Below, piece after piece: positions 1 to 64,000 of a DNA stretch of 64,000 bases. A program made the translations under genes and the position numbers. Below the pieces are notes generated by a model that was not told where the DNA came from, did no database searches, and saw only the letters and a list, made by a program, of their open reading frames with translations. This DNA is from Bacteroidales bacterium (GTDB lineage Bacteria > Bacteroidota > Bacteroidia > Bacteroidales > UBA4181). Location: contig JAVBNI010000001.1 in NCBI GenBank assembly GCA_031551645.1, positions 10,902-74,901 on the forward strand, read 5' to 3'. Numbering within the stretch: the first letter of the stretch is position 1; every line of letters begins with the position of its first letter.

Positions 1-1477
1 CTCCTCTGGTTCTGATTGCTTTCCAGTGTTTCTGTGCATCAGCATCTAAATTTTCATAACGTTCGTAACAGGCTTCCATATAGTTTAGATAAGCTTCTGC
101 GGCGCGAAATACAACACAACCGGTATAGCATTGATCTCTTTTATTTTGCTCTTCGTTAAAATTACCACCCTTACGTAGTGCATACCCTGTTTGATAAGCA
201 TCGATGACATTATTCGAATAAATTACCGGATAAGGCTCTTTGATATTGGGCGTGGAAAATACATTGACCTGTCCGGGATCTTTTAGGAAAAGCCATAATC
301 TGTTATCCCTTCCGGACCGGACATCTGAAATATAATCGTCTCCGGCATATCCCGACCCGGAAACATATATGGGTAAACCGTTGGCCATCAGAAATGATTC
401 TACCATTCCACGTGATGTGCCGATACCAAGATTTCCTCCTTGTGCACACCATGGCACACTATGCATGATTCCTAATCCTTTGTCGTATTGCCGCCATAAC
501 AACACTTCACTGTATCCCGACATGTCGACATCGCTGAACATATTAAAATAGGGATTTGATTGTTCGGTGGACGATTGCTGCAATTGTTGGGTATTTTTTA
601 CTAGCTCAACGTTGTCTGCCACAGCCTTTGCTGCCTGCATGGCTGCCTCGAGAAAAAAATTGATTTCGGCGTCAATATTTCCCGAAGGGAATGAAAAGTT
701 AGCATTATATACTTTATTTTTTCCCGGCCAGTCGGGACTGCCAGGAACAAATGCTGTCCCTTTGAAATATTTCAGCCAGGTTCCTTCATACAAAGCAACA
801 CGTGATTTGAACAAGTAAGCGCAATTTTTCGATAATCTGTTTTTTCCTCCGTCGGGCGACACATTTTTCATCAACAATATGGCGGAATCAAGATCCGATA
901 AAATAAAACGAGCTACTTCGTTACGCGGATAGCGTTGGCTGATGCTTGTCAGGACTTCCTGTTCGTCAGGATAAGTTCTTTTTAGGATCGGAAAATCTCC
1001 CAATACCTGGAGTTTCGAAAAATATACATAAGCTCTCAGAAAATACATTTCTCCTATGTAATGATTGATATTTTCCGCATTTCCTGTTATTTTACCTGCT
1101 CTCCATTTAGGAAGTACATCCTGCAGAAAATAATTGCATGGATAAATAAATTCAAAATTCCATGATCCGCCACTCTCGGCAGTTCTCCATTGTCCCGGGA
1201 TAAACCGGGTATCGGGCTTGGCAGCTACTACAGTCATGTTATCCGTATTCATATCCTGTCCAAATATACCGTATCCACTTACTTTGCTAATTGAACTGTA
1301 AGTGGTATGCGTCAGTAAAATATCAGGATACCGGGCGATGGTATATGCGGCCAATTGGGTTTCTTCATTCAGATATTGTTCGGGAGTAAACTCGGACAAT
1401 GGTTCCTTGTCGAGAAAATCGTCACACGATATAATTCCCACAATTATGCAGACCAGATATATAATATATTTTTTCAT
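1..1477 (-). CDS. SusD/RagB-family nutrient-binding outer-membrane lipoprotein, partial (C-terminus lies beyond the window start)
   Basis: Absent from the ORF track because it is open at the window edge. My minus-strand translation from the ATG at 1477 gives MKKYIIYLVCIIVGIISCDDFLDKEPLSEFTPEQYLNEE... (lipoprotein signal, Cys18). The frame stayed open in every stretch I translated down to position 1 (...FRAAEAYLNYMEACYERYENLDADAQKHWKAIRTRG). It lies 43 bp downstream of the SusC-like gene, which is the canonical order. Confidence 0.8.
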   Translation of the reverse strand, partial: MKKYIIYLVCIIVGIISCDDFLDKEPLSEFTPEQYLNEETQLAAYTIARYPDILLTHTTYSSISKVSGYGIFGQDMNTDNMTVVAAKPDTRFIPGQWRTAESGGSWNFEFIYPCNYFLQDVLPKWRAGKITGNAENINHYIGEMYFLRAYVYFSKLQVLGDFPILKRTYPDEQEVLTSISQRYPRNEVARFILSDLDSAILLMKNVSPDGGKNRLSKNCAYLFKSRVALYEGTWLKYFKGTAFVPGSPDWPGKNKVYNANFSFPSGNIDAEINFFLEAAMQAAKAVADNVELVKNTQQLQQSSTEQSNPYFNMFSDVDMSGYSEVLLWRQYDKGLGIMHSVPWCAQGGNLGIGTSRGMVESFLMANGLPIYVSGSGYAGDDYISDVRSGRDNRLWLFLKDPGQVNVFSTPNIKEPYPVIYSNNVIDAYQTGYALRKGGNFNEEQNKRDQCYTGCVVFRAAEAYLNYMEACYERYENLDADAQKHWKAIRTRG

Positions 1478-1520
1478 TGATATGTATTTTTATTGTAAGG
1501 TCAGATGACATTTCAATTAT

Positions 1521-4500
1521 TTAAAAAGTAACAGATAAGCCAAAAGAAAATACTTTTGTCAAGGGGTACACGTTTCCTTCGCTATAACGGTTGTCGCCCC
1601 CGCTAACCTGTTCGGGATCGAAAATCTTGGTTAGTTTTGTTCCTGTCCACAGATTTTCTCCCGACACAAAAAATCTCAATTTTTGTATGGCTATCTTTTG
1701 TGTCAGGGACGGTGGTAAAGAATATCCTAATTGTACGTTTTTTAATCGGATATATGCAGCGTTCAGCAAGTACCGGGTTTGTACCTGGATATTCTTTTTT
1801 ACATTGAATACGGGACGGGCATAATAAGCATCCAGATTGAGGCCTAATGGGTGATCCGGATCATCGCGAAAGTAATCCAAGTGTTGAACGAGACAAGTCG
1901 ATTCCTGATAATTTCGTCGCGAGCCCCAGAAATAATAACTTTCATTGATGTAATCCCGTTTCATAATGCCCTGAAAAAATGCCCTGAAATCGAACCCTTT
2001 CCAGTCCATGTTCAGATCCAGTCCGAACATGAAACGAGCCTGTGAATTCCCAATAACTTTCCTGTCGCCAGGTTTTTCAAGGGTACTTGCACCGGCATCT
2101 ATTTTCCCATCGCCATCCAGGTCGGCATACATGATGTCTCCGGCTTTCCAGTCTGTTCCAAAACTAGCCTGTGCTCCGTTGGGCATGGTTGCCAGGTGTG
2201 TATCTATTTCTTCTTGTGTTCGTGCAATACCTGCTGTAACATATCCCCATAGTTCCCCATATTTTTGCCCGGCGTAATATGTCTTAAGGCTACCGGTTTC
2301 ATTCGGGTATCTGGTGATTTCGGTTTGGGAATCGGATAACAAAAACCGGATATTATATCTGAGTCCGTTCTTTAAGTAATCGTTCCACGACACCTCCCAT
2401 TCAAAACCGTATGTTTTCAGGTCGGTGTTATTTGTAGTGGGAACATCTGTTCCCAAGGTAGCCGGCAGTTCAGGTGCAGGGCCGACCATGTCGATTGTTT
2501 TACGGACAAAGTAATCGAATGAAGAGGTCAACCGGTTATTGAAAAAACCGAGATCGGCCCCGACATTCCATGTGCTTACCCGTTCCCATGTCAAGCTTGA
2601 ACTAACAAGACCGGGAGCATTAGCGGTATTGGGCCTTGAGCCTTTGGACAGCCAACTACCGTTAGCCGCCGTTACATCCATGGTCACATAAGTAGGATAC
2701 AACATGTCTGTATTCTGATTTCCCAATGAGCCGTAAGATGCTCTGAATTTTAACGTATTTATCTTGTTATCCAGTGATTCCCAGAAAGCTTCCCGGGCTA
2801 TATTCCATCCGACAGATACCGAAGGGAACCATTTCCAACGTTCATTCCCCCGGAATCGGGAGGAACCGTCATAACGGAGATTACCTTCCAGCAGATAACG
2901 ACCCTGATAGTCGTAATTTATTCTGCCAAAGAATCCAACAACCGACCAATCATCGTTGTAGCCGGAAACTTTTGCATTAATTTCTTTTCCGGTCTCGGGA
3001 TCAATACCCGATGTAGTATTCAATGAGGTAAGGGAGGGTATAACTATACCGGATCTATTGGCCATGATTTGGTGTGTTTTGGTCAATTCAGACTGAAATC
3101 CAAGCAATACTTTTGCGTGATGTCCGCCAAAATCCCTATTATACTCTGTCCATATGTTGGTGTTGTAGTAATTTTGTCGTGCAGCTTGTTCCGTAACAGA
3201 TGAGTTCGTTATGGTTACATAAGGATTTCCTGCTACATCGTGGTCATATAAAGGAAGTTGGTTGGCACTGTTAAACCAGTCTTTCATTCGGAAATTGCCT
3301 TCTCCGAAAATTTTCCAACCTTTCAACGGTTCTATCAATACCTGTACCTGTTGGTATAACTGGTCGGTCTGTGTATTGGTTCGTCCTCCATCGTTAAGCC
3401 TGATGGCATTGGAATAGGTCGCATTATACATGTGCCCATTAGGGTCGTATACCGGGAATATAGGCCATCCGAGATTTGCAAGACTATAAAATAGGTTTTC
3501 ATTCATAAACGTCGGTTTTTCATAATTTTCCCGAATAAACCTTCCTGTATAGTTCACTGAAAAATAGTCATTTAACCGGGCATTTATTTTTCCTGTGAGT
3601 AAATATCTGGAATAGTCATCCCCGCCTATAGCCATAAATCCCTCCTTGCCCAGGTAATTACCGGATATGTAATAGGTGAATCCCTCCTTACCGCCGTTCA
3701 CACTTATATTGTGTTCTTGTGCAAATGTGCGTTTTTTGTATATTACATCATACCAGTCTACATTACCGTTTGCTTTTTCATAATCGGCCCATTGGTTGGG
3801 ATTAGAAGAACTAACAGGCACCGATTCCTTAAGTGTCCCGTTCTGGTATGCAAGAATACGTTGCATCTGTTCCTGGTCGAAAAATACACTCGATCCGCTG
3901 TTGGTAAAACTATCATTCCAATAGATGGCGAATTTGTATGAGTCGGCCATCTGGGGCATGTTGATCGGATAATTCAACCGGAAGTTGTTGTTATAATTAA
4001 TGGTTGCCCGCCCGGTTTTTCCATTTTTGGTGGTGATCAAGATCACTCCGAAAGGTGCCCGGGATCCATAGATAGAAGAAGCGGCTGCATCTTTTAACAC
4101 CGATATATGTTCGATATCCTGCGAATTGACAGTATTCAGATCTCCTTCCATGCCATCTATCAGAACCAGGGGTTGTCCGCTGGAACCTTCTCCGATTGTG
4201 GTAATACCACGGATGTTGATATTTGGGGTTGTTCCCATGTCACCTTCGGTTTGTGTAATATTCAATCCGGCAACCAAGCCTTGCAAAGCTTGTGTTGCAT
4301 TTTGTACCGGGCGCGATTCAAGTGCTTTAACATCGACCGTGCCCACTGCTCCGGTCAGGTTGACTTTCTTTTGTGTGCCGAAACCTACTACCACCACTTC
4401 TTCAAGCTGGTGTGTATCTTCAGCCATATGAACGTCGATAACGTGCATGTCGCCAACTTCAAATTCCTGCGTTGTATAGCCGACGAATGAAAATATCAGA

Positions 4501-5015
4501 ACAGTTCCTTTTTCGGGTACTGTAATGCTGTATTTCCCGTTGATATCGGTTACCATTCCGGTTGTAGTACCTTTAATGATGATATTCACTCCCGGTATAG
4601 GTTCACCGTTTTCAGTGACGGTTCCGGTAACAGTGATACCCTGTGCTACCGCTTTGGGCGTAATTACAATAAATTTATGCTCATGTTCAAGATAAGTAAG
4701 ATCGGTATCTTTAAAGACAATATCCAAAAGTTTACCTACTTCAATATCCTGCTGATGGATGGTAATGGGACGAGTCAAATCGAGGAATGCATCGTTATAG
4801 AAAAATGTGTATTCGGTTTGTTTTTCAATAACTTTTAATACTTCTTTGATCGAAGTACTTTTTCCTGTCTTGTCGAAATGTACGACCTGGGCAAAAACAC
4901 CAGCCGATACATTCCAGACAAAAACGATACTGATCAGCATGCTAATTTTCATAATTAATAAAAATTTGCGATATACTTTTTTCGAATGATTAAAAAAATA
5001 ACGATAGAATTTCAT
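1521..5015 (-). CDS. SusC/RagA-family TonB-dependent transporter with an N-terminal STN signalling extension
   Basis: 1164 aa. It has an STN-like N-terminal extension (HFDKTGKSTSIKEVLKVIEKQTEYTFFYND...FIVITP), a CarboxypepD_reg-like segment (ITVTGTVTENGEPIPGVNIIIKGTTTGMVTDINGKYSI), a plug (VVVVGFGTQKKVNLTGAV...VLKDAAASSIYGSRAPFGVILITTK), and a long barrel ending in an aromatic residue (...GLSVTF). It follows FecR and an ECF sigma. Confidence 0.9.
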   Translation of the reverse strand: MKFYRYFFNHSKKVYRKFLLIMKISMLISIVFVWNVSAGVFAQVVHFDKTGKSTSIKEVLKVIEKQTEYTFFYNDAFLDLTRPITIHQQDIEVGKLLDIVFKDTDLTYLEHEHKFIVITPKAVAQGITVTGTVTENGEPIPGVNIIIKGTTTGMVTDINGKYSITVPEKGTVLIFSFVGYTTQEFEVGDMHVIDVHMAEDTHQLEEVVVVGFGTQKKVNLTGAVGTVDVKALESRPVQNATQALQGLVAGLNITQTEGDMGTTPNINIRGITTIGEGSSGQPLVLIDGMEGDLNTVNSQDIEHISVLKDAAASSIYGSRAPFGVILITTKNGKTGRATINYNNNFRLNYPINMPQMADSYKFAIYWNDSFTNSGSSVFFDQEQMQRILAYQNGTLKESVPVSSSNPNQWADYEKANGNVDWYDVIYKKRTFAQEHNISVNGGKEGFTYYISGNYLGKEGFMAIGGDDYSRYLLTGKINARLNDYFSVNYTGRFIRENYEKPTFMNENLFYSLANLGWPIFPVYDPNGHMYNATYSNAIRLNDGGRTNTQTDQLYQQVQVLIEPLKGWKIFGEGNFRMKDWFNSANQLPLYDHDVAGNPYVTITNSSVTEQAARQNYYNTNIWTEYNRDFGGHHAKVLLGFQSELTKTHQIMANRSGIVIPSLTSLNTTSGIDPETGKEINAKVSGYNDDWSVVGFFGRINYDYQGRYLLEGNLRYDGSSRFRGNERWKWFPSVSVGWNIAREAFWESLDNKINTLKFRASYGSLGNQNTDMLYPTYVTMDVTAANGSWLSKGSRPNTANAPGLVSSSLTWERVSTWNVGADLGFFNNRLTSSFDYFVRKTIDMVGPAPELPATLGTDVPTTNNTDLKTYGFEWEVSWNDYLKNGLRYNIRFLLSDSQTEITRYPNETGSLKTYYAGQKYGELWGYVTAGIARTQEEIDTHLATMPNGAQASFGTDWKAGDIMYADLDGDGKIDAGASTLEKPGDRKVIGNSQARFMFGLDLNMDWKGFDFRAFFQGIMKRDYINESYYFWGSRRNYQESTCLVQHLDYFRDDPDHPLGLNLDAYYARPVFNVKKNIQVQTRYLLNAAYIRLKNVQLGYSLPPSLTQKIAIQKLRFFVSGENLWTGTKLTKIFDPEQVSGGDNRYSEGNVYPLTKVFSFGLSVTF

Positions 5016-5093
5016 ATATTTGTCACATAAAATGGTTATATACTTTCAGTTTTCTCAGGACCGGGAAGTATAAGAATTGTTTTATTTCACACA

Positions 5094-5128
5094 GCCCGAA
5101 AGTTTCACCACTTTCGGGTTTTTTTTTA
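5094..5128. terminator. GC-rich hairpin with a flanking T9 run between the FecR and SusC genes
   Basis: The plus strand reads cccgaaagt-ttcacc-actttcggg followed by ttttttttt. As a rho-independent terminator it is oriented for plus-strand (antisense) transcription. On the gene strand the A-run precedes the stem. Confidence 0.4.
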
Positions 5129-5161
5129 TATATATTTTCTATATCATAGGCAACAGTGTTT

Positions 5162-6352
5162 TTAATCGGGTGAATGAATTAATTTTTCGTATTTCTTTTT
5201 CATTTGTTTTTCTTCACTGATAGTAACATCTTTCTCTTTTACCGAATATTGTATGGGAGCATTGAGACTAATGATTTCAAGTACCTGCTCCAATGGATAA
5301 TTTCTCAACGTTCCTGTAAAACTGTATTTCTTGATAGCTTCTCCCTCTATGCTAACAGCTACGTCATATTTTCGTTCTATTTTTTTTGCTAATGATTCAA
5401 GGCTTTCGGATTTAACAATCCAACGATCATCCTTCCATGAAGTGTATAATTCCGGGGTTATCTTGTCAATAAGCACAGCTTCTGATTTTTGTGACTGAAC
5501 CTGCGATAGCTGGGATAATCCGGAATCTTCCTTATCCGTTGTTATCTGCTTTACAAGCTCCTTATTTTGATCGGATGTCAAATGTTTGGGAATAGTGATT
5601 ACCTGTTTGGGTTTTAAAGTCACGATGTTTTGATTGGTTGTTGTTTCTACAGATACAATTCCCTCAACAAGCGTTGTTTCCACATAATCCTCATCAGCAT
5701 AAGCCTTAACATTAAAAGTAGTCCCAAAAGCCTTGATATTCAAACCGGATGTTTTTACTACAAAAGGAACGTCAGCATTGGTTTTTACATCAAAATACCC
5801 TTCTCCTGCAAATTGTAATTCGCGCACGTTTTTACCAAAGTCGGCGGAATAAGCAAGATAACTACAGGCATTAAGTTTTACTGTTGACCCGTCCGGTAAA
5901 ATGATGGTAACGCGCTCACCTTTATTGGTGTGTATCTCACATGGTTGTACGTTTACTACAGCAGGATCGACATCATGCAAGCCGGAATAAAGATGTAAAA
6001 GAAAAGATCCTGTCAAAATTCCCATAAGGAACAGAGCCGCATACCGCCTGATATTGGTTGCCCAGTGAGTATGCTTCATCCGGGGTGGTGTTATCTGGTA
6101 TATCTTTTTGTGAGTTATCTGTTTTCTCAATTTTTCCCAACCGGCTCTTGTCTCTGCCTCTTCGAAAAAAAGTTTGGAAGCACCGGCATCATAAATATCT
6201 TTCATAATGAACAACTGTTTCTCGTTTTCAGGGTCTTCATTCACCCATGCAAGAAGTTGTTGTTGCTCATCTTCATTGAGGTTGCCCGAAAAATACCGGG
6301 CAATCATATCTTCATTTATAGATTTATCTCTCATTATATGCTCGCTTGTCAT
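5162..6352 (-). CDS. FecR-family anti-sigma factor
   Basis: 396 aa. It has an N-terminal cytoplasmic segment, a single TM helix (YAALFLMGILTGSFLLHLY) and a periplasmic FecR-like domain (GEGYFDV...PFVVKT). It sits between an ECF sigma and an STN-bearing SusC. Confidence 0.85.
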   Translation of the reverse strand: MTSEHIMRDKSINEDMIARYFSGNLNEDEQQQLLAWVNEDPENEKQLFIMKDIYDAGASKLFFEEAETRAGWEKLRKQITHKKIYQITPPRMKHTHWATNIRRYAALFLMGILTGSFLLHLYSGLHDVDPAVVNVQPCEIHTNKGERVTIILPDGSTVKLNACSYLAYSADFGKNVRELQFAGEGYFDVKTNADVPFVVKTSGLNIKAFGTTFNVKAYADEDYVETTLVEGIVSVETTTNQNIVTLKPKQVITIPKHLTSDQNKELVKQITTDKEDSGLSQLSQVQSQKSEAVLIDKITPELYTSWKDDRWIVKSESLESLAKKIERKYDVAVSIEGEAIKKYSFTGTLRNYPLEQVLEIISLNAPIQYSVKEKDVTISEEKQMKKKYEKLIHSPD

Positions 6353-6689
6353 ATAAAAGATACATTCGGATGGGGATACTACTCATACGAATACAAATTT
6401 TTTATCATCTTTTGTAAATGTTATTTATAATCAGGCATTTAAAAATATAATTCTACCTTTGGCGTATTGAAAAATGCTTAAAAATCAAAAATAGATATCA
6501 TCACAAGAAAGAACAATTGAATATAGTTTTTACAAAATATATTATCACAACAATCATATTAATAAGCTATTGATTCACTTGCAAGACTGCCAATGTTAAG
6601 GTAATTGCCATTTTTGTAGTGCCAAATTAGAATATTTTTTTTACAATTTCGGAGAAAAATAAACTACAAAATTGCAAATTGGGTTGACT

Positions 6690-7274
6690 TCAATTGACAG
6701 ACAATCCAATAATAAACAGCATAAGCAGATAATCTTGTAATTCTATTTTCAAAGTCACAAGTGAGCGGAACATCTGATTTTCGACAGTACGTATCGAAAT
6801 GTTGAGTTGTTCAGCAATTTCGGCATATGTCATTCCTTGGAAACGGCTCATTTTGAATATTTGGCGGCATTGAGGCGAAAGATTTTCGACATACCGGTCA
6901 ATGATGTCTTCCATGTCTTTCAGGAAAATAGATGTGTAAACGCCATGTTCGGGTGAAAAAAAGTTTAGCTCAGCCTCTTTAAGTTTAAATGATGTATAGC
7001 TTTCAAAACGCTGATGTATCTGCTGGCTGCGGAGGTGTAACAGACAAAGGTTATGTACGGTTTTTTTCAAATATGCTGCAACGGAAGTGTGAATAGTGGA
7101 TATATCAACATCCTCCCAGAGCTTGACAAATGCATCTTGCACTAAATCCCTTGCTGTTTCGGGGTCGTTGATAAATTTACGACTATATGCATATAATCCC
7201 GGTTGTAATTTTTTGTACAGGGCTTCAAAATCTACAACTTTTTGATTTAAGACAAGATGTTGAGCAGATTTCAT
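6690..7274 (-). CDS. ECF-type RNA polymerase sigma-70 factor (PUL-associated)
   Basis: 194 aa. Region 2 reads ARDLVQDAFVKLWE and region 4 carries an HTH (MTYAEIAEQLNISIRTVENQMFRS). It lies upstream of FecR and SusC on the same strand. Confidence 0.85.
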   Translation of the reverse strand: MKSAQHLVLNQKVVDFEALYKKLQPGLYAYSRKFINDPETARDLVQDAFVKLWEDVDISTIHTSVAAYLKKTVHNLCLLHLRSQQIHQRFESYTSFKLKEAELNFFSPEHGVYTSIFLKDMEDIIDRYVENLSPQCRQIFKMSRFQGMTYAEIAEQLNISIRTVENQMFRSLVTLKIELQDYLLMLFIIGLSVN

Positions 7275-7421
7275 ACTTTCATGACATGCAACATAATGTA
7301 AAGTAAGTGCTTTTTACTTGAAGAAACAAGCTACAACATGCCGGAGAGATGATCGACAGGATTTAATTTATGACGAATATTTAAGAAATTTGTAAAAAGC
7401 CTGATTTTACCAGGGAAAATT

Positions 7422-7437
7422 GCTTAAACGTTTAAGC
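7422..7437. promoter_or_regulatory. Perfect 16-bp palindrome GCTTAAACGTTTAAGC (candidate dimeric-TF operator), copy 1
   Basis: Read directly from the sequence. It lies in the divergent region between the two ECF sigma genes, 10 bp upstream of a TAtTTTTG box (7448-7455). An identical 16-mer occurs at 11776-11791. Confidence 0.5.
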
Positions 7438-7572
7438 GAATATTTCTTATTTTTGCACGATGATTTGACTTTCGAAAGAAATTAATGGTTTTCGAATTTG
7501 AAAATACTTGATCACTCAAAATGAAAAACATCACAATACATTTGTTTGTTTCCGTATCTAATTCGTAACACT

Positions 7573-7580
7573 TATTTTTG
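7573..7580 (+). promoter_or_regulatory. Bacteroidota -7 promoter box (TAnnTTTG)
   Basis: TATTTTTG lies 25 bp upstream of the ATG at 7605. A second match is at 7448-7455. Confidence 0.4.
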
Positions 7581-7604
7581 TCTGTTCAAAATCTGTCTTG
7601 AATC

Positions 7605-8177
7605 ATGCAAGAAGAAAAAGAGTCATTTAAAGACAATTTGTCGCTTTGGAACAGCTTCCTTTCGGGAGATGATGCTGCTTATGCGTCTATTTATAAGCAG
7701 CATGTCCAGAGTCTTTTTTTGTATGGGCTGGTATTCACTATCGATGAGGATCTTGTAAAAGACTGTATTCAGGATGTTTTTATACGGCTCTATAAAAACC
7801 GGAGTCGTTTAGGAAAAACTGATAATATCAAATTGTACCTTTTAACAGCACTGAAAAACGAATTATTTAATACTTTTAAAAAGCAAAACAATTATCACCG
7901 GATCATTCATTCTATCGAACTTGAAGAGACTGCCGATACGGCCGATGAAAATTTATTGATCCGGGAGGACGAAGCCCAACTCCAAAAACAAGTTGCTTCG
8001 CTTAAATCATTGTTAACAACCCGGCAACAGGAAGTCATCCATTACAGATTCGTTGAAGACCTCAGCATTGAAGAAATAGCAGGATTATTACAACTCAACT
8101 ATCAGTCTGTCGCTAACATTATTCAAAGGGCTTTGAAAAAAATGCGGAGTTTTTATTTGATTTCTCCTTCAAAATAA
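7605..8177 (+). CDS. ECF-type sigma-70 factor with no adjacent anti-sigma gene
   Basis: 190 aa. Region 2 reads VKDCIQDVFIRLYKN and region 4 reads LSIEEIAGLLQLNYQSVANIIQRALKKMR. Confidence 0.8.
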   Translation: MQEEKESFKDNLSLWNSFLSGDDAAYASIYKQHVQSLFLYGLVFTIDEDLVKDCIQDVFIRLYKNRSRLGKTDNIKLYLLTALKNELFNTFKKQNNYHRIIHSIELEETADTADENLLIREDEAQLQKQVASLKSLLTTRQQEVIHYRFVEDLSIEEIAGLLQLNYQSVANIIQRALKKMRSFYLISPSK

Positions 8178-8274
8178 AAAGAGGACAGAAACTATTTTAC
8201 CAAAACGTTCCTGTCCTACTCACTATATTTACTACACAGTACAGACTATCAACTATAGCCTGTCTGGATTCTCT

Positions 8275-11200
8275 TTACCGACGAAAACGGAATTGCGGAA
8301 CTTCGTCGCTATAAGTAATTTCCTTCGTTTCGTAAGGTAATGCCCTCATTTCCATTGCTGGCTGGGTATCTCCGTTAGGATTGTCCGCTAAGGTAGCAGC
8401 AAACACCGCAATGGTCCGATCTTTAGGCAACAAAAGGGTACGTGCATCCTTATCTATATCCAAGCATATCTTATAAATATAGGTGAAGACATGCGGGTCA
8501 TTGCCTTCCCGGCCATGCCTGTGGGTGCCGAGATATGCTATAGAACCGTCTTTTACAAATCCTTCTGAAAATTCTTTCAAACCCCATTGTCCGTAAAAAT
8601 CAGTCCAAAAAGGCACATTCACAGCATACTCCTCGCCGTCTACCTTGAAAACAGTCTTACGGTCCCCAAATGGAGATGTCACCATGAGGTATAATTTGGT
8701 ACAACCATGATTGGCAGGCAGGACAACCGTCTGGCCATCGCACCGCACATAATTGTTCTCATCCACTTTATTATTCATCTTAAAGCGGATGCCGTCGGAA
8801 ATAACCGATTCCGGCATCAATTCTGCGGCAAAAGTATTACCTCTCATATCGAAGGCGCCGCTCTTGCTGAAAGCATCCGGAGTAACTGCCGAAGCGTTAT
8901 AGGCAAGATCGACAAACATACTTGCGGGAGTGCTGAGTGAATTATTTTTCTTCAATTTCACAGCAAACGTTTTGGGCTGAAATGCTGTTCCGCTGATAAT
9001 GATTTTATTACCGGAAAATTTAACATCACCCAGCATGTCTTCGACGCCATTCAATTCCTGGGCTGCTTCAATGGGAGCGGCAAAGGTGATTTCGGTATTT
9101 GTATATGGCTTACCGTAAATCTCATTGACGCGGACTACATAATATTCCCCTTTCTCAGCTTCCTTGATCGCTTTGATGGAAACCTGCGGATTGCTGGTTT
9201 TCACAAACGAAAAACTACGACCGAGCGTTCCTTGGCTTTTAGGAGCATTGAATGACATCAGGGGATTATTCAAAGCATCGGCTTTCCAAGCAACTCCGGC
9301 ATCGATAGCGGAACCGTTGTGTCCCACAATTGAATAACTGAAGGTGTGGGGTCCCCAATCCTGCTTACTCTGATACTCGTACCTGTTCCCGGTTTTCGGA
9401 GTATGGAGGAGTGTTAACCGGAGGGTGTTGTCTGCCGGTTTGTCCCAACCGTACTTGCAATCGTTCATAATAGCGATCCCGTATTTTCCATCCGCAGACG
9501 TAAGATCTGCCCATTGTTGTGCAATGACTTCATATGCGGTTTCGGTATTATTTCCTCGTTCTATATAACCAATTCCGAGGTCGTATTTGGCATTTGGATT
9601 CGAAATACTCATCGGAAATTCTGCCTTCAAAAGGGCATTGGTTTCTGTCCAGTCAATCTCGTTCTGGATATCGATACGGTCGTCCATTGCGCCATCTGTG
9701 AGACTGATATATTGTACGAACTTAGAATCCCCATAGGTTTTCTCCACTTTCAGAGTGGCACGCGCAGGACCGGTTTCGGCAACGCTTATGTTAACATTGC
9801 CCGAAATGGAAACAGGAGTTGCATCCATAGTCTTTTTAAGGATTTCCCATGCCGGCCATGCTACAGACTCATTTTCGGTGAAAAGCGCCAAACGGAAGGC
9901 TTTTCCGCTTTGAACCAATTCCTTTTTGCTTCTCTTGTCAATAATAGAAGCAATATCACCATTTTTGTCGAGAGTCAGTTTATATACAGGGTTTTCGATG
10001 GTATTACCCGAAGCAACAAGTTTTTTGTTCGTCCCTGAATTACCTGCTTTTACATCGTAAACGGAAAAACTGACAGGAGCCACATTGGCGGCAAACAGGA
10101 CGGTGGCTTTGCCATTTTCATAGGAAAGCAACTGTGCAGATACACTCTTCCCGTCGGGGCCAGTTACTGTGATCCCCTGAGGCTGCTGACTCATAGGAAC
10201 TGCAGCAACAACAATATCTTTACGTGGCTGGGCCACCGAGTTATACACAACTACCGCCGATCCGGTTACCTTTGTGTCGAGCGCCCTGGTGACAGCGCCT
10301 ACTGCTGAAGATGTGACATCGGCAAATTTCGATTGTGCAATTAATTCATCGTTCCATGAAAAAGAATATGCTTTGGGAAGACTTGTTCCGGTTAAATCGT
10401 CGTGAAATTGATGCCAAATGAAACTACGCCAACTGTTACGTATTTCTTCGGCTGGATATTCGGCGCCACCCAACCAATCGGCTACAACCGAAGCGCGTTC
10501 CGCGGCATCGGCTAGCCTTTCGTTGCGGCGGTTAAAACGTTTCATGGCAGCCTGGGAGGTGTAGCATCCTGTTGCATGGACATCCATCAAGAGCTCGCCA
10601 TTAAAGACAGGAAGTTCAGGATGTTTATCAAACGGCCAGTAATCTTCATACATCTGGCCAGCCGTAGCATTGATTATCTTAAGCGGTCCGTTGCCTTTCA
10701 ATCCTCTTTCTATAGAATTTGTCGACAGTATCGTCGGTGAACCTCCGGTATCGCCCGTGCCATAATAGCGATATGCTATATTATTTACTCCCCCTTGGGC
10801 AAGTTTAATGATGTCTTCGTCGTAGCTGAGATCTTCATCGAACCTGGAAACATAACTCTGGGCATCAAGGGCGGCCATGATCTTGGAACCGTCAAGACCT
10901 TGCCAAAGCCCTATTTTGAAGGGAACTTTCGAATCCCCATAAAAAGGTTTTGATCGCCATTGTAATTTTTGTGTCGAAAAGCCCTTTAGCCCGGCATGAG
11001 CCGCAATGGTGGGCAAATGGTAACCGAATCCGAAACAGTCAGGCAAAAATATATCGTTCGACGTATAAACACCGAACTCATCCCTGTAGTAATGTTGGCC
11101 GTATAAAATGTTACGGAAAAATGACTCGGATGAAGGAATATTGGGATCGGTCGCATCCCAGGTACTGCCACAAATATTCCACCGCCCCGACTTGATGTAT

Positions 11201-11475
11201 TCTTTTACCTTTTCGTATTCTTTCGGATAGTATTCTTTCATCCAGAGGTATTTGATACCCCCTTCGAAATTGAAGACATAATCCGGGTAATGCTCAAAAA
11301 GATAAAAATTCTGTATCATTGTTTTTGGTAAATAGTTGGAAATAGAGGTTTGTACATCCCAATTCCACTGGGTATCGAAATGTGCATTCGATACCATATA
11401 CGCGGTATACTGTTTTTGAGCAAACATAACCGGAACACACGCAAAAATCAAAACAATCAATAAAATTCTTTTCAT
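8275..11475 (-). CDS. Glycoside hydrolase family 38 alpha-mannosidase (secreted)
   Basis: 1066 aa with a signal peptide (LIFACVPVMFAQ). The N-terminal GH38 signature SNAHFDTQWNW is present, along with GGIKYLWMKEYYP and the motif ...FIWHQFHDDLTGTS. The size fits bacterial GH38 enzymes. Confidence 0.8.
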   Translation of the reverse strand: MKRILLIVLIFACVPVMFAQKQYTAYMVSNAHFDTQWNWDVQTSISNYLPKTMIQNFYLFEHYPDYVFNFEGGIKYLWMKEYYPKEYEKVKEYIKSGRWNICGSTWDATDPNIPSSESFFRNILYGQHYYRDEFGVYTSNDIFLPDCFGFGYHLPTIAAHAGLKGFSTQKLQWRSKPFYGDSKVPFKIGLWQGLDGSKIMAALDAQSYVSRFDEDLSYDEDIIKLAQGGVNNIAYRYYGTGDTGGSPTILSTNSIERGLKGNGPLKIINATAGQMYEDYWPFDKHPELPVFNGELLMDVHATGCYTSQAAMKRFNRRNERLADAAERASVVADWLGGAEYPAEEIRNSWRSFIWHQFHDDLTGTSLPKAYSFSWNDELIAQSKFADVTSSAVGAVTRALDTKVTGSAVVVYNSVAQPRKDIVVAAVPMSQQPQGITVTGPDGKSVSAQLLSYENGKATVLFAANVAPVSFSVYDVKAGNSGTNKKLVASGNTIENPVYKLTLDKNGDIASIIDKRSKKELVQSGKAFRLALFTENESVAWPAWEILKKTMDATPVSISGNVNISVAETGPARATLKVEKTYGDSKFVQYISLTDGAMDDRIDIQNEIDWTETNALLKAEFPMSISNPNAKYDLGIGYIERGNNTETAYEVIAQQWADLTSADGKYGIAIMNDCKYGWDKPADNTLRLTLLHTPKTGNRYEYQSKQDWGPHTFSYSIVGHNGSAIDAGVAWKADALNNPLMSFNAPKSQGTLGRSFSFVKTSNPQVSIKAIKEAEKGEYYVVRVNEIYGKPYTNTEITFAAPIEAAQELNGVEDMLGDVKFSGNKIIISGTAFQPKTFAVKLKKNNSLSTPASMFVDLAYNASAVTPDAFSKSGAFDMRGNTFAAELMPESVISDGIRFKMNNKVDENNYVRCDGQTVVLPANHGCTKLYLMVTSPFGDRKTVFKVDGEEYAVNVPFWTDFYGQWGLKEFSEGFVKDGSIAYLGTHRHGREGNDPHVFTYIYKICLDIDKDARTLLLPKDRTIAVFAATLADNPNGDTQPAMEMRALPYETKEITYSDEVPQFRFRR

Positions 11476-11775
11476 GATTATTAAATAAAATTAAAATTAG
11501 TATATCATATGACAGCTTTACAATATTGATTAAGCGAACCGGAAAGCTCGACAAAATCCGACTTAAAAGTATTCATAATCGTAATAGATTATTCTTTTTT
11601 TGCATTTTTTAACAATTGTTTCACTAAGGTTATACCAACATATAACAGAAAGGTAAATGTTGTAAAGATAAAATAATCAAATAGTTAACCATAAATAGTG
11701 ATCTTTTTATTGGATGTCATGTAATAGAAAAAGTGTATCAGGATAGAAAGTATATCCTTTAAAAATCAGTGGATA

Positions 11776-11791
11776 GCTTAAACGTTTAAGC
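11776..11791. promoter_or_regulatory. Perfect 16-bp palindrome GCTTAAACGTTTAAGC, copy 2
   Basis: Identical to the 16-mer at 7422-7437. It lies 301 bp upstream of the GH38 start codon. Confidence 0.5.
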
Positions 11792-11915
11792 AACCTAATT
11801 TTATCAATAGCATGTATTCATTGGGACTATTTCTCAAAGGAATTTGTTGAAAAATAGTTCCCGGTAAGTTTTTCATTTTCTTTTGCAAATCTGTCTAAAT
11901 CATTGTTTTTAGAAA

Positions 11916-12320
11916 TCAATTTTTTATATCGTTAACTGGTTTTAATAGACATATTACAAAGCACAATAGCGAGAAGGCAATAAAAGAGTATGCCAAAGGG
12001 TGGAAATAAATAATTGAAAGAATCAAAACAACAAGTGAAATTAAAATATCTGCAACAATAATTTGTCTGCTTGGCTTGTTGATTAGAAATGTTTGTAATC
12101 CAAAAGCAAACAACATAAATCCCATTGTGATACTGAATCCTGTGTAAAATTGCATCAAATCATGTTGTCCCATAAAGTGAAAAGTCGTGTTCTTCATCCT
12201 CATTAGTGTTTGTAAAACATTTTCACTAAGGCCATCTTTCTGCATTTGCGAAACAAGATGCATGAAACCTAACAGCATATAAGCGATTGCTCCTGCCTTA
12301 AAATAATTCAATTTTTTCAT
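11916..12320 (-). CDS. Small polytopic membrane protein, function unknown
   Basis: 134 aa with about four hydrophobic helices (GAIAYMLLGFMHLV, FSITMGFMLFAFGL, ILISLVVLILSIIYF, FIAFSLLCFVICLL). I recognise no family motif. Confidence 0.55.
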   Translation of the reverse strand: MKKLNYFKAGAIAYMLLGFMHLVSQMQKDGLSENVLQTLMRMKNTTFHFMGQHDLMQFYTGFSITMGFMLFAFGLQTFLINKPSRQIIVADILISLVVLILSIIYFHPLAYSFIAFSLLCFVICLLKPVNDIKN

Positions 12321-12339
12321 GTCATGATAATTAAATTAC

Positions 12340-12360
12340 CATACCATATAGTATGGTATG
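12340..12360. promoter_or_regulatory. Perfect 9-3-9 palindrome CATACCATA-TAG-TATGGTATG
   Basis: Read directly from the sequence. It starts 20 bp upstream of the start codon of the 134-aa membrane protein gene. Confidence 0.4.
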
Positions 12361-12470
12361 CAAATGTATGACATTTTTTTGAAATAGAAACATTTTTTAC
12401 TATTTCAGTCTGTTTATTGCTTGTTAAATCGGAGGTGTGCCTTGACGCTAAGAACTTAAAACTAATTGTA

Positions 12471-12478
12471 TATTTTTG
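12471..12478 (+). promoter_or_regulatory. Bacteroidota -7 promoter box (TAnnTTTG)
   Basis: TATTTTTG lies 15 bp upstream of the dusB ATG at 12493, which would give a very short leader. Confidence 0.35.
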
Positions 12479-12492
12479 CATAAAAATTTGGA

Positions 12493-13470
12493 ATGCAAAT
12501 AGGTACTATTGATTTAGGCCAAAATCCTTTGTTTCTTGCTCCCATGGAGGATGTTACCGATCCATCGTTTCGGTACATCTGCAAGCATTTTGGTGCCGAC
12601 ATGGTGTATACAGAGTTTGTATCGTCTGATGGCCTGATCCGTGATGCGAAAAAAACACTCAAAAAACTTGAAATCGGAGACTATGAGCGTCCAATCGGGA
12701 TCCAACTGTATGGACACCTGATTGAACCAATGGTAGAAGCTGCCAGGATAGCTGAAGAAGCTGCTCCGGACTTAATTGATATCAATTTTGGATGTCCTGT
12801 GCGGAAAATCGCCACACGGGGAGCAGGCGCCGGCATGTTATGCAATGTGCCATTAATGATGGAAATGACCAAGGCGATTGTGAATGCTGTAAAATTACCG
12901 GTGACTGTAAAAACCCGTTTGGGTTGGGACGAGGAATCCAAAAATATTGTGGAAGTTGCCGAACGTTTGCAGGATACCGGTATTGCAGCCATCACCATAC
13001 ACGGACGTACGCGGGCGCAACTCTACAAAGGCGAAGCGGATTGGACTTTGATCGGCGAAGTGAAAAATAATCCACGCATGTGTATTCCGGTTATTGGTAA
13101 TGGTGACATTACATCCGCTGAAATTGCAAAAGAAAAGATTGATCGGTATGGCGTGGACGGCATTATGATTGGCCGTGCTACATACGGACGTCCGTGGATT
13201 TTTGCCGAAATAAAGCATTATTTACAGACCGGTGAATTTATGAAACCGCTCACGATTGCCGAAAAAGTTGAGTTAGCTAAAATGCATCTTCAAAAATCTA
13301 TTGAATACAAGGGGATTCCTGTTGGTATTTTTGAGATGCGGCGGCACCTTTCCAATTATTTCAAAAATTTGCCTGATTTCAAACAAACCCGGATGATATT
13401 AGTTACTTCTTTGGATGTGAGTGAATTGTTGCAGACATTAGATGGTATTGTGGAGCGCTATGGATCATAG
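12493..13470 (+). CDS. dusB: tRNA-dihydrouridine synthase
   Basis: 325 aa. Dus-family motifs are present: LAPMEDVTDPSFR, DINFGCPVRK (catalytic Cys) and AITIHGRTRAQ. Confidence 0.9.
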   Translation: MQIGTIDLGQNPLFLAPMEDVTDPSFRYICKHFGADMVYTEFVSSDGLIRDAKKTLKKLEIGDYERPIGIQLYGHLIEPMVEAARIAEEAAPDLIDINFGCPVRKIATRGAGAGMLCNVPLMMEMTKAIVNAVKLPVTVKTRLGWDEESKNIVEVAERLQDTGIAAITIHGRTRAQLYKGEADWTLIGEVKNNPRMCIPVIGNGDITSAEIAKEKIDRYGVDGIMIGRATYGRPWIFAEIKHYLQTGEFMKPLTIAEKVELAKMHLQKSIEYKGIPVGIFEMRRHLSNYFKNLPDFKQTRMILVTSLDVSELLQTLDGIVERYGS

Positions 13471-13855
13471 CTTTGATGATGAGTTTATCGTAATGAATCT
13501 TTAACATATTTATGAAAAATATAATAAGATTCAGAAGGAGATTTACCATCGCATAGTTTCAAATTTAAAAAAAACTTAAAAAAATAACAGTAATTTTGTA
13601 ACCCGAAGCCACGGTTTTCCGTATAATACCAGTGCGTTAAATATTATGTAGAATTATAATATTAATTCACGTGTAGGGATACCTTATTGTAAAATAAACA
13701 ATATTGATTGATTGTATTTAGCGATATATCTATTAATACCATATATTATTATTTGTGAGTAGATAAAAACATGTAATATAATGTATTGAAATTTAGAAAA
13801 ATATACAAAATTAGTTGGTGAGATTTCACTTCGCGACTATTTTCCACACACATAC

Positions 13856-16800
13856 GTGACATCCATGATGGACCCAGATCTCAAGTTTACTATTTCAACC
13901 CATAATCTCTTCATTGGCTTACCTCCAAATAAAAGCCCTGTAGTGCAACGTCTGCTTACAGGTCCTGCCAGGTTTAATGCTTTGACAGGTTGTCATAAGT
14001 ACATGCACAACAGGCAATCTCCGGAGAAACCGGCATTATGCCCCGAAGCTATACAAGAGCCAGCCATTATACGCAATCGTTATCTCGATTTATTCACCCA
14101 GCTTAATATTATCGAGGACTCATTCGAGTTTATCCGCTTGATTTTTCATTTTGACCCGTTCCAATGCGTTTATGCGGGAAGTTCGTTCGAAAAAGTATAC
14201 GGTTATTCATGCAAGGAGATTTATGAATATACCGCTCTTTTCTATGATGTTGCACATCCTGATGATACCGATTTCTTGATGCAACAGATTAAGGTACTGC
14301 TTAAAAATGGATATAATGAGTTTACATACAGGATTATTACCAAAAATGGCGAAGTAAAGTATCTCAAGGTCAACGCATGGTGTCAGCAAGATGAAAACTT
14401 GTCGTATGTGCTGAATTGTTTCCAAAAAGATATCACACCAAAAATCGAAGCACGTAGTCAACTCGAAAAAAGTCTTAAAAAACATCATTCCGTATCTGAA
14501 ATAGCTATCGCTTTCAATTCTGTTGAAGAATTTGAATATAAATTACAAGTAGTAGTCGATAAAATAGGCAATACGGTACAGGCCGATCAGGTTAGTTTAT
14601 ATGAAATTGACAGCGATCTCCAACAAATGATTTGTCGCCTCATATGGGTGAAGGACAATGTTATCGTTCCTGCAGGGGTAATGCGTGCCATTCCACCATT
14701 AAGTTCGTTACCTGAATACATCAATACACTGCAATATTCCGTTGGTAATGAGATCAGCGGATTTATGCGTTTTTGGGATAAGCCGGAGCAGATACAGTCG
14801 CTTATGTTGGTACCTGTACGCATCAAGCAGAAAATGTTTGGGTTTATCGAGCTTGTTACGACCTCGAAGAAACGTAATTGGAGTGATGACGATCTCAGTT
14901 TTGTTTCATCTGTAAGCAATATGGTGGCAAATTTTTATGATCGTAAAATCATTAATGATGAGTTAAACCTGAACTATCAGAAACAGGAGCTATTGGCTAA
15001 TGTGTCGTATCATTTAAATAAATATAGCGACGACCAGGAAAATGTACTAACCTCGGCACTTGGTTACATCGGCATGAAAAAATTGGACACCGAGCGTCTG
15101 TTCATTTTCAAGTATGATGAAGAAGAAAACCGGTTCGTGAAAACACATGAATATATTAATCCTTCCCTCAACCAGAAATATGGTACACGTAACGAATATG
15201 GCGGCAAATTATTTGTTGATTTTGTTTCCCGGTTGAAATTGGGAAAGGCCTGTCCCATACCTGATGTTTCGCAACTGAGTCCCGAATTGCAACTTCTTTT
15301 CACGGGATTGAGTATCAAATCGATACTTGTCGTTCCGCTCTTTGTCAACAGACAATTCTATGGGGTTTATGGTTATGATATTTATTCACATTATCATACC
15401 TGGAAAAAGACTGAAATAGAAATAGCCCAGACATTTGCCGGTACAATAAGCCATTTTATTGAGCGGCAGGACATCATAGCTAAGTTGAAAAAAAGTGAGC
15501 GGAAGTTTAAAGACATATCAGATAAGCTTCCGGGTTGTGTTTTCCAGGTAACACTGTCTCCTGCAGAGGAAATTACGCTGAACTATGTCAGCCCGCAGTT
15601 TGAGCAATGGACCGGAATTAAACCTGCTCCCAGTATTTCATTGGAAAAGATTCAGCAAGCGTTGCATCCCAAAGATTATGAAATTTTCTCGCACTTTAAA
15701 AACGATTTAAAATTTTCAAAATCGGAAGCTTTTCTCGAAAGCCGTTTTTATTTTCCTCAAAAAGGATTTAAATGGTTGGTAATTAGAGCCATTTTATCAG
15801 AGACCATGCCTTCGGGCGAGCGGTTATACAATGGCTTGATCATCGATATGACCGAAAGTAAGCAAACCGAGTCGAAACTGGCCGAAGCCAATGTATCCAT
15901 ACAAAGTATTATCAATAACCTCGAGAAGGGAATCCTACTGGTAGATGATAAGGGCAATGTATTATACATGAATGATAAGCTGCTGGAAATGTTGGTCAGT
16001 GTCGGGGTTTTTGATGCGGAAATAGTACAACGGGACCAGATATTGGATGCTACATTCAATTTGGTAAGAGATAGTGCCGGATTAAAACAACATACCAAGT
16101 ACTTGTTGGAAAACAAAATAGAGGAACGCGGAAAAGAATTGTTTTTTTACCAATCAGCTGAATTTATTACCCGGGATTATATTCCTATATTCCGCGATCA
16201 GCAGTTTTTTGCGCATCTTTTTATTTTCAACAACATTACACATAATAAAATACAAGAACTTGAGATACAGAAGGCCTATAGACGTGTTCGTACAATTATC
16301 GATTATTCTGATATTGGAGTTTTGCTATTGAGCGAGAATGGAAAAGTGTTGATTGTCAATGACCAGTTCCTCAGAATGCACCAAATAGATGTGCCTGTGG
16401 AATGTTTTATCAATAAACCATTCAAGTTGCTGTGGAACAAAGCAAATGAAGTGGCCAAGGTCGAAGGTATTAGTTTTGAGTTGATGCAAAACGCGATAAG
16501 CTCGGGACAACGTGTTGTTAACCAGGAAATAACCATTAACGAAGTAACTACGTTGAGATGTTTTATTGAACCGATAGAGGATGACCGGCATGTGCAGCAC
16601 GAGACACTTGTTCAAATGGTTGATATTACAGCACAAAAGAATATCGAACATACCTTGCGTAAGGCTAAAGAGGAGGCCGAGACAATTGCTAAGGCCAAAT
16701 CGCACATACTCATGTCGATGAGTCACGAAATACGTACACCGCTTAATGGCATCTTGGGATTTTCGGGAATGTTGAAAAACGCCCTTTCTGATCCATACCA

Positions 16801-17461
16801 AAAGGAGATGGCAGAAATAATAGATCAAAGCGGTCACCGCTTGATGGAAACCCTGAATGCCATTCTTGACTTCTCGGTAGTACAGTCTGATAAGAAGGCA
16901 TTCCGGATAAGTTCGGTGAATGTAAATCACGTATTGCAGGAGCAAATCAAATTGTACCGGACAATGGCGGCTAACAAGGGACTATACATATATGCAAAGG
17001 TCGTCGGGCAAATCAGTGTGGCCGTTTCAGAACAGATTTTGTATAAAATATTACAAAATTTAGTCAATAATGCCATAAAATATACGATCAAAGGCGGGAT
17101 AAAGATTGAAGCAGGAATCACAGTTATAGGTGGTAGTGAATGGCTTGATTTAAAGGTGACAGATACAGGCGTAGGAATTGACGAAATCATGCATAAGACC
17201 ATCTTTGAACCATTCAGGCAGGGAAGCGAGGGATACGGAAGGGCTTTTGAAGGTACAGGGTTGGGATTGAGTCTGGTAAACGAATATGTGAAGAAAATGA
17301 ATGGAAAGATTCTACTTGCCAGCCGGAAAGATGAAGGATCCACCTTTACCATTTTATTACCTAACGCATATTATGAAACTACGGGAAGTTCGATTGAAAT
17401 CATTGGTATGCCTCCCGAGTCGAACGACAATATGAGCTATGGTTATGTGGTTAACATTTAA
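13856..17461 (+). CDS. Large soluble sensor histidine kinase (multiple PAS/GAF-like modules, HisKA, HATPase_c); start codon uncertain
   Basis: The H-box reads MSHEIRTPLNGILGFS, the N box LVNNAIKYT and the G boxes VTDTGVGI / GTGLGLSLV. Several PAS-like units are present (e.g. YGYSCKEIYEYTALFYDVAHPDD...FTYRIITKNGEVKYLKVNA). I see no TM segment and no receiver domain. The ORF-track start is a GTG, and ATG codons follow at 13865 and later. Confidence 0.85.
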   Translation: MTSMMDPDLKFTISTHNLFIGLPPNKSPVVQRLLTGPARFNALTGCHKYMHNRQSPEKPALCPEAIQEPAIIRNRYLDLFTQLNIIEDSFEFIRLIFHFDPFQCVYAGSSFEKVYGYSCKEIYEYTALFYDVAHPDDTDFLMQQIKVLLKNGYNEFTYRIITKNGEVKYLKVNAWCQQDENLSYVLNCFQKDITPKIEARSQLEKSLKKHHSVSEIAIAFNSVEEFEYKLQVVVDKIGNTVQADQVSLYEIDSDLQQMICRLIWVKDNVIVPAGVMRAIPPLSSLPEYINTLQYSVGNEISGFMRFWDKPEQIQSLMLVPVRIKQKMFGFIELVTTSKKRNWSDDDLSFVSSVSNMVANFYDRKIINDELNLNYQKQELLANVSYHLNKYSDDQENVLTSALGYIGMKKLDTERLFIFKYDEEENRFVKTHEYINPSLNQKYGTRNEYGGKLFVDFVSRLKLGKACPIPDVSQLSPELQLLFTGLSIKSILVVPLFVNRQFYGVYGYDIYSHYHTWKKTEIEIAQTFAGTISHFIERQDIIAKLKKSERKFKDISDKLPGCVFQVTLSPAEEITLNYVSPQFEQWTGIKPAPSISLEKIQQALHPKDYEIFSHFKNDLKFSKSEAFLESRFYFPQKGFKWLVIRAILSETMPSGERLYNGLIIDMTESKQTESKLAEANVSIQSIINNLEKGILLVDDKGNVLYMNDKLLEMLVSVGVFDAEIVQRDQILDATFNLVRDSAGLKQHTKYLLENKIEERGKELFFYQSAEFITRDYIPIFRDQQFFAHLFIFNNITHNKIQELEIQKAYRRVRTIIDYSDIGVLLLSENGKVLIVNDQFLRMHQIDVPVECFINKPFKLLWNKANEVAKVEGISFELMQNAISSGQRVVNQEITINEVTTLRCFIEPIEDDRHVQHETLVQMVDITAQKNIEHTLRKAKEEAETIAKAKSHILMSMSHEIRTPLNGILGFSGMLKNALSDPYQKEMAEIIDQSGHRLMETLNAILDFSVVQSDKKAFRISSVNVNHVLQEQIKLYRTMAANKGLYIYAKVVGQISVAVSEQILYKILQNLVNNAIKYTIKGGIKIEAGITVIGGSEWLDLKVTDTGVGIDEIMHKTIFEPFRQGSEGYGRAFEGTGLGLSLVNEYVKKMNGKILLASRKDEGSTFTILLPNAYYETTGSSIEIIGMPPESNDNMSYGYVVNI

Positions 17462-17468
17462 ATAATAG

Positions 17469-17585
17469 AGAGTTAAGAGTTGAGAGTTGAGAGTTGAATA
17501 ACTGAATAATTGAATAAATAACTGACAATTCTTCACTCTTCATTCATCACTTTTCATTCGTCACCCGTCACCAATTTATCATTTA
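17469..17585. repeat. Head-to-head heptamer arrays (GAGTTGA-type, then TTCAYTC/GTCACC-type)
   Basis: The first array reads gagttaa gagttga gagttga gagttga ataactga ataattga ataaataactga. It is followed by ttcactc ttcattc atcactt ttcattc gtcaccc gtcacca. It begins 8 bp after the HK stop codon. Confidence 0.7.
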
Positions 17586-17589
17586 TAAT

Positions 17590-17958
17590 GACTTTGTTGT
17601 AACGTGGATTAAAATATAACTTTCCAAGCATCAATTAAGATTATAGGTTTAATCGCTTAGATCGCTGCAATTAATGAAGAGTACTACCTTTGTAGCATGG
17701 GAGCAAGAATACAATTTATAGGTGTGAATTCGATAAAATTCAACAGGTTTTTTCAGAATGACGAGAACTGCTATCGTTATTTGTCCGACATTAAACCCAA
17801 ATTACGCAATAGGCTTTTCTAATGCGTAATTTGGGTTAAAAATAAATTGTTTATCAAAATTTACCAGTAAAAAATGAAATTTATAAATAACTGATAATCA
17901 TAATACAATCATTGCAACAAAGTCACCTTTTGGGCAAAAATCACGTTGCAACAAAGTC
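17590..17958 (+). mobile_element. Degraded IS1595-family remnant / MITE-like element
   Basis: Imperfect inverted repeats gactttgttgtaacg (17590-17604) and cgttgcaacaaagtc (17944-17958) match at 14 of 15 positions, with an extra copy ttgcaacaaagtc at 17912-17924. They enclose a transposase N-terminal fragment. Confidence 0.45.
17697..17822 (+). pseudogene. Truncated IS1595-type transposase N-terminus (about 33 codons, then divergence and a stop)
   Basis: My translation gives MGARIQFIGVNSIKFNRFFQNDENCYRYLSDIK|PKLRNRLF*. This resembles the conserved start of IS1595 transposases (..L.EF...F.DE..C..YL...RW...CP.CG), but the zinc ribbon is missing. The fragment ends in a 15-bp perfect hairpin, aacccaaattacgca...tgcgtaatttgggtt. 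Confidence 0.45.
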
Positions 17959-18040
17959 GGCATAAAGTATAATCTGCTACGTGCTTTAAGTTTTGATACC
18001 ATCGTTTCGTGACAGGATTTGGAATTTCAAAAAAACCTCT

Positions 18041-18048
18041 TACTTTTG
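18041..18048 (+). promoter_or_regulatory. Bacteroidota -7 promoter box (TAnnTTTG)
   Basis: TACTTTTG lies 37 bp upstream of the lpxD ATG. Confidence 0.45.
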
Positions 18049-18084
18049 TCAACTTAAAACCAGGTATACAAATTTTTCAAGTCA

Positions 18085-19113
18085 ATGGAATTTACAGCAA
18101 GCATGATTGCAGGCTATCTACATGGTGAGGTTGAAGGAAATTCCGAAATAACCGTCACCACTTTTGCCAAAATAGAAGAAGGCCACCCGGGAGCACTAAG
18201 CTTTCTGGCCAATCCTAAATACGAAAAATATCTTTACGAAACAGGATCAAGCATTGTCATCATCAACAAGACGCAAATAGTAGAACATCCGGTCAAGTGT
18301 ACGTTGATCCGTGTGGATGATGCTTACCAGTCTTTCGCTTCCCTATTGGAACTCTACGCTTCGACGCAACAGGAAAAATCAGGACGTGAAGAACCTGTTT
18401 CGGTAGCTGCATCAGTCAAATTAGGTGAAAACATTTACATAGGTGCATTTTCATACATTGCCGAAAATACTGAAATAGGTGATCATGTAAAGATCCATCC
18501 CCAGGTATATATCGGCAAAAATGTCCGTATCGGTAACAATACGGTAATATATCCCGGAGTGAAAATATACCACGATTGTGTGATCGGTAATGATTGTGTG
18601 ATACATTCCGGAGCAGTGGTTGGAGCTGATGGTTTTGGGTTTGCTCCGCAAGCCGATACCGATTACAAGAAAATACCACAAATAGGTAATGTGATCATTG
18701 AAGATCGGGTGGAAGTCGGTGCCAACACATGCATTGACCGTGCTACCATGGGATCGACCATCATCCGTAAAGGGGTGAAATTAGATAATCTCATACAGGT
18801 GGGCCACAATGTCGAAATCGGTGAAAATACCGTCATTGCATCGCAAAGTGGCATATCCGGTTCCTCCAAGGTAGGGAAAAACTGTATGCTTGCCGGTCAG
18901 GTGGGTTTAGCCGGTCATCTCGTTATTGCCGATGGCGTCAAAATTGGAGCGCAATCGGGAATAAATTCAAGTGTTAAAAAACCGGAAAGCACCATTCTTG
19001 GTACGCCTGCAACTGACTACAACGATTGTCTGAAACAATATGTGCTGGTGCGTAACCTGCCCGCAATGAAGAAAAAATTAGACGAACTGGAACGAAAATT
19101 AGCAGATAAATAA
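18085..19113 (+). CDS. lpxD: UDP-3-O-acylglucosamine N-acyltransferase
   Basis: 342 aa. It has an LpxD-type N-terminal domain (GALSFLANPKYEKYL) followed by a long run of hexapeptide (left-handed beta-helix) repeats and a C-terminal helix. Confidence 0.9.
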   Translation: MEFTASMIAGYLHGEVEGNSEITVTTFAKIEEGHPGALSFLANPKYEKYLYETGSSIVIINKTQIVEHPVKCTLIRVDDAYQSFASLLELYASTQQEKSGREEPVSVAASVKLGENIYIGAFSYIAENTEIGDHVKIHPQVYIGKNVRIGNNTVIYPGVKIYHDCVIGNDCVIHSGAVVGADGFGFAPQADTDYKKIPQIGNVIIEDRVEVGANTCIDRATMGSTIIRKGVKLDNLIQVGHNVEIGENTVIASQSGISGSSKVGKNCMLAGQVGLAGHLVIADGVKIGAQSGINSSVKKPESTILGTPATDYNDCLKQYVLVRNLPAMKKKLDELERKLADK

Positions 19114-19120
19114 TTAGGTT

Positions 19121-19912
19121 ATGTCGGTTCAATATGCATTAATTACAGGCGCTTCGAGTGGAATTGGAAGGGAGTTGGCTTTTGCGGCGGCAGCCGATGG
19201 GATGAATTTGATCCTGCTTGCCCGCAACGCTGAAAAACTGATGCAATTGCGGGAAGTTTTAGAAAAACTCTACCCGATAAAAGTATTAGCCATAGGATGT
19301 GATCTTTCACAACCCGACACAGTGGACAAGATAACGACATTGTTGCATGGCCGGAACATTATACCCGACGTGCTCATCAACAATGCCGGATTCGGATTAT
19401 ACGGGCCGTTCCATCAAACTGATCCCGAAATCGAAATGGATATGATCCAGGTGAATATAGTCACATTGACAGAGTTAACAAAAAAAATCTACCGGCAAAT
19501 GTTCGAAAAAGGCAGCGGCCGGATTATGAATGTGGCATCTGTTGCAGGATTTATGCCCGGTCCTCTGATGGCTGTATATTATGCGACAAAAGCCTATGTA
19601 TTGTCCTTTTCGGAAGCTTTGGCCAACGAAGCCAAGGGTAGTGGAGTCAGTGTAACCGCATTGTGCCCCGGTCCTACGATTACCAATTTCGAAACCAATG
19701 CATCCGCCCAAGGATCCAAGTTATTCAAAAGTTTTGGTAAACTACCTACAGGCGAACAGGTTGCCAAATACGGGTGGCGTTGTATGATGAAAGGTAAAAC
19801 CATTGCCATATATGGCTGGAAAAATCGTTTTATGCTATTTTTCACCCGTTTGCTGCCTCGCAAAACAGTGACCAACATGGTACGAACCATACAAAATCCG
19901 GTAAAAGGTTAA
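19121..19912 (+). CDS. Short-chain dehydrogenase/reductase (SDR) family oxidoreductase
   Basis: 263 aa. It carries the cofactor motif TGASSGIG, NNAG, and the catalytic YxxxK (YYATKAYV). Confidence 0.85.
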   Translation: MSVQYALITGASSGIGRELAFAAAADGMNLILLARNAEKLMQLREVLEKLYPIKVLAIGCDLSQPDTVDKITTLLHGRNIIPDVLINNAGFGLYGPFHQTDPEIEMDMIQVNIVTLTELTKKIYRQMFEKGSGRIMNVASVAGFMPGPLMAVYYATKAYVLSFSEALANEAKGSGVSVTALCPGPTITNFETNASAQGSKLFKSFGKLPTGEQVAKYGWRCMMKGKTIAIYGWKNRFMLFFTRLLPRKTVTNMVRTIQNPVKG

Positions 19913-19950
19913 CCTTTTACGCGCAGTACAGAAAATAAATGATCGTAATA

Positions 19951-19982
19951 CCCTGTCAGTGGTCGTCAGACCCTGACAGAGG
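19951..19982 (+). repeat. Conserved bulged hairpin (REP-like), copy A, at the 3' end of the SDR gene
   Basis: The sequence is ccCTGTCAGtGGTC-gtca-GACCCTGACAGagg. Its reverse complement matches 24749-24780 except in the 4-nt loop. Confidence 0.6.
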
Positions 19983-20033
19983 TGCTAAAGGCTAAGTACA
20001 TACAACCGGACGGATATCTGACAAAGCCATAAA

Positions 20034-20984
20034 TCAAAAGGATTTATCCCGGATACCCGACAAGGTATTGTTATATTCCCGTATCACCCCTTCCATCACT
20101 TCGGCTACCGGGCGGATTTCATTGATCATGGCCGACACCTGACCGATTTCGAGTTCACCCCGTTCCATATCGCCCTCAAACATCCCGGCTTTGGCCCTGC
20201 CTTTTCCAAGAATGGTCGATAATTCGGTTGCATCAGCTCCGCGCGATTCAGCTTCTTTTATCTCGTCAAAAAACGGATTTTTCAACAACCGGACAGCAAC
20301 TGTTTTTTTCATCATCAGCATCGTATCTCCTTCCCCTGACTGAAGAACTCGTTCTTTGAATGCCGGATGGGCTGACGACTCCTCAGTAGCAGCAAATAAC
20401 GAACCGGCTTGTATCCCATCTGCCCCCAAAGCCATAGCAGCAAGCATCGCCCGGCCGGAACCTATACCTCCAGCTGCAATAAGCGGCAGATCAACCACAC
20501 TGCGAACATGGGGAATAAGCACCATGGTGGTAGTTTCCTCACGGCCATTGTGTCCACCGGCTTCGAAACCTTCGGCAACAACAGCATCAACGCCAGCATC
20601 GGCGGCTTTGCGTGCAAATTTGGTATTGGATACAACATGCGCCACCTTGATACCATGTTGTTTGAGAAAAGGCGTCCATAAAGCAGGATTGCCTGCCGAA
20701 GTAAAAACAATCTTCACGCCCGCCTCGACAATGATATCCATCACCTTGTCAACCTGAGGATATAGTAATGGCACATTGACTCCAAACGGTTTATCGGTGG
20801 CTGCCTGGCATTTTTGGATGTGTTCGGCCAGAATTTCGGGATACATCGAACCGGCGCCAATCAGGCCCAATCCTCCTGCGTTACTAACTGCCGACGCCAA
20901 ATGCCAGCCACTACACCAAACCATACCACCCGATATGATCGGATAACGTATATTAAACAATTTACATATTCTGTTGTCAGTCAT
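20034..20984 (-). CDS. Nitronate monooxygenase family flavoprotein (FabK-like enoyl-ACP reductase II candidate)
   Basis: 316 aa. An NPD/NMO TIM-barrel pattern is present: YPIISGGMVWCSGWHLASAVSNAGGLGLIGAG, GVNVPLL, EGFEAGGH and IAAGGIGSGR. Confidence 0.75.
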   Translation of the reverse strand: MTDNRICKLFNIRYPIISGGMVWCSGWHLASAVSNAGGLGLIGAGSMYPEILAEHIQKCQAATDKPFGVNVPLLYPQVDKVMDIIVEAGVKIVFTSAGNPALWTPFLKQHGIKVAHVVSNTKFARKAADAGVDAVVAEGFEAGGHNGREETTTMVLIPHVRSVVDLPLIAAGGIGSGRAMLAAMALGADGIQAGSLFAATEESSAHPAFKERVLQSGEGDTMLMMKKTVAVRLLKNPFFDEIKEAESRGADATELSTILGKGRAKAGMFEGDMERGELEIGQVSAMINEIRPVAEVMEGVIREYNNTLSGIRDKSF

Positions 20985-21064
20985 ATGGTATACGATTAAA
21001 ATGAAATGATTATAAAACGAATCAAGTGCAAAAAGTTGGTGGTGTAAAATTCTTGCATTCGTTT

Positions 21065-21214
21065 ATGCCCTGACGGGCAATTTAATTCTTCTTCATGTCC
21101 GGTTCTATTGACATTTTTCCCCTAACGGGGAATTGTCATTACCGAAATTGTCCGTAGGACAACAACATCAATAGAAAAAAAATATCCTCAACTAATAATT
21201 GCCCGTCAGGGCAT
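21065..21214. repeat. 150-bp element bounded by an 18-bp perfect inverted repeat, with internal tetraloop hairpins
   Basis: atgccctgacgggcaatt (21065-21082) is the exact reverse complement of aattgcccgtcagggcat (21197-21214). Internal hairpins are cccc-taac-gggg (21119-21130) and ttgtcc-gtag-gacaa (about 21147-21162). Confidence 0.6.
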
Positions 21215-21365
21215 CAACCTTGAGAGCTATTAAATACATTTTACCAACATGTTTTTATCTTGATCCTATAAAACTACTCCGCCTTCCTGCATATAACACA
21301 ATATTATAATACAGTCCTGTATTTATCAAGAATACAAAGTTACAAAATTGTATGAAACGTGAAAT

Positions 21366-21407
21366 AATTGATAATTGACAATTGAAAGTTGAAAAATGAA
21401 AATTAAC
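21366..21407 (+). repeat. Tandem heptamer array (AATTGAN x6)
   Basis: The array reads aattgat aattgac aattgaa agttgaa aaatgaa aattaac. Confidence 0.75.
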
Positions 21408-21532
21408 TCCGTTAAATCCTTAAATTCAGTAGCATAAAGTGTATAAAATCAGAATGGGACAGATATTTGAAAGCATCATATTGCAACGCATTCAAAATAT
21501 ATTAAAAGACAAGATCGACCAGAAGTAACAAC

Positions 21533-22558
21533 CTAACGCCTTCCCGGATTTCCACTGCTTTGGAATTCATATCTCCGTTTGTAGCGGAAGAAACGTTCGC
21601 TTTGTCCAAAGGTGACACTGACCATCAATTCGTGCGAACCATATGAATATTTGCGGATACTGCTTAAGCTGTAGTCAAAAGCATAGCCAAAATGGTATTG
21701 TTTGTAACGAGCGCCAAACATGATACTGGTTGCTCCGTCCGATCCGCCAGCACCGGAACGGTATGACAATCCGCCCCAAAACTGGTCGTAATAATATGCC
21801 ATGGCGTTAAGGTCAATCTGCCCAACACCGTGTTCATTTAATTTGATTTGTGCACCGGGAACCACACTCCACTCTTTATTAATTTCGAAAATATAGCCGC
21901 CCAGAAGGAGATACTGGCGTTCAATCCTATAATCGGAACTATTACGCCCGCCAAACATCAGGTATGACTGGAACAGATTGGATGCCGAAAAACCGGCATA
22001 ATAATCTTTGGTAGTATAATGTAAGCCGAAAGAAGCATCCGGAACGATACTGTTAAGATCCGAAGCATTGATGAAACGGTCTTCATCCTCGGTTGTAATC
22101 TTTGAACGATCGATGCGTAACTGGAACAAACTGGCCGACAAACCGAAAGAAAGTTGTCCGAAGCGATCTTCAATATGGTAGGCATAGGTAAACTGCAAAC
22201 CGGTGGTACGTATCGGTCCCCTCATATCGTTGAAGAGGGCTGCACCCAAGCCTACATTTTCGGGACTGAATCCTCCTGAACTGCGACGTACCCTGTTGCC
22301 AAAAAGTCCTTCGCGCGGTACCCGTGTTTGTGCGGTTAATGTCTGATTAGACGGAGCGGCTGAGAATCCAGACCACTGGTCTTTCACGATGAGGCCAACC
22401 GACGAATAGCCATCGCTACCGCAAGCCGCCGGATTCAACAGGAACCGGTTGAAAAGATACTGGGTGAACGGTTGCGACTGCTGACCGGTCACCGTCATAC
22501 ATGACAGTAACAGGAGCGTTACACCGGCACATAAAATATGTATCTTTTTAAATATCAT
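21533..22558 (-). CDS. PorP/SprF-family type IX secretion system membrane protein
   Basis: 341 aa. The typical N-terminus is present (signal, then QQSQPFTQYLFNRFLLNPAACGSDGY...VKDQWSGF) and the rest is a beta-barrel-like Gly/aromatic-rich protein. It starts 8 bp after the type-B CTD gene. Confidence 0.85.
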   Translation of the reverse strand: MIFKKIHILCAGVTLLLLSCMTVTGQQSQPFTQYLFNRFLLNPAACGSDGYSSVGLIVKDQWSGFSAAPSNQTLTAQTRVPREGLFGNRVRRSSGGFSPENVGLGAALFNDMRGPIRTTGLQFTYAYHIEDRFGQLSFGLSASLFQLRIDRSKITTEDEDRFINASDLNSIVPDASFGLHYTTKDYYAGFSASNLFQSYLMFGGRNSSDYRIERQYLLLGGYIFEINKEWSVVPGAQIKLNEHGVGQIDLNAMAYYYDQFWGGLSYRSGAGGSDGATSIMFGARYKQYHFGYAFDYSLSSIRKYSYGSHELMVSVTFGQSERFFRYKRRYEFQSSGNPGRR

Positions 22559-22566
22559 GTGTGTAT

Positions 22567-23643
22567 TTATCGAATAATGGTGATTGTTCCAAGAATAGGT
22601 TTATTGCTCCTACCATCGTTCAAATGGATGATATAATAATAGGTTTCCATCGGCAGGACATGTCCACGGGCATCACGACCATTCCATGGATTCGACACAT
22701 ATCCTTTGGTTGAAGTAAATACCTTGCGTCCCCAGCGGTCGTACACCTCAACGATAGAGTTCTGATAATCCCGGAGAACTTTGATTTCCCAGACATCATT
22801 GTCGCCGTCTCCATTAGGCGTAAACGTATTCGGTATATCCAAATTTACAGGAAGCTCCTTGCATGCCATGATAACAATAGTATCGCTTGCTGAGCAACCT
22901 TCATGGTCGGCGCGTACCCAATACAACATGTCGCTTTGAGTATCGTGTTCGTTAACCTGGATAAATGGTGATGTGCCGCTTTCGCCGGTCGACCATGTAA
23001 AAGTTGTTCCCTGCGGATTAGTATTCGGGTAAAGTGCGTCCAACCTGAAGCCCGGCGTACAAATCATGGTATCGGGACCCAAATTAACCGCTACCGGTGA
23101 ACCCGGCAATATTTTGACATAACTGCTCAACCGGCAGTTGTTCATATCAATAGTTCTCAATTCATACGTTCCTGGCTTGGTAATAACATTGTCCTGAATG
23201 GATTTGTCCACCCATTCATAAGCTTTAAAGGCAGATGCATTGAAATCTACTGTTACCCCATCACCTTTGCATATCGTATAGCTATTTTGTCCGAATGTGG
23301 CATATTCGCCTACCACTTCAACGTTCAGGTAAGCCCAGTTACCCTCGCATCCATGTGTAGACGTCTCGCGCAAACCTAATGCATATATACCTTTGGTATT
23401 TCCCCATTTTACAATAATGGAATCGGCATATTTCTGAGCCAGTTCCCCTCCTCTAAGCGGCACCTCGTATTCGTACGTCGAACCGTCTTCACCAACAGCC
23501 TTGTACATTACCTTCGTGCCGATACAGACTTTCTCGTCCTGCGAAAATGCCGGGTGAGCGAAGATCAGCAAAGCTACCAACAGGGATAATATATGTTTCT
23601 TTTTGGACAAAGTTCGGATTCTATTTTTATTTGTTCGACACAA
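22567..23643 (-). CDS. Secreted protein with a T9SS type-B sorting domain (gliding-motility-associated C-terminal domain)
   Basis: 358 aa. The C-terminus reads IPNTFTPNGDGDNDVWEI...VEVYDRWGRKVF...WNGRDARGHVLPMETYYYIIHL...GTITIIR, the hallmark of type-B CTDs. The N-terminal module IIVKWGNTKGIYALGLRETSTHGCEGNWAYLNVEVV resembles the three upstream paralogues. Confidence 0.85.
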   Translation of the reverse strand: MCRTNKNRIRTLSKKKHILSLLVALLIFAHPAFSQDEKVCIGTKVMYKAVGEDGSTYEYEVPLRGGELAQKYADSIIVKWGNTKGIYALGLRETSTHGCEGNWAYLNVEVVGEYATFGQNSYTICKGDGVTVDFNASAFKAYEWVDKSIQDNVITKPGTYELRTIDMNNCRLSSYVKILPGSPVAVNLGPDTMICTPGFRLDALYPNTNPQGTTFTWSTGESGTSPFIQVNEHDTQSDMLYWVRADHEGCSASDTIVIMACKELPVNLDIPNTFTPNGDGDNDVWEIKVLRDYQNSIVEVYDRWGRKVFTSTKGYVSNPWNGRDARGHVLPMETYYYIIHLNDGRSNKPILGTITIIR

Positions 23644-23695
23644 ATTTTATGACACAGTGCCGAATGATTTTTTTTATTTTGTTACATCCGCCATC

Positions 23696-23722
23696 CCTGT
23701 ACAGGCAAATTACCTGTACAGG
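23696..23722. promoter_or_regulatory. Two copies of the 10-bp perfect palindrome CCTGTACAGG, 7 bp apart
   Basis: Copies lie at 23696-23705 and 23713-23722, 53-79 bp upstream of the type-B cargo start codon and inside the operon. The pair can also fold as a 10-bp stem with a 7-nt loop. Confidence 0.45.
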
Positions 23723-23783
23723 ATTGCGAACTGTAACATGATGAAACAAATAACTATTTTATATATTTTAACTTATGATCTGA

Positions 23784-24707
23784 TTAAGGCATGTTTTTAA
23801 CATGTTCCAATTTCTTGGTCTTCGGAGCAGGATATACATTAACGGTATATACATCCGCAGCTGCCGGAATATGAGTGCCGACTACAGCAGCAACACTCGT
23901 TTGATCAAGCGATTTGCGAGAAATCCGGTCAGTCAGGGTATTGATGGTTATCGTATAAATACCACTCTTATCCGTCTGTAGATTATCCAGATTAGCTGCA
24001 GGAATAACTATATCATACTGTCCGCTTTTTCGTCCGTCAGTACCAACCTCTACGGCAGTATAAGTACCAAGAGTTGTAGCCCCGGTTCCATCAAGCTTTG
24101 TATATTTAACAGTATAGCTTACTATCCATTTTCCATATCCGGTCATAGTGAGGGGAATGGTAACTGCAGTAGCGGCACAACCTGCTGTTTCTTTTACGGT
24201 AGGCCATTGCAAGGTAGGCTTAGCCACAACCTGGATACGGGCAATGGAATCTGTCCCGGTACAACCTGCAACATTGGACGGAAGGATAATGCTCCGCTCA
24301 TTGACCACAAGCGAATATTGACCAGGAGACCCAGGCATAACAACGTTGATTTCCTTATCCGTATAATAATTGGGATAAGCAGCATCGGTACTAGCTGTTG
24401 CAGATGTTAAGGTTGTCCCCTTGTTAATAGCCCAAGCTAAAGGAGTTCCTGTAACCGTGGATAAATAACCAGTATAAAACGCCCACTTGAATTCCGATTT
24501 CATTTTATTTTGAGCAGCCAGACCCACAATGACAGGGTCTCCTGCCATTTTATACGGCATACGGCTACCGACGGTCACCGTATCGATACTCTCTGTACCG
24601 GTAGTTGTGAATTCGGTATAATTCGGCGTTTGTGCAGAAACAGTCATCGACAACAACGCAAATGCTGCTGCGAAAAATCCTACTTTAAACATGTTATTTG
24701 TTTTCAT
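23784..24707 (-). CDS. Secreted protein, uncharacterised paralogue family (P1)
   Basis: 307 aa with an SPI-type signal (ALLSMTVSAQ). It shares with P2 and P3 the motifs DTVTVGSRMPYK, a GC-x-G beta-module and the C-terminal YTITINTLTDRISRKS. It has no lipobox and no T9SS CTD. Confidence 0.75.
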   Translation of the reverse strand: MKTNNMFKVGFFAAAFALLSMTVSAQTPNYTEFTTTGTESIDTVTVGSRMPYKMAGDPVIVGLAAQNKMKSEFKWAFYTGYLSTVTGTPLAWAINKGTTLTSATASTDAAYPNYYTDKEINVVMPGSPGQYSLVVNERSIILPSNVAGCTGTDSIARIQVVAKPTLQWPTVKETAGCAATAVTIPLTMTGYGKWIVSYTVKYTKLDGTGATTLGTYTAVEVGTDGRKSGQYDIVIPAANLDNLQTDKSGIYTITINTLTDRISRKSLDQTSVAAVVGTHIPAAADVYTVNVYPAPKTKKLEHVKNMP

Positions 24708-24748
24708 CTTATTTGATTTTTTAAATTTTCTTGTTTTTTATTTTAAGC

Positions 24749-24780
24749 CGCTGTCAGGGTCATCCGACCACTGACAGGGC
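24749..24780 (-). repeat. Conserved bulged hairpin (REP-like), copy B, between P2 and P1
   Basis: The plus strand reads cgCTGTCAGGGTC-atcc-GACCaCTGACAGggc. On the transcript (minus) strand it has the same sense as copy A. The stems are identical and only the loop differs. Confidence 0.6.
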
Positions 24781-24793
24781 AGGTTTATCTTTA

Positions 24794-25711
24794 TTAATAA
24801 TTACCATTATTGGGCAAACGATAGATCGGACCGGTTTCAACAGGCTTCAATACACTATAAGTGAAAGTGGCAGAACCTCCTACTGTAAGTAAACCGGCTC
24901 CGGTACTGGGAGCGTTTGATTTACGTGATATACGGTCGGTCACCTGAGTGATGGTTACTTCATACTTGCCATGCAACTTAGCGTCATTTTTAAGCATGAT
25001 GGTTAATATCCCCTTCCCGCTTACGATGGGAACAGAAACATTTGTTCCATAGGTAGTTTCGGGAGTTCCTGAAACAGGTGTGAAAACCATTGTGTAATTT
25101 ACCTTTATTTGTGACGATGCGGTCGTAGGCGTTAATTCGAAAGGATGATTAATACCGGCATTAACCTGAGTTTGCGTATAACATGCACCGTCCTTATAAT
25201 CAGCCGGACTTCCCGCTTTATCAAAAGTAATGGTCGGTTTCGGGATAACAGCCACAGGTATTTTTGTTTCAGTTCCCGGACATCCGTTAGTCGGGTTTTC
25301 CGTTACCCTGATGGTATCCACACCTGCCGTATTCCCCCACAAAATCGAAATAATATGCTTGTTGGTCGGGGTACCGGTTGTGGCTCCCAATTCTAATGGA
25401 CTTCCACCGTTACGTCTGAATCCCCAGCTGAAAGTTGATAATACTTTTGTAAAATCAGCCGCATTTTCGGGCGTATCGTATTTGAAATCGGGATTGGCTG
25501 TTGCGTCGGGCAATACAAAGTACTTCATGGTTGAGGTAACGGTTACCGAGTCGCGAACTTCCTGCGAAAGAGCCGGTCCACCGGTACTGTTGTATCCATT
25601 CTGGTAATAATCTTTTTCAAGCGTTACCTTGTTAGGAGCCGTTTGCCCGTAAACATTAGCTATTAAGAAAAACAGCAGGGCTACAATACTATATTTAACT
25701 AAATTTTTCAT
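24794..25711 (-). CDS. Secreted protein, uncharacterised paralogue family (P2)
   Basis: 305 aa with a signal (FFLIANVYGQ). Shared motifs are RDSVTVTSTMKYFVLPD, ISILWGNTAGVDTIRVTENPTNGCPGTETKIPVAVIPKP and YEVTITQVTDRISRKS. Confidence 0.75.
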   Translation of the reverse strand: MKNLVKYSIVALLFFLIANVYGQTAPNKVTLEKDYYQNGYNSTGGPALSQEVRDSVTVTSTMKYFVLPDATANPDFKYDTPENAADFTKVLSTFSWGFRRNGGSPLELGATTGTPTNKHIISILWGNTAGVDTIRVTENPTNGCPGTETKIPVAVIPKPTITFDKAGSPADYKDGACYTQTQVNAGINHPFELTPTTASSQIKVNYTMVFTPVSGTPETTYGTNVSVPIVSGKGILTIMLKNDAKLHGKYEVTITQVTDRISRKSNAPSTGAGLLTVGGSATFTYSVLKPVETGPIYRLPNNGNY

Positions 25712-25731
25712 TATCCTGATGTATTAATGGA

Positions 25732-26697
25732 TTAGAAATTATTCGGAACATGATAAGTCTTACCGGCTTTCGGTTGCGGCAATACATAATATGTAAACTG
25801 GTTATCTGTTGTTGTGGTCGAAACATTGGCGGTTGTTATGCCGCATTTTGTAGCAATACGGTCGGTGATCGATTTGATGGTAACCACGTATTTTCCAAAA
25901 TCGTTAAATTTAAGGGATAACTGACCGGTAGCGGCATTGGCGCTGGCAAGTGTCACCGTTTGGTCGCCACCTTCAGTACCATCATCTTTTGTAATGGAGT
26001 ATGTTATGACAACTTTATTAGCTTTACTGATAACAGCGCCGGTTGCTGTCGAAGCCGGGATCAACGGAAAGTCGAAAATCGGATATTCATTACCACTACC
26101 ATCAGCCTCATTGGGATCAAAAGTAGCACATTCGGCAGCCGTACGCGTACCGTCTTTCAGGCCAAACATAACATTCGGTTTAGGAATAACTGTCACGGGT
26201 ATCGTGTTTGGTTCCCCATCACATGTTACAGACAACCCTGTTATTACGGGTTTTTCCACAATGGTAATATCACCTTGGCCTTCGGCTGTCCATTCAATAG
26301 TCACATAAGGCGAAGTATTGGTGGTATTTTTATTTTCATAAGCATTCAAAGTACCGATTGCTGATGGAATTGTCCATACAAAATTCGATGTGGTAATGGA
26401 CGTATTGGTATAGACATTTTGATCGTAATAAGTCTTGTTGTAAAACTTGTCGGGAGCAACAAAGTATTTCATCTTGGAACTGACCATTACGGAGTCTCTG
26501 GTTTCACGACCTGATGGATCAGGGGTTCCAATGGTCGTATTATTTTTATTATTACCATGCTGGTAATATCCTGCCTTATCCAGAACGATGGTAACGGGAA
26601 TCGGATCAGGCATAGCCTGACCTGAGACATGAATAACTCCAAACATCAATAACCCGAAAGCTATGATACCCCATTTTTTTGTATACTTGTTGTTCAT
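25732..26697 (-). CDS. Secreted protein, uncharacterised paralogue family (P3)
   Basis: 321 aa with a signal (FGVIHVSGQ). Shared motifs are RDSVMVSSKMKYFVAPD, VTIEWTAEGQGDITIVEKP...CDGEPNTIPVTVIPKP and YVVTIKSITDRIATKC. Confidence 0.75.
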   Translation of the reverse strand: MNNKYTKKWGIIAFGLLMFGVIHVSGQAMPDPIPVTIVLDKAGYYQHGNNKNNTTIGTPDPSGRETRDSVMVSSKMKYFVAPDKFYNKTYYDQNVYTNTSITTSNFVWTIPSAIGTLNAYENKNTTNTSPYVTIEWTAEGQGDITIVEKPVITGLSVTCDGEPNTIPVTVIPKPNVMFGLKDGTRTAAECATFDPNEADGSGNEYPIFDFPLIPASTATGAVISKANKVVITYSITKDDGTEGGDQTVTLASANAATGQLSLKFNDFGKYVVTIKSITDRIATKCGITTANVSTTTTDNQFTYYVLPQPKAGKTYHVPNNF

Positions 26698-27150
26698 TTT
26701 ATTTTCTTATTCGATTATAACAATAAATTCAAATTACCACATTATACGTTAAACTTTGTTTGAGGTTGCATTCTTCGAAAAATTTTCTTACTCTAAATGC
26801 TTTATTCAAATAACCATTATTTATTTTAGCCTGAAAACAAACAATTTACCAAACATCATATATAAAGGAAAAATCGACATTAATGTTCGAAACAAAGGCA
26901 TTCATACATCATTTTTGTTTATTCGTCATAATTTTCCGGACGTTGGTAAATTAATGTAAGGGAAACTCTTCTCCAACACAGGGTATGACAAGATGCTTGG
27001 AAGAAACCAATGATGGTTTAAACCTCCGGAATGAGTTGCAAAAATTTTATATCAGAAAGAAACAGTTCGTGCGCTTACACAAAATATATGCGTCCATTCA
27101 ATCGTAAGAATTTGTAAAATATATTGAAAGACAAACAGTAGTTTCAAATT

Positions 27151-27200
27151 ATCAATCCGTGTACGCACACAAAAAAATCTATTAATCCGTGTGTGCGCAC
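27151..27200. promoter_or_regulatory. Direct repeat of a 20-mer (ATYAATCCGTGTnnGCnCAC) with 30-bp spacing; the second copy holds the palindrome TGTGCGCACA
   Basis: atcaatccgtgtacgcacac (27151-27170) and attaatccgtgtgtgcgcac (27181-27200) match at 16 of 20 positions. They lie just 3' of the sensor-phosphatase stop codon and about 450-500 bp upstream of the P3 start codon. Confidence 0.35.
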
Positions 27201-27232
27201 AGCTTATAAAATGAAAGTATATCTAATCACAT

Positions 27233-30200
27233 TTAAACCCGGATGCCGATTAGCAGAACATCATCGACTTGATCAATATCCCCCTTCCAAAGGTCAAAGT
27301 TTTCTTTAATCACCCGATGTTGCTCGTCCATATTCCGGTTATGAATATCATTAAAAACATTTTGCAGCCGGTTCATTTTAAATTTCTTCCCTCCCGGGCC
27401 ACCAAATTGGTCGGCATATCCATCGGTAAACAAATAAATCACATCTCCTGGAGACAGTTGCATTTCCACCATTTCAAAGGATTTATTTTCCAGCACCTGC
27501 CCACCGATCGACGAACGGCTACCCTTATATGAAGTCGCAGCTCCATCGTGATAGACGACGAACGGACGCATGGCTGAGGCAATCTTTACCTGATGTGTTT
27601 CGGTATTGATTTCGCACACGGAAAGATCCATCCCATCATTCGCCTGTTCCGATTCCCGGTTTTGATTCAGCGTCGATTGAATATTTTCATCCAAACGATA
27701 GAGTATATCCAAAGGTGATCGAACGTCAGGACGTATGGCAATATCTTTAATAAGCGTAGTCCCGATAAGTGACATAAACGCTCCGGGAACACCGTGTCCG
27801 GTTGAATCGGCACAAACGATCAACAAGTTCTTGGTCTGTGGAAAATACTCAAACCAATAAAAATCACCGCTAACAATATCCCGGGGCCGGTAAAAAACGA
27901 ACGCTTCGGTACAATGCTCGAGTAACGTGCTGGTCGATGGCAACACACTGAATTGGATACGTTGGGCATAGTTGATACTATCGGTAATATCCCTGTTTTT
28001 GTTCTCGATCTCTTCTTTTTGTTCACGGACTTCTTTGGTTCGCGCAGCCAATTCCCGCTCCAGGTATTCCTGTTGTATCCGGTGGTTACGTTCCCTGACC
28101 ATGATAATCACGTACACAACACCCACCACAGCGCCTATTACCAGAATAGTAAACCACCATGATTTCCAGAAAGGCTTACGCACTTTCAATGAAAACAAAA
28201 GTGTTTTTTCGGTACAGTTATCACTATTGCAAGCTTTCACCCACAGCTTATAGTCTCCGTCTTCCAAACGGGGATAAGTCACAAAACCAGCATTTGACGG
28301 CGCCGACCATTCACTGTCATATCCTTCCAATATATATTGATAAGTCACTGATCCGGGGTTACGAAACTGTAATCCGATGAAATCGAACTGTACCTTATAA
28401 CGTCCATATGATAAAGTTACCGGTTGATATGGATTATAATTTTTTTCGCCAATCATCACATCGGTTAGATTCAACATCGGCGCCTGATTCTGGTTTTTAT
28501 CTGCAACCAGGTTATACACAAGTACCCCGTCGGTAAGCCCCACCAGCATTTCACCGCTATTGTTCACCAGCATTGCATTGGGGTTTACGTCACCGGTGAT
28601 ACCGACCTCGTGTCCGAACTGCATAATGGTATGCCGTTGAGTATTGATACGACTCATTCCCAAGCGATGTCCCGCCCATAGATGATCGTTGTCGTCAACA
28701 ACCATCGCATAGCAAAAATCGGATTTCAAACCATCAAGCGTCGTGAAGTGGTAAACCGTATCATGCGCTATGTCGAACATATAAATACCACGCCCAAGCG
28801 TCCCTGCCCAAAAATTTCCGTTGTTATCACTGGTAACAGTTGAAAATTCGATTTCACTTTCACCTTCAAGGGTGTATTTTTTGTCTTCATTAACTGCAAC
28901 AATTGAGTTGCTATTAGTTGCTATCCAAATAATATTTTCCCGGTCTTTATATATATCGCGGATATTGTTATGCGGCAATCCTTCGGAAGTGTTTTTTGCC
29001 TCAACCGCCCCGGTTTGCGTATTTACAATAATCACCCCATTACGCGATGCATACCATATCTTGCCGTCCAACGAAGTGATAGCCTGTATGGCATTGGACA
29101 AGGAATTCTCCGAACGATAAACTAAAAATACCTGATGGGTATCTTTAACCATTTTATAAAGGCCGCTTTTTTCGGTACCAATCCATAAATCACCTTTCGC
29201 ATCCGTGTGTAAAGCCGTAATCCTATCATTAGGCACCCCATTGGCACGTCCTAAAACAACCGTTTTTTGCTCGGATTTTGATGTTATCTTCATCATAACA
29301 CCTATACCTGCAACCCAATATTCGGAGTCGTCAACCGATAAAAGAGCTGTTGCATTATTACCGATCGACTCTGTATTTTCGAAAAACGAGATTGCCAGGT
29401 TGGTCAAACACGCCAAGCCTTGTCCGTAGGTACCTACCCAAAGGTTTTGTTGGTTATCAAAAAACACTTGCTTGACAAAATCAGTACCCAAGCCGTTCGT
29501 GCTGTTGTAATTGAATATTTTTCCAATAGTCAGATCCGGTGCATACCGTACCCTGAAAAGTCCTTCACCAAGAGTCGATATCCAAAGGCTGTTTTGTTCA
29601 TCCTCATAGATCGATTGTACCCGCGCATCTTCAAGGCTGGGAATATCCATTTTATGTACCATGTATTCGCTCCCTGTAAAACTGATATTAAATATGCCAT
29701 CATCCTCAGTAGCTACCCAGAAATTATGGGATTTCTTTTGCGGAATGATCGCCTGAACTGTCATTCCTGACAACTGATCCACAGCTGCGTTGAAATCTAG
29801 GTTTGAACGGTTTTTCTGATAATCGTAAATATACAATCCATCCTGGCAACCGATAAACATCCTGTTTTCATCAATAAAGCAAGCAGAATGAATCAACTTG
29901 TCTTCAAAACCTTGTGAAAGATATTCTACTTTCTGCCCGGTAATGCGTGTTATTCCTTCTGTCTGGGTCACAACCAAGATTTCACCCTTAGGCGCTTGTA
30001 TGATCTGGTTGACGGATGTATTGCTTTGCGAAGTATCAGCAGGGAAAAAGTTGTAACCATCATATTTCACAACAAGCCCATCATTATACCCGAACCACAC
30101 GTTACCGGTAGTATCTCTGAAAGCGGTTGTAACATTGGCTAACGGCAAATCGTTCTCTGGCGTTTCGAAGTTGAATCCATCGTAACGGCAAAGGCCCATC

Positions 30201-30376
30201 CCGGTGGCAAACCAGATAAAACCATGTTTATCCTGCGTAATGGAATAAATGGTATGGTGACAAATACCCTTATCGATACCATACTGTTGGAACTTATAAA
30301 TCTGGGCATAGTTGGTGTGGCATGGTAAAATAAGGATTCCCAGCAAGGCCACAAACAAAGCAACCGTGTTTCTCAT
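27233..30376 (-). CDS. Periplasmic beta-propeller/Y_Y_Y sensor fused to a cytoplasmic PP2C-type (SpoIIE) Ser/Thr phosphatase
   Basis: 1047 aa. After the signal come repeated two-component-regulator-propeller units (GFIWFATGMGLCRYDG, NLWVGTYGQGL, DLWIGTEKSGLY, NFWAGTLGRGIY). A Y_Y_Y domain follows (YQYILEGYDSEWS...YPRLEDGDYKLWVKA), then a TM helix (WWFTILVIGAVVGVVYVIIMV), a coiled coil, and a PP2C/SpoIIE domain (SGDFYWF...CADSTGHGVPGAFMS...NDGMDLSV...LFTDGYADQFGG). Confidence 0.85.
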   Translation of the reverse strand: MRNTVALFVALLGILILPCHTNYAQIYKFQQYGIDKGICHHTIYSITQDKHGFIWFATGMGLCRYDGFNFETPENDLPLANVTTAFRDTTGNVWFGYNDGLVVKYDGYNFFPADTSQSNTSVNQIIQAPKGEILVVTQTEGITRITGQKVEYLSQGFEDKLIHSACFIDENRMFIGCQDGLYIYDYQKNRSNLDFNAAVDQLSGMTVQAIIPQKKSHNFWVATEDDGIFNISFTGSEYMVHKMDIPSLEDARVQSIYEDEQNSLWISTLGEGLFRVRYAPDLTIGKIFNYNSTNGLGTDFVKQVFFDNQQNLWVGTYGQGLACLTNLAISFFENTESIGNNATALLSVDDSEYWVAGIGVMMKITSKSEQKTVVLGRANGVPNDRITALHTDAKGDLWIGTEKSGLYKMVKDTHQVFLVYRSENSLSNAIQAITSLDGKIWYASRNGVIIVNTQTGAVEAKNTSEGLPHNNIRDIYKDRENIIWIATNSNSIVAVNEDKKYTLEGESEIEFSTVTSDNNGNFWAGTLGRGIYMFDIAHDTVYHFTTLDGLKSDFCYAMVVDDNDHLWAGHRLGMSRINTQRHTIMQFGHEVGITGDVNPNAMLVNNSGEMLVGLTDGVLVYNLVADKNQNQAPMLNLTDVMIGEKNYNPYQPVTLSYGRYKVQFDFIGLQFRNPGSVTYQYILEGYDSEWSAPSNAGFVTYPRLEDGDYKLWVKACNSDNCTEKTLLFSLKVRKPFWKSWWFTILVIGAVVGVVYVIIMVRERNHRIQQEYLERELAARTKEVREQKEEIENKNRDITDSINYAQRIQFSVLPSTSTLLEHCTEAFVFYRPRDIVSGDFYWFEYFPQTKNLLIVCADSTGHGVPGAFMSLIGTTLIKDIAIRPDVRSPLDILYRLDENIQSTLNQNRESEQANDGMDLSVCEINTETHQVKIASAMRPFVVYHDGAATSYKGSRSSIGGQVLENKSFEMVEMQLSPGDVIYLFTDGYADQFGGPGGKKFKMNRLQNVFNDIHNRNMDEQHRVIKENFDLWKGDIDQVDDVLLIGIRV

Positions 30377-30510
30377 GATTCGTTACCTAATTTTTTAAGT
30401 ACTCGTTTATAAATAATCGACGTTTTTGCCTTGATGTATAATATTGATTTATGTAATTTGTTCGCCTGAATGGCGTAGTCGGACAGGCGCTCATTTTCAA
30501 TTCTCAACTA

Positions 30511-31509
30511 TTATTTGGCAGGACTTCCTTTCTTGCGCGCATTGATCGCGGGTTTATATTTTGGCACCCCACCAATAGGGCTGGCAAAGAATGGAAGTAA
30601 CTCATTACGTTGGTTACGCACATTGATTACCACGTTGTTGTTTTTAACCGGGGAATTTTTCCTTTTGATAAATTGGAAATCGAGCGATTTTCCTTTTTCT
30701 CCGTCCATAACAGCAAATTCACTTTCAGCCCATACGGCATCTTTCGATACGGTACAAAACTGTTCACGCCGGACTTCAGACGAAACACGAATTACCCCGT
30801 CGTCGTCCCAATCGAAATTTCCCTGCCTTACTTTGAGACATTCCTGGTCTATATAAGGATATATGTGTGACACTTGTTGGGGGTTATCATGCATACGAAA
30901 TGAATATTCGTATGCAAAAGCATTACCGCCCTCAATCGGGATATTTTCATTGGCCGATGTACTTAAAAAATAGCGGTACATGTTTCCGTCATCACCAGCG
31001 ATTCCATCGCAAATCACTTTGAAAACATAACAGCCGAACTTGGAATCGAATTCACCTTCGGTAGGGTTGAACGGCCCAAAAGTATACCATTTATTGTCGT
31101 ATTTCGGATCGACGCCAAATGTTTTAGTTGCCAGCAGGTTTCCACTTTTATAATTTCCTACGGGATCGACCCCCTTTGCGTCAGGATGTGACCACGCTTC
31201 CTTACCACCATATACGGAATACTGCATTTTGGTATCGAACACACCATTCAACTCATCATACATTCCACCGATATCGGGATCAAACACACGAATGAAAACC
31301 ATACCTTTATAAGTCTCGGGTACCTGGAAGAAAAATGTCTGTGAAAAATCATCATCACCCCACAAAATATCCGCTTTATTCCCAAAAGTCATCAAAAAAG
31401 GGATATTTTCTTCTTCCGAAGGAACGGCTTGCGCATGTAAACTAAATCCTATAAAAAGCAGAAAAACAGAAATAAAAAAACCTTTCACTTTCAAATAATT
31501 AAATTTCAA
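30511..31509 (-). CDS. Secreted protein of unknown function
   Basis: 332 aa with a signal peptide (FLLFIGFSLHAQA) and a basic C-terminal tail (KYKPAINARKKGSPAK). I recognise no family motif. It lies immediately upstream of the sensor-phosphatase on the same strand. Confidence 0.6.
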   Translation of the reverse strand: MKFNYLKVKGFFISVFLLFIGFSLHAQAVPSEEENIPFLMTFGNKADILWGDDDFSQTFFFQVPETYKGMVFIRVFDPDIGGMYDELNGVFDTKMQYSVYGGKEAWSHPDAKGVDPVGNYKSGNLLATKTFGVDPKYDNKWYTFGPFNPTEGEFDSKFGCYVFKVICDGIAGDDGNMYRYFLSTSANENIPIEGGNAFAYEYSFRMHDNPQQVSHIYPYIDQECLKVRQGNFDWDDDGVIRVSSEVRREQFCTVSKDAVWAESEFAVMDGEKGKSLDFQFIKRKNSPVKNNNVVINVRNQRNELLPFFASPIGGVPKYKPAINARKKGSPAK

Positions 31510-31633
31510 TATTTTTAATCACACGAGTATACTTCCGGATGTATCATCGCCTTGACATATGATAACAAATAAAAAATACTTTTTCCATAAAGATGTATAC
31601 GTTTTTTGGATAAAAGAAGTTACACAAAGTATG

Positions 31634-32323
31634 TCATAACAATCTTTTTATTCGAAGATTCCGTATTTCGCCCGTAGTAAGATAAGTCGACAGTCCCAGC
31701 GACGTGGCTAAAATTCCTCCGCGAAGGTGGATTTTCTTACCGGCTGTTGCTATATCAACAACCTGCACGGTATCAACCGAAGCCTGTATACTGTCGGGTG
31801 TAACGCGCAATTGCACCGGATACCATCGGTCATCCCTGAAGGTAATGTAGGTTGTGGTTTCGTTATCCGATGCATCATAACCGTCAATACTGGATAAACC
31901 ACACGTTGAACCACCCCATCCGCCAACAACCAAGGTGGCGTAAGTATCATTATACGAGAAAGTCAAGCCGGCAAAAAAATCGTGCCCATCTATACGTTTT
32001 GCTTCAAATGCAATCATGTAGTTATTCGCCGGTAAAGGTTCGCCAATCCATTGTACCCCGGTCAATGTCCCGTTAATTGCCATGGGTAGGACAAGGATAT
32101 ATCCTTCCATATAAGGGTTACCCTCGCCACCGTACCGGATAGTTTCCCACCGGGATAGCGTATCTTTATCTATCAGAAGATCCCAGCCTTCAAAGACCGG
32201 CTGTTTGTCTTCCACAACTGTTACCGATTCCGTGTGTCGTCCACTTTGAGATGAACGCTTGCATGAAGCGGTTAACAGGGCAATTAACCAAACGTACAAG
32301 ATAAAAAGATATCTGACTTTCAT
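31634..32323 (-). CDS. Lipoprotein, possibly of concanavalin/LamG-like (DUF1080-type) fold
   Basis: 229 aa with a lipobox (LLTASC). The beta-rich sequence includes VVGGWGGSTCGLSSIDGYDASDNETT. The family assignment is tentative. Confidence 0.35.
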   Translation of the reverse strand: MKVRYLFILYVWLIALLTASCKRSSQSGRHTESVTVVEDKQPVFEGWDLLIDKDTLSRWETIRYGGEGNPYMEGYILVLPMAINGTLTGVQWIGEPLPANNYMIAFEAKRIDGHDFFAGLTFSYNDTYATLVVGGWGGSTCGLSSIDGYDASDNETTTYITFRDDRWYPVQLRVTPDSIQASVDTVQVVDIATAGKKIHLRGGILATSLGLSTYLTTGEIRNLRIKRLL

Positions 32324-32364
32324 GATTTCCTGATTTCGAAATATGCGTTCCGATACAAAAATAC

Positions 32365-32372
32365 TATTTTTG
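32365..32372 (+). promoter_or_regulatory. Bacteroidota -7 promoter box (TAnnTTTG)
   Basis: TATTTTTG lies 21 bp upstream of the tilS ATG. Confidence 0.4.
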
Positions 32373-32392
32373 TGTCAAATTGACCAGATATC

Positions 32393-33772
32393 ATGTCCCA
32401 TTCACTTCAAGAATTATTTGCCCGTTACATCAACCGGCAAAAATTACTACCTGCCGGCAGTAAGGTATTAGCCGCAGTGAGCGGTGGGATTGATTCCATG
32501 GTCATGCTTCATTTATTACATGGAATAGGAGTAGATTGCGCTGCTGCACATTGTAATTTCAGTTTAAGAGGAAGCGAATCGGACGAAGACGAACAATTTG
32601 TCAAAACACAAGCTGACAAACTCGGAATTCCGGCATATGTAACCCGGTTTGATACGACCGCATTTGCCACGCAAAATGGGATCTCCATACAAATGGCTGC
32701 ACGTGAATTGCGATACAGCTGGTTCGACGAATTATCCACCCGACATCATTACAATTATATCGCCATTGCCCACAATCGCAACGACAGGATCGAAACACTG
32801 TTTATCAATCTGGCACGTGGTACCGGCATACGAGGACTGAAAAGCATCCAGGTCCGGAACAGAAAAATTATCCGGCCTTTACTTTTCGCTTCGCGCGAAG
32901 AAATTACCGCATATGCCCAACAACAGCAAATCGGATTTCGCGAAGACTCAAGCAATTCGGGCGACAAATATGTACGTAACCATATCCGGCACCACCTTAT
33001 CCCCAATCTCGAACAATATTTTCCCGGTCTGCAACCAACTATCGAACGCGACATGGAACAGTTTGCCGGTATTGAGGCTTTTTACAATGAGGCTATTGAG
33101 CGATACCGACAGCAGATCGTTTTCGAAAAGGATGGTCAACAATACATCAACCTTCAGGAGTTGATGAAAAGCCCCTCTCCCACTACCCTGTTATACGAAA
33201 TAATCAGGCCATTTGGGTTTTCGAATGCGATGGTTGACGAAATTTTGGATCATGTGTTTCGTTCGGGCCGGCAGTTTTTTAGCGATACCCACCGTTTGAT
33301 CTGTGACAGACAGACAATAATCATCAGCGCTCTGAAAGATGACCCAGCACATGAATATCTGATAGAAGAGGGCGTTAGCGAGTTATTGACTCCTTTTCAC
33401 TTAACGATAAAATATTTTGATATGTATCTGGGATTTAAGCCTGATCTCGACCCTCACATTGCCTGTATTGACAAGGATAAACTTCGTTTCCCTCTGATAT
33501 TAAGACATTGGCAACATGGAGACAAGTTCCGGCCTCTTGGAATGAAAAACATGAAAAAACTCAGCGATTTTTTTATCGACCAAAAACTATCCCTTATCGA
33601 AAAAGAACGGACATGGGTATTGGTTTCTGGTGAAGATATTGCATGGATAGCCGGTTACAGGATCGACGACCGGTTCAAAATTACCAGCGACACAAAATGT
33701 ATTGTAAAATTTGAATGCCCGGACTATAGTGCATTTAAGTTTGGGATTGCTTCGGCTACTGCCTACCAATGA
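32393..33772 (+). CDS. tilS: tRNA(Ile)-lysidine synthetase
   Basis: 459 aa with the PP-loop SGGIDSMVMLHLL. The length and C-terminal domain are typical of TilS. Confidence 0.9.
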   Translation: MSHSLQELFARYINRQKLLPAGSKVLAAVSGGIDSMVMLHLLHGIGVDCAAAHCNFSLRGSESDEDEQFVKTQADKLGIPAYVTRFDTTAFATQNGISIQMAARELRYSWFDELSTRHHYNYIAIAHNRNDRIETLFINLARGTGIRGLKSIQVRNRKIIRPLLFASREEITAYAQQQQIGFREDSSNSGDKYVRNHIRHHLIPNLEQYFPGLQPTIERDMEQFAGIEAFYNEAIERYRQQIVFEKDGQQYINLQELMKSPSPTTLLYEIIRPFGFSNAMVDEILDHVFRSGRQFFSDTHRLICDRQTIIISALKDDPAHEYLIEEGVSELLTPFHLTIKYFDMYLGFKPDLDPHIACIDKDKLRFPLILRHWQHGDKFRPLGMKNMKKLSDFFIDQKLSLIEKERTWVLVSGEDIAWIAGYRIDDRFKITSDTKCIVKFECPDYSAFKFGIASATAYQ

Positions 33773-33843
33773 CAGATTTGCGTAAATTGCTGATTTTAAG
33801 ACAATCTGTCATAATCGCATTGTGCCACATTTTTTGGGGGTAG

Positions 33844-33888
33844 CCTCTCGCAATGACGTATTACCGTTCGTCATTGCGAATTGCGAGG
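33844..33888. terminator. Hairpin region between convergent genes (tilS and an OMP gene), with two mutually exclusive stems
   Basis: cgcaatgacg (33849-33858) pairs with cgtcattgcg (33869-33878) over 10 bp. Alternatively ctcgcaat (33847-33854) pairs with attgcgag (33880-33887). No clear U-run follows. Confidence 0.4.
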
Positions 33889-33986
33889 TACGAGCGATGA
33901 AGCAATCTAATTTTGTACAACTTAGCGTAAGCGATCTCACCGCAAGCAAGAACTTGACCGTGAAAGATATAAATAAAAATGTACGT

Positions 33987-35261
33987 TTATTCGTACTTCT
34001 CTTTAGCAAACCAGAACTCGATCAGTGAAAAATTGACAGAAAGCAACGCATAATTTTCGGTAATGCCGCCTCGTTTGCCTGTGGCGGATTGTCCAAGATT
34101 AAGAGCAACATTCACATACGAACGATTCTTAAATGGCAACCCGAAACCTACCGAAACGGAATAATCTTTCTGTTGATGGCCGTTTACCAGTAAATATGAC
34201 TCGTTGTAAGAAGCGCCTATCTGATAACGGATCAACTGCAGGTAGTTTACAGGCCGTTTAATATTGGGAATGACTTGTAATCCGACACTGTACAGGCGGC
34301 TATCGGTATATCGTATCCCACTTTGCTTCGATGGATCAACCGACCAGTCCTGCTGGTAAAAATCGGCTCCCAGCAACCATTGATGATTTCTCTTATTACG
34401 CAAGATCGAAAAACCCGCCCCGAAAGATTGGGGAACATAGGCCTTCTGATCGGGCATGGCCGCATTCTTTAATGTACTTCCGGTATTTGCCATAATATTA
34501 ATGTGCCGCCCCATATTGATATCGGCCTTATAACCATATACTCCTCCTACAGTAACTCTTGTATGGCCACTAAAGGAACGCGAGTATTGCATACCAAAGT
34601 CGAAATATATCTTGTTGGCCTCATACGTATTTTTGATGGTCATTGCTTTTTCTTCCGAGCTATGCGAAACGGTACCAAATAAATACGAAGCTGTTGCTCC
34701 AATCGATAATCCACGGAATATTTCAAGAGAGTTAGCCCAATAAAATTTATTAATACCGCCATCCCCGGTATATCTCACTGGATAGATTATCTGGTTTCCA
34801 TTTTCATCAAAACCGCCTAAAACCGATTCATATCCCACCATGTGATAGCCCACATTGCTATAAGGAGCCACCCCGACACTGGTCGTCCACATTTTGGACA
34901 CACGGAATCCGACAGCGATATTCTTGAAATTGAAATTGGTCGTCCGTTCTTTTTGGGTTGCGGTACTGAATTCGGAAAGTTTCATCGCCGCCGACAAATC
35001 GAAAATAAAAGTCAATGTATCGATACCGCTCAAACCTGCCGGATTGCGGCGATTTAAATAATCGGTTGACTTAACGCCAATCCCCACATTTCCCATCCCG
35101 GTTGTTCGTCCAAAATCGCGCGTCTCAATTTCACCTATCCCGAGTATGGAAAAAGGCGAACTGGTACTATTCTGCGCCAACCCATCCCCACAGGCCATCA
35201 GAACCGCAACAACACATGCAATAAATACTTGAAATCGAATCGTAAAAATATATTTAGTCAT
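33987..35261 (-). CDS. Outer-membrane beta-barrel protein (FadL/porin-like), function unknown
   Basis: 424 aa with a signal peptide. It has an SPFSILGIGE motif, alternating amphipathic beta-strand patterning, and the C-terminal sequence ...LSVNFSLIEFWF. Confidence 0.5.
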   Translation of the reverse strand: MTKYIFTIRFQVFIACVVAVLMACGDGLAQNSTSSPFSILGIGEIETRDFGRTTGMGNVGIGVKSTDYLNRRNPAGLSGIDTLTFIFDLSAAMKLSEFSTATQKERTTNFNFKNIAVGFRVSKMWTTSVGVAPYSNVGYHMVGYESVLGGFDENGNQIIYPVRYTGDGGINKFYWANSLEIFRGLSIGATASYLFGTVSHSSEEKAMTIKNTYEANKIYFDFGMQYSRSFSGHTRVTVGGVYGYKADINMGRHINIMANTGSTLKNAAMPDQKAYVPQSFGAGFSILRNKRNHQWLLGADFYQQDWSVDPSKQSGIRYTDSRLYSVGLQVIPNIKRPVNYLQLIRYQIGASYNESYLLVNGHQQKDYSVSVGFGLPFKNRSYVNVALNLGQSATGKRGGITENYALLSVNFSLIEFWFAKEKYE

Positions 35262-35290
35262 TAAAATCTTGATTTGACGGTCTCTGGCGG

Positions 35291-36655
35291 TTAATATTGA
35301 TTATAAATACTGTAGGTCACTCGCAACATCACTTGGTTACCCTTGCTTTCCGGTCCGCTTTTGTAGAAAAAATGTTGGTCGCCGAATACCATCCGTTGAA
35401 ATTCGTTATGTACCGGATATCCATTTTGATCCCTGTCAGGTATGGCAATTCTCAAAGACCACTTGTTGTAACCTTCGGCCCCCAATTGACCTGAAATAAA
35501 GTCGGTGATATTATATGAATAATAATACTTATCGGGCTGATCACGATAATCATTATTTAAATTACCAGTCATTATTGTTTTACCATCTGTGAGAAGCGTC
35601 TCACTTCCAAATCCTTTATCACTCAATGGATTATGTTGATAAAGATTAAGCGCAGGAGGCAACGGTACCGTATCATACGAATGACGAACCGGGCGTATAA
35701 TGAGTTGTGCGCTTTCTATGGTAACAATTTCACCCCAGTTCAGCAACTGGTTCAGTGTTGGAAACTCTATTTGCGTATATAAAACAGGACCACTCTGGAC
35801 AATCCCCATATTACGGGTTAATTCTGTTGGCTTGGGTTGATCCTTCGATGTAATTTGCAGGTAATCCGGGCGTTGTGTAATGTATTGGTTGAACTGTTTC
35901 ATATTATTCACCTTGAATTTCATGGCCGTATCCACCCGGTGTATTACTGTTTTATGATAATATATCTTAATCTGGCACGCCGAATCAGCCACCACAAACC
36001 CATAAATACATGGATTCGGGCTTATATCACTTGGCTCAAGGGCCAGGCCCGGGAATGTTTTCAGGAAGTTATCCGACTTCATGTCATCGTCATCATTGAC
36101 GATTCCCCAAAAAAGTTTCTCCCCGAACTCATCCGGTAACCTGAGTTCTATTTTTCTTTTTTTTGCAGCCCTGACCCTGAAGGTCATATCCTTCACCATA
36201 TCGCCAACCGGAACGGACGAAGTGGAATACATTTCCCCGAAGTCGCTCTGGAACTGCATGGGTTTCACTAACCGGGAAATTTTCATTGCGGCATGTTGCA
36301 CTGTATCACCATAATAAATTCCGAAGGGAAACAATACTAATGTAACGGAATCGAATTTGGCATATTTGTCACGTTCTATGTCATTCGTCCTGTTAAACTC
36401 CATAAAAGTCCTCGCAGTAGACGTTCCCAAATAGGGATCGTGGTAACGGCCTGCATACGCTTTGCCTGTTTGAGCGGTAATCACCGAATCAACAGCTATA
36501 ATAGATAATTTTACAGACAAAGTGTCCACCATAACCGCTTTGGTATAGGGTTCTGACAAATAAGTCCCAATCCTGAAATCGTCATTTTTACATGAAAATA
36601 AAAAAATACTCACCAACAAGCCGATACCGGCAATCTTCAACATATACTTTATCAT
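35291..36655 (-). CDS. DUF4270-like lipoprotein
   Basis: 454 aa with a lipobox (FLFSC). The N-terminal pattern (D...VDTLSVKLSIIAVDSVITAQ...AGRYHDPYLGT) matches my recollection of DUF4270. This is not verified. Confidence 0.45.
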   Translation of the reverse strand: MIKYMLKIAGIGLLVSIFLFSCKNDDFRIGTYLSEPYTKAVMVDTLSVKLSIIAVDSVITAQTGKAYAGRYHDPYLGTSTARTFMEFNRTNDIERDKYAKFDSVTLVLFPFGIYYGDTVQHAAMKISRLVKPMQFQSDFGEMYSTSSVPVGDMVKDMTFRVRAAKKRKIELRLPDEFGEKLFWGIVNDDDDMKSDNFLKTFPGLALEPSDISPNPCIYGFVVADSACQIKIYYHKTVIHRVDTAMKFKVNNMKQFNQYITQRPDYLQITSKDQPKPTELTRNMGIVQSGPVLYTQIEFPTLNQLLNWGEIVTIESAQLIIRPVRHSYDTVPLPPALNLYQHNPLSDKGFGSETLLTDGKTIMTGNLNNDYRDQPDKYYYSYNITDFISGQLGAEGYNKWSLRIAIPDRDQNGYPVHNEFQRMVFGDQHFFYKSGPESKGNQVMLRVTYSIYNQY

Positions 36656-36833
36656 AAATCCTATTTGTGGACTTTTAACATGTCATTATAAGCGAAAAAG
36701 CTAAAAACATAACCGCAATAATAACGTGTCGTGTTGCATTTTATTTTGTCACCTCTGTTTTTACCTGTAACTGATCAAAAATAAAATAAACTGCAAAACT
36801 AATAAAAATCCGGTTAAGCATGAATTTTGTTTC

Positions 36834-38327
36834 TCAACGTTTCTCAGAAGGGAGTGAGGGCAACTTGATATACATGTTTTGCCGGGCGGGATTCCGGTCG
36901 GCAGAGGACCCAACAATTTCATATGTCGGGGTTGCACTTTTCCGTTTGGCCGAAGTTTCTCCAAAAATATATTTTATGGTAGTGGATAACAACAGTTCAT
37001 CCGTTTCGCCCAAAGGTTTCAGAACAAAATTGTCATCCAGCTCATGCAATTTGATATCCGGAGTGAATCCATTAACATAATCTGAAAAACCCAATGAGTT
37101 TTCATATTTTAAAACAATTGGTTGCATCCCCCAACTGTTTTTCTTTTGTTTCACGGGATCGTCTTCATAAATAGAATACGATCCCACATTTTTTCCTACG
37201 GTTGTTTCACCGACAAGAATAACTTCCATATAAGGCTTAAGCCCGTTGATGATCAACTCGCTGGCCGATGCGGTAAAGTCCGAAACAATCAGGTATACCC
37301 GTTTTAGGCCTAACTGGTTAATGGGTATCCGTTCCACTACCTGGCCGTTACTATATCGCTCAAGACTATTCACAAAATAAATTTTGTTATAGTCTTTGCC
37401 GTACCATTGCTGGTAAACACCATGAAGGTATGGGTTATAGGTCTCGGTCCCGAAAAGCTGCGTCGAATTACAATTGGAAATCATACTGGCAAGAGCAATG
37501 GAAGTCGATACCGTTCCGCCACCATTATATCGCAGGTCGACAATCAGTTCGTCGGCAGCATTGGTCTTGAATTTTCCGAACAAATTGTTCAACTCCTTTT
37601 CATAGCTCAAGCTTCCATCGCCATTATCTTGCGCAAAAAAGTTATAAACAAAATAACCTATTTTCTTATTATTAACGGTATATATGGTATCCAGGAAAAT
37701 GGGATTTTCCTTGTATTCGACTACCCGGAACGAAATGGTTTCTCTTTCGTATATGGTATTTTCCGAAAAAAAAGCTTTGGTTATGGTATGGGGCTGCGAA
37801 ATCTGGGCAAGCAAATCAAAAACATTACTATCCTGCATCAGTATACCATTGATTTTCAGAAAAAAATCGCCCCGTTGGATATTCTCAGATTCAGCCGGCG
37901 ACCCCGGTTTAATGTATGTGACACAACCTATCCAATCAAAATCGTCAGCCCCCGATATCCGGAAAATATAAAATTCATAACCGGCTTCGGTATTCACCCC
38001 GGCCAATGAATTGACCAGTTCGGTAGAATTATCCTGTATCCACGAAAATCTATCTTCTTTGGAGAGAAGTGATTCGAAGTAAGCAGATGGTTCAAGTGTT
38101 TTATCCGTATTCCCGGGTATTTGCTCGTTCCAAAAATAATAAACCTCCATGTTCTCCAATATCCAGTCATTGATCTCTGCATACTCATTTACAGCCGGAC
38201 ACTGTTCACAGTCCGGACAGTCCTTACAAGCAGAGACAACCGACAGAAGACTCACAACACACAAAACCCAGACGGATCTCAGTTTCACCGACTCCATTAC
38301 ACCCCAAAAAAATCTCATATTCATCAC
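36834..38327 (-). CDS. S41-family C-terminal processing peptidase (lipoprotein); start codon uncertain
   Basis: 497 aa. It has a lipobox (LLSVVSAC), a PDZ-like segment (GSPAESENIQRGDFFLKING) and an S41 core (DLRYNGGGTVSTS...SDFTASASELIINGLK...VGETTVGK). Confidence 0.8.
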   Translation of the reverse strand: MMNMRFFWGVMESVKLRSVWVLCVVSLLSVVSACKDCPDCEQCPAVNEYAEINDWILENMEVYYFWNEQIPGNTDKTLEPSAYFESLLSKEDRFSWIQDNSTELVNSLAGVNTEAGYEFYIFRISGADDFDWIGCVTYIKPGSPAESENIQRGDFFLKINGILMQDSNVFDLLAQISQPHTITKAFFSENTIYERETISFRVVEYKENPIFLDTIYTVNNKKIGYFVYNFFAQDNGDGSLSYEKELNNLFGKFKTNAADELIVDLRYNGGGTVSTSIALASMISNCNSTQLFGTETYNPYLHGVYQQWYGKDYNKIYFVNSLERYSNGQVVERIPINQLGLKRVYLIVSDFTASASELIINGLKPYMEVILVGETTVGKNVGSYSIYEDDPVKQKKNSWGMQPIVLKYENSLGFSDYVNGFTPDIKLHELDDNFVLKPLGETDELLLSTTIKYIFGETSAKRKSATPTYEIVGSSADRNPARQNMYIKLPSLPSEKR

Positions 38328-38624
38328 CTTTTATAGTTGAATGCAAACCAATAACCTTTTTTCATTATCCAGAAACATAATCGACAAAAAAACATTAAAA
38401 CCAATCATATGATCTATATTTGACTACAAAAAAAACATTGAAATAATTACCCGATTTAAGGATAAATATTACCCATAAAAACAAAAATAATGGCTTTTAG
38501 TAGAAAATATTTTGAGATGAAACAATGTCAAAATACATTTGGTGCGTTTTGAAAAATAAACAAAACACACAATAAAAGGATCAAGTGCCCGTTTTGGGAA
38601 GTAAAATTAATATTTTATTATTTA

Positions 38625-39749
38625 ATGAAGACATACAAGTGTTTTTTATTGATACTGGCAACAGTGGTATTGGCCGCCTGTAGCGGAAGCAGTGAAGATG
38701 AACTCATAGGTAACTGGGTAAAGGTGGGCGATTTCGGAGGCGCCCGTCGCGGGTTTGCAAGTTATTTTACCATCGGCAATGTGGGATACGTAGTCGCCGG
38801 ATATAACGGCTACCAACCTCTCCGGAGAGACATGTGGAAGGTCGAAGTGGGGACAAATGGAGTAGGCTCCTGGACCAATACAACCGACTCGCTGCCTAAG
38901 GGTATGGAACGCAGGAGCGCCGTTGGATTTAGTGTCAACGGGAAAGGCTATATCGGTACCGGATGGGACAATCTCGAAAAAATCATGAATGATTTCTGGG
39001 AATATGATCCGAGTAAAAGCGGAACAGGTAATGCATGGAGACAAGTGGCTTCGTTGCCTGTGGCGGCCCAGGCCAGGTATGATGCAATATCATTTGTGCT
39101 TAACGGAGTAGCTTATGTAGGTACCGGCTATACCGCAGGAGCGGATCAATCGTGTCTGCTGGATTTCTGGAAATTTATTCCGCCATCGGATGCACTCCCT
39201 AACGGGGGATGGGAACAAGTCACCTCCATAGGCGGTAGCAAAAGAAGCGGAGCAGTGGTATTTGTAATCAATAATGTCGCTTATGTATGTACTGGAAGCA
39301 ACATCGGAAGCACTACCTCGGGAAATATATATGATTTTTGGAGTTTCGACGGCACTAACTGGAAAAAACTTCGTAACATCAACAATAGCGACATTGATAA
39401 CGATTATGATGACGAATATACGTCCATTGCACGTGTTCATGGGGTAGGGTTTACCTTGAACGGGAAGGGATATGTTGCTGTAGGTAATATGGCACAAACA
39501 TGGGAATATGAGCCTCCGGTCTATTCGGAAAGCGGGGAATTGATTTCAGGTGATTTATGGACGCAAAAAACTTCATTTAATCCTTCCGGTAGTGCTGCCC
39601 CACGTCAGGGAGCAGTCATATTGGAATTCCCAGCAGGAACTGCCACCGACCACGATATGGTATTTGTAGGGACAGGATTATACGGATCCTCATATGTGGA
39701 AGACATGTGGAATTTCTATCCTGATGATGAAGACAATGTTTATGATTAA
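38625..39749 (+). CDS. Kelch-repeat-like beta-propeller lipoprotein
   Basis: 374 aa with a lipobox (VLAAC). It has repeated motifs of the form G..R......(I/V)(N/G)G.(G/A)Y(V/I)..G.. Confidence 0.5.
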   Translation: MKTYKCFLLILATVVLAACSGSSEDELIGNWVKVGDFGGARRGFASYFTIGNVGYVVAGYNGYQPLRRDMWKVEVGTNGVGSWTNTTDSLPKGMERRSAVGFSVNGKGYIGTGWDNLEKIMNDFWEYDPSKSGTGNAWRQVASLPVAAQARYDAISFVLNGVAYVGTGYTAGADQSCLLDFWKFIPPSDALPNGGWEQVTSIGGSKRSGAVVFVINNVAYVCTGSNIGSTTSGNIYDFWSFDGTNWKKLRNINNSDIDNDYDDEYTSIARVHGVGFTLNGKGYVAVGNMAQTWEYEPPVYSESGELISGDLWTQKTSFNPSGSAAPRQGAVILEFPAGTATDHDMVFVGTGLYGSSYVEDMWNFYPDDEDNVYD

Positions 39750-39846
39750 TAAGTATTGATTTTTTAGCTATCGAAAAGCATCTTCCTGTAAAGGCAAGAT
39801 GCTTTTTTGTCTTATCTAATCCTGACAAAATAAACCCACAACAGCC

Positions 39847-41193
39847 ATGAAACCGCAACTGATCGTCAACGCCATCATTGTCAACGAAGGACGGAAACAA
39901 AAAGGAAACGTGCTGATAGAAAATGGCCGGATAGATGGTATTTTTTATGATACGCCACCCGAATCCATTTTTAACGCGAGTATCGTGGTCGATGCTGAAG
40001 GGAAATACCTGTTACCGGGCGTCATCGACGACCAAGTTCATTTCCGGGAACCTGGGCTTACCCACAAAGGTGATATCTACACCGAATCGCGGGCAGCCGT
40101 TGCGGGCGGAGTCACATCCTTCATGGAAATGCCCAATACCGTCCCGCAAACTACCACGCAGGAATCACTTGCCGGAAAGTTTGAATTGGCTGCACAAAAA
40201 TCTTTAGCCAATTATTCGTTTTATATCGGCGCAACGAATGAAAACATCGACGAACTGCTTCGTACTGATTTTTCGAAAGTATGCGGCGTTAAAGTTTTCA
40301 TGGGTTCATCCACAGGCAATATGTTGGTGGACGACATGGAAACATTGCAAAATATATTTAGTCAGGTGCCTGCTTTAATTGCAGTTCATTGCGAAAACGA
40401 AGAAATTATCAGGGCAAACACCGAAATATTCAGGAAACAGTATGGCGAGGATGTGCCCATTGCCTGTCATCCTGCCATCCGAAGCACGGAAGCATGTTTC
40501 CGGTCGAGCGCACTGGCTGTAGACCTGGCGCAAAAATACAATACGCGGTTACATGTGTTGCATCTGTCAACAGCTAAAGAAATGCAACTGTTCAACAATA
40601 CCTTACCCCTGACTGAAAAGCGGATCACAGCCGAAGTCTGCGTCCACCACCTTTGGTTCTGCGACTCCGATTATGCAAAATACGGAACGTTAATTAAATG
40701 GAATCCTGCAGTGAAGACGGCCACCGACCGTGAAAAGCTACGTGAATCGCTGATAAATGGCACCATTGATGTGGTCGCTACCGATCATGCCCCACATACG
40801 CTTTCAGAAAAACAAAATACCTACTTCAAGGCGCCATCGGGCGGACCATTGGTACAGCACTCTTTGACAGCCATGCTCGAACTTGCACACAATGGATACA
40901 TGAGCGTAGAACAAGTAGTGGAGAAAATGTGTCATAATCCTGCTATTTTGTTTGGAATAGAAAAAAGAGGATTTATCCGCGAAGGATACTGGGCCGACCT
41001 TGTACTGGTAGATATGGATTACGAATGGCAAGTGACACGTGAAAATATTTTATATAAATGCGGATGGTCGCCTTTCGACGGACAGGTTTTTCACTCATTA
41101 CCCACCCACACTTGGGTGAATGGCAACTTAGTATACTGCAATGGGATATTCGACGAACAATTTCATGGCAAGCCCCTTATGTTTAACAGATAA
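39847..41193 (+). CDS. pyrC: Dihydroorotase (cyclic amidohydrolase)
   Basis: 448 aa. Motifs are LPGVIDDQVHFREPG, VATDHAPH and ADLVLVD. Assignment as dihydroorotase rather than an allantoinase-type enzyme rests on similarity I recall, not on a test. Confidence 0.75.
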   Translation: MKPQLIVNAIIVNEGRKQKGNVLIENGRIDGIFYDTPPESIFNASIVVDAEGKYLLPGVIDDQVHFREPGLTHKGDIYTESRAAVAGGVTSFMEMPNTVPQTTTQESLAGKFELAAQKSLANYSFYIGATNENIDELLRTDFSKVCGVKVFMGSSTGNMLVDDMETLQNIFSQVPALIAVHCENEEIIRANTEIFRKQYGEDVPIACHPAIRSTEACFRSSALAVDLAQKYNTRLHVLHLSTAKEMQLFNNTLPLTEKRITAEVCVHHLWFCDSDYAKYGTLIKWNPAVKTATDREKLRESLINGTIDVVATDHAPHTLSEKQNTYFKAPSGGPLVQHSLTAMLELAHNGYMSVEQVVEKMCHNPAILFGIEKRGFIREGYWADLVLVDMDYEWQVTRENILYKCGWSPFDGQVFHSLPTHTWVNGNLVYCNGIFDEQFHGKPLMFNR

Positions 41194-41263
41194 CCCGCCT
41201 ACAAACAAATTATGCCGGATTGGTAACCAACCCAGCTTAATATTGTAATGTAAACGAAACGAT

Positions 41264-41644
41264 CTAACCTACGACCTCTATCATCTTAAAAGGTATGCGA
41301 ATGATGGACTCATAGTCTTGTCCGGCTTCCAGCATATCCTCATCGTCTTCGTCATAAAACCAATTAATAGTAACTCCCGAGTTTGCTTTTTGAATGGCTT
41401 CCAATTTCTTGAAGACATCCAGGATACATTTTGATGAACTGGTATTGAAATACTCCAATTGAATATTAACCTGTGTTTGGGGTTTAGCTTCTTTCGCATA
41501 AGCTTCGAGCCAATCGACCAAGGGCTTATAAAATTCAATGGAGTTTTCGGGGATTGAACGTCCTTTGATTTCGATCAAGCCTTTCGATGCATCAAAGCGC
41601 ACAGTTGGTGTTTTGGGAGTTCCTTCTATTGACAACGTGTTCAT
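41264..41644 (-). CDS. DUF1987 / SiaC-like partner-switching protein
   Basis: 126 aa. The sequence reads EGTPKTPTVRFDASKGLIEIKGRSIPENSIEFYKPLVDWL...IQLEYFNTSSSKCILDVF. By my count the Thr in FNTSS is residue 68. Confidence 0.8.
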   Translation of the reverse strand: MNTLSIEGTPKTPTVRFDASKGLIEIKGRSIPENSIEFYKPLVDWLEAYAKEAKPQTQVNIQLEYFNTSSSKCILDVFKKLEAIQKANSGVTINWFYDEDDEDMLEAGQDYESIIRIPFKMIEVVG

Positions 41645-41664
41645 ACTTTATAATTTTATGCTAA

Positions 41665-42216
41665 TTACACTAAAACAAAAATATCTAATCTGTAAAAATA
41701 ATACGAATCATTATACTGATAAAACTGATATCCAAGTTTTTCTTCCGATTTCCTTGCAATATCAATTAAGCCCAACCCCCCTCCTCCTTTGGATGACAGC
41801 TTCTGGTAATTGAGAATAAATTTATACATTTCTTTTAATTCTTCAGTAGACAATGAATTGAGTTTCTCAATTTTTTCGGAAAGAAACTTTACTTTATCCA
41901 CTGCCACAAAATTACCCACTGTCAATTGATATTTACCCTCCAGCTTTTTGATGATGACCATTCCATATTTTTTATCTAAAGTCTCCACCAAATCGGCTGG
42001 TACATCATCCGAATGATGATAAAGATTTTGAAGGCATTCTACCATAACATTATAGATTTTTTTTCTCACTTTGAGATCTGTTGATGTCTCAGCTAATTTT
42101 TCTTCTATATCCGTCAAGATGGTATTAATCTGCTCAGACGATATATCCCCTCCATACGCAAAAAAAACATCACCCCCACAAATTTCGGCAAACAACTGAT
42201 TAATATCAAAGCTCAT
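41665..42216 (-). CDS. SiaB-like (DUF6272) GHKL-fold protein kinase
   Basis: 183 aa with the motifs YNVMVECLQNLYHH and SSKGGGGLGLIDIARKS. It lies 20 bp upstream of the DUF1987 gene. Confidence 0.7.
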   Translation of the reverse strand: MSFDINQLFAEICGGDVFFAYGGDISSEQINTILTDIEEKLAETSTDLKVRKKIYNVMVECLQNLYHHSDDVPADLVETLDKKYGMVIIKKLEGKYQLTVGNFVAVDKVKFLSEKIEKLNSLSTEELKEMYKFILNYQKLSSKGGGGLGLIDIARKSEEKLGYQFYQYNDSYYFYRLDIFVLV

Positions 42217-42257
42217 AAAGACCCTTTATGAAAGAATAAAATCCTAAATATTGGTTA

Positions 42258-42265
42258 CAAATATA
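42258..42265 (-). promoter_or_regulatory. Bacteroidota -7 promoter box (TAnnTTTG on the minus strand)
   Basis: The plus strand reads CAAATATA, i.e. TATATTTG on the minus strand. It lies 42 bp upstream of the SiaB-like start codon. Confidence 0.4.
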
Positions 42266-42391
42266 CATCTTTTATACGGAAATAATGACACAAGGTTACA
42301 TCACCCTGTGTAAAAAATAAAACATATTAAAAAATGTATTGTTGAATCAGTGTTTAAAAACGGCTGAAGGAGCGCTATTAAAATAATGGAG

Positions 42392-42419
42392 AATTGAAAA
42401 TTGAAAATTGAGAATGAAT
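42392..42419 (+). repeat. Tandem heptamer array (AATTGAN x4)
   Basis: The array reads aattgaa aattgaa aattgag aatgaat. It lies in the divergent SiaB / ABC intergenic region. Confidence 0.7.
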
Positions 42420-42768
42420 ACAAATTTCATTAAATCAGTACTATATATTTTTAAAATGGTGATTATTTATCAGCAAGTATTTAAATGAACAATATATGCG
42501 CAAACCATTAAAAATAGAATAATTTGTCATGCAAAAACAAATCCTCTTCTGACTATGAAGATAAAATTCGTATACACAACTGGTTGATAGGCTTTAACAA
42601 TCAATATCAAAGTAAACTTAAAAAATAAGTCGGAAAATAAGAAACATTATTCCTTTTTTTTCGTAAAACGAGGTGATATTTTTTATCAAAAACCGGCTTG
42701 GTTTGTTTATGTCAGTGTGCAGATAAATACTATTTCGAGAAAGTTACATATAAAGAGGTAATCTTAAT

Positions 42769-45700
42769 ATGAGTGAAGAAATTTTAAGGGCGTTGATGCA
42801 ACTGTTTGCATTAATTGTTAAGCAAGATGAAGGGGTCTTAAGCGGTGAACGTGCTTATGTTGAGAGTTTTCTCAACCAGCAACTGAATCAGGAAACCGCC
42901 AACGAGTACCTCAAATTGTTTGACAAGCAGTCCTCGACCGATGAAGACAAAGATGCCGATCCGGAAAAAAAAGTGAAACTGACATCCGTAAAAGATTCGG
43001 TACGGGTACTGGGAATCTGCCGGAAAATCAATAAAACTCTGACACAGGAACAAAAGGTAGTATCGTTGGTACGTTTGTTCGAATTGGTGAATGCCGACCG
43101 GCGGTTTACCGACCAGCGCATGGCAATCATCAATACGGTAGCGGAGGTTTTCAAGGTTTCAAAAGAAGAATTCCAGCACATCGAAACTTTTGTATTAAAA
43201 AACAAACCCGAAGAACTGGATCTATCGGATATTCTGATAATCAGCAGTGATAAGGCTGCTTGCCAAAACGCAAAACATATCGGTACGGAAGAATTACAAG
43301 GAATGATTGTTATTCTACGTGTTCCGAGTGTCGACCTCTATTTTCTCAAATACACAGGCAATGAGTCCCTTTTCCTCAATGGATTGGGATTGAACAAGCG
43401 CCGCATTTACCTGTTTGCCAGCGGTAGTACAGTAAAATTACCCAAAGGTAAACCAGTATATTACAGCGACGTAGTAGCCCATTTCCTAGCCGATCTCACC
43501 GCAAACAAGATTTCGTTCGAGGTAAAAAACCTTGATTTCAAATTCCCCAATGGCGCTACCGGCCTCCGCAACATCAGCTTTACCGAAGGACATGGCAAGC
43601 TTATTGGTATCATGGGAGCCAGTGGCGCTGGAAAGACGACACTGTTAAATGTGTTGTGCGGATTGGAAAACCCCTCGAAAGGCGAAGTTTTGATCAACGG
43701 CATCAATCTGCATACCGAAAAGGAAAAACTCGAAGGCGTAATCGGCTATATCCCGCAGGATGATTTGTTGATTGAGGAGTTGACTGTATTCGAAAACCTT
43801 TACTACAATGCCAAACTCTGTTTCCGTGACAAAACCGAAGAGGAATTGGTGGTATTGGTAAACAAGACATTGAACAGCCTGGGGTTGTACGATCGTAAGG
43901 ATCTGAAAGTGGGATCGCCACTAAACAAGACAATCAGCGGCGGACAACGTAAGCGTTTGAATATTGCTTTGGAATTGTTGCGCGAACCATCTATTCTTTT
44001 TGTAGATGAACCGACATCGGGCTTATCGTCCAGCGACTCCGAAAATGTGATGGACCTCCTCCGCGAACTGGTGCTGAAAGGAAAACTGATTTTCGTGGTC
44101 ATTCACCAGCCTTCATCCGATATCTACAAGATGTTCGACAAGATGATCATACTCGACACGGGCGGTTATATGATATATTATGGTAACCCTGTCGAAGCGG
44201 TGATGTATTTCAAACGTGCCGACGAACAGATCAACAGCGATGTGGGCGAATGCCAGGTGTGCGGGAACGTGAATCCTGAGCTGATATTCAATATCATAGA
44301 GGCAAGAGTGGTTGACGAATTCGGCCGCTATACCAACAAGCGCAAAAAATCGCCACCGGAATGGGAAGATTTATATCAGAAAAATTTTGTTCCCGAAGCG
44401 CAGGATGATATCCAAGAAAAACCACCTAAGGCGCTGAATATTCCCAACTGGTTCAAACAATTGCGCATTTATACCGTCCGCGATTTCTTCTCGAAAATAA
44501 GCAACAAGCAATATCTCTTGCTTACCATGCTCGAAGCGCCCGTATTGGGATTCATACTGGCATATGTAATCCGTTACATCGCCGACCCCATGTCGAACGT
44601 GTATATTTTCCGCGAAAACGAGAATGTACCCATTTTTATCTTCATGAGTCTCATTGTATCCCTGTTCCTGGGCTTGATCGTGAGTGCCGAAGAAATATTC
44701 CGCGACCGTAAAATCCTGAAACGGGAAGCTTTTCTTAATCTGAGTAAGTCAAGTTATCTCGTTTCCAAAGTTTTGATACTAATCACAATATCTGCCATTC
44801 AGGCTTTACTTTTTGTATTGATTGCCAACACTATCCTGGAAGTAAAAGGAATGTATTTTGCTTACTGGCTGGCATTATTTTCTACGGCAGTATTTGCCAA
44901 CGTATTGGGATTGAATATCTCCGCTTCGTTCAACTCGGCTGTAACCATCTATATCATCATCCCTCTGTTGATGATCCCGATGATGGTACTCAGCGGCGCC
45001 ATGTTCAGCTTCGACAAACTGAACCGTAACGTCGGGAGTGTCAACAAAGTACCACTGGTTGCCGAATTCATGGTAACACGTTGGTCGTATGAGGCGTTGA
45101 TGGTGCATCAATATAAGGACAACAAGTTCGAAAAGTATTTTTATGATATTGAAAAACGTGAAAGTATAGCCGATTTTCGCCAGGTATATCTGATCCCTGA
45201 ATTGGAAAAACGATTTAACCAGTGCTATGATGAATTGACAGAAACCGGTAAAATTGAGAAAAGCAAAAACGCTTTGCTAGTGTTGTATAACGAAGTGAAA
45301 AAGGAGTTGGCTGCGAATCCTGCAGCTCAATATGATCTTTCGTTACTGACGCCTGCAAAATTTGATCTTGATGCTGCTTTCAACCTTCAGGATTTCATCA
45401 ACCTGATGGAAAAACATTATATGGAGCAATTTGCTCTGGCCAATGGGGAAAAAGAACGTGTAATCGGGTTTATGCTGGAAAAGAATGCCGAAGCATACAA
45501 CCGGCTGAAAAATACATATCAGAATGAGCACCTGGGCGAAATTGCAAAAAAATCGTTTGAAAAAAACAAGATATTGGAATTCGACCATGAAATGGTACAG
45601 CAAATCGATCCGATATATATGGATCCAACCACTACCGGACTGGTCAATGTACGTACCCATTTTTTCGCTCCAAGGAAATATTTTGCAGGAACCTTCTTCG

Positions 45701-45822
45701 ACACTTATTGGTTTAATATTAGCGTGATTTGGTTCTTCTCGATCATATTATACATCATGTTGTATTTTGATGTGTTGAAACGGTTGATGAATATGTTTAG
45801 CAATATACAATTCAAGAAATAA
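42769..45822 (+). CDS. Fused ABC transporter: TerB-like N-domain, uncharacterised linker, ABCG-type ATPase, ABC-2 permease and a long C-terminal extension
   Basis: 1017 aa. It carries Walker A GASGAGKTT, the signature ISGGQRKRL, Walker B ILFVDEPTSGL and the H-loop VIHQPS (ABCG/White-like). About six TM helices span residues roughly 590-790, followed by a helical segment of about 200 aa and a final TM. The N-terminus ILRALMQLFALIVKQDEGVLSGERAYVESFL looks TerB-like. Confidence 0.8.
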   Translation: MSEEILRALMQLFALIVKQDEGVLSGERAYVESFLNQQLNQETANEYLKLFDKQSSTDEDKDADPEKKVKLTSVKDSVRVLGICRKINKTLTQEQKVVSLVRLFELVNADRRFTDQRMAIINTVAEVFKVSKEEFQHIETFVLKNKPEELDLSDILIISSDKAACQNAKHIGTEELQGMIVILRVPSVDLYFLKYTGNESLFLNGLGLNKRRIYLFASGSTVKLPKGKPVYYSDVVAHFLADLTANKISFEVKNLDFKFPNGATGLRNISFTEGHGKLIGIMGASGAGKTTLLNVLCGLENPSKGEVLINGINLHTEKEKLEGVIGYIPQDDLLIEELTVFENLYYNAKLCFRDKTEEELVVLVNKTLNSLGLYDRKDLKVGSPLNKTISGGQRKRLNIALELLREPSILFVDEPTSGLSSSDSENVMDLLRELVLKGKLIFVVIHQPSSDIYKMFDKMIILDTGGYMIYYGNPVEAVMYFKRADEQINSDVGECQVCGNVNPELIFNIIEARVVDEFGRYTNKRKKSPPEWEDLYQKNFVPEAQDDIQEKPPKALNIPNWFKQLRIYTVRDFFSKISNKQYLLLTMLEAPVLGFILAYVIRYIADPMSNVYIFRENENVPIFIFMSLIVSLFLGLIVSAEEIFRDRKILKREAFLNLSKSSYLVSKVLILITISAIQALLFVLIANTILEVKGMYFAYWLALFSTAVFANVLGLNISASFNSAVTIYIIIPLLMIPMMVLSGAMFSFDKLNRNVGSVNKVPLVAEFMVTRWSYEALMVHQYKDNKFEKYFYDIEKRESIADFRQVYLIPELEKRFNQCYDELTETGKIEKSKNALLVLYNEVKKELAANPAAQYDLSLLTPAKFDLDAAFNLQDFINLMEKHYMEQFALANGEKERVIGFMLEKNAEAYNRLKNTYQNEHLGEIAKKSFEKNKILEFDHEMVQQIDPIYMDPTTTGLVNVRTHFFAPRKYFAGTFFDTYWFNISVIWFFSIILYIMLYFDVLKRLMNMFSNIQFKK

Positions 45823-45855
45823 TTTATAACTTTGTAATATTTAAAATAGAATCTC

Positions 45856-46764
45856 ATGATAAACAAATTGTTGTCTGTCATTGTTTTCGTAGCGTTTGTC
45901 ATGCAGGTAAGTTCATGCACCTGTAGCCGGACTAAATCAAACACAGATGAGTTCGACATTCCCGACTCGATTCGTAACACATCGTTGAAAGTCTCGGATA
46001 ATGTGATGCAGGAAATGGTTGGCAATATCTCGTCGCCTATCGAGATGGCATCACTTATCAAAAGTCTGGGAGTTCCGTTCTCACAAAAATATCTGGCTAC
46101 GACCAAGAATGTGTCGACCTATAACACGAGTTATGCAAAAGCCTTTAACCTGGGTATTTTTGGCGCTGACCTTGGTTTCCTGAACATGTACGGTAAAACG
46201 TCGATGGTATTGGATTATATCACCGCAATGAAAAATCTGGCAGATGGTATTAACGTCGGACAGTTTTTTGATTTTTCGACACTAAAACGATTGGCGACCA
46301 ACAACCAGAATATTGACTCATTGGTGTATATTTCGCAGCAAAGTTTCAATAAAATGGACAAATATCTCCAAAAAAATAATCGGGGAAATTTGAGTATCCT
46401 AATGGTAAGCGGGGTTTGGATGGAAGGGCTGTATCTTTCATGCCAGTTTTATAAGGAAACCCACAACACACGGTTGGCTGAAAGTATTGGTGAGCAAAAA
46501 ATACTGCTTAACCAATTGTTGATTATTCTGAAAAATTACCAGAGCGAAAAATATATTGCTGACTTGATTTCCGATCTGGAGCCTCTCAAAAAGATTTATG
46601 AGGATATCCGTATCACGATTGAAAAAGGCGAACCGCAAGCCGTAGAGGTTGATGGTATGTTAACCATCGTCCAGACCGAAACCAGTACAGTACATTACAC
46701 TGAGGAACAAATGAACGATCTTGTTGTCCAATCAGAAGTAATACGCAGTAAATTGATTAAGTAA
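45856..46764 (+). CDS. Lipoprotein of unknown function (predicted helical)
   Basis: 302 aa with a lipobox (MQVSSC). It lies 33 bp downstream of the ABC gene. No motif recognised. Confidence 0.6.
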   Translation: MINKLLSVIVFVAFVMQVSSCTCSRTKSNTDEFDIPDSIRNTSLKVSDNVMQEMVGNISSPIEMASLIKSLGVPFSQKYLATTKNVSTYNTSYAKAFNLGIFGADLGFLNMYGKTSMVLDYITAMKNLADGINVGQFFDFSTLKRLATNNQNIDSLVYISQQSFNKMDKYLQKNNRGNLSILMVSGVWMEGLYLSCQFYKETHNTRLAESIGEQKILLNQLLIILKNYQSEKYIADLISDLEPLKKIYEDIRITIEKGEPQAVEVDGMLTIVQTETSTVHYTEEQMNDLVVQSEVIRSKLIK

Positions 46765-46827
46765 TTTCATATTCGATATCAAAAAATATTCTTTCGCGCT
46801 CAATAAATATTAAAAATCTCTCAACGA

Positions 46828-47274
46828 ATGAAAAAGATATTATTCCTGTCGTTATTCTTATTTACTATAACGTTTGCTTCGCAGACAGTCAAAGCGCAAA
46901 CAGAAGCCCAAAAGGTTGACTTATGTACCAAGGCTGCCGGTGATGTCACATTCATGTCTGATTATAGTGCACAATTGGCGGCTGCAAAAGATGGGGAACG
47001 TGCACCTACTTTTAAAAAGGCATTGGCTCTCCGCAAAGGAAACCGTTATCGTCTGACCATTTGTACAGATGAAGAATCGGCAGGTGAAGGTGTAATGCAA
47101 TTATATGATGAAAATAAAATGATGGGGAGTTCGTATTACCCGGAAACAGGTAAGGAATACCAGAGTTTCGATTTTGATTGCCAGAAAACGGCAGTATATA
47201 TATTGTTTATATCTTTTAAAGACGGAAAGGAGGGTTCGGCCACCGTAATACTCTCCCACGTCAAAACCCTTTAG
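46828..47274 (+). CDS. Small secreted protein of unknown function
   Basis: 148 aa with a signal peptide (TITFASQTVKAQ) and two Cys pairs. It is followed by a strong terminator. Confidence 0.6.
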   Translation: MKKILFLSLFLFTITFASQTVKAQTEAQKVDLCTKAAGDVTFMSDYSAQLAAAKDGERAPTFKKALALRKGNRYRLTICTDEESAGEGVMQLYDENKMMGSSYYPETGKEYQSFDFDCQKTAVYILFISFKDGKEGSATVILSHVKTL

Positions 47275-47282
47275 CTATCCGG

Positions 47283-47309
47283 AAGCCCCGTAAGGGGCTT
47301 TTTTGTTTT
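47283..47309 (+). terminator. Rho-independent terminator
   Basis: The sequence is gaagcccc-gtaa-ggggcttc-like: an 8-bp GC-rich stem (AAGCCCC/GGGGCTT) with a GTAA loop, followed by TTTTTGTTTT. Confidence 0.8.
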
Positions 47310-47330
47310 ACATGAATCTTGTCCACCAAA

Positions 47331-47768
47331 ATGTTAACTGACGAACACTGGATGCGGGAGGCGCTCAAGGAAGCGCATCAAGCCTTCGAAAAGGATGAAG
47401 TCCCTGTAGGTGCGGTCATTGTATCGGGAAACCGTATGATTGCACGGGCGCATAATCTTACCGAAACACTTACCGATGTGACTGCTCACGCCGAAATGCA
47501 GGTTATTACGGCTGCGACTTCCTACCTTGGCGGAAAATACCTGAAGGATTGTACACTTTATGTTACTCTCGAACCATGCATCATGTGCGCCGGAGCGCTC
47601 TTTTGGTCACAGATTACCCGTATTGTATATGGCGCGACAGATACCAAACGCGGATTTACGCTTAATCCCGTCTCGCCGCTACATCCGACAACTACAGTTA
47701 CACCCGGGATACTCGGAAATGAATGTGCAACATTATTGGTCGACTTTTTTAAGAAAAAACGAAAGTAA
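47331..47768 (+). CDS. tadA: tRNA adenosine(34) deaminase
   Basis: Zinc motifs HAEMQ and PCIMCAGA are present, and the size is about 145 aa. The ORF-track start at 47319 is a TTG, so I prefer the ATG at 47331 (MLTDEHWM...). Confidence 0.85.
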   Translation: MLTDEHWMREALKEAHQAFEKDEVPVGAVIVSGNRMIARAHNLTETLTDVTAHAEMQVITAATSYLGGKYLKDCTLYVTLEPCIMCAGALFWSQITRIVYGATDTKRGFTLNPVSPLHPTTTVTPGILGNECATLLVDFFKKKRK

Positions 47769-47901
47769 AAACCCGAACTATCGGCAAAGTATATGAGCGG
47801 TCATTTTCTGGATAGAATACACTGTCAACGCTTTTTATGATTTTTTCTATATTACTAATTTTGAAATGCTAAAAAACAGGCATTAAATTGATATTTAGCA
47901 C

Positions 47902-48140
47902 ATGACAAAATTTCTGTAAGGCTTGAAAAGCCCGATTTTCATAACCGCAGGTCAACGACCTGCAGAGAAGGCAACAGACAATTATTACCTGTAAGGCAAG
48001 ACGTATTCTTGTTCTATATGTCTTGCCTTTATAGGCAATGGCTATGTTAGTTATCAATCTGCAAATTGCGCTTCGCTTACTTGCGGTTATGAAAATCTTG
48101 CCTTTCAGGCATAGAATAAGGGATATCTAAATTTTGTCAT
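47902..48140. repeat. 240-bp nested inverted-repeat element
   Basis: The outer stem is atgacaaaattt (47902-47913) with aaattttgtcat (48129-48140), 12 bp. The second stem is gattttcataaccgca (47934-47949) with tgcggttatgaaaatc (48082-48097), 16 bp. Inner hairpins are gcaggtc-aac-gacctgc (47947-47963) and aaggcaagac...gtcttgcctt (47993-48029). Confidence 0.65.
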
Positions 48141-48346
48141 ATACTAAGAAACCGATAAAACATTCGTTCAAATATACTATTAGGAACCACTATCAACACT
48201 AAAGTCATGAAACAACTGAAACGTTAAAAAAGTTGGTATTGGAATAATACAACAATTCGTATCTTTGAGGTGAGAATTGTCATATTTTGCAAGAAATATT
48301 GACTCAAAATAATTCCTGAATATTTAAACAATTAAATTCATTTGTT

Positions 48347-49207
48347 ATGGACAAAAAAAATCACATTACGAGACGGCATTTTATTGCTGCTACAGGAGTA
48401 GCTGCAGGAGGTGCATTGATCAATCCTGATTCGGGTCTCAGTGCAGCCCCCTTCCAAAAACAGGATGTTTCGCCAAAAGCATCCAATATCGGTATGGAAG
48501 TTTTGAAAAATGTCTACCAAGTCGGGGGAAGTCTCAGCGGTATTACTTATACTACCGGCGATGCCAATTACGATGACTGCAACACGTACATCATGAAAAC
48601 GGCCAAAGGGCTGATCATGTTTGATTGCGGTTGTGGCGATACGCTGGAACAAATTTTCGGAAACATGTCATATTACGGTTTGAACCCGTCCGACATAAAG
48701 GCTTGTTTTATCACCCATCCGCACCTTGATCATGCGGGAGCTGCCTATCTACTGAAAAAGAGAGGTGTTGCGTTGTATGCCAGCAAAAGTACAGCAGACT
48801 CCATACAAGCGGGAGATGAAAGATGTTGTGGTTTTCTCTATCATAAAGTATTTACGCCATGTACTGTCGACCATGTTATGAGTGATGGAGAAACTGTTGA
48901 TGTGTTGGGGGTTAAGATTAAAGCTGTTCTGTTACCCGGGCATACTGCCGGATGTACGGCATTTATGTTTGATCACGACAATAGGCGTATCACAGTGAGC
49001 GGAGATGTTATAGGCACGTTGCTCGGCGGTTTCTTCGGTTGGAGTGGTTCTATCGATTTCAATAAGCCTGTCTACATCGAATCGTTGAAACGTTTTGCCA
49101 GAATGGATTTCGATGTGATGTTACCTGGTCATGGATTAATTTGTTATCACAAACCCAAACGCAGGTTAGAAGAAGTCCTGAACGAAGCATTAATGCAATG
49201 GCGGTAA
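48347..49207 (+). CDS. MBL-fold metallo-hydrolase with a Tat-type signal
   Basis: 286 aa. It has a twin-arginine leader (TRRHFIAATGVAAGGAL) and the HxHxDH motif (THPHLDHAG). Confidence 0.8.
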   Translation: MDKKNHITRRHFIAATGVAAGGALINPDSGLSAAPFQKQDVSPKASNIGMEVLKNVYQVGGSLSGITYTTGDANYDDCNTYIMKTAKGLIMFDCGCGDTLEQIFGNMSYYGLNPSDIKACFITHPHLDHAGAAYLLKKRGVALYASKSTADSIQAGDERCCGFLYHKVFTPCTVDHVMSDGETVDVLGVKIKAVLLPGHTAGCTAFMFDHDNRRITVSGDVIGTLLGGFFGWSGSIDFNKPVYIESLKRFARMDFDVMLPGHGLICYHKPKRRLEEVLNEALMQWR

Positions 49208-49245
49208 TATGGGGAAAAGGATAGGCACACCACGCCGGCAATAAT

Positions 49246-50631
49246 ATGTTGGACTTTACCGAAGGCAAGCCCTGGAAGCTACTGCTTCAATTTGCTATCC
49301 CGATGCTGATCGGGAATGTATTGATGCAGCTATACAATGTGGTTGACATTTACATTGTCGGTAACTACATCGGTACAGATGCCCTGGCTGCTGTAGGCGC
49401 TTCAAGTCCGGTATTGTTTGCTTTGGTATCGTTTATCATCGGTATAGCAACTGGTTGTACCATTATTATTTCCCAATATTTCGGGGCGAAAGATATTGCA
49501 AAGGTAAAACGTGCCATCGACACGGTGACCATCTTTGTGCTCGTCGCTGCCATATCGATTATGGTAGTGGGTCTGTTCTTGTGTGATCCTTTACTACGTC
49601 TGGTAAAAACGCCCAATGACGTATTCGAGGGTGCACGGATATTTCTACAAATCAGCCTTATTGGAATACTTCCTTTATTTGGCGTTAATTGTTTGAGCGC
49701 CATTTTACGGGGATTAGGCGATTCTAAAACACCGCTTTATTACATGATATTTTCCTCCATCCTGAATATCGTCTTAGTCATGATTTTCGTCCCGGTAATG
49801 GGTTGGGGAATTGCGGGAGCTGCCTGGGCAACAGTATTGGCACAATTGATTACCGTCATTGCCATGATTGTTTGGCTCAACAGGGCACATCCTATTATCA
49901 AGATTGCGGCACATCGACCCGTTTTCGATTATGGAATATTCCGTAACAGCGTACGTATCGGTCTGCCCAACGGTGTACAACAAGCTTTGGTGGCTGTCGG
50001 AATGATGGCGCTGTTACGTATTGTTAACAGGTTCGACAGCGATGTGCTGGCTGCCTATTCGGTAGCCAGCCGGATTGACTCGCTGGCGTCAGCCCCGGCC
50101 ATGACCTTTTCCATAGCCATTGCTGCTTTCGTGGGACAGAACGTGGGCGCTCAAAAGCAATATCGTGTTTCACACGGGTTGCGCGCAGCATTCAATATGG
50201 CAGCGATCATTTCTGTGATTATTTCCATTGTGGTCATACTGTTCGGACACATCATCATGCAATGGTTTGCTACCGAAGCCGAACCAAACGTAATTGCCAT
50301 CGGAGGTCGTTATTTGATGATTGTCGGGGCATTCTATATCATTTTCTCCACCATGTTTGTTATCAACGGGGTGATGCGTGGCGCCGGGGATACGCTGATT
50401 CCCATGTTTATTACCCTTTTATCACTTTGGTTGGTCCGGATACCGGTAGCTTCCATCCTTTCCGATCATCTTGGCCCTGACGGTATCTGGTGGTCCATCC
50501 CCATTGCCTGGAGCGTGGGAGCTTTGTGCGCCTTTCTATATTACCGGTCGGGACGATGGAAAACCAAAGGAGTAGTGAAACCTGTCGAACCGCCAATTGA
50601 ATCCCCGATGGATATTCCAGGTTCAATCTGA
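49246..50631 (+). CDS. MATE-family efflux transporter
   Basis: 461 aa with about 12 TM helices. The N-terminus is MATE-like (PWKLLLQFAIPMLIGNVLMQLYNVVDIYIVGNYIG). Confidence 0.85.
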   Translation: MLDFTEGKPWKLLLQFAIPMLIGNVLMQLYNVVDIYIVGNYIGTDALAAVGASSPVLFALVSFIIGIATGCTIIISQYFGAKDIAKVKRAIDTVTIFVLVAAISIMVVGLFLCDPLLRLVKTPNDVFEGARIFLQISLIGILPLFGVNCLSAILRGLGDSKTPLYYMIFSSILNIVLVMIFVPVMGWGIAGAAWATVLAQLITVIAMIVWLNRAHPIIKIAAHRPVFDYGIFRNSVRIGLPNGVQQALVAVGMMALLRIVNRFDSDVLAAYSVASRIDSLASAPAMTFSIAIAAFVGQNVGAQKQYRVSHGLRAAFNMAAIISVIISIVVILFGHIIMQWFATEAEPNVIAIGGRYLMIVGAFYIIFSTMFVINGVMRGAGDTLIPMFITLLSLWLVRIPVASILSDHLGPDGIWWSIPIAWSVGALCAFLYYRSGRWKTKGVVKPVEPPIESPMDIPGSI

Positions 50632-50657
50632 TTGTCGAATTCAACCATTATTGTATC

Positions 50658-51482
50658 ATGCGTAAATTAACCGGGTTTTTTATCATTTTTATCTGTATTA
50701 CAGTTCCGATTGACGCACAAATACGTTATACCCAGGATGATTCCACCGTATTTGAACGTTTTCTGCAATATTCGAAACAAGGGAATAACAGTATTATCCA
50801 TACAGCGCGTTTCTTTATGGATGTTCCATATGTCGGCGGCACTTTGGAAGGTGATTCTGTCGAACATCTGCGCGTCAATCTTCGTGAACTGGATTGTTTC
50901 ACCTTCATGGAAACTGTCATTGCTTTACACCTAATGCTGCAAAGTAAAGAACTTAGTTTCGAGCGGTTTTGCAATAATTTGCAATATATCCGTTATCGTG
51001 GGGGTATTCTCGACGGTTACCTCTCCCGGTTACATTACACCAGCGAATGGCTCAGCGACAATCAACACAAAGGCATACTCGATTTACCGGAACTTCCCTC
51101 CTGCCAGGTTTTTTCACCTAATATTTCATTCATGTCATCCCATTGCGACCTGTATCCGGCATTGAAGGCCCATCCTGCATGGTGCAAGGCAATATTGCAA
51201 ACAGAAACCGACATTAATAAATTGCAACTAACTTATATTCCGAAAGAACTGGTAAATGCGACATCACAAAACATACGCAATGGCGATATTATTGCCATTA
51301 CCACCCGTATCAAAGGATTGGATATTGCGCATGTAGGTTTTGCTTTGATCCGTGACAAAAAAGTATATTTGCTGCATGCTTCGTCTGAAGCAAAAAAAGT
51401 AATTATCAGCGATGAAACGTTATATGATTATTTGATGAACCGCAAAAACCATTCAGGAATTATTGTTGCAAGAATGAAGTAG
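50658..51482 (+). CDS. DUF1460 domain protein (amidase-like)
   Basis: 274 aa with a signal peptide and the motif LRVNLRELDCFTFMETVIAL, which I recall as typical of DUF1460. Confidence 0.6.
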   Translation: MRKLTGFFIIFICITVPIDAQIRYTQDDSTVFERFLQYSKQGNNSIIHTARFFMDVPYVGGTLEGDSVEHLRVNLRELDCFTFMETVIALHLMLQSKELSFERFCNNLQYIRYRGGILDGYLSRLHYTSEWLSDNQHKGILDLPELPSCQVFSPNISFMSSHCDLYPALKAHPAWCKAILQTETDINKLQLTYIPKELVNATSQNIRNGDIIAITTRIKGLDIAHVGFALIRDKKVYLLHASSEAKKVIISDETLYDYLMNRKNHSGIIVARMK

Positions 51483-51506
51483 AGACAGCGCGCGCGCCGT
51501 CTCTAC
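51479..51506. terminator. Hairpin overlapping the DUF1460 stop codon
   Basis: The sequence is gtagagac-agcgcgcgcgcc-gtctctac, an 8-bp stem. No U-run follows. Confidence 0.35.
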
Positions 51507-51621
51507 ATTAACGAGTTTACGCATAGAGACATCTCGTAAGTATAATATCTGGTATTTAAAAAATTTCTCATCGGCAACCGATTCAAAGATAAGCACATTT
51601 GAAACTCGATCATTTGACGCA

Positions 51622-51804
51622 GGAATTTCAGAATTCTTGTGTTTTTTTCATCGGCCGGCACAAGAATTTCAGAATTCTTCCTTTTTCCGGGACCAGAAAC
51701 TCCCGGAATTTGAAATTCTTCCGTTTTATGACATCGATTGAATCGGGAATTTCCGAATTCCCGGTTCTCGAATGTCCGGAAGCCTCCGAAATTTGAAAAT
51801 TTCG
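51622..51804. repeat. Five GAATT-type quasi-palindromes phased at 41-42 bp (degenerate 41-bp tandem repeat / hairpin array)
   Basis: The copies are ggaatttcagaattc (51622), agaatttcagaattc (51663), ggaatttgaaattc (51705), ggaatttccgaattc (51746) and cgaaatttgaaaatttcg (51787). Local hairpins include cgggaatt-tccg-aattcccg, ccgaaatt-tgaa-aatttcgg and ttccggga...tcccggaa. Confidence 0.7.
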
Positions 51805-51960
51805 GCAATGCGATATGAAGATATACGGTGAGATCGTTTACGCTAAGTTGCTTCATCACTCGTACCTCGACACGCTAATCAAATTTGCACATTTTCTTGT
51901 CATTGGTAGCGAAGTCGAGACATCTTTGGGTAGCATATCCGAGAATCGCCACGATAGACA

Positions 51961-52680
51961 TCAAAACCAGCTTGCATGATGTTTCTTCGTTTCTGATGCC
52001 AAGCTTTTTGCCTGCCCTCCAGTATGCTCATCAAGGCATTTCCAAAAACCCGGTCCATGATTTTTGTGTACCGTATGCGTCAATTCGTGCAGAATAACAT
52101 AATCGATAAGATGTGATGGCAACCGCATCAAATGGATGTTCAGGTTAATATGATTATCAGCAGAACAACTTCCCCAGCGGCTACTGAGATTTTTTACAGC
52201 CACACCACGATAGCGAAACCCGTGTTCCTTGGCTAATTGTTCCGTGCGCAACGGCAAATATGCTTTTGCTTCTTTTCTAATCGTTTCAGTGATATAGTGC
52301 CTGATGACCTCCTGCGCTTGGGCGGACTGTATATCAATCTCTTGAGGATAAAAAATATGTAGTTGGTCTTTAGTTACCTGTGCACGAAAGCGCTCCGACT
52401 TCCAGGGAATAAGTTGTAACTGATGATCATAAGTCGAAAAATTAACACCGGGCACAAAGGTCGTGAAAGTTCCCTCATGTTGTTCCATTTTCGATTTCGC
52501 CTTCAATATCCAATCCTTCTTTTCCTCTACGAAAGCTATCGCCTGCTTGATTGAGGTCCGGCGTGGAACGGTAACCCGTATTCCGCCAAATGGTTTCAGC
52601 GAAATACGGATATGCCGGGCTGTAGCGCTCGAAACAAATGTCACTTCTCCTATCTGTGGATAATGTATGGATTGTTCCAT
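51961..52680 (-). CDS. YgjP-like (DUF45) M48-related zinc metallopeptidase
   Basis: 239 aa. It has RWGSCSADNHINLN followed by the HExxH motif in YVILHELTHTVHKNHGPGFW. Confidence 0.8.
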   Translation of the reverse strand: MEQSIHYPQIGEVTFVSSATARHIRISLKPFGGIRVTVPRRTSIKQAIAFVEEKKDWILKAKSKMEQHEGTFTTFVPGVNFSTYDHQLQLIPWKSERFRAQVTKDQLHIFYPQEIDIQSAQAQEVIRHYITETIRKEAKAYLPLRTEQLAKEHGFRYRGVAVKNLSSRWGSCSADNHINLNIHLMRLPSHLIDYVILHELTHTVHKNHGPGFWKCLDEHTGGQAKSLASETKKHHASWF

Positions 52681-52762
52681 GTTTCGTCTATAATATAAGA
52701 AAAAGCCACCCGATCACTCTGGCAGCTTTTCCAAACTATCATTAACCTTAAAATCTTACAAC

Positions 52763-54025
52763 TTAATTTCCGAAATCGTCGAACGCCAACATTTCCTGCG
52801 GAACGCCGAGGTTGTCGAGCATCTTGATGACGGCGGCAGCCATCGGGCCGGGACCGCACATGTAATATTCGATATCTTCGGGCGCCTCGTGCTTGCTCAG
52901 GTAATTGTCGTAAATCACCTGGTGGATAAAGCCCACATAACCCGTCCAATTGTCTTCGGGACGCGGTTCGCTCAATGCGATATTGAACGTAAAATTCGGG
53001 AATTCCTTTTCGATAGCCCGGAAATCTTCTTCATAGAAGATCTCATTTTTAGAACGAGCACCATACCAGTACGACACCTTACGATCGGTTGTTTTCAACG
53101 TATGGAACAGGTGGAACAGGTGCGAACGCAACGGAGCCATACCGGCGCCGCCGCCGATGTATAACATTTCGCGTTTGGTATCCTTGATGAAGAATTCACC
53201 GTAAGGCCCGGAAACAGTCACCTTGTCACCCGGCTTACGCGAGAAAATGTATGACGAGCAAACCCCCGAAGGCACATTCGCCCAGTTGCATTTGGGCCTA
53301 TCCCACGGCGGTGTGGCGATACGAATATTCAGCATCACGATATTGCCTTCAGCCGGATGGTTGGCCATGGAGTACGCACGGTAAGTTTCCTCGGTATTGG
53401 TCATTTTCAAATCCCACAATTTGAATTTGTCCCACTCGGCGCGGAAACGTTCGTCGACGTCTATGTCCTTAAAATTCATACTGTATTGCGGCACATCAAT
53501 CTGGATGTATCCGCCCGACTTGAAATTGAGTTTCTCACCTTCGGGCAACTTCACCACAAACTCCTTGATGAACGAAGCCACATTCCGGTTCGATACTACT
53601 TCACATTCCCATTTCTTGATACCCATCACTTCTTCGGGCACATGTATCTTCATGTCATTGCGAACCTTCACCTGGCAACCCAAACGCCAATCCTGTTGTA
53701 TCTGTTTACGGGTAAAGAAACCCACTTCGGTAGGCAGGATCGTTCCACCGCCTTCCACTACCTGGCATTTACACATACCGCAAGTACCACCTCCACCGCA
53801 TGCCGACGGTAAGAAAATTTTCTGTGCCGACAAGGTTGCTAAAAGCGATGATCCTGGCGCAGCATCTACCTTATCTTCCCCTTCATTAATATCGATGGTT
53901 ACGTTTCCCAGGGGCACTAGTTTCTTTTTGGCATACAGCAATAATATAACCAAAAACAAAATGGCTATCAGGAATACAACCATGCTCGTGACGATAGTGG
54001 TCATTTGTGAGGCTAACAAAATCAT
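52763..54025 (-). CDS. nqrF: Na+-translocating NADH:quinone oxidoreductase subunit F
   Basis: 420 aa. It has an N-terminal TM helix, a [2Fe-2S] motif ([12 protein letters not shown]), FAD-binding RAYSMAN and NADH-binding GGGAGMAP. Confidence 0.95.
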
Positions 54026-54064
54026 TGTCTATAATCTTTGAATTTTTGAATTTGGAATCTTGAA

Positions 54065-54682
54065 TTACAATTTAATCCCCATGAAACTCATAAATGCAAT
54101 AGCCATCAGGCCGGTAGTGATGAACGTAATGCCAAGGCCTTTGAGAGGCTCGGGAATTTGCGAATAACTCATCTTTTCGCGGATGGCAGCCAAACCAATG
54201 ATCGCCAACCACCAACCGATGCCGGAACCGAGTGCGTATGAAGTAGCTTCGCCGATATTGAGGAACTCGCGCTCCTGCATGAACAGCGATGCCCCCATGA
54301 TGGCGCAGTTTACTGCAATTAACGGGAGGAAAATACCCAACGATGAATAAAGCGCCGGGGCAAACTTTTCAACAACCATTTCCACCAATTGCACCATGGC
54401 GGCGATAACGGCAATGAACATGATAAAACTCAGGAAGCTGAGGTCTACGTCAGCGAACGAAGAGCCTAACCATGACAACGCACCGGCTTTCAGTATATAG
54501 TTTTCCAACAAATAGTTGACCGGAACAGTAATCAACAACACGAAAGTAACTGCGATCCCAAGCCCCATCGATGTTTTCACCGTTTTGGATACTGCCAGGT
54601 ACGAACACATACCCAGGAAGTATGCAAAAATCATGTTGTCGATAAAAATCGACTTGATAAAAATGTTAACTATATTTTCCAT
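54065..54682 (-). CDS. nqrE: Na+-NQR subunit E
   Basis: A polytopic RnfA/NqrE-like protein. I place the start at the ATG at 54682 ([26 protein letters not shown]...) rather than the ORF-track start at 54736, which adds 18 atypical residues. Confidence 0.9.
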
Positions 54683-54757
54683 TCTTTTTAATTGTATATT
54701 GTTGATTGAAAATTGAATATTACAGCCAACATGCAATATTCATTAATCAATATTCAA

Positions 54758-55384
54758 TTATTTCTTCGCTTCCTTCGTATTTGCCCTTTGTATCCAGATA
54801 ATCACACCCACAATGATCAATGCCATCGGTGGGAGGATGATCAGGTTGTTGTTGTGGTAACCAAAATCGTAGAATGCCTGAGGTATGATTTTAATTCCCA
54901 GCAAGGTGCCCGAACCGAGCAACTCGCGCACGAAAGCCACGATCACCAGGATCAGTCCGTAACCAGCGCCACTTCCAATACCGTCCAGGAACGAGGGCCA
55001 CGGCTTGTTGGCCATAGCAAAAGCTTCCAAACGGCCCATGATGATACAGTTGGTAATGATCAACCCCACGAATACTGACAATTGCTTGCTCACATCGTAG
55101 GCATAAGCCTTCAATATCTGGTCGACAATAATTACCAATGCGGCAATCACCACTAATTGCACAATGATACGGATACTATTGGGTATAAAGTTACGAATGC
55201 TCGATATAATCAGGTTTGAGAATCCCGTTACGGCTGTCACCGACAAGGCCATCACCAATGCAGGTTCGAGTTTCACCGTTACGGCCAACGCCGAACAAAT
55301 CCCCAATACCTGTATCGTCACCGGGTTGTTGGTGATGATGGGTTCGAATAACGGTTTAAGTTTTTTTGATGAAAATACGCTCAT
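54758..55384 (-). CDS. nqrD: Na+-NQR subunit D
   Basis: 208 aa, a polytopic RnfE/NqrD-like protein ([18 protein letters not shown]). Its position between nqrC and nqrE fits. Confidence 0.9.
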
Positions 55385-55386
55385 TT

Positions 55387-56091
55387 TCAGTTCGATTTAT
55401 GTTGTGAAAAATAAGTCTGGTAAGGTTCGAGGCTGTTAAACATCATCGCTTCAAGTCCCTTGCTGGTGATGGTTCCGCCCGAAATAGCGTCCACTGTGTG
55501 ATCGTCAGGCATATAAGTCCCAATTTTTTCCACTTTTATGGAAACGAACTTGTTCGAGCTGTCGAACAATTTTTTGTTTTGAAACTGATGTTCAAAGGGA
55601 GTGGTATTGATTTCCGCTCCCAAACCCGGCGTTTCGCCTTTATGGTCAAACGTAGTACCATACACCGTGTTCATATCGTTTGCCACAGCAACATTGCCCC
55701 AAATCGGTCCCCATAATCCCGTTCCCCTTACGGGAATCACCACAAACGACTTACCATCCTTTTCGGCAAGATATACCGGTAATAAACGTTCATTTTCAGG
55801 CTTTGCATTTTCTTTTTTCAGGTCGATCTTTTCGGGCGTTTCGCCGCTCACCGTGCTGCCATCGGCTTTGATCACAATACCTTGCTTGATGTATTGCGGG
55901 TATTTCGTCAACACGTCAGCCGGGGTCGATTCCACACCCAGAGCAGCCAAAATATTTTGTTGGCGCTCGATTTCGATATTCTCTTGCTGCTTATCCGCCA
56001 ACGAAAGTGATGTAAAGGATAAGGCTGCTGCCACCAACAGCACCAGCGCCGAAGAGAAGCAAAATATATACAGATTACTAAATTGTTTCAT
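55387..56091 (-). CDS. nqrC: Na+-NQR subunit C
   Basis: 234 aa with a single N-terminal TM helix and the FMN attachment motif [12 protein letters not shown]. Confidence 0.9.
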
Positions 56092-56134
56092 TTTTATCTT
56101 GTTACAATTCTTTCTTAATATTTAATTCTTCATA

Positions 56135-56491
56135 TTATGACTCATACGTTTGTTCAATATCGCCAAGCAACTTGTCAACACCCACTCTAAGTTTAGGCAG
56201 GTGGTAGATTACGATGCCCCAAACGGTTTCGTTGCTTACATTATCGTAGGCGTGAATGACCCGATTGCGTAAACTCACTATTTTCCTTGCATTGTCAATG
56301 ACAATACTTGAATCAAGTTGAAGAATCTTGCTTACAGCTTCGCCTATAATCTCCAATTCACGCTCTACGGAACGGCGCAATTGTTTGTTTGCCATATATG
56401 TGTCAAAATTACGCTGTTCGCCCAAATACTCATAGATGGAATCAATCGAGGTACGAATATCAAACAAATATTTTTGAATTTTAAGCAGCAT
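56135..56491 (-). CDS. hepT: HepT-like (DUF86) toxin of a type VII toxin-antitoxin pair
   Basis: 118 aa. The Rx4HxY motif is present (LRNRVIHAYDNV). It overlaps the upstream NTase gene by 11 bp. Confidence 0.8.
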   Translation of the reverse strand: MLLKIQKYLFDIRTSIDSIYEYLGEQRNFDTYMANKQLRRSVERELEIIGEAVSKILQLDSSIVIDNARKIVSLRNRVIHAYDNVSNETVWGIVIYHLPKLRVGVDKLLGDIEQTYES

Positions 56492-56789
56492 ATATCAGCT
56501 GTTTTGTTTGTTCGATACTGCGGATAAAATAGGGATTGGTCAACGTTTTTTCGACAACTAAATCTACATTTCGACCGAAAAGTTCTTCAAGTTCGAACAT
56601 CAGGTCAAAATAATTGTCGGCATATTCATTCAAACCAACATCATTCCGAAATGAGATCAAGAAGTCGATATCGCTGTTTTCATTGAAAGCATCGGTATTC
56701 GCCGACCCAAATACATACATCGTCGTCACGCGATACTTTTTACAAAGCACCATTACTTGCGGAATTTTATCTGCTATAATGCGTTTCAT
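56481..56789 (-). CDS. mntA: MntA-like minimal nucleotidyltransferase antitoxin
   Basis: The GSx10DxD motif is present (FGSANTDAFNENSDIDF). The ORF-track start at 56795 is a TTG, so I prefer the ATG at 56789 (MKRIIADK...). Confidence 0.8.
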   Translation of the reverse strand: MKRIIADKIPQVMVLCKKYRVTTMYVFGSANTDAFNENSDIDFLISFRNDVGLNEYADNYFDLMFELEELFGRNVDLVVEKTLTNPYFIRSIEQTKQLIYAA

Positions 56790-56818
56790 TCTCAATTCTC
56801 AATTCTCAATTCTCAATT
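56788..56818 (-). repeat. Tandem heptamer array (GAATTGA/AATTGAG x4 on the coding strand) filling the nqrB-mntA junction
   Basis: The minus strand reads ...GTCAGTAAT TGA gaattgagaattgagaattgaga ATG. The nqrB stop codon (56813-56815) is the first TGA of the array, and the mntA ATG (56787-56789) directly follows the last unit. Confidence 0.8.
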
Positions 56819-57970
56819 ACTGACTGTTACCCGTTTCAATCTCCGTTTAATGTTGGCATTCACCACGTAATAATCGATCAGCGGTGCGAAGGTATTCATC
56901 AGCAGGATGGACAACATCATGCCTTCGGGATAACTCGGGTTAAGTACGCGAATTAATACTGCGATAAAACCGATCAGGAATCCGTAAATTATTTTACCCG
57001 TAGCGGTATGCGAACCCGAAACCGGATCGGTAGCCATAAACACGGCGCCGAATGCAAAGCCTCCCATTACTAAGTGGTAGTATGGCGGCAATGCCATGTA
57101 ATCGTTTATCGCCACAAGGTTCAACAGGAAACCAACGCCCAGTGCACCAAGTACACACGAGAACATTATCTTCCAACTGCCGATACCTGTGTATATCAAT
57201 ATTACCGCGCCAAGCAGAATGGCCAGTGTCGATGTTTCGCCAATGGAACCGGGAATAAAACCGAAAAACATATCACCCACCGATGGTAATTTGCTGAACT
57301 CGCCGGCTGTGGCATGCGCCAGCGGCGTAGCGCCCGAAGCCGCGTCAATCAACGGCTGTTTGCCAATACCGGCAATCCACACCTTGTCGCCCGAAATGTG
57401 CGACGGGTAGGCGAAGAACACGAAAGCCCGCGCCAGCAGCGCCGGATTAAAGATGTTCATTCCTGTACCGCCAAACACTTCTTTGCCGATGATAACCGCA
57501 AAAGCGGTGGCCAGCGCCACCATCCAGAGGGGAACGCCCACCGGCATAATCAACGGAATCAACATACCGGTTACCAGAAAACCTTCGTTTACCTCGTGTC
57601 CGCGGATTTGCGCCGCAATAAATTCAATGCCCAATCCCGTAACATACGACACTATAATAATAGGAAGTACTTTTAAAAAGCCGAACCAGAACATTTCCCC
57701 AAAACCCATGGCTGCACCGAATGCATGTGCATGCTGATAGCCCACATTCCACATACCGAACAGCAGGGCCGGAAGCAAAGCCACAATCACCACGGTCATT
57801 GTGCGCTTCAGGTCAATGCTGTCGTGGATGTGCGTGCCCGACTTTGAAGTTGTGTTAGGCACAAACACAAAAGTCTCGAACGCATCGAACGTCGAATGCA
57901 GGAAGCCAAGCTTACCGCCCTTTTCAAAAGGAGGTTTGATTTTATCTATAATCGTTCTTAAAAAATTCAT
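56813..57970 (-). CDS. nqrB: Na+-NQR subunit B
   Basis: 385 aa and polytopic. The conserved FMN-site region reads AVFMATDPVSGSHT. Confidence 0.95.
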   Translation of the reverse strand: MNFLRTIIDKIKPPFEKGGKLGFLHSTFDAFETFVFVPNTTSKSGTHIHDSIDLKRTMTVVIVALLPALLFGMWNVGYQHAHAFGAAMGFGEMFWFGFLKVLPIIIVSYVTGLGIEFIAAQIRGHEVNEGFLVTGMLIPLIMPVGVPLWMVALATAFAVIIGKEVFGGTGMNIFNPALLARAFVFFAYPSHISGDKVWIAGIGKQPLIDAASGATPLAHATAGEFSKLPSVGDMFFGFIPGSIGETSTLAILLGAVILIYTGIGSWKIMFSCVLGALGVGFLLNLVAINDYMALPPYYHLVMGGFAFGAVFMATDPVSGSHTATGKIIYGFLIGFIAVLIRVLNPSYPEGMMLSILLMNTFAPLIDYYVVNANIKRRLKRVTVSN

Positions 57971-57972
57971 CG

Positions 57973-59322
57973 CTACATTTCTTTAATCATTAACTCAATT
58001 CCGTTGCGCAAAATTTCCTGCACTTTTATTTTCGAGGGGCAAATAAATTCGCACAATGCCAGGTCTTCTTCCGTCACTTCGTAAATGCCGAGCTGCTCCA
58101 TCTTGTCGATATCCTTTGCCAGTATGGCTTTCAGAAGGTAGGTCGGATAAATGTCCATCGGCAATACTTTTTCGTACTGCCCGTTCATTACAAATGCACG
58201 CTCGCCGCCGTTGAGGTTCGTGTCCAGTGTATACTCCTTGTCAGGCGCTATCCACGAAAGGTAGCTGCGCGAGAAACTGTATTTTTTCAACCGGAGCGGA
58301 TTGGCCCACCCGAAAAATTCGTAATGGTTACCTTCGGGAATTATGCTGAGCGCATTATCGTAAAAACCCAGGTGTCCTTGTGCCCCAATGTTTACGCCGG
58401 TTAGCACATTGCCACTGATGTAGCGTGGGTTATTCGTAGTGTCAATAAATTCGGACACACACGAAATGCCAGCCCCTGCAATCATACGGAAGTAACGCGG
58501 TTTTTTTACTTCGGAACCAACCAATGCAACGACTTTCGATACATCATAAATCCCTTTAAGGAAAAGCCGTCCCAGCGATACGATATGTTGCGGATCAATC
58601 GTCCACACCACTTCCCCTTTATTTATAGGGTCGATATGATGTATTTGTACGCCTACATTTCCGGCAGGGTGGGGGCCAACGAAGGTATTCGTTTCAAACC
58701 CTTTTGCCTTGCGGAAAATGCTTGTAGCAGCCACTTCGTTGTTCAAGCCTAAATATATTTTAGGACTCAATTTGCGCAGTACATCTATTCCTTTTTGGAA
58801 TGCTTCGCCCTCGCCGGTCAACACAAAATCCATGTCGGGCGCAAGCGGTGCACTGTCGAAGCCCGATATAAAAATTGCTTTCGGCATGTCTGCCGGATTT
58901 GCTACAATGCTGTAGGGGCGCTGCTTGATGAACGGCCATACCCCGGCGGTAAGCATCAGTGCCATCACCTCGTTGCGGCTCATGGTTCCCAGCTCGCCCA
59001 CGGTATGCTGGAAATACTCCTGTTGTGCGGCAGGCGCCACTTCAATGGCGAGCAGTTTGCGCTTGTCGCCGCGCACCACGGCGCTCACCGTGCCGCTCAC
59101 CGGCGATACATATTGCACCTCGGGGCGGTATTTATCCACAAAAAGCGGCGAACCGGCCAATACCGTATCGCCCTCTTTGACCACCGGCTTCGGCACCAAC
59201 TGGTGGAAGTCCATAGGTTTTACCGCATAGTTGGCTACTGCGCCGGTTTTCGAGAGCACTTTTTCGGCCCGTCCCTTTAGCGAAATATCAAGCCCCTTGC
59301 GGATTTTAAAGACTTTTGACAT
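57973..59322 (-). CDS. nqrA: Na+-NQR subunit A
   Basis: 449 aa and soluble, with a typical N-terminus (FKIRKGLDISLKGRAE). It is the first gene of the operon. Confidence 0.95.
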   Translation of the reverse strand: MSKVFKIRKGLDISLKGRAEKVLSKTGAVANYAVKPMDFHQLVPKPVVKEGDTVLAGSPLFVDKYRPEVQYVSPVSGTVSAVVRGDKRKLLAIEVAPAAQQEYFQHTVGELGTMSRNEVMALMLTAGVWPFIKQRPYSIVANPADMPKAIFISGFDSAPLAPDMDFVLTGEGEAFQKGIDVLRKLSPKIYLGLNNEVAATSIFRKAKGFETNTFVGPHPAGNVGVQIHHIDPINKGEVVWTIDPQHIVSLGRLFLKGIYDVSKVVALVGSEVKKPRYFRMIAGAGISCVSEFIDTTNNPRYISGNVLTGVNIGAQGHLGFYDNALSIIPEGNHYEFFGWANPLRLKKYSFSRSYLSWIAPDKEYTLDTNLNGGERAFVMNGQYEKVLPMDIYPTYLLKAILAKDIDKMEQLGIYEVTEEDLALCEFICPSKIKVQEILRNGIELMIKEM

Positions 59323-59359
59323 AGAGAAATGTTTAGTTTCCTAATTAAAACAGAATTTG

Positions 59360-59367
59360 CAAAGATA
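59360..59367 (-). promoter_or_regulatory. Bacteroidota -7 promoter box (TAnnTTTG on the minus strand)
   Basis: The plus strand reads CAAAGATA, i.e. TATCTTTG on the minus strand. It lies 38 bp upstream of the nqrA ATG. Confidence 0.45.
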
Positions 59368-59558
59368 GCAAAATTTGAGGAATTACAAAGCTTCATATCT
59401 ACTGAAAAGATTTTCATGTGCCGATTTTTCTTAAATTTATATATTAAACGGTACCGATTTTTTAGATTATTTGTAAGTTAGAAAAATAGTGCTACATTTG
59501 TAAAATAATTATGCTCTTTACATAGTAGTTGAAAAGTACTTTTATTCAATTCAGAAAT

Positions 59559-59651
59559 CTCGTAAATTTCAAAATTCGTAAGGATAAAAGTGACTTCTGT
59601 ACTCCTAAATGGGAAACGCGGATGTTACTTATTACGAATTGGGTTTACGAG
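59559..59651. repeat. Long interrupted hairpin built on ACGAATT/TTACGAG motifs
   Basis: ctcgtaaa (59559-59566) pairs with tttacgag (59644-59651), and aattcgtaa (59573-59581) pairs with ttacgaatt (59632-59640). The loop is about 50 nt. Confidence 0.5.
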
Positions 59652-59752
59652 AACCTCTGAATTTATAGGTACTGCCGCGTTTATATTTTTGAGGTAATCT
59701 ATAATAAATAATGCAAAACGGCAGTAGTTGCAAAAATGCAGCAGGGGTTTCT

Positions 59753-59787
59753 AATTGACGATTGACAAATGACAATTGATAATTGGC
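59753..59787 (+). repeat. Tandem heptamer array (AATTGAN-type x5)
   Basis: The array reads aattgac gattgac aaatgac aattgat aattggc. Confidence 0.7.
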
Positions 59788-59931
59788 GCAAAACGTACGA
59801 GTGGAGGTGGACGATTTTCCGCCCGAATAGAAAATAAAAAGAGAAATGGTTAACGGATAGTAGCCCGTAGGGCATTAACAAGAACAGTAGTAGCAGCGGG
59901 AACCGGTAAAAAGGTTTGTGTTTGTTGTAAC

Positions 59932-59970
59932 ACAGATTTCGCAGATTGAGAACAGATTTCACAGATGAGT
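59932..59970 (+). repeat. Adjacent direct repeat ACAGATTTCNCAGATNGAG x2
   Basis: The two copies are acagatttcgcagattgag and acagatttcacagatgag. Confidence 0.6.
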
Positions 59971-60074
59971 ATGCGGAAAATGTGGATAAAAAAACCGGCT
60001 CCCAAAGCTACACCATTATAAACTAAAAATTTAGTTAAAAAAATATACAGTTAATAAATGAATACGTTACGCAG

Positions 60075-60206
60075 GAGATGTCTCCACTTCGTGTTTGGCA
60101 AAAATTCCGCCAAACGCCCCGGTCGACATAACGGTTGACCTGATGGAAAGACAAGAGCCGTCATGTCGACCGGAACGAGCGGCAGCGAGTGAAGTGGAGA
60201 CATCTC
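60075..60206. repeat. 132-bp nested inverted repeat with three-way-junction topology (candidate structured RNA or MITE)
   Basis: The outer 16-bp perfect stem is gagatgtctccacttc (60075-60090) with gaagtggagacatctc (60191-60206). Inner hairpin 1 is gtttggc...gccaaac (60093-60115). Inner stem 2 is cggtcgacat (60120-60129) with atgtcgaccg (60163-60172), extended by acgg/ccgt. The element ends 45 bp upstream of the ATG at 60251. Confidence 0.65.
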
Positions 60207-60250
60207 GCCCCAGGCACTAAAATAGAACAACAACTAAAAAACTAATTGAT

Positions 60251-61309
60251 ATGCAAAAAATCTACTTTATCGTAATTATGCTGCTAAGCGTTATGGCAAA
60301 TGCTCAACAGCGCACGTTTACCAAATCGGTTCGTACGGACTATGCCACCAAACAAGTAACGTTCAACATTTCGTGGGCAGCGGGAAGCCGTGGTGTGTCG
60401 GGCGAAAATACTTACAATTCTAAAGTATGGGTGCTGGTCGATTATCAAGAAATACGCGGTGGCGTACCTTATGGTAGTTGGCAACGTGCAACTATGGACT
60501 TAACCAAATTGCCAACCGATTGTACAGCCGACGGAGCTAACACGAAAGGGTGTTGGTATCAAGGACAGGCAACGGCAGCACAAAATGCAAGTATAACCGT
60601 TACACTTACAAATGTACCTGCACAATTCAGATGGTGTGCTTTTGCCAGCGATTGTCCGCCGCAAATGATTGTAAATTCCGCTACAAATATTCAACTGAAA
60701 GGAACATCGCCTTTTACTATTAAATACGCCGATAATACAACCGATATTGTTACTGTTAAAACCTATTCTTTGCGGACAGGGAAGACGCTTGTTTCAATCA
60801 GTGATACAACAAAGGCTCCCGGCGTTATTCAGTGCTTGACAAGAGACCAGATTGCTATTAACAACTATTGCTGCAGCGGGCAAACCCTTGTGAATGGCTA
60901 CTGCCGAGATTTGATAGCTGATCAAGCAACTGTGATGAGTTGCAACAGCACCGAACTGGAAATAAAATTGACTGATCCTGGTGTTAAGACATGGGATAGT
61001 TATCAGTGCCCCAACGGTTGGCGGCTACCAAAAAACACAGAGTTAAACTGTATGTGGACTAATAGAACCGCGTTATCTCTAAAATATGACCACGGTTACT
61101 GGGGGAGTGAACAAAGCGGATGGACAAATCCTACTAACTATACTTACAGTTGTCACTGGCCTCATGGCGGCGACTGTTCCAGTGCAAATGCCCATATATG
61201 GTTGCAAACATTCCCAACAGATGAGTGTGGAGGCGCTTACCGTTATCAAGGTTATTTGAGCTTATGGTGTAATAATCAAAAAGATGGTTACCACCGCTGC
61301 TTACGGTAA
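60251..61309 (+). CDS. Secreted Cys-rich protein with a C-terminal GWRLP-type (DUF1566/FISUMP-like) domain
   Basis: 352 aa with a signal peptide (LLSVMANAQQ) and many Cys residues. The C-terminal motif is CPNGWRLPKNTELNCMW...GYWGSEQ. Confidence 0.55.
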   Translation: MQKIYFIVIMLLSVMANAQQRTFTKSVRTDYATKQVTFNISWAAGSRGVSGENTYNSKVWVLVDYQEIRGGVPYGSWQRATMDLTKLPTDCTADGANTKGCWYQGQATAAQNASITVTLTNVPAQFRWCAFASDCPPQMIVNSATNIQLKGTSPFTIKYADNTTDIVTVKTYSLRTGKTLVSISDTTKAPGVIQCLTRDQIAINNYCCSGQTLVNGYCRDLIADQATVMSCNSTELEIKLTDPGVKTWDSYQCPNGWRLPKNTELNCMWTNRTALSLKYDHGYWGSEQSGWTNPTNYTYSCHWPHGGDCSSANAHIWLQTFPTDECGGAYRYQGYLSLWCNNQKDGYHRCLR

Positions 61310-61408
61310 AGCATAGTTATACAGGGAGTGATTTAGTTTCTTCTTTGTTCGCTCAATTTATTTTTCAACAAAAACGCATATTGTTAAAAACGCCCCGTTT
61401 TTTTGTTG

Positions 61409-61416
61409 TATTTTTG
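61409..61416 (+). promoter_or_regulatory. Bacteroidota -7 promoter box (TAnnTTTG)
   Basis: TATTTTTG lies 19 bp upstream of the helicase ATG. Confidence 0.4.
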
Positions 61417-61434
61417 TCCTCCTAATTTTTAGAG

Positions 61435-63741
61435 ATGACAGATTTTTTAAAAGAATTGAGTGAGGTGCAGCGCGAGGCCGTGGTAAATTATCAAGGCCCC
61501 GCGCTCATTATTGCCGGCGCGGGTTCGGGCAAAACGCGCGTGCTCACCTACCGTATTGCTTATACCCTACAACAGGGCGTGCGGCCGCAGCAGGTGCTGG
61601 CGCTCACATTTACCAACAAAGCCGCCAAAGAAATGAAAGAACGTATCGGCGCGTTGATTGGCGAACAGTCGGCGCGGCGGTTGTGGATGGGCACGTTCCA
61701 CTCCATCTTTGCACGCATTTTGCGCAGCGAGGCCGAGCGGCTGGGCTACCCGTCGTCGTTCACTATTTACGACAGCGCCGACAGCAAAAGCTTGCTTAAA
61801 GCCTGCATCAAGGAATTGCAGCTGGACGATAAAGTGTACAAGCCCGGTGCGGTGCATGCCCGCATTTCGATGGCGAAAAATAATTTGATCCGCGCCAAGG
61901 AATATGCTGTCAATGTGCAAATCACTGCCGCTGATGCGGCTTCGCGCATGCCGCGCATTGCCGATATCTATGCACTTTACGAACGTAAGTGCAAGCTGGC
62001 CGGTTCCATGGATTTCGACGACTTGTTGTTGAATACAAATATTTTGTTTCGCGACCATCCCGAAGCATTGGCGCACTACGCCTCGCTGTTTCAATACATT
62101 TTGGTGGACGAGTATCAGGACACGAATTATGCGCAGTACTTGATTGTGAAAAAACTGGCCATGAACCACCGCAACATTTGCGTGGTGGGCGACGATGCAC
62201 AAAGTATTTATTCGTTTCGCGGCGCGCGTATCGAAAATATTCTGAATTTCCGCAACGACTATCCCGACTACAAGGAATACCGCCTTGAGCAGAACTACCG
62301 CTCTACGCAAACAATTGTGAATGCCGCCAACAACCTCATTGAAAAGAACAGCCGCCAGCTGAAGAAAAAATGTTTTTCGCGTGGCGAGAATGGCGAACCC
62401 ATTGGCGTGCTCAATGCCTTTACCGACCAGGAAGAAGGATTCCTCGTGGCTTCGTCGATTGCCGAAACGGTATACAACCACCGGGTGCCGTTCAACGAGT
62501 TTGCGATTCTTTACCGTACCAATGCACAGTCGCGCGCATTCGAAGAAGCGTTGCGCAAAAAAAATATCCCGTACAAAATTTACGGAGGCATGTCGTTTTA
62601 CCAACGCGCCGAAGTCAAAGACTTGCTGGCGTATTTGCGACTCATCGTGAACCCTAACGACGACGAGGCGTTCAAGCGGGCGGTACAAGTACCTTCGCGT
62701 GGAATAGGCGCCACCACTATTGATAAGCTGCAAGCCGCGGCTGCCGAGGCCGGCAAAAGCATGTACGACGCATTCCGTACACTACCGCTTGAAACTATCG
62801 GCCTGCGTGCCCCTGCACCGCAGAAACTGCAAGCCTTTTGCGAGTTGATTGCCGAATTGGCATCGTTGCAATTTGCGGTAGATGCGCACGAACTGGCTAC
62901 CGAAGTGGCCAGGCGGTCGGGCTATATTGCCGAGCTCAACTCGGTGAAAAGTGTCGAGAATATCACGCGCTTGGAATATGTCGAAGAATTGTTGAACAGC
63001 ATTAAGGAATTTTGCGACGACACGGAAAACAACAACCCCGACGACGAAAGCCAGTTGGTAACCATCCGCCAGTACTTGGAAAATGTGGCATTGCTTACCG
63101 ACATGGATAATGATAAGGAAGAAGACCGCAACAAAGTTACGATGATGACCGTGCATTCGGCCAAGGGCTTGGAGTTTTCATACGTGTATATTACCGGCAT
63201 GGAAGAAACGCTGTTTCCCGGCAGCATGGCCAGCTATTCCGGAGAAGAGCTGGAAGAAGAGCGCCGCCTGTTCTATGTGGCGATAACCCGTGCCAAGTGC
63301 AAAGTTACCGTGTCGTTTGCACAAACGCGCTACCGCTGGGGCGACCTGGTGTCTAACCGCCCCAGCCGTTTCCTCTCGGAGATTGAAGAATCGTATTTCG
63401 AAAAGCCGATATTCAGCGAAGCTGCTGTTAGCAACGTATTCAACGGTGCTGCCGGCGATGGCGAGAGTGGCCCGCCGCGGATAATTGAACGAAAAATTTC
63501 TGCACGGCCTGCACTGAAACCGAAACCAACGGTGGTTCCGCGCCCTGCTGCCAACTTTGTGCCCGACTCGCCCGCCGATTTACTTGCAGGCATGACCATT
63601 GAACACGACCGCTTTGGCATGGGTGTTATTGAAAGCATCGACGGCATTGGCTCAAATACCAAAGCAGTAGTTAATTTCCACGATTTTGGTAAAAAGACAC
63701 TGGTAATGGCTTACGCAAAAGTCCGAATAGTAAAACAGTAA
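61435..63741 (+). CDS. uvrD: UvrD/PcrA/Rep-family ATP-dependent DNA helicase
   Basis: 768 aa. Motifs are Walker A AGAGSGKTRVLT, motif II ILVDEYQDTN, VGDDAQSIYSFRGA, QNYRST and VHSAKGLEF. Confidence 0.9.
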   Translation: MTDFLKELSEVQREAVVNYQGPALIIAGAGSGKTRVLTYRIAYTLQQGVRPQQVLALTFTNKAAKEMKERIGALIGEQSARRLWMGTFHSIFARILRSEAERLGYPSSFTIYDSADSKSLLKACIKELQLDDKVYKPGAVHARISMAKNNLIRAKEYAVNVQITAADAASRMPRIADIYALYERKCKLAGSMDFDDLLLNTNILFRDHPEALAHYASLFQYILVDEYQDTNYAQYLIVKKLAMNHRNICVVGDDAQSIYSFRGARIENILNFRNDYPDYKEYRLEQNYRSTQTIVNAANNLIEKNSRQLKKKCFSRGENGEPIGVLNAFTDQEEGFLVASSIAETVYNHRVPFNEFAILYRTNAQSRAFEEALRKKNIPYKIYGGMSFYQRAEVKDLLAYLRLIVNPNDDEAFKRAVQVPSRGIGATTIDKLQAAAAEAGKSMYDAFRTLPLETIGLRAPAPQKLQAFCELIAELASLQFAVDAHELATEVARRSGYIAELNSVKSVENITRLEYVEELLNSIKEFCDDTENNNPDDESQLVTIRQYLENVALLTDMDNDKEEDRNKVTMMTVHSAKGLEFSYVYITGMEETLFPGSMASYSGEELEEERRLFYVAITRAKCKVTVSFAQTRYRWGDLVSNRPSRFLSEIEESYFEKPIFSEAAVSNVFNGAAGDGESGPPRIIERKISARPALKPKPTVVPRPAANFVPDSPADLLAGMTIEHDRFGMGVIESIDGIGSNTKAVVNFHDFGKKTLVMAYAKVRIVKQ

Positions 63742-63848
63742 CCACGAATTACACGAATTGACACTAATCAGAGTACACATTGGGGCACTAAACGGAAATT
63801 GCACGAATTATATTTGTTTGGCAAATACAAAATTCGGGTAATTCGTGG
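63742..63848. terminator. Long inverted repeat filling the convergent intergenic gap (candidate bidirectional terminator)
   Basis: ccacgaattacacgaatt (63742-63759) and aattcgggtaattcgtgg (63831-63848) are complementary at 17 of 18 positions. An inner hairpin tatttg-tttgg-caaata and an extra cacgaatt copy (63802-63809) are present. The element starts directly after the uvrD stop codon. Confidence 0.5.
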
Positions 63849-63859
63849 CTAACCTGTTC

Positions 63860-64000
63860 TCATGTTTTTTCTTCACGAACTTTGACATAGATTTCTTCGC
63901 TACGCCACAGCCCGTGCTTGTTGCAATAGGCAAGGGCCATCAGGTGCATGCTCACTTGCGGCATAATTGTGAAATCGGCGGTTATCTGCACCGGCTCTTT
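63860..64000 (-). CDS. 3' end of an unidentified gene (partial; continues beyond the window end)
   Basis: My minus-strand translation, in frame from position 64000, gives KEPVQITADFTIMPQVSMHLMALAYCNKHGLWRSEEIYVKVREEKT*, with the stop codon TGA at 63860-63862. No family recognised. Confidence 0.45.
   Translation of the reverse strand, partial: KEPVQITADFTIMPQVSMHLMALAYCNKHGLWRSEEIYVKVREEKT

Follow-up and report, generated by a model that had tools for sequence, protein, structure and literature searches.

A HepT/MntA-type toxin-antitoxin pair between nqrB and nqrC in the Na+-NQR operon of Bacteroidales

The usual description of a toxin-antitoxin (TA) module is of an autonomous unit that regulates itself and is carried on mobile DNA or in genomic islands. 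Some pairs share the transcripts of host operons; examples are mazEF, which precedes the sigB operon of Staphylococcus aureus, and ndoAI/ndoA of Bacillus subtilis. Pairs of this kind, which are members of type II families, stand at the 5' end of the operon and are served by a promoter of their own. Class I HEPN/MNT modules are defined by adjacent genes for an MNT and a HEPN domain, the former with the motif GSX10DXD and the latter with RX4HXY, whose tyrosine is the AMP acceptor, and the use of ATP as a substrate by MntA is established for the HepT/MntA family (Yao et al. 2020, PMC7641770). New genes join existing operons far less often in the interior than at the ends (Price, Arkin and Alm 2006, PMC1480536).

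Here we analyze a 64,000-nt stretch of Bacteroidales DNA (the window; GenBank assembly GCA_031551645.1, contig JAVBNI010000001.1) in which a pair of HEPN/MNT type lies inside the operon for the Na+-NQR respiratory complex, and compare it with metagenome-assembled genomes (MAGs) and metagenome contigs, which make up all of the sequences used for comparison. We consider it probable that the pair is a type VII module that entered the nqrB-nqrC junction long ago without a promoter of its own, is expressed on the nqr transcript, and has since persisted and been exchanged between lineages. In the searchable literature we found no description of a TA pair located within an nqr operon.

A predicted type VII pair between nqrB and nqrC

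According to the ORF calls, the gene order on the minus strand of the window is nqrA-nqrB-mntA-hepT-nqrC-nqrD-nqrE-nqrF, with the following positions and Pfam domains:

57973-59322, minus strand: nqrA, of a divergent (X-like) type; NQRA
56813-57970, minus strand: nqrB, a mosaic gene; NQR2_RnfD
56481-56789, minus strand: mntA, with an ATG start, 102 aa; PF01909/PF18765
56135-56491, minus strand: hepT, 118 aa, predicted member of the HEPN/DUF86 RNase toxin family; PF01934
55387-56091, minus strand: nqrC, 3' of the TA pair; FMN_bind
54758-55384, minus strand: nqrD, 3' of the TA pair; Rnf-Nqr
54065-54682, minus strand: nqrE, 3' of the TA pair; Rnf-Nqr
52763-54025, minus strand: nqrF, 3' of the TA pair; Fer2/FAD/NAD

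All eight ORFs exceed the Pfam gathering scores. The six Na+-NQR subunit genes are present and intact, in the order A to F and with the expected domains, and are not contiguous, as two unrelated genes separate nqrB from nqrC. The antitoxin gene lies 5' of the toxin gene, the two overlap by 11 bp, and the pair is set off by 23 nt between the nqrB stop codon and the mntA ATG and by 43 nt between the hepT stop codon and the nqrC ATG. The gene order, both gaps, the protein lengths of 102 and 118 aa, and the overlap are, to the base, those given in an earlier note made from the window's sequence. An alternative TTG start at 56795 would yield a 104-aa MntA. No second copy of the pair was found within the window, and an Rfam scan of the window returned no matches.

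The domain assignments of the pair have E values of 2e-15 (PF01909) and 6e-15 (PF18765) for MntA and 1.5e-16 (PF01934) for HepT and bit scores of 57.3 (cut-off 21) and 60.6 (cut-off 23.5). Both hallmark motifs that the earlier note had named are intact and hold on alignment: GSx10DxD in MntA (G28-S29-ANTDAFNENS-D40-I-D42) is invariant across 10 aligned copies, and Rx4HxY in HepT (R75-NRVI-H80-A-Y82) is invariant across 24 homologues. A search of the PDB with the single HepT sequence gave no match and a family profile was required; the profile aligns the motif region with that of Shewanella HepT in 5YEP/6M6U (LRNRVIHAYD to LRNIAVHDYQ). The AlphaFold2 model of HepT (pLDDT 85.2) has HepT toxins as all of its best PDB fold matches (TM 0.67-0.72), and its top 28 matches are HepT/HEPN toxins (TM 0.55-0.72, probability 0.94-1.00), with nothing else convincing. 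Neighboring PF01909 and PF01934 genes, both motifs, and the HEPN helical fold are all found in this pair, as in the definition of class I HEPN/MNT modules. The scores fall below the NCBIfam equivalog cut-offs of 60 bits (35.3 bits for HepT_toxin NF047751 and 47.3 bits for MntA_antitoxin NF047752), so the pair represents a distant subfamily and not an equivalog of the characterized proteins. MntA also matches models of the PADLOC candidate defense system PDC-S09 (best 1.3e-31), and no PADLOC model was matched by HepT. Judged by motifs and fold, the pair belongs to the type VII (class I HEPN/MNT) TA modules, among which it forms a distant subfamily with a biochemistry predicted from its family.

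Insertion boundaries and expression

NqrC led to five species-level relatives, and in four of them (L002 to L005) the junction is empty, with only 11-12 nt between the nqrB stop codon and the nqrC ATG; the fifth (L001) is filled. The nqr genes are contiguous at the nqrB-nqrC junction in L002 to L005 and throughout the operon in three sequences of another lineage (lineage X; L013 to L015). The comparison of nqrB-nqrC junctions in related genomes, which the earlier note had proposed, thus defines both the empty site and the insertion boundaries, and the four empty sites bear out its description of a co-oriented pair inserted in an otherwise contiguous nqrABCDEF. When the window and L001 are aligned against L002 to L005, the empty junction reads GTCA/AAGCATAAATTCGAAAGAAG/ATG and the filled junction reads GTCA/GTAATTGAG...GATAAAA/ATG. 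The following features belong to the insert:

56092..56820, minus strand: insert-specific segment, 729 nt where the empty site has about 20 nt
56092..56134, minus strand: A-rich 43-nt spacer from the hepT stop codon to the nqrC ATG, part of the insert
56788..56818, minus strand: tandem heptamer (AATTGAG) in 4.4 copies (Tandem Repeats Finder, 100% matches, score 62)

The replaced segment of about 20 nt takes in the final two codons of nqrB together with its stop codon and the 12-nt spacer, and the insert consequently alters the C terminus of NqrB from KA-stop to SN-stop. The empty sites are not deletion derivatives of the filled allele, because they share AAAGCATAA and the spacer, which are missing in the filled alleles. 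At the other end, the last ~22 nt of the 43-nt spacer are common to the window and L001 and missing from the empty sites, so that the A-rich tail of the insert is a new leader and, as predicted from its position, would provide the translation-initiation region of nqrC. This spacer lacks a stable hairpin (minimum free energy -6.9 kcal/mol, z = +1.1). The heptamer repeat extends over the region from the nqrB stop codon to the mntA start codon, spacer included, and is confined to the window allele, the other filled alleles having a single copy or none.

Signals for separate transcription of the pair were sought across the operon, and one candidate promoter was found at its head:

59360..59389, minus strand: candidate Bacteroidetes-type promoter, TTTG-N18-TATCTTTG, a match to the consensus that ends 37 nt 5' of the nqrA ATG

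This is the only full consensus match in or adjoining the operon on the minus strand, the pattern TTTG-N17-23-TAnnTTTG having seven matches in the 64 kb against 3.8 expected. Between nqrA and nqrF (52763-59322) there is no full match to this consensus, which models Bacteroidetes promoters only crudely. Within hepT (56411-56404), a -7-like motif, TAATTTTG, has no -33 element at the right spacing, and a weak internal promoter, for example within the nqrB coding sequence, might still be present. A sigma-70 promoter scan (17 hits against 15.3 expected) and a generic terminator scan (10 against 9.0 expected, with no hit within the insert) both stayed at background level, and such scans are uninformative for Bacteroidetes. 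Neither junction forms a hairpin, both folding less stably than shuffled controls. Across alleles, the spacers measure 4-35 nt upstream of the pair and 43, 35, or -17 nt downstream, and such short spacers leave no room for independent signals at the junctions. It is therefore likely, on these sequence features, that the pair is cotranscribed with nqr. Read-through across the pair into nqrC to nqrF, which the earlier note had deduced from the gene order, appears to be the most economical reading of an operon with neither a promoter consensus nor a terminator hairpin between nqrA and nqrF.

Recurrence, age, and probable exchange among lineages

The same family occupies the nqrB-nqrC junction in five other contigs. 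One is L001, and the others (L022, L023, L028, and L031, with L022 and L031 forming one lineage) came from a metagenome scan with MntA that yielded 80 loci, which were then screened for Nqr proteins; a metagenome scan with NqrC as the query confirmed no relatives. The catalytic motifs are kept in all embedded copies, and the arrangement around them varies. L001, another MAG, has both junctions as in the window but carries mntA alone: hepT codons ~8-118 are cleanly deleted, while mntA is intact and 91% identical in amino acids. In L023, hepT overlaps the nqrC start by 17 nt and is followed by nqrC and nqrD, and in L028 an extra nucleotidyltransferase ORF follows hepT. The full-length NqrB of L022 and the NqrB fragment of L023 are of the L002-L005 type (81-88% identity). 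The nqrB tails and upstream spacers of the filled alleles are SN-stop/23 nt, KY-stop/4 nt, NVSSVKN-stop/16 nt, and IMI-stop/35 nt, and a left junction of the form GTCAGT..AAT(T)..GAATTG is common to the window and L022/L031.

Between lineages, the embedded mntA and hepT genes have dN/dS ratios of about 0.05-0.2 at dS values of 0.5-1.2, and in the same comparisons the flanking nqr genes have dS values of 0.8-1.9. Divergence of the TA genes of the same order as that of their flanks, together with low dN/dS, indicates an old association under purifying selection. The earlier note had named an ancient, fixed arrangement of native composition as a finding that would speak against its reading; the arrangement is largely of that description, except that it is variable among relatives and not fixed. 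The filled arrangement, which is old and under selection, occurs in only a part of the related Bacteroidales. Some at least of these bacteria come from termite guts; the empty L002 and L003 are MAGs of a Gx series, of which another member comes from the lower termite Glyptotermes.

One alternative is that the junction is a hotspot at which related TA cassettes were inserted repeatedly, through site preference or microhomology. The variation of nqrB tails and spacers between lineages and the additional nucleotidyltransferase gene of L028 would fit such a history, as would an unrelated PstS-like gene that lies between nqrD and nqrE in L002 and L003. In a neighbor-joining tree of mntA, the six embedded copies do group together, with a bootstrap value of only 7%, and the solid pairs are the window with L001 (95%) and L022 with L031 (98%). 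Given this 7% bootstrap value and junction sequences that vary between lineages, a single origin of the embedded copies is no more than probable. On the other hand, the window and L001 are identical in register at both junctions, the left-junction sequence extends to L022/L031, and the marks of a mobile cassette, namely an adjoining recombinase or conserved flanking ends, were not found: no integrase or transposase ORF adjoins the insert, and no conserved ends, inverted repeats, or attachment sequences surround eight copies of the family. Repeated insertion at a hotspot seems unlikely. The closest copies outside nqr (72-85% amino acid identity, in unrelated contexts on metagenome contigs) always combine a 102-aa MntA with the 11-bp overlap, and hepT is lost or truncated in some non-nqr copies (L026, L027, and L035).

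The old insertion at this junction that we favor appears to have moved between lineages as well. In nqrC to nqrF, the window tracks the empty L005 and L003, and L001 tracks the empty L004 (90-94% DNA identity), and yet the two filled alleles are close to each other in mntA, where the window-L001 dS is 0.29 (bootstrap 0.15-0.48), against 1.05-1.42 for the genes on either side. Counted at conserved residues, 15 of 93 mntA codons carry synonymous differences, and 408 of 1054 codons of the flanking genes do (Fisher p = 9e-6). The contrast is conservative, because the codon bias of strongly expressed nqr genes, if it had any effect, would reduce their dS. In this pair of genomes mntA is therefore far younger than its flanks, which suggests that the filled allele was exchanged laterally. 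The simplest reading of these sequences would be that the filled (or the empty) allele was swapped by homologous recombination, with crossovers that would fall within two very conserved stretches, the ~50 nt that end nqrB and the ~30 nt that begin nqrC.

A course of events that would account for these observations can be proposed. The module would have entered the nqrB-nqrC junction long ago in a Bacteroidales clade that is at least partly of termite guts, displacing about 20 nt and bringing no promoter, and RNA polymerase starting upstream of nqrA would transcribe nqrA-nqrB-mntA-hepT-nqrC-F. HepT would act as an RNase toxin that MntA neutralizes by AMPylating the tyrosine of Rx4HxY. The filled allele would then have persisted under purifying selection beside the empty allele and passed from one diverged lineage to another, for which homologous recombination in the conserved nqrB 3' and nqrC 5' ends is the simplest route, and decay would proceed in the expected order, with the toxin lost first, as in L001. 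Retention is likely due to benefits of addiction or defense together with the harm that imprecise deletion would do to an important operon.

The pair might instead have been domesticated for nqr or for respiration, either in the processing or tuning of the mRNA or as a brake that senses energy status through the ATP need of MntA. Its long retention in the operon under purifying selection, the 17-nt overlap of hepT with the nqrC start in L023, the lack of a promoter consensus of its own, and the family's established ATP substrate (PMC7641770) would all speak for such a role. However, four close relatives work without the pair, the family occupies many unrelated contexts, and L001 has lost the toxin and kept the antitoxin, which is typical of TA decay and not of a co-opted pair, and we regard domestication as improbable. 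A bolder version, which we would put forward only as a long shot, is that the junction is a long-lived docking site at which a respiration-coupled, promoterless module serves as an energy-dependent growth brake or abortive-infection switch. If so, toxin and antitoxin would be made in proportion to nqr expression, MntA would depend on ATP to maintain HepT in its AMPylated form, the pair would be no mere passenger, and the filled allele would be exchanged between species by homologous recombination.

Base composition bears on whether the insert could be recent foreign DNA. The GC contents of mntA and hepT are 0.375 and 0.395 (GC3, 0.41 and 0.42), against 0.45-0.50 (GC3, 0.51-0.60) for the nqr genes, and the means for the 46 long ORFs of the window are 0.431 for GC (sd 0.041) and 0.447 for GC3 (sd 0.069). 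Set against these 46-ORF averages, the insert is compositionally native and it is the nqr genes that are GC3-rich outliers. The impression in the earlier note of an insert richer in AT than the nqr genes around it was only half right: the contrast exists, and the insert is ordinary for this genome. That foreign, AT-rich DNA entered the window's genome recently and in this lineage alone, as the earlier note had implied, is a reading that could draw on the insert lying 6-12 GC points under the flanking nqr genes and on the empty site in four close relatives. It is nevertheless very unlikely, since we counted GC and GC3 as no more than one standard deviation away from the mean of the 46 ORFs, five further contigs from diverged lineages carry the family at the same junction with dS values of 0.5-1.2, and the plasmid and phage collections contained no close relative, the best match being 53% identical.

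The window's operon is also a mosaic, a feature absent from the earlier note. NqrC to NqrF are 86-98% identical to those of L002 to L005 (nqrC-nqrF DNA identity to L001 to L005, 82-86%), whereas NqrA is only 54-56% identical to that of L002 to L005 and 75-76% identical to that of L013 to L015. NqrB is 70-72% identical to that of L002 to L005, the four relatives being 86-97% identical to each other, and its closest relatives (80-81%) are those of L013 to L015, whose operon is contiguous and whose NqrC shares only 38% identity with that of the window. In a sliding-window comparison, the first ~887 nt of nqrB resemble lineage X and the last ~270 nt are of the L002-L005 type, and an informative-site maximum chi-square test places the breakpoint within nqrB at 57080-57084 (permutation p <= 0.0005), ~270 nt upstream of the insert. 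Upstream of nqrA, no synteny with relatives was found. The nqrA gene and the 5' part of nqrB thus come from another lineage, either by xenologous recombination or by a chimeric assembly join.

We also considered whether the recombination breakpoint is the TA insert site itself, which is ruled out by its sliding-window and informative-site placement ~270 nt upstream and is further contradicted by the inserts of L022 and L023, which sit in the relatives' nqrB type. An assignment of the nqrB fragment of L001 to the window type was likewise rejected, as the fragment is of the relatives' type and 93-94% identical to L004. The TA finding is unaffected by the mosaic, because both flanks of the insert are of the relatives' type. 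That the arrangement is an assembly artifact, a chimeric contig put together at a repeated TA cassette or at a piece of conserved nqr sequence, is scarcely credible: although TA family copies are many in these communities, nqrA and the 5' part of nqrB are of another lineage type, the change of type falls where nqrB is conserved, and synteny is lost upstream of nqrA, the nqrB-mntA and/or hepT-nqrC joins recur in six contigs from separate assemblies and projects (NCBI MAGs and four from JGI), sequence of the relatives' type lies on both sides of the insert, and a chimera at the nqrB mosaic, ~270 nt away, would leave the TA finding intact.

Comparison with known systems

In our preferred reading, a TA module has long been resident in a core energy-conserving operon, in several diverged lineages and with a natural toxin-deletion variant. 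The locus therefore offers a natural test case for whether embedding in an important operon shields a selfish module from deletion, for whether the host exploits the module, and for how an allele may pass from one species to another with no mobile element involved. It also calls for caution in annotation and metabolic reconstruction, as an "interrupted" nqr operon is not necessarily a broken one.

The operon life cycle described by Price et al. (PMC1480536) provides a parallel, in that a new gene enters a native operon and the native promoter drives, or here would drive, its expression. The present case differs from theirs in that the inserted genes are a TA pair and in that the inserted state is variable among relatives and long-lived. 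As a module, the pair resembles HepT/MntA of Shewanella oneidensis (SO_3166/SO_3165; 5YEP, 6M6U, and 7BXO; PMC7641770, PMC4621449) in gene order, domain pair, and motifs, and the predicted model of HepT superposes on the Shewanella HepT/MntA structures with TM scores of 0.67-0.70. Sequence identity to the Shewanella pair is only about 20%, and the window's HepT is shorter (118 versus 133-139 aa). Moreover, the Shewanella pair is a free-standing bicistron, whereas the module in the window, known from its sequence, lies inside another operon between spacers of 23 nt and 43 nt.

With canonical nqrABCDEF, as in Vibrio and Bacteroidetes and here in L002 to L005 and L013 to L015, the window's operon shares six intact genes in the usual order. 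It departs from the canonical form in being interrupted between nqrB and nqrC, in the change of the NqrB C terminus from KA to SN, in the replacement of the nqrC initiation region, and in having nqrA and the 5' part of nqrB of another lineage type. The mazEF-sigB and ndoAI systems are similar in that a TA pair on the chromosome is transcribed together with housekeeping or regulatory genes, as the pair in the window probably is, but the latter is internal to its operon, apparently promoterless, of type VII, and set in the operon of a respiratory complex. The module itself is of a known kind, and it is its context that is unusual, conserved, and variably present.

Retention of mntA and loss of hepT

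Among the filled alleles, with toxin-antitoxin genes between nqrB and nqrC, L001 has an intact mntA, encoding the nucleotidyltransferase antitoxin, and a hepT, encoding the HEPN toxin, that is cut down to its first ~7 codons and joined to the 3' spacer (540 to 620). L001 is a natural allele with the toxin deleted. Its mntA has diverged from that of the window with a dN of 0.047 and a dS of 0.29, indicating purifying selection. Outside nqr operons, one locus with the same mntA family (L026) has mntA but no detectable hepT, and two others (L027 and L035) have mntA plus only the C-terminal half of hepT. On the basis of these three non-nqr copies, retention of the antitoxin with loss of the toxin seems to be common in this mntA/hepT family.

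Variable layouts at the nqrB-nqrC junction

In the window, a perfect tandem array of the heptamer AATTGAG (4.4 copies; 56788 to 56818) spans the 23-nt spacer together with the stop codon of nqrB and the start codon of mntA on either side of it. AATTGA occurs once at the same junction in L001, and the heptamer is absent from the other filled alleles. The array looks like a slippage expansion and could make the nqrB-mntA spacing variable between strains. At the other end of the insert, the embedded hepT of filled allele L023 (117 amino acids) extends 17 nt beyond the nqrC ATG (1159 to 1175), and because the two genes overlap, this layout suggests their translational coupling. Immediately 3' of the embedded hepT in filled allele L028 lies a second, unrelated nucleotidyltransferase open reading frame (851 to 1034), which is cut by the contig end and reads YGSFAKGTQHEWSDIDV... 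(GSx10DxD); a second MNT/HEPN module may be stacked at the same junction.

Composition and mosaicism of the nqr operons

All six nqr genes of the window (52763 to 59322) have GC3 values of 0.51 to 0.60 versus a window mean of 0.447, consistent with the codon bias of highly expressed genes, whereas the embedded mntA and hepT lack this bias. The ~930 nt 5' of nqrA (59323 to 60250) are unusually long for intergenic DNA within the window and in part strongly AT rich (GC of 0.26 to 0.33 near 59300 to 59800), with no open reading frame of notable length and no match in an Rfam search.

The nqrA gene and first ~887 nt of nqrB (57080 to 59322) differ in lineage type from the remainder of the operon. 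Window NqrA and NqrB are 75 to 76% and 80 to 81% identical, respectively, to those of another lineage with a contiguous operon (L013 to L015), whereas relatives that match window nqrC to nqrF at 86 to 98% reach only 54 to 56% for NqrA and 70 to 72% for NqrB. The switch falls at 57080 to 57084, within a conserved stretch of nqrB, and reflects either recombination or an assembly chimera.

Other features were seen in relatives with an empty nqrB-nqrC site. The nqrA of L004 (1359 to 2708) contains one internal stop codon; the gene is a pseudogene, or else this MAG has an error of sequencing or assembly here. Between nqrD and nqrE, L003 (5341 to 6330) and L002 (~4010 to 5000) carry a co-oriented gene for a lipoprotein-like protein of 329 amino acids, whose match to the PstS family (TIGR02136) scores 128 bits, below the cutoff of 207. 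This gene represents a second, independent insertion into the same operon within the clade.
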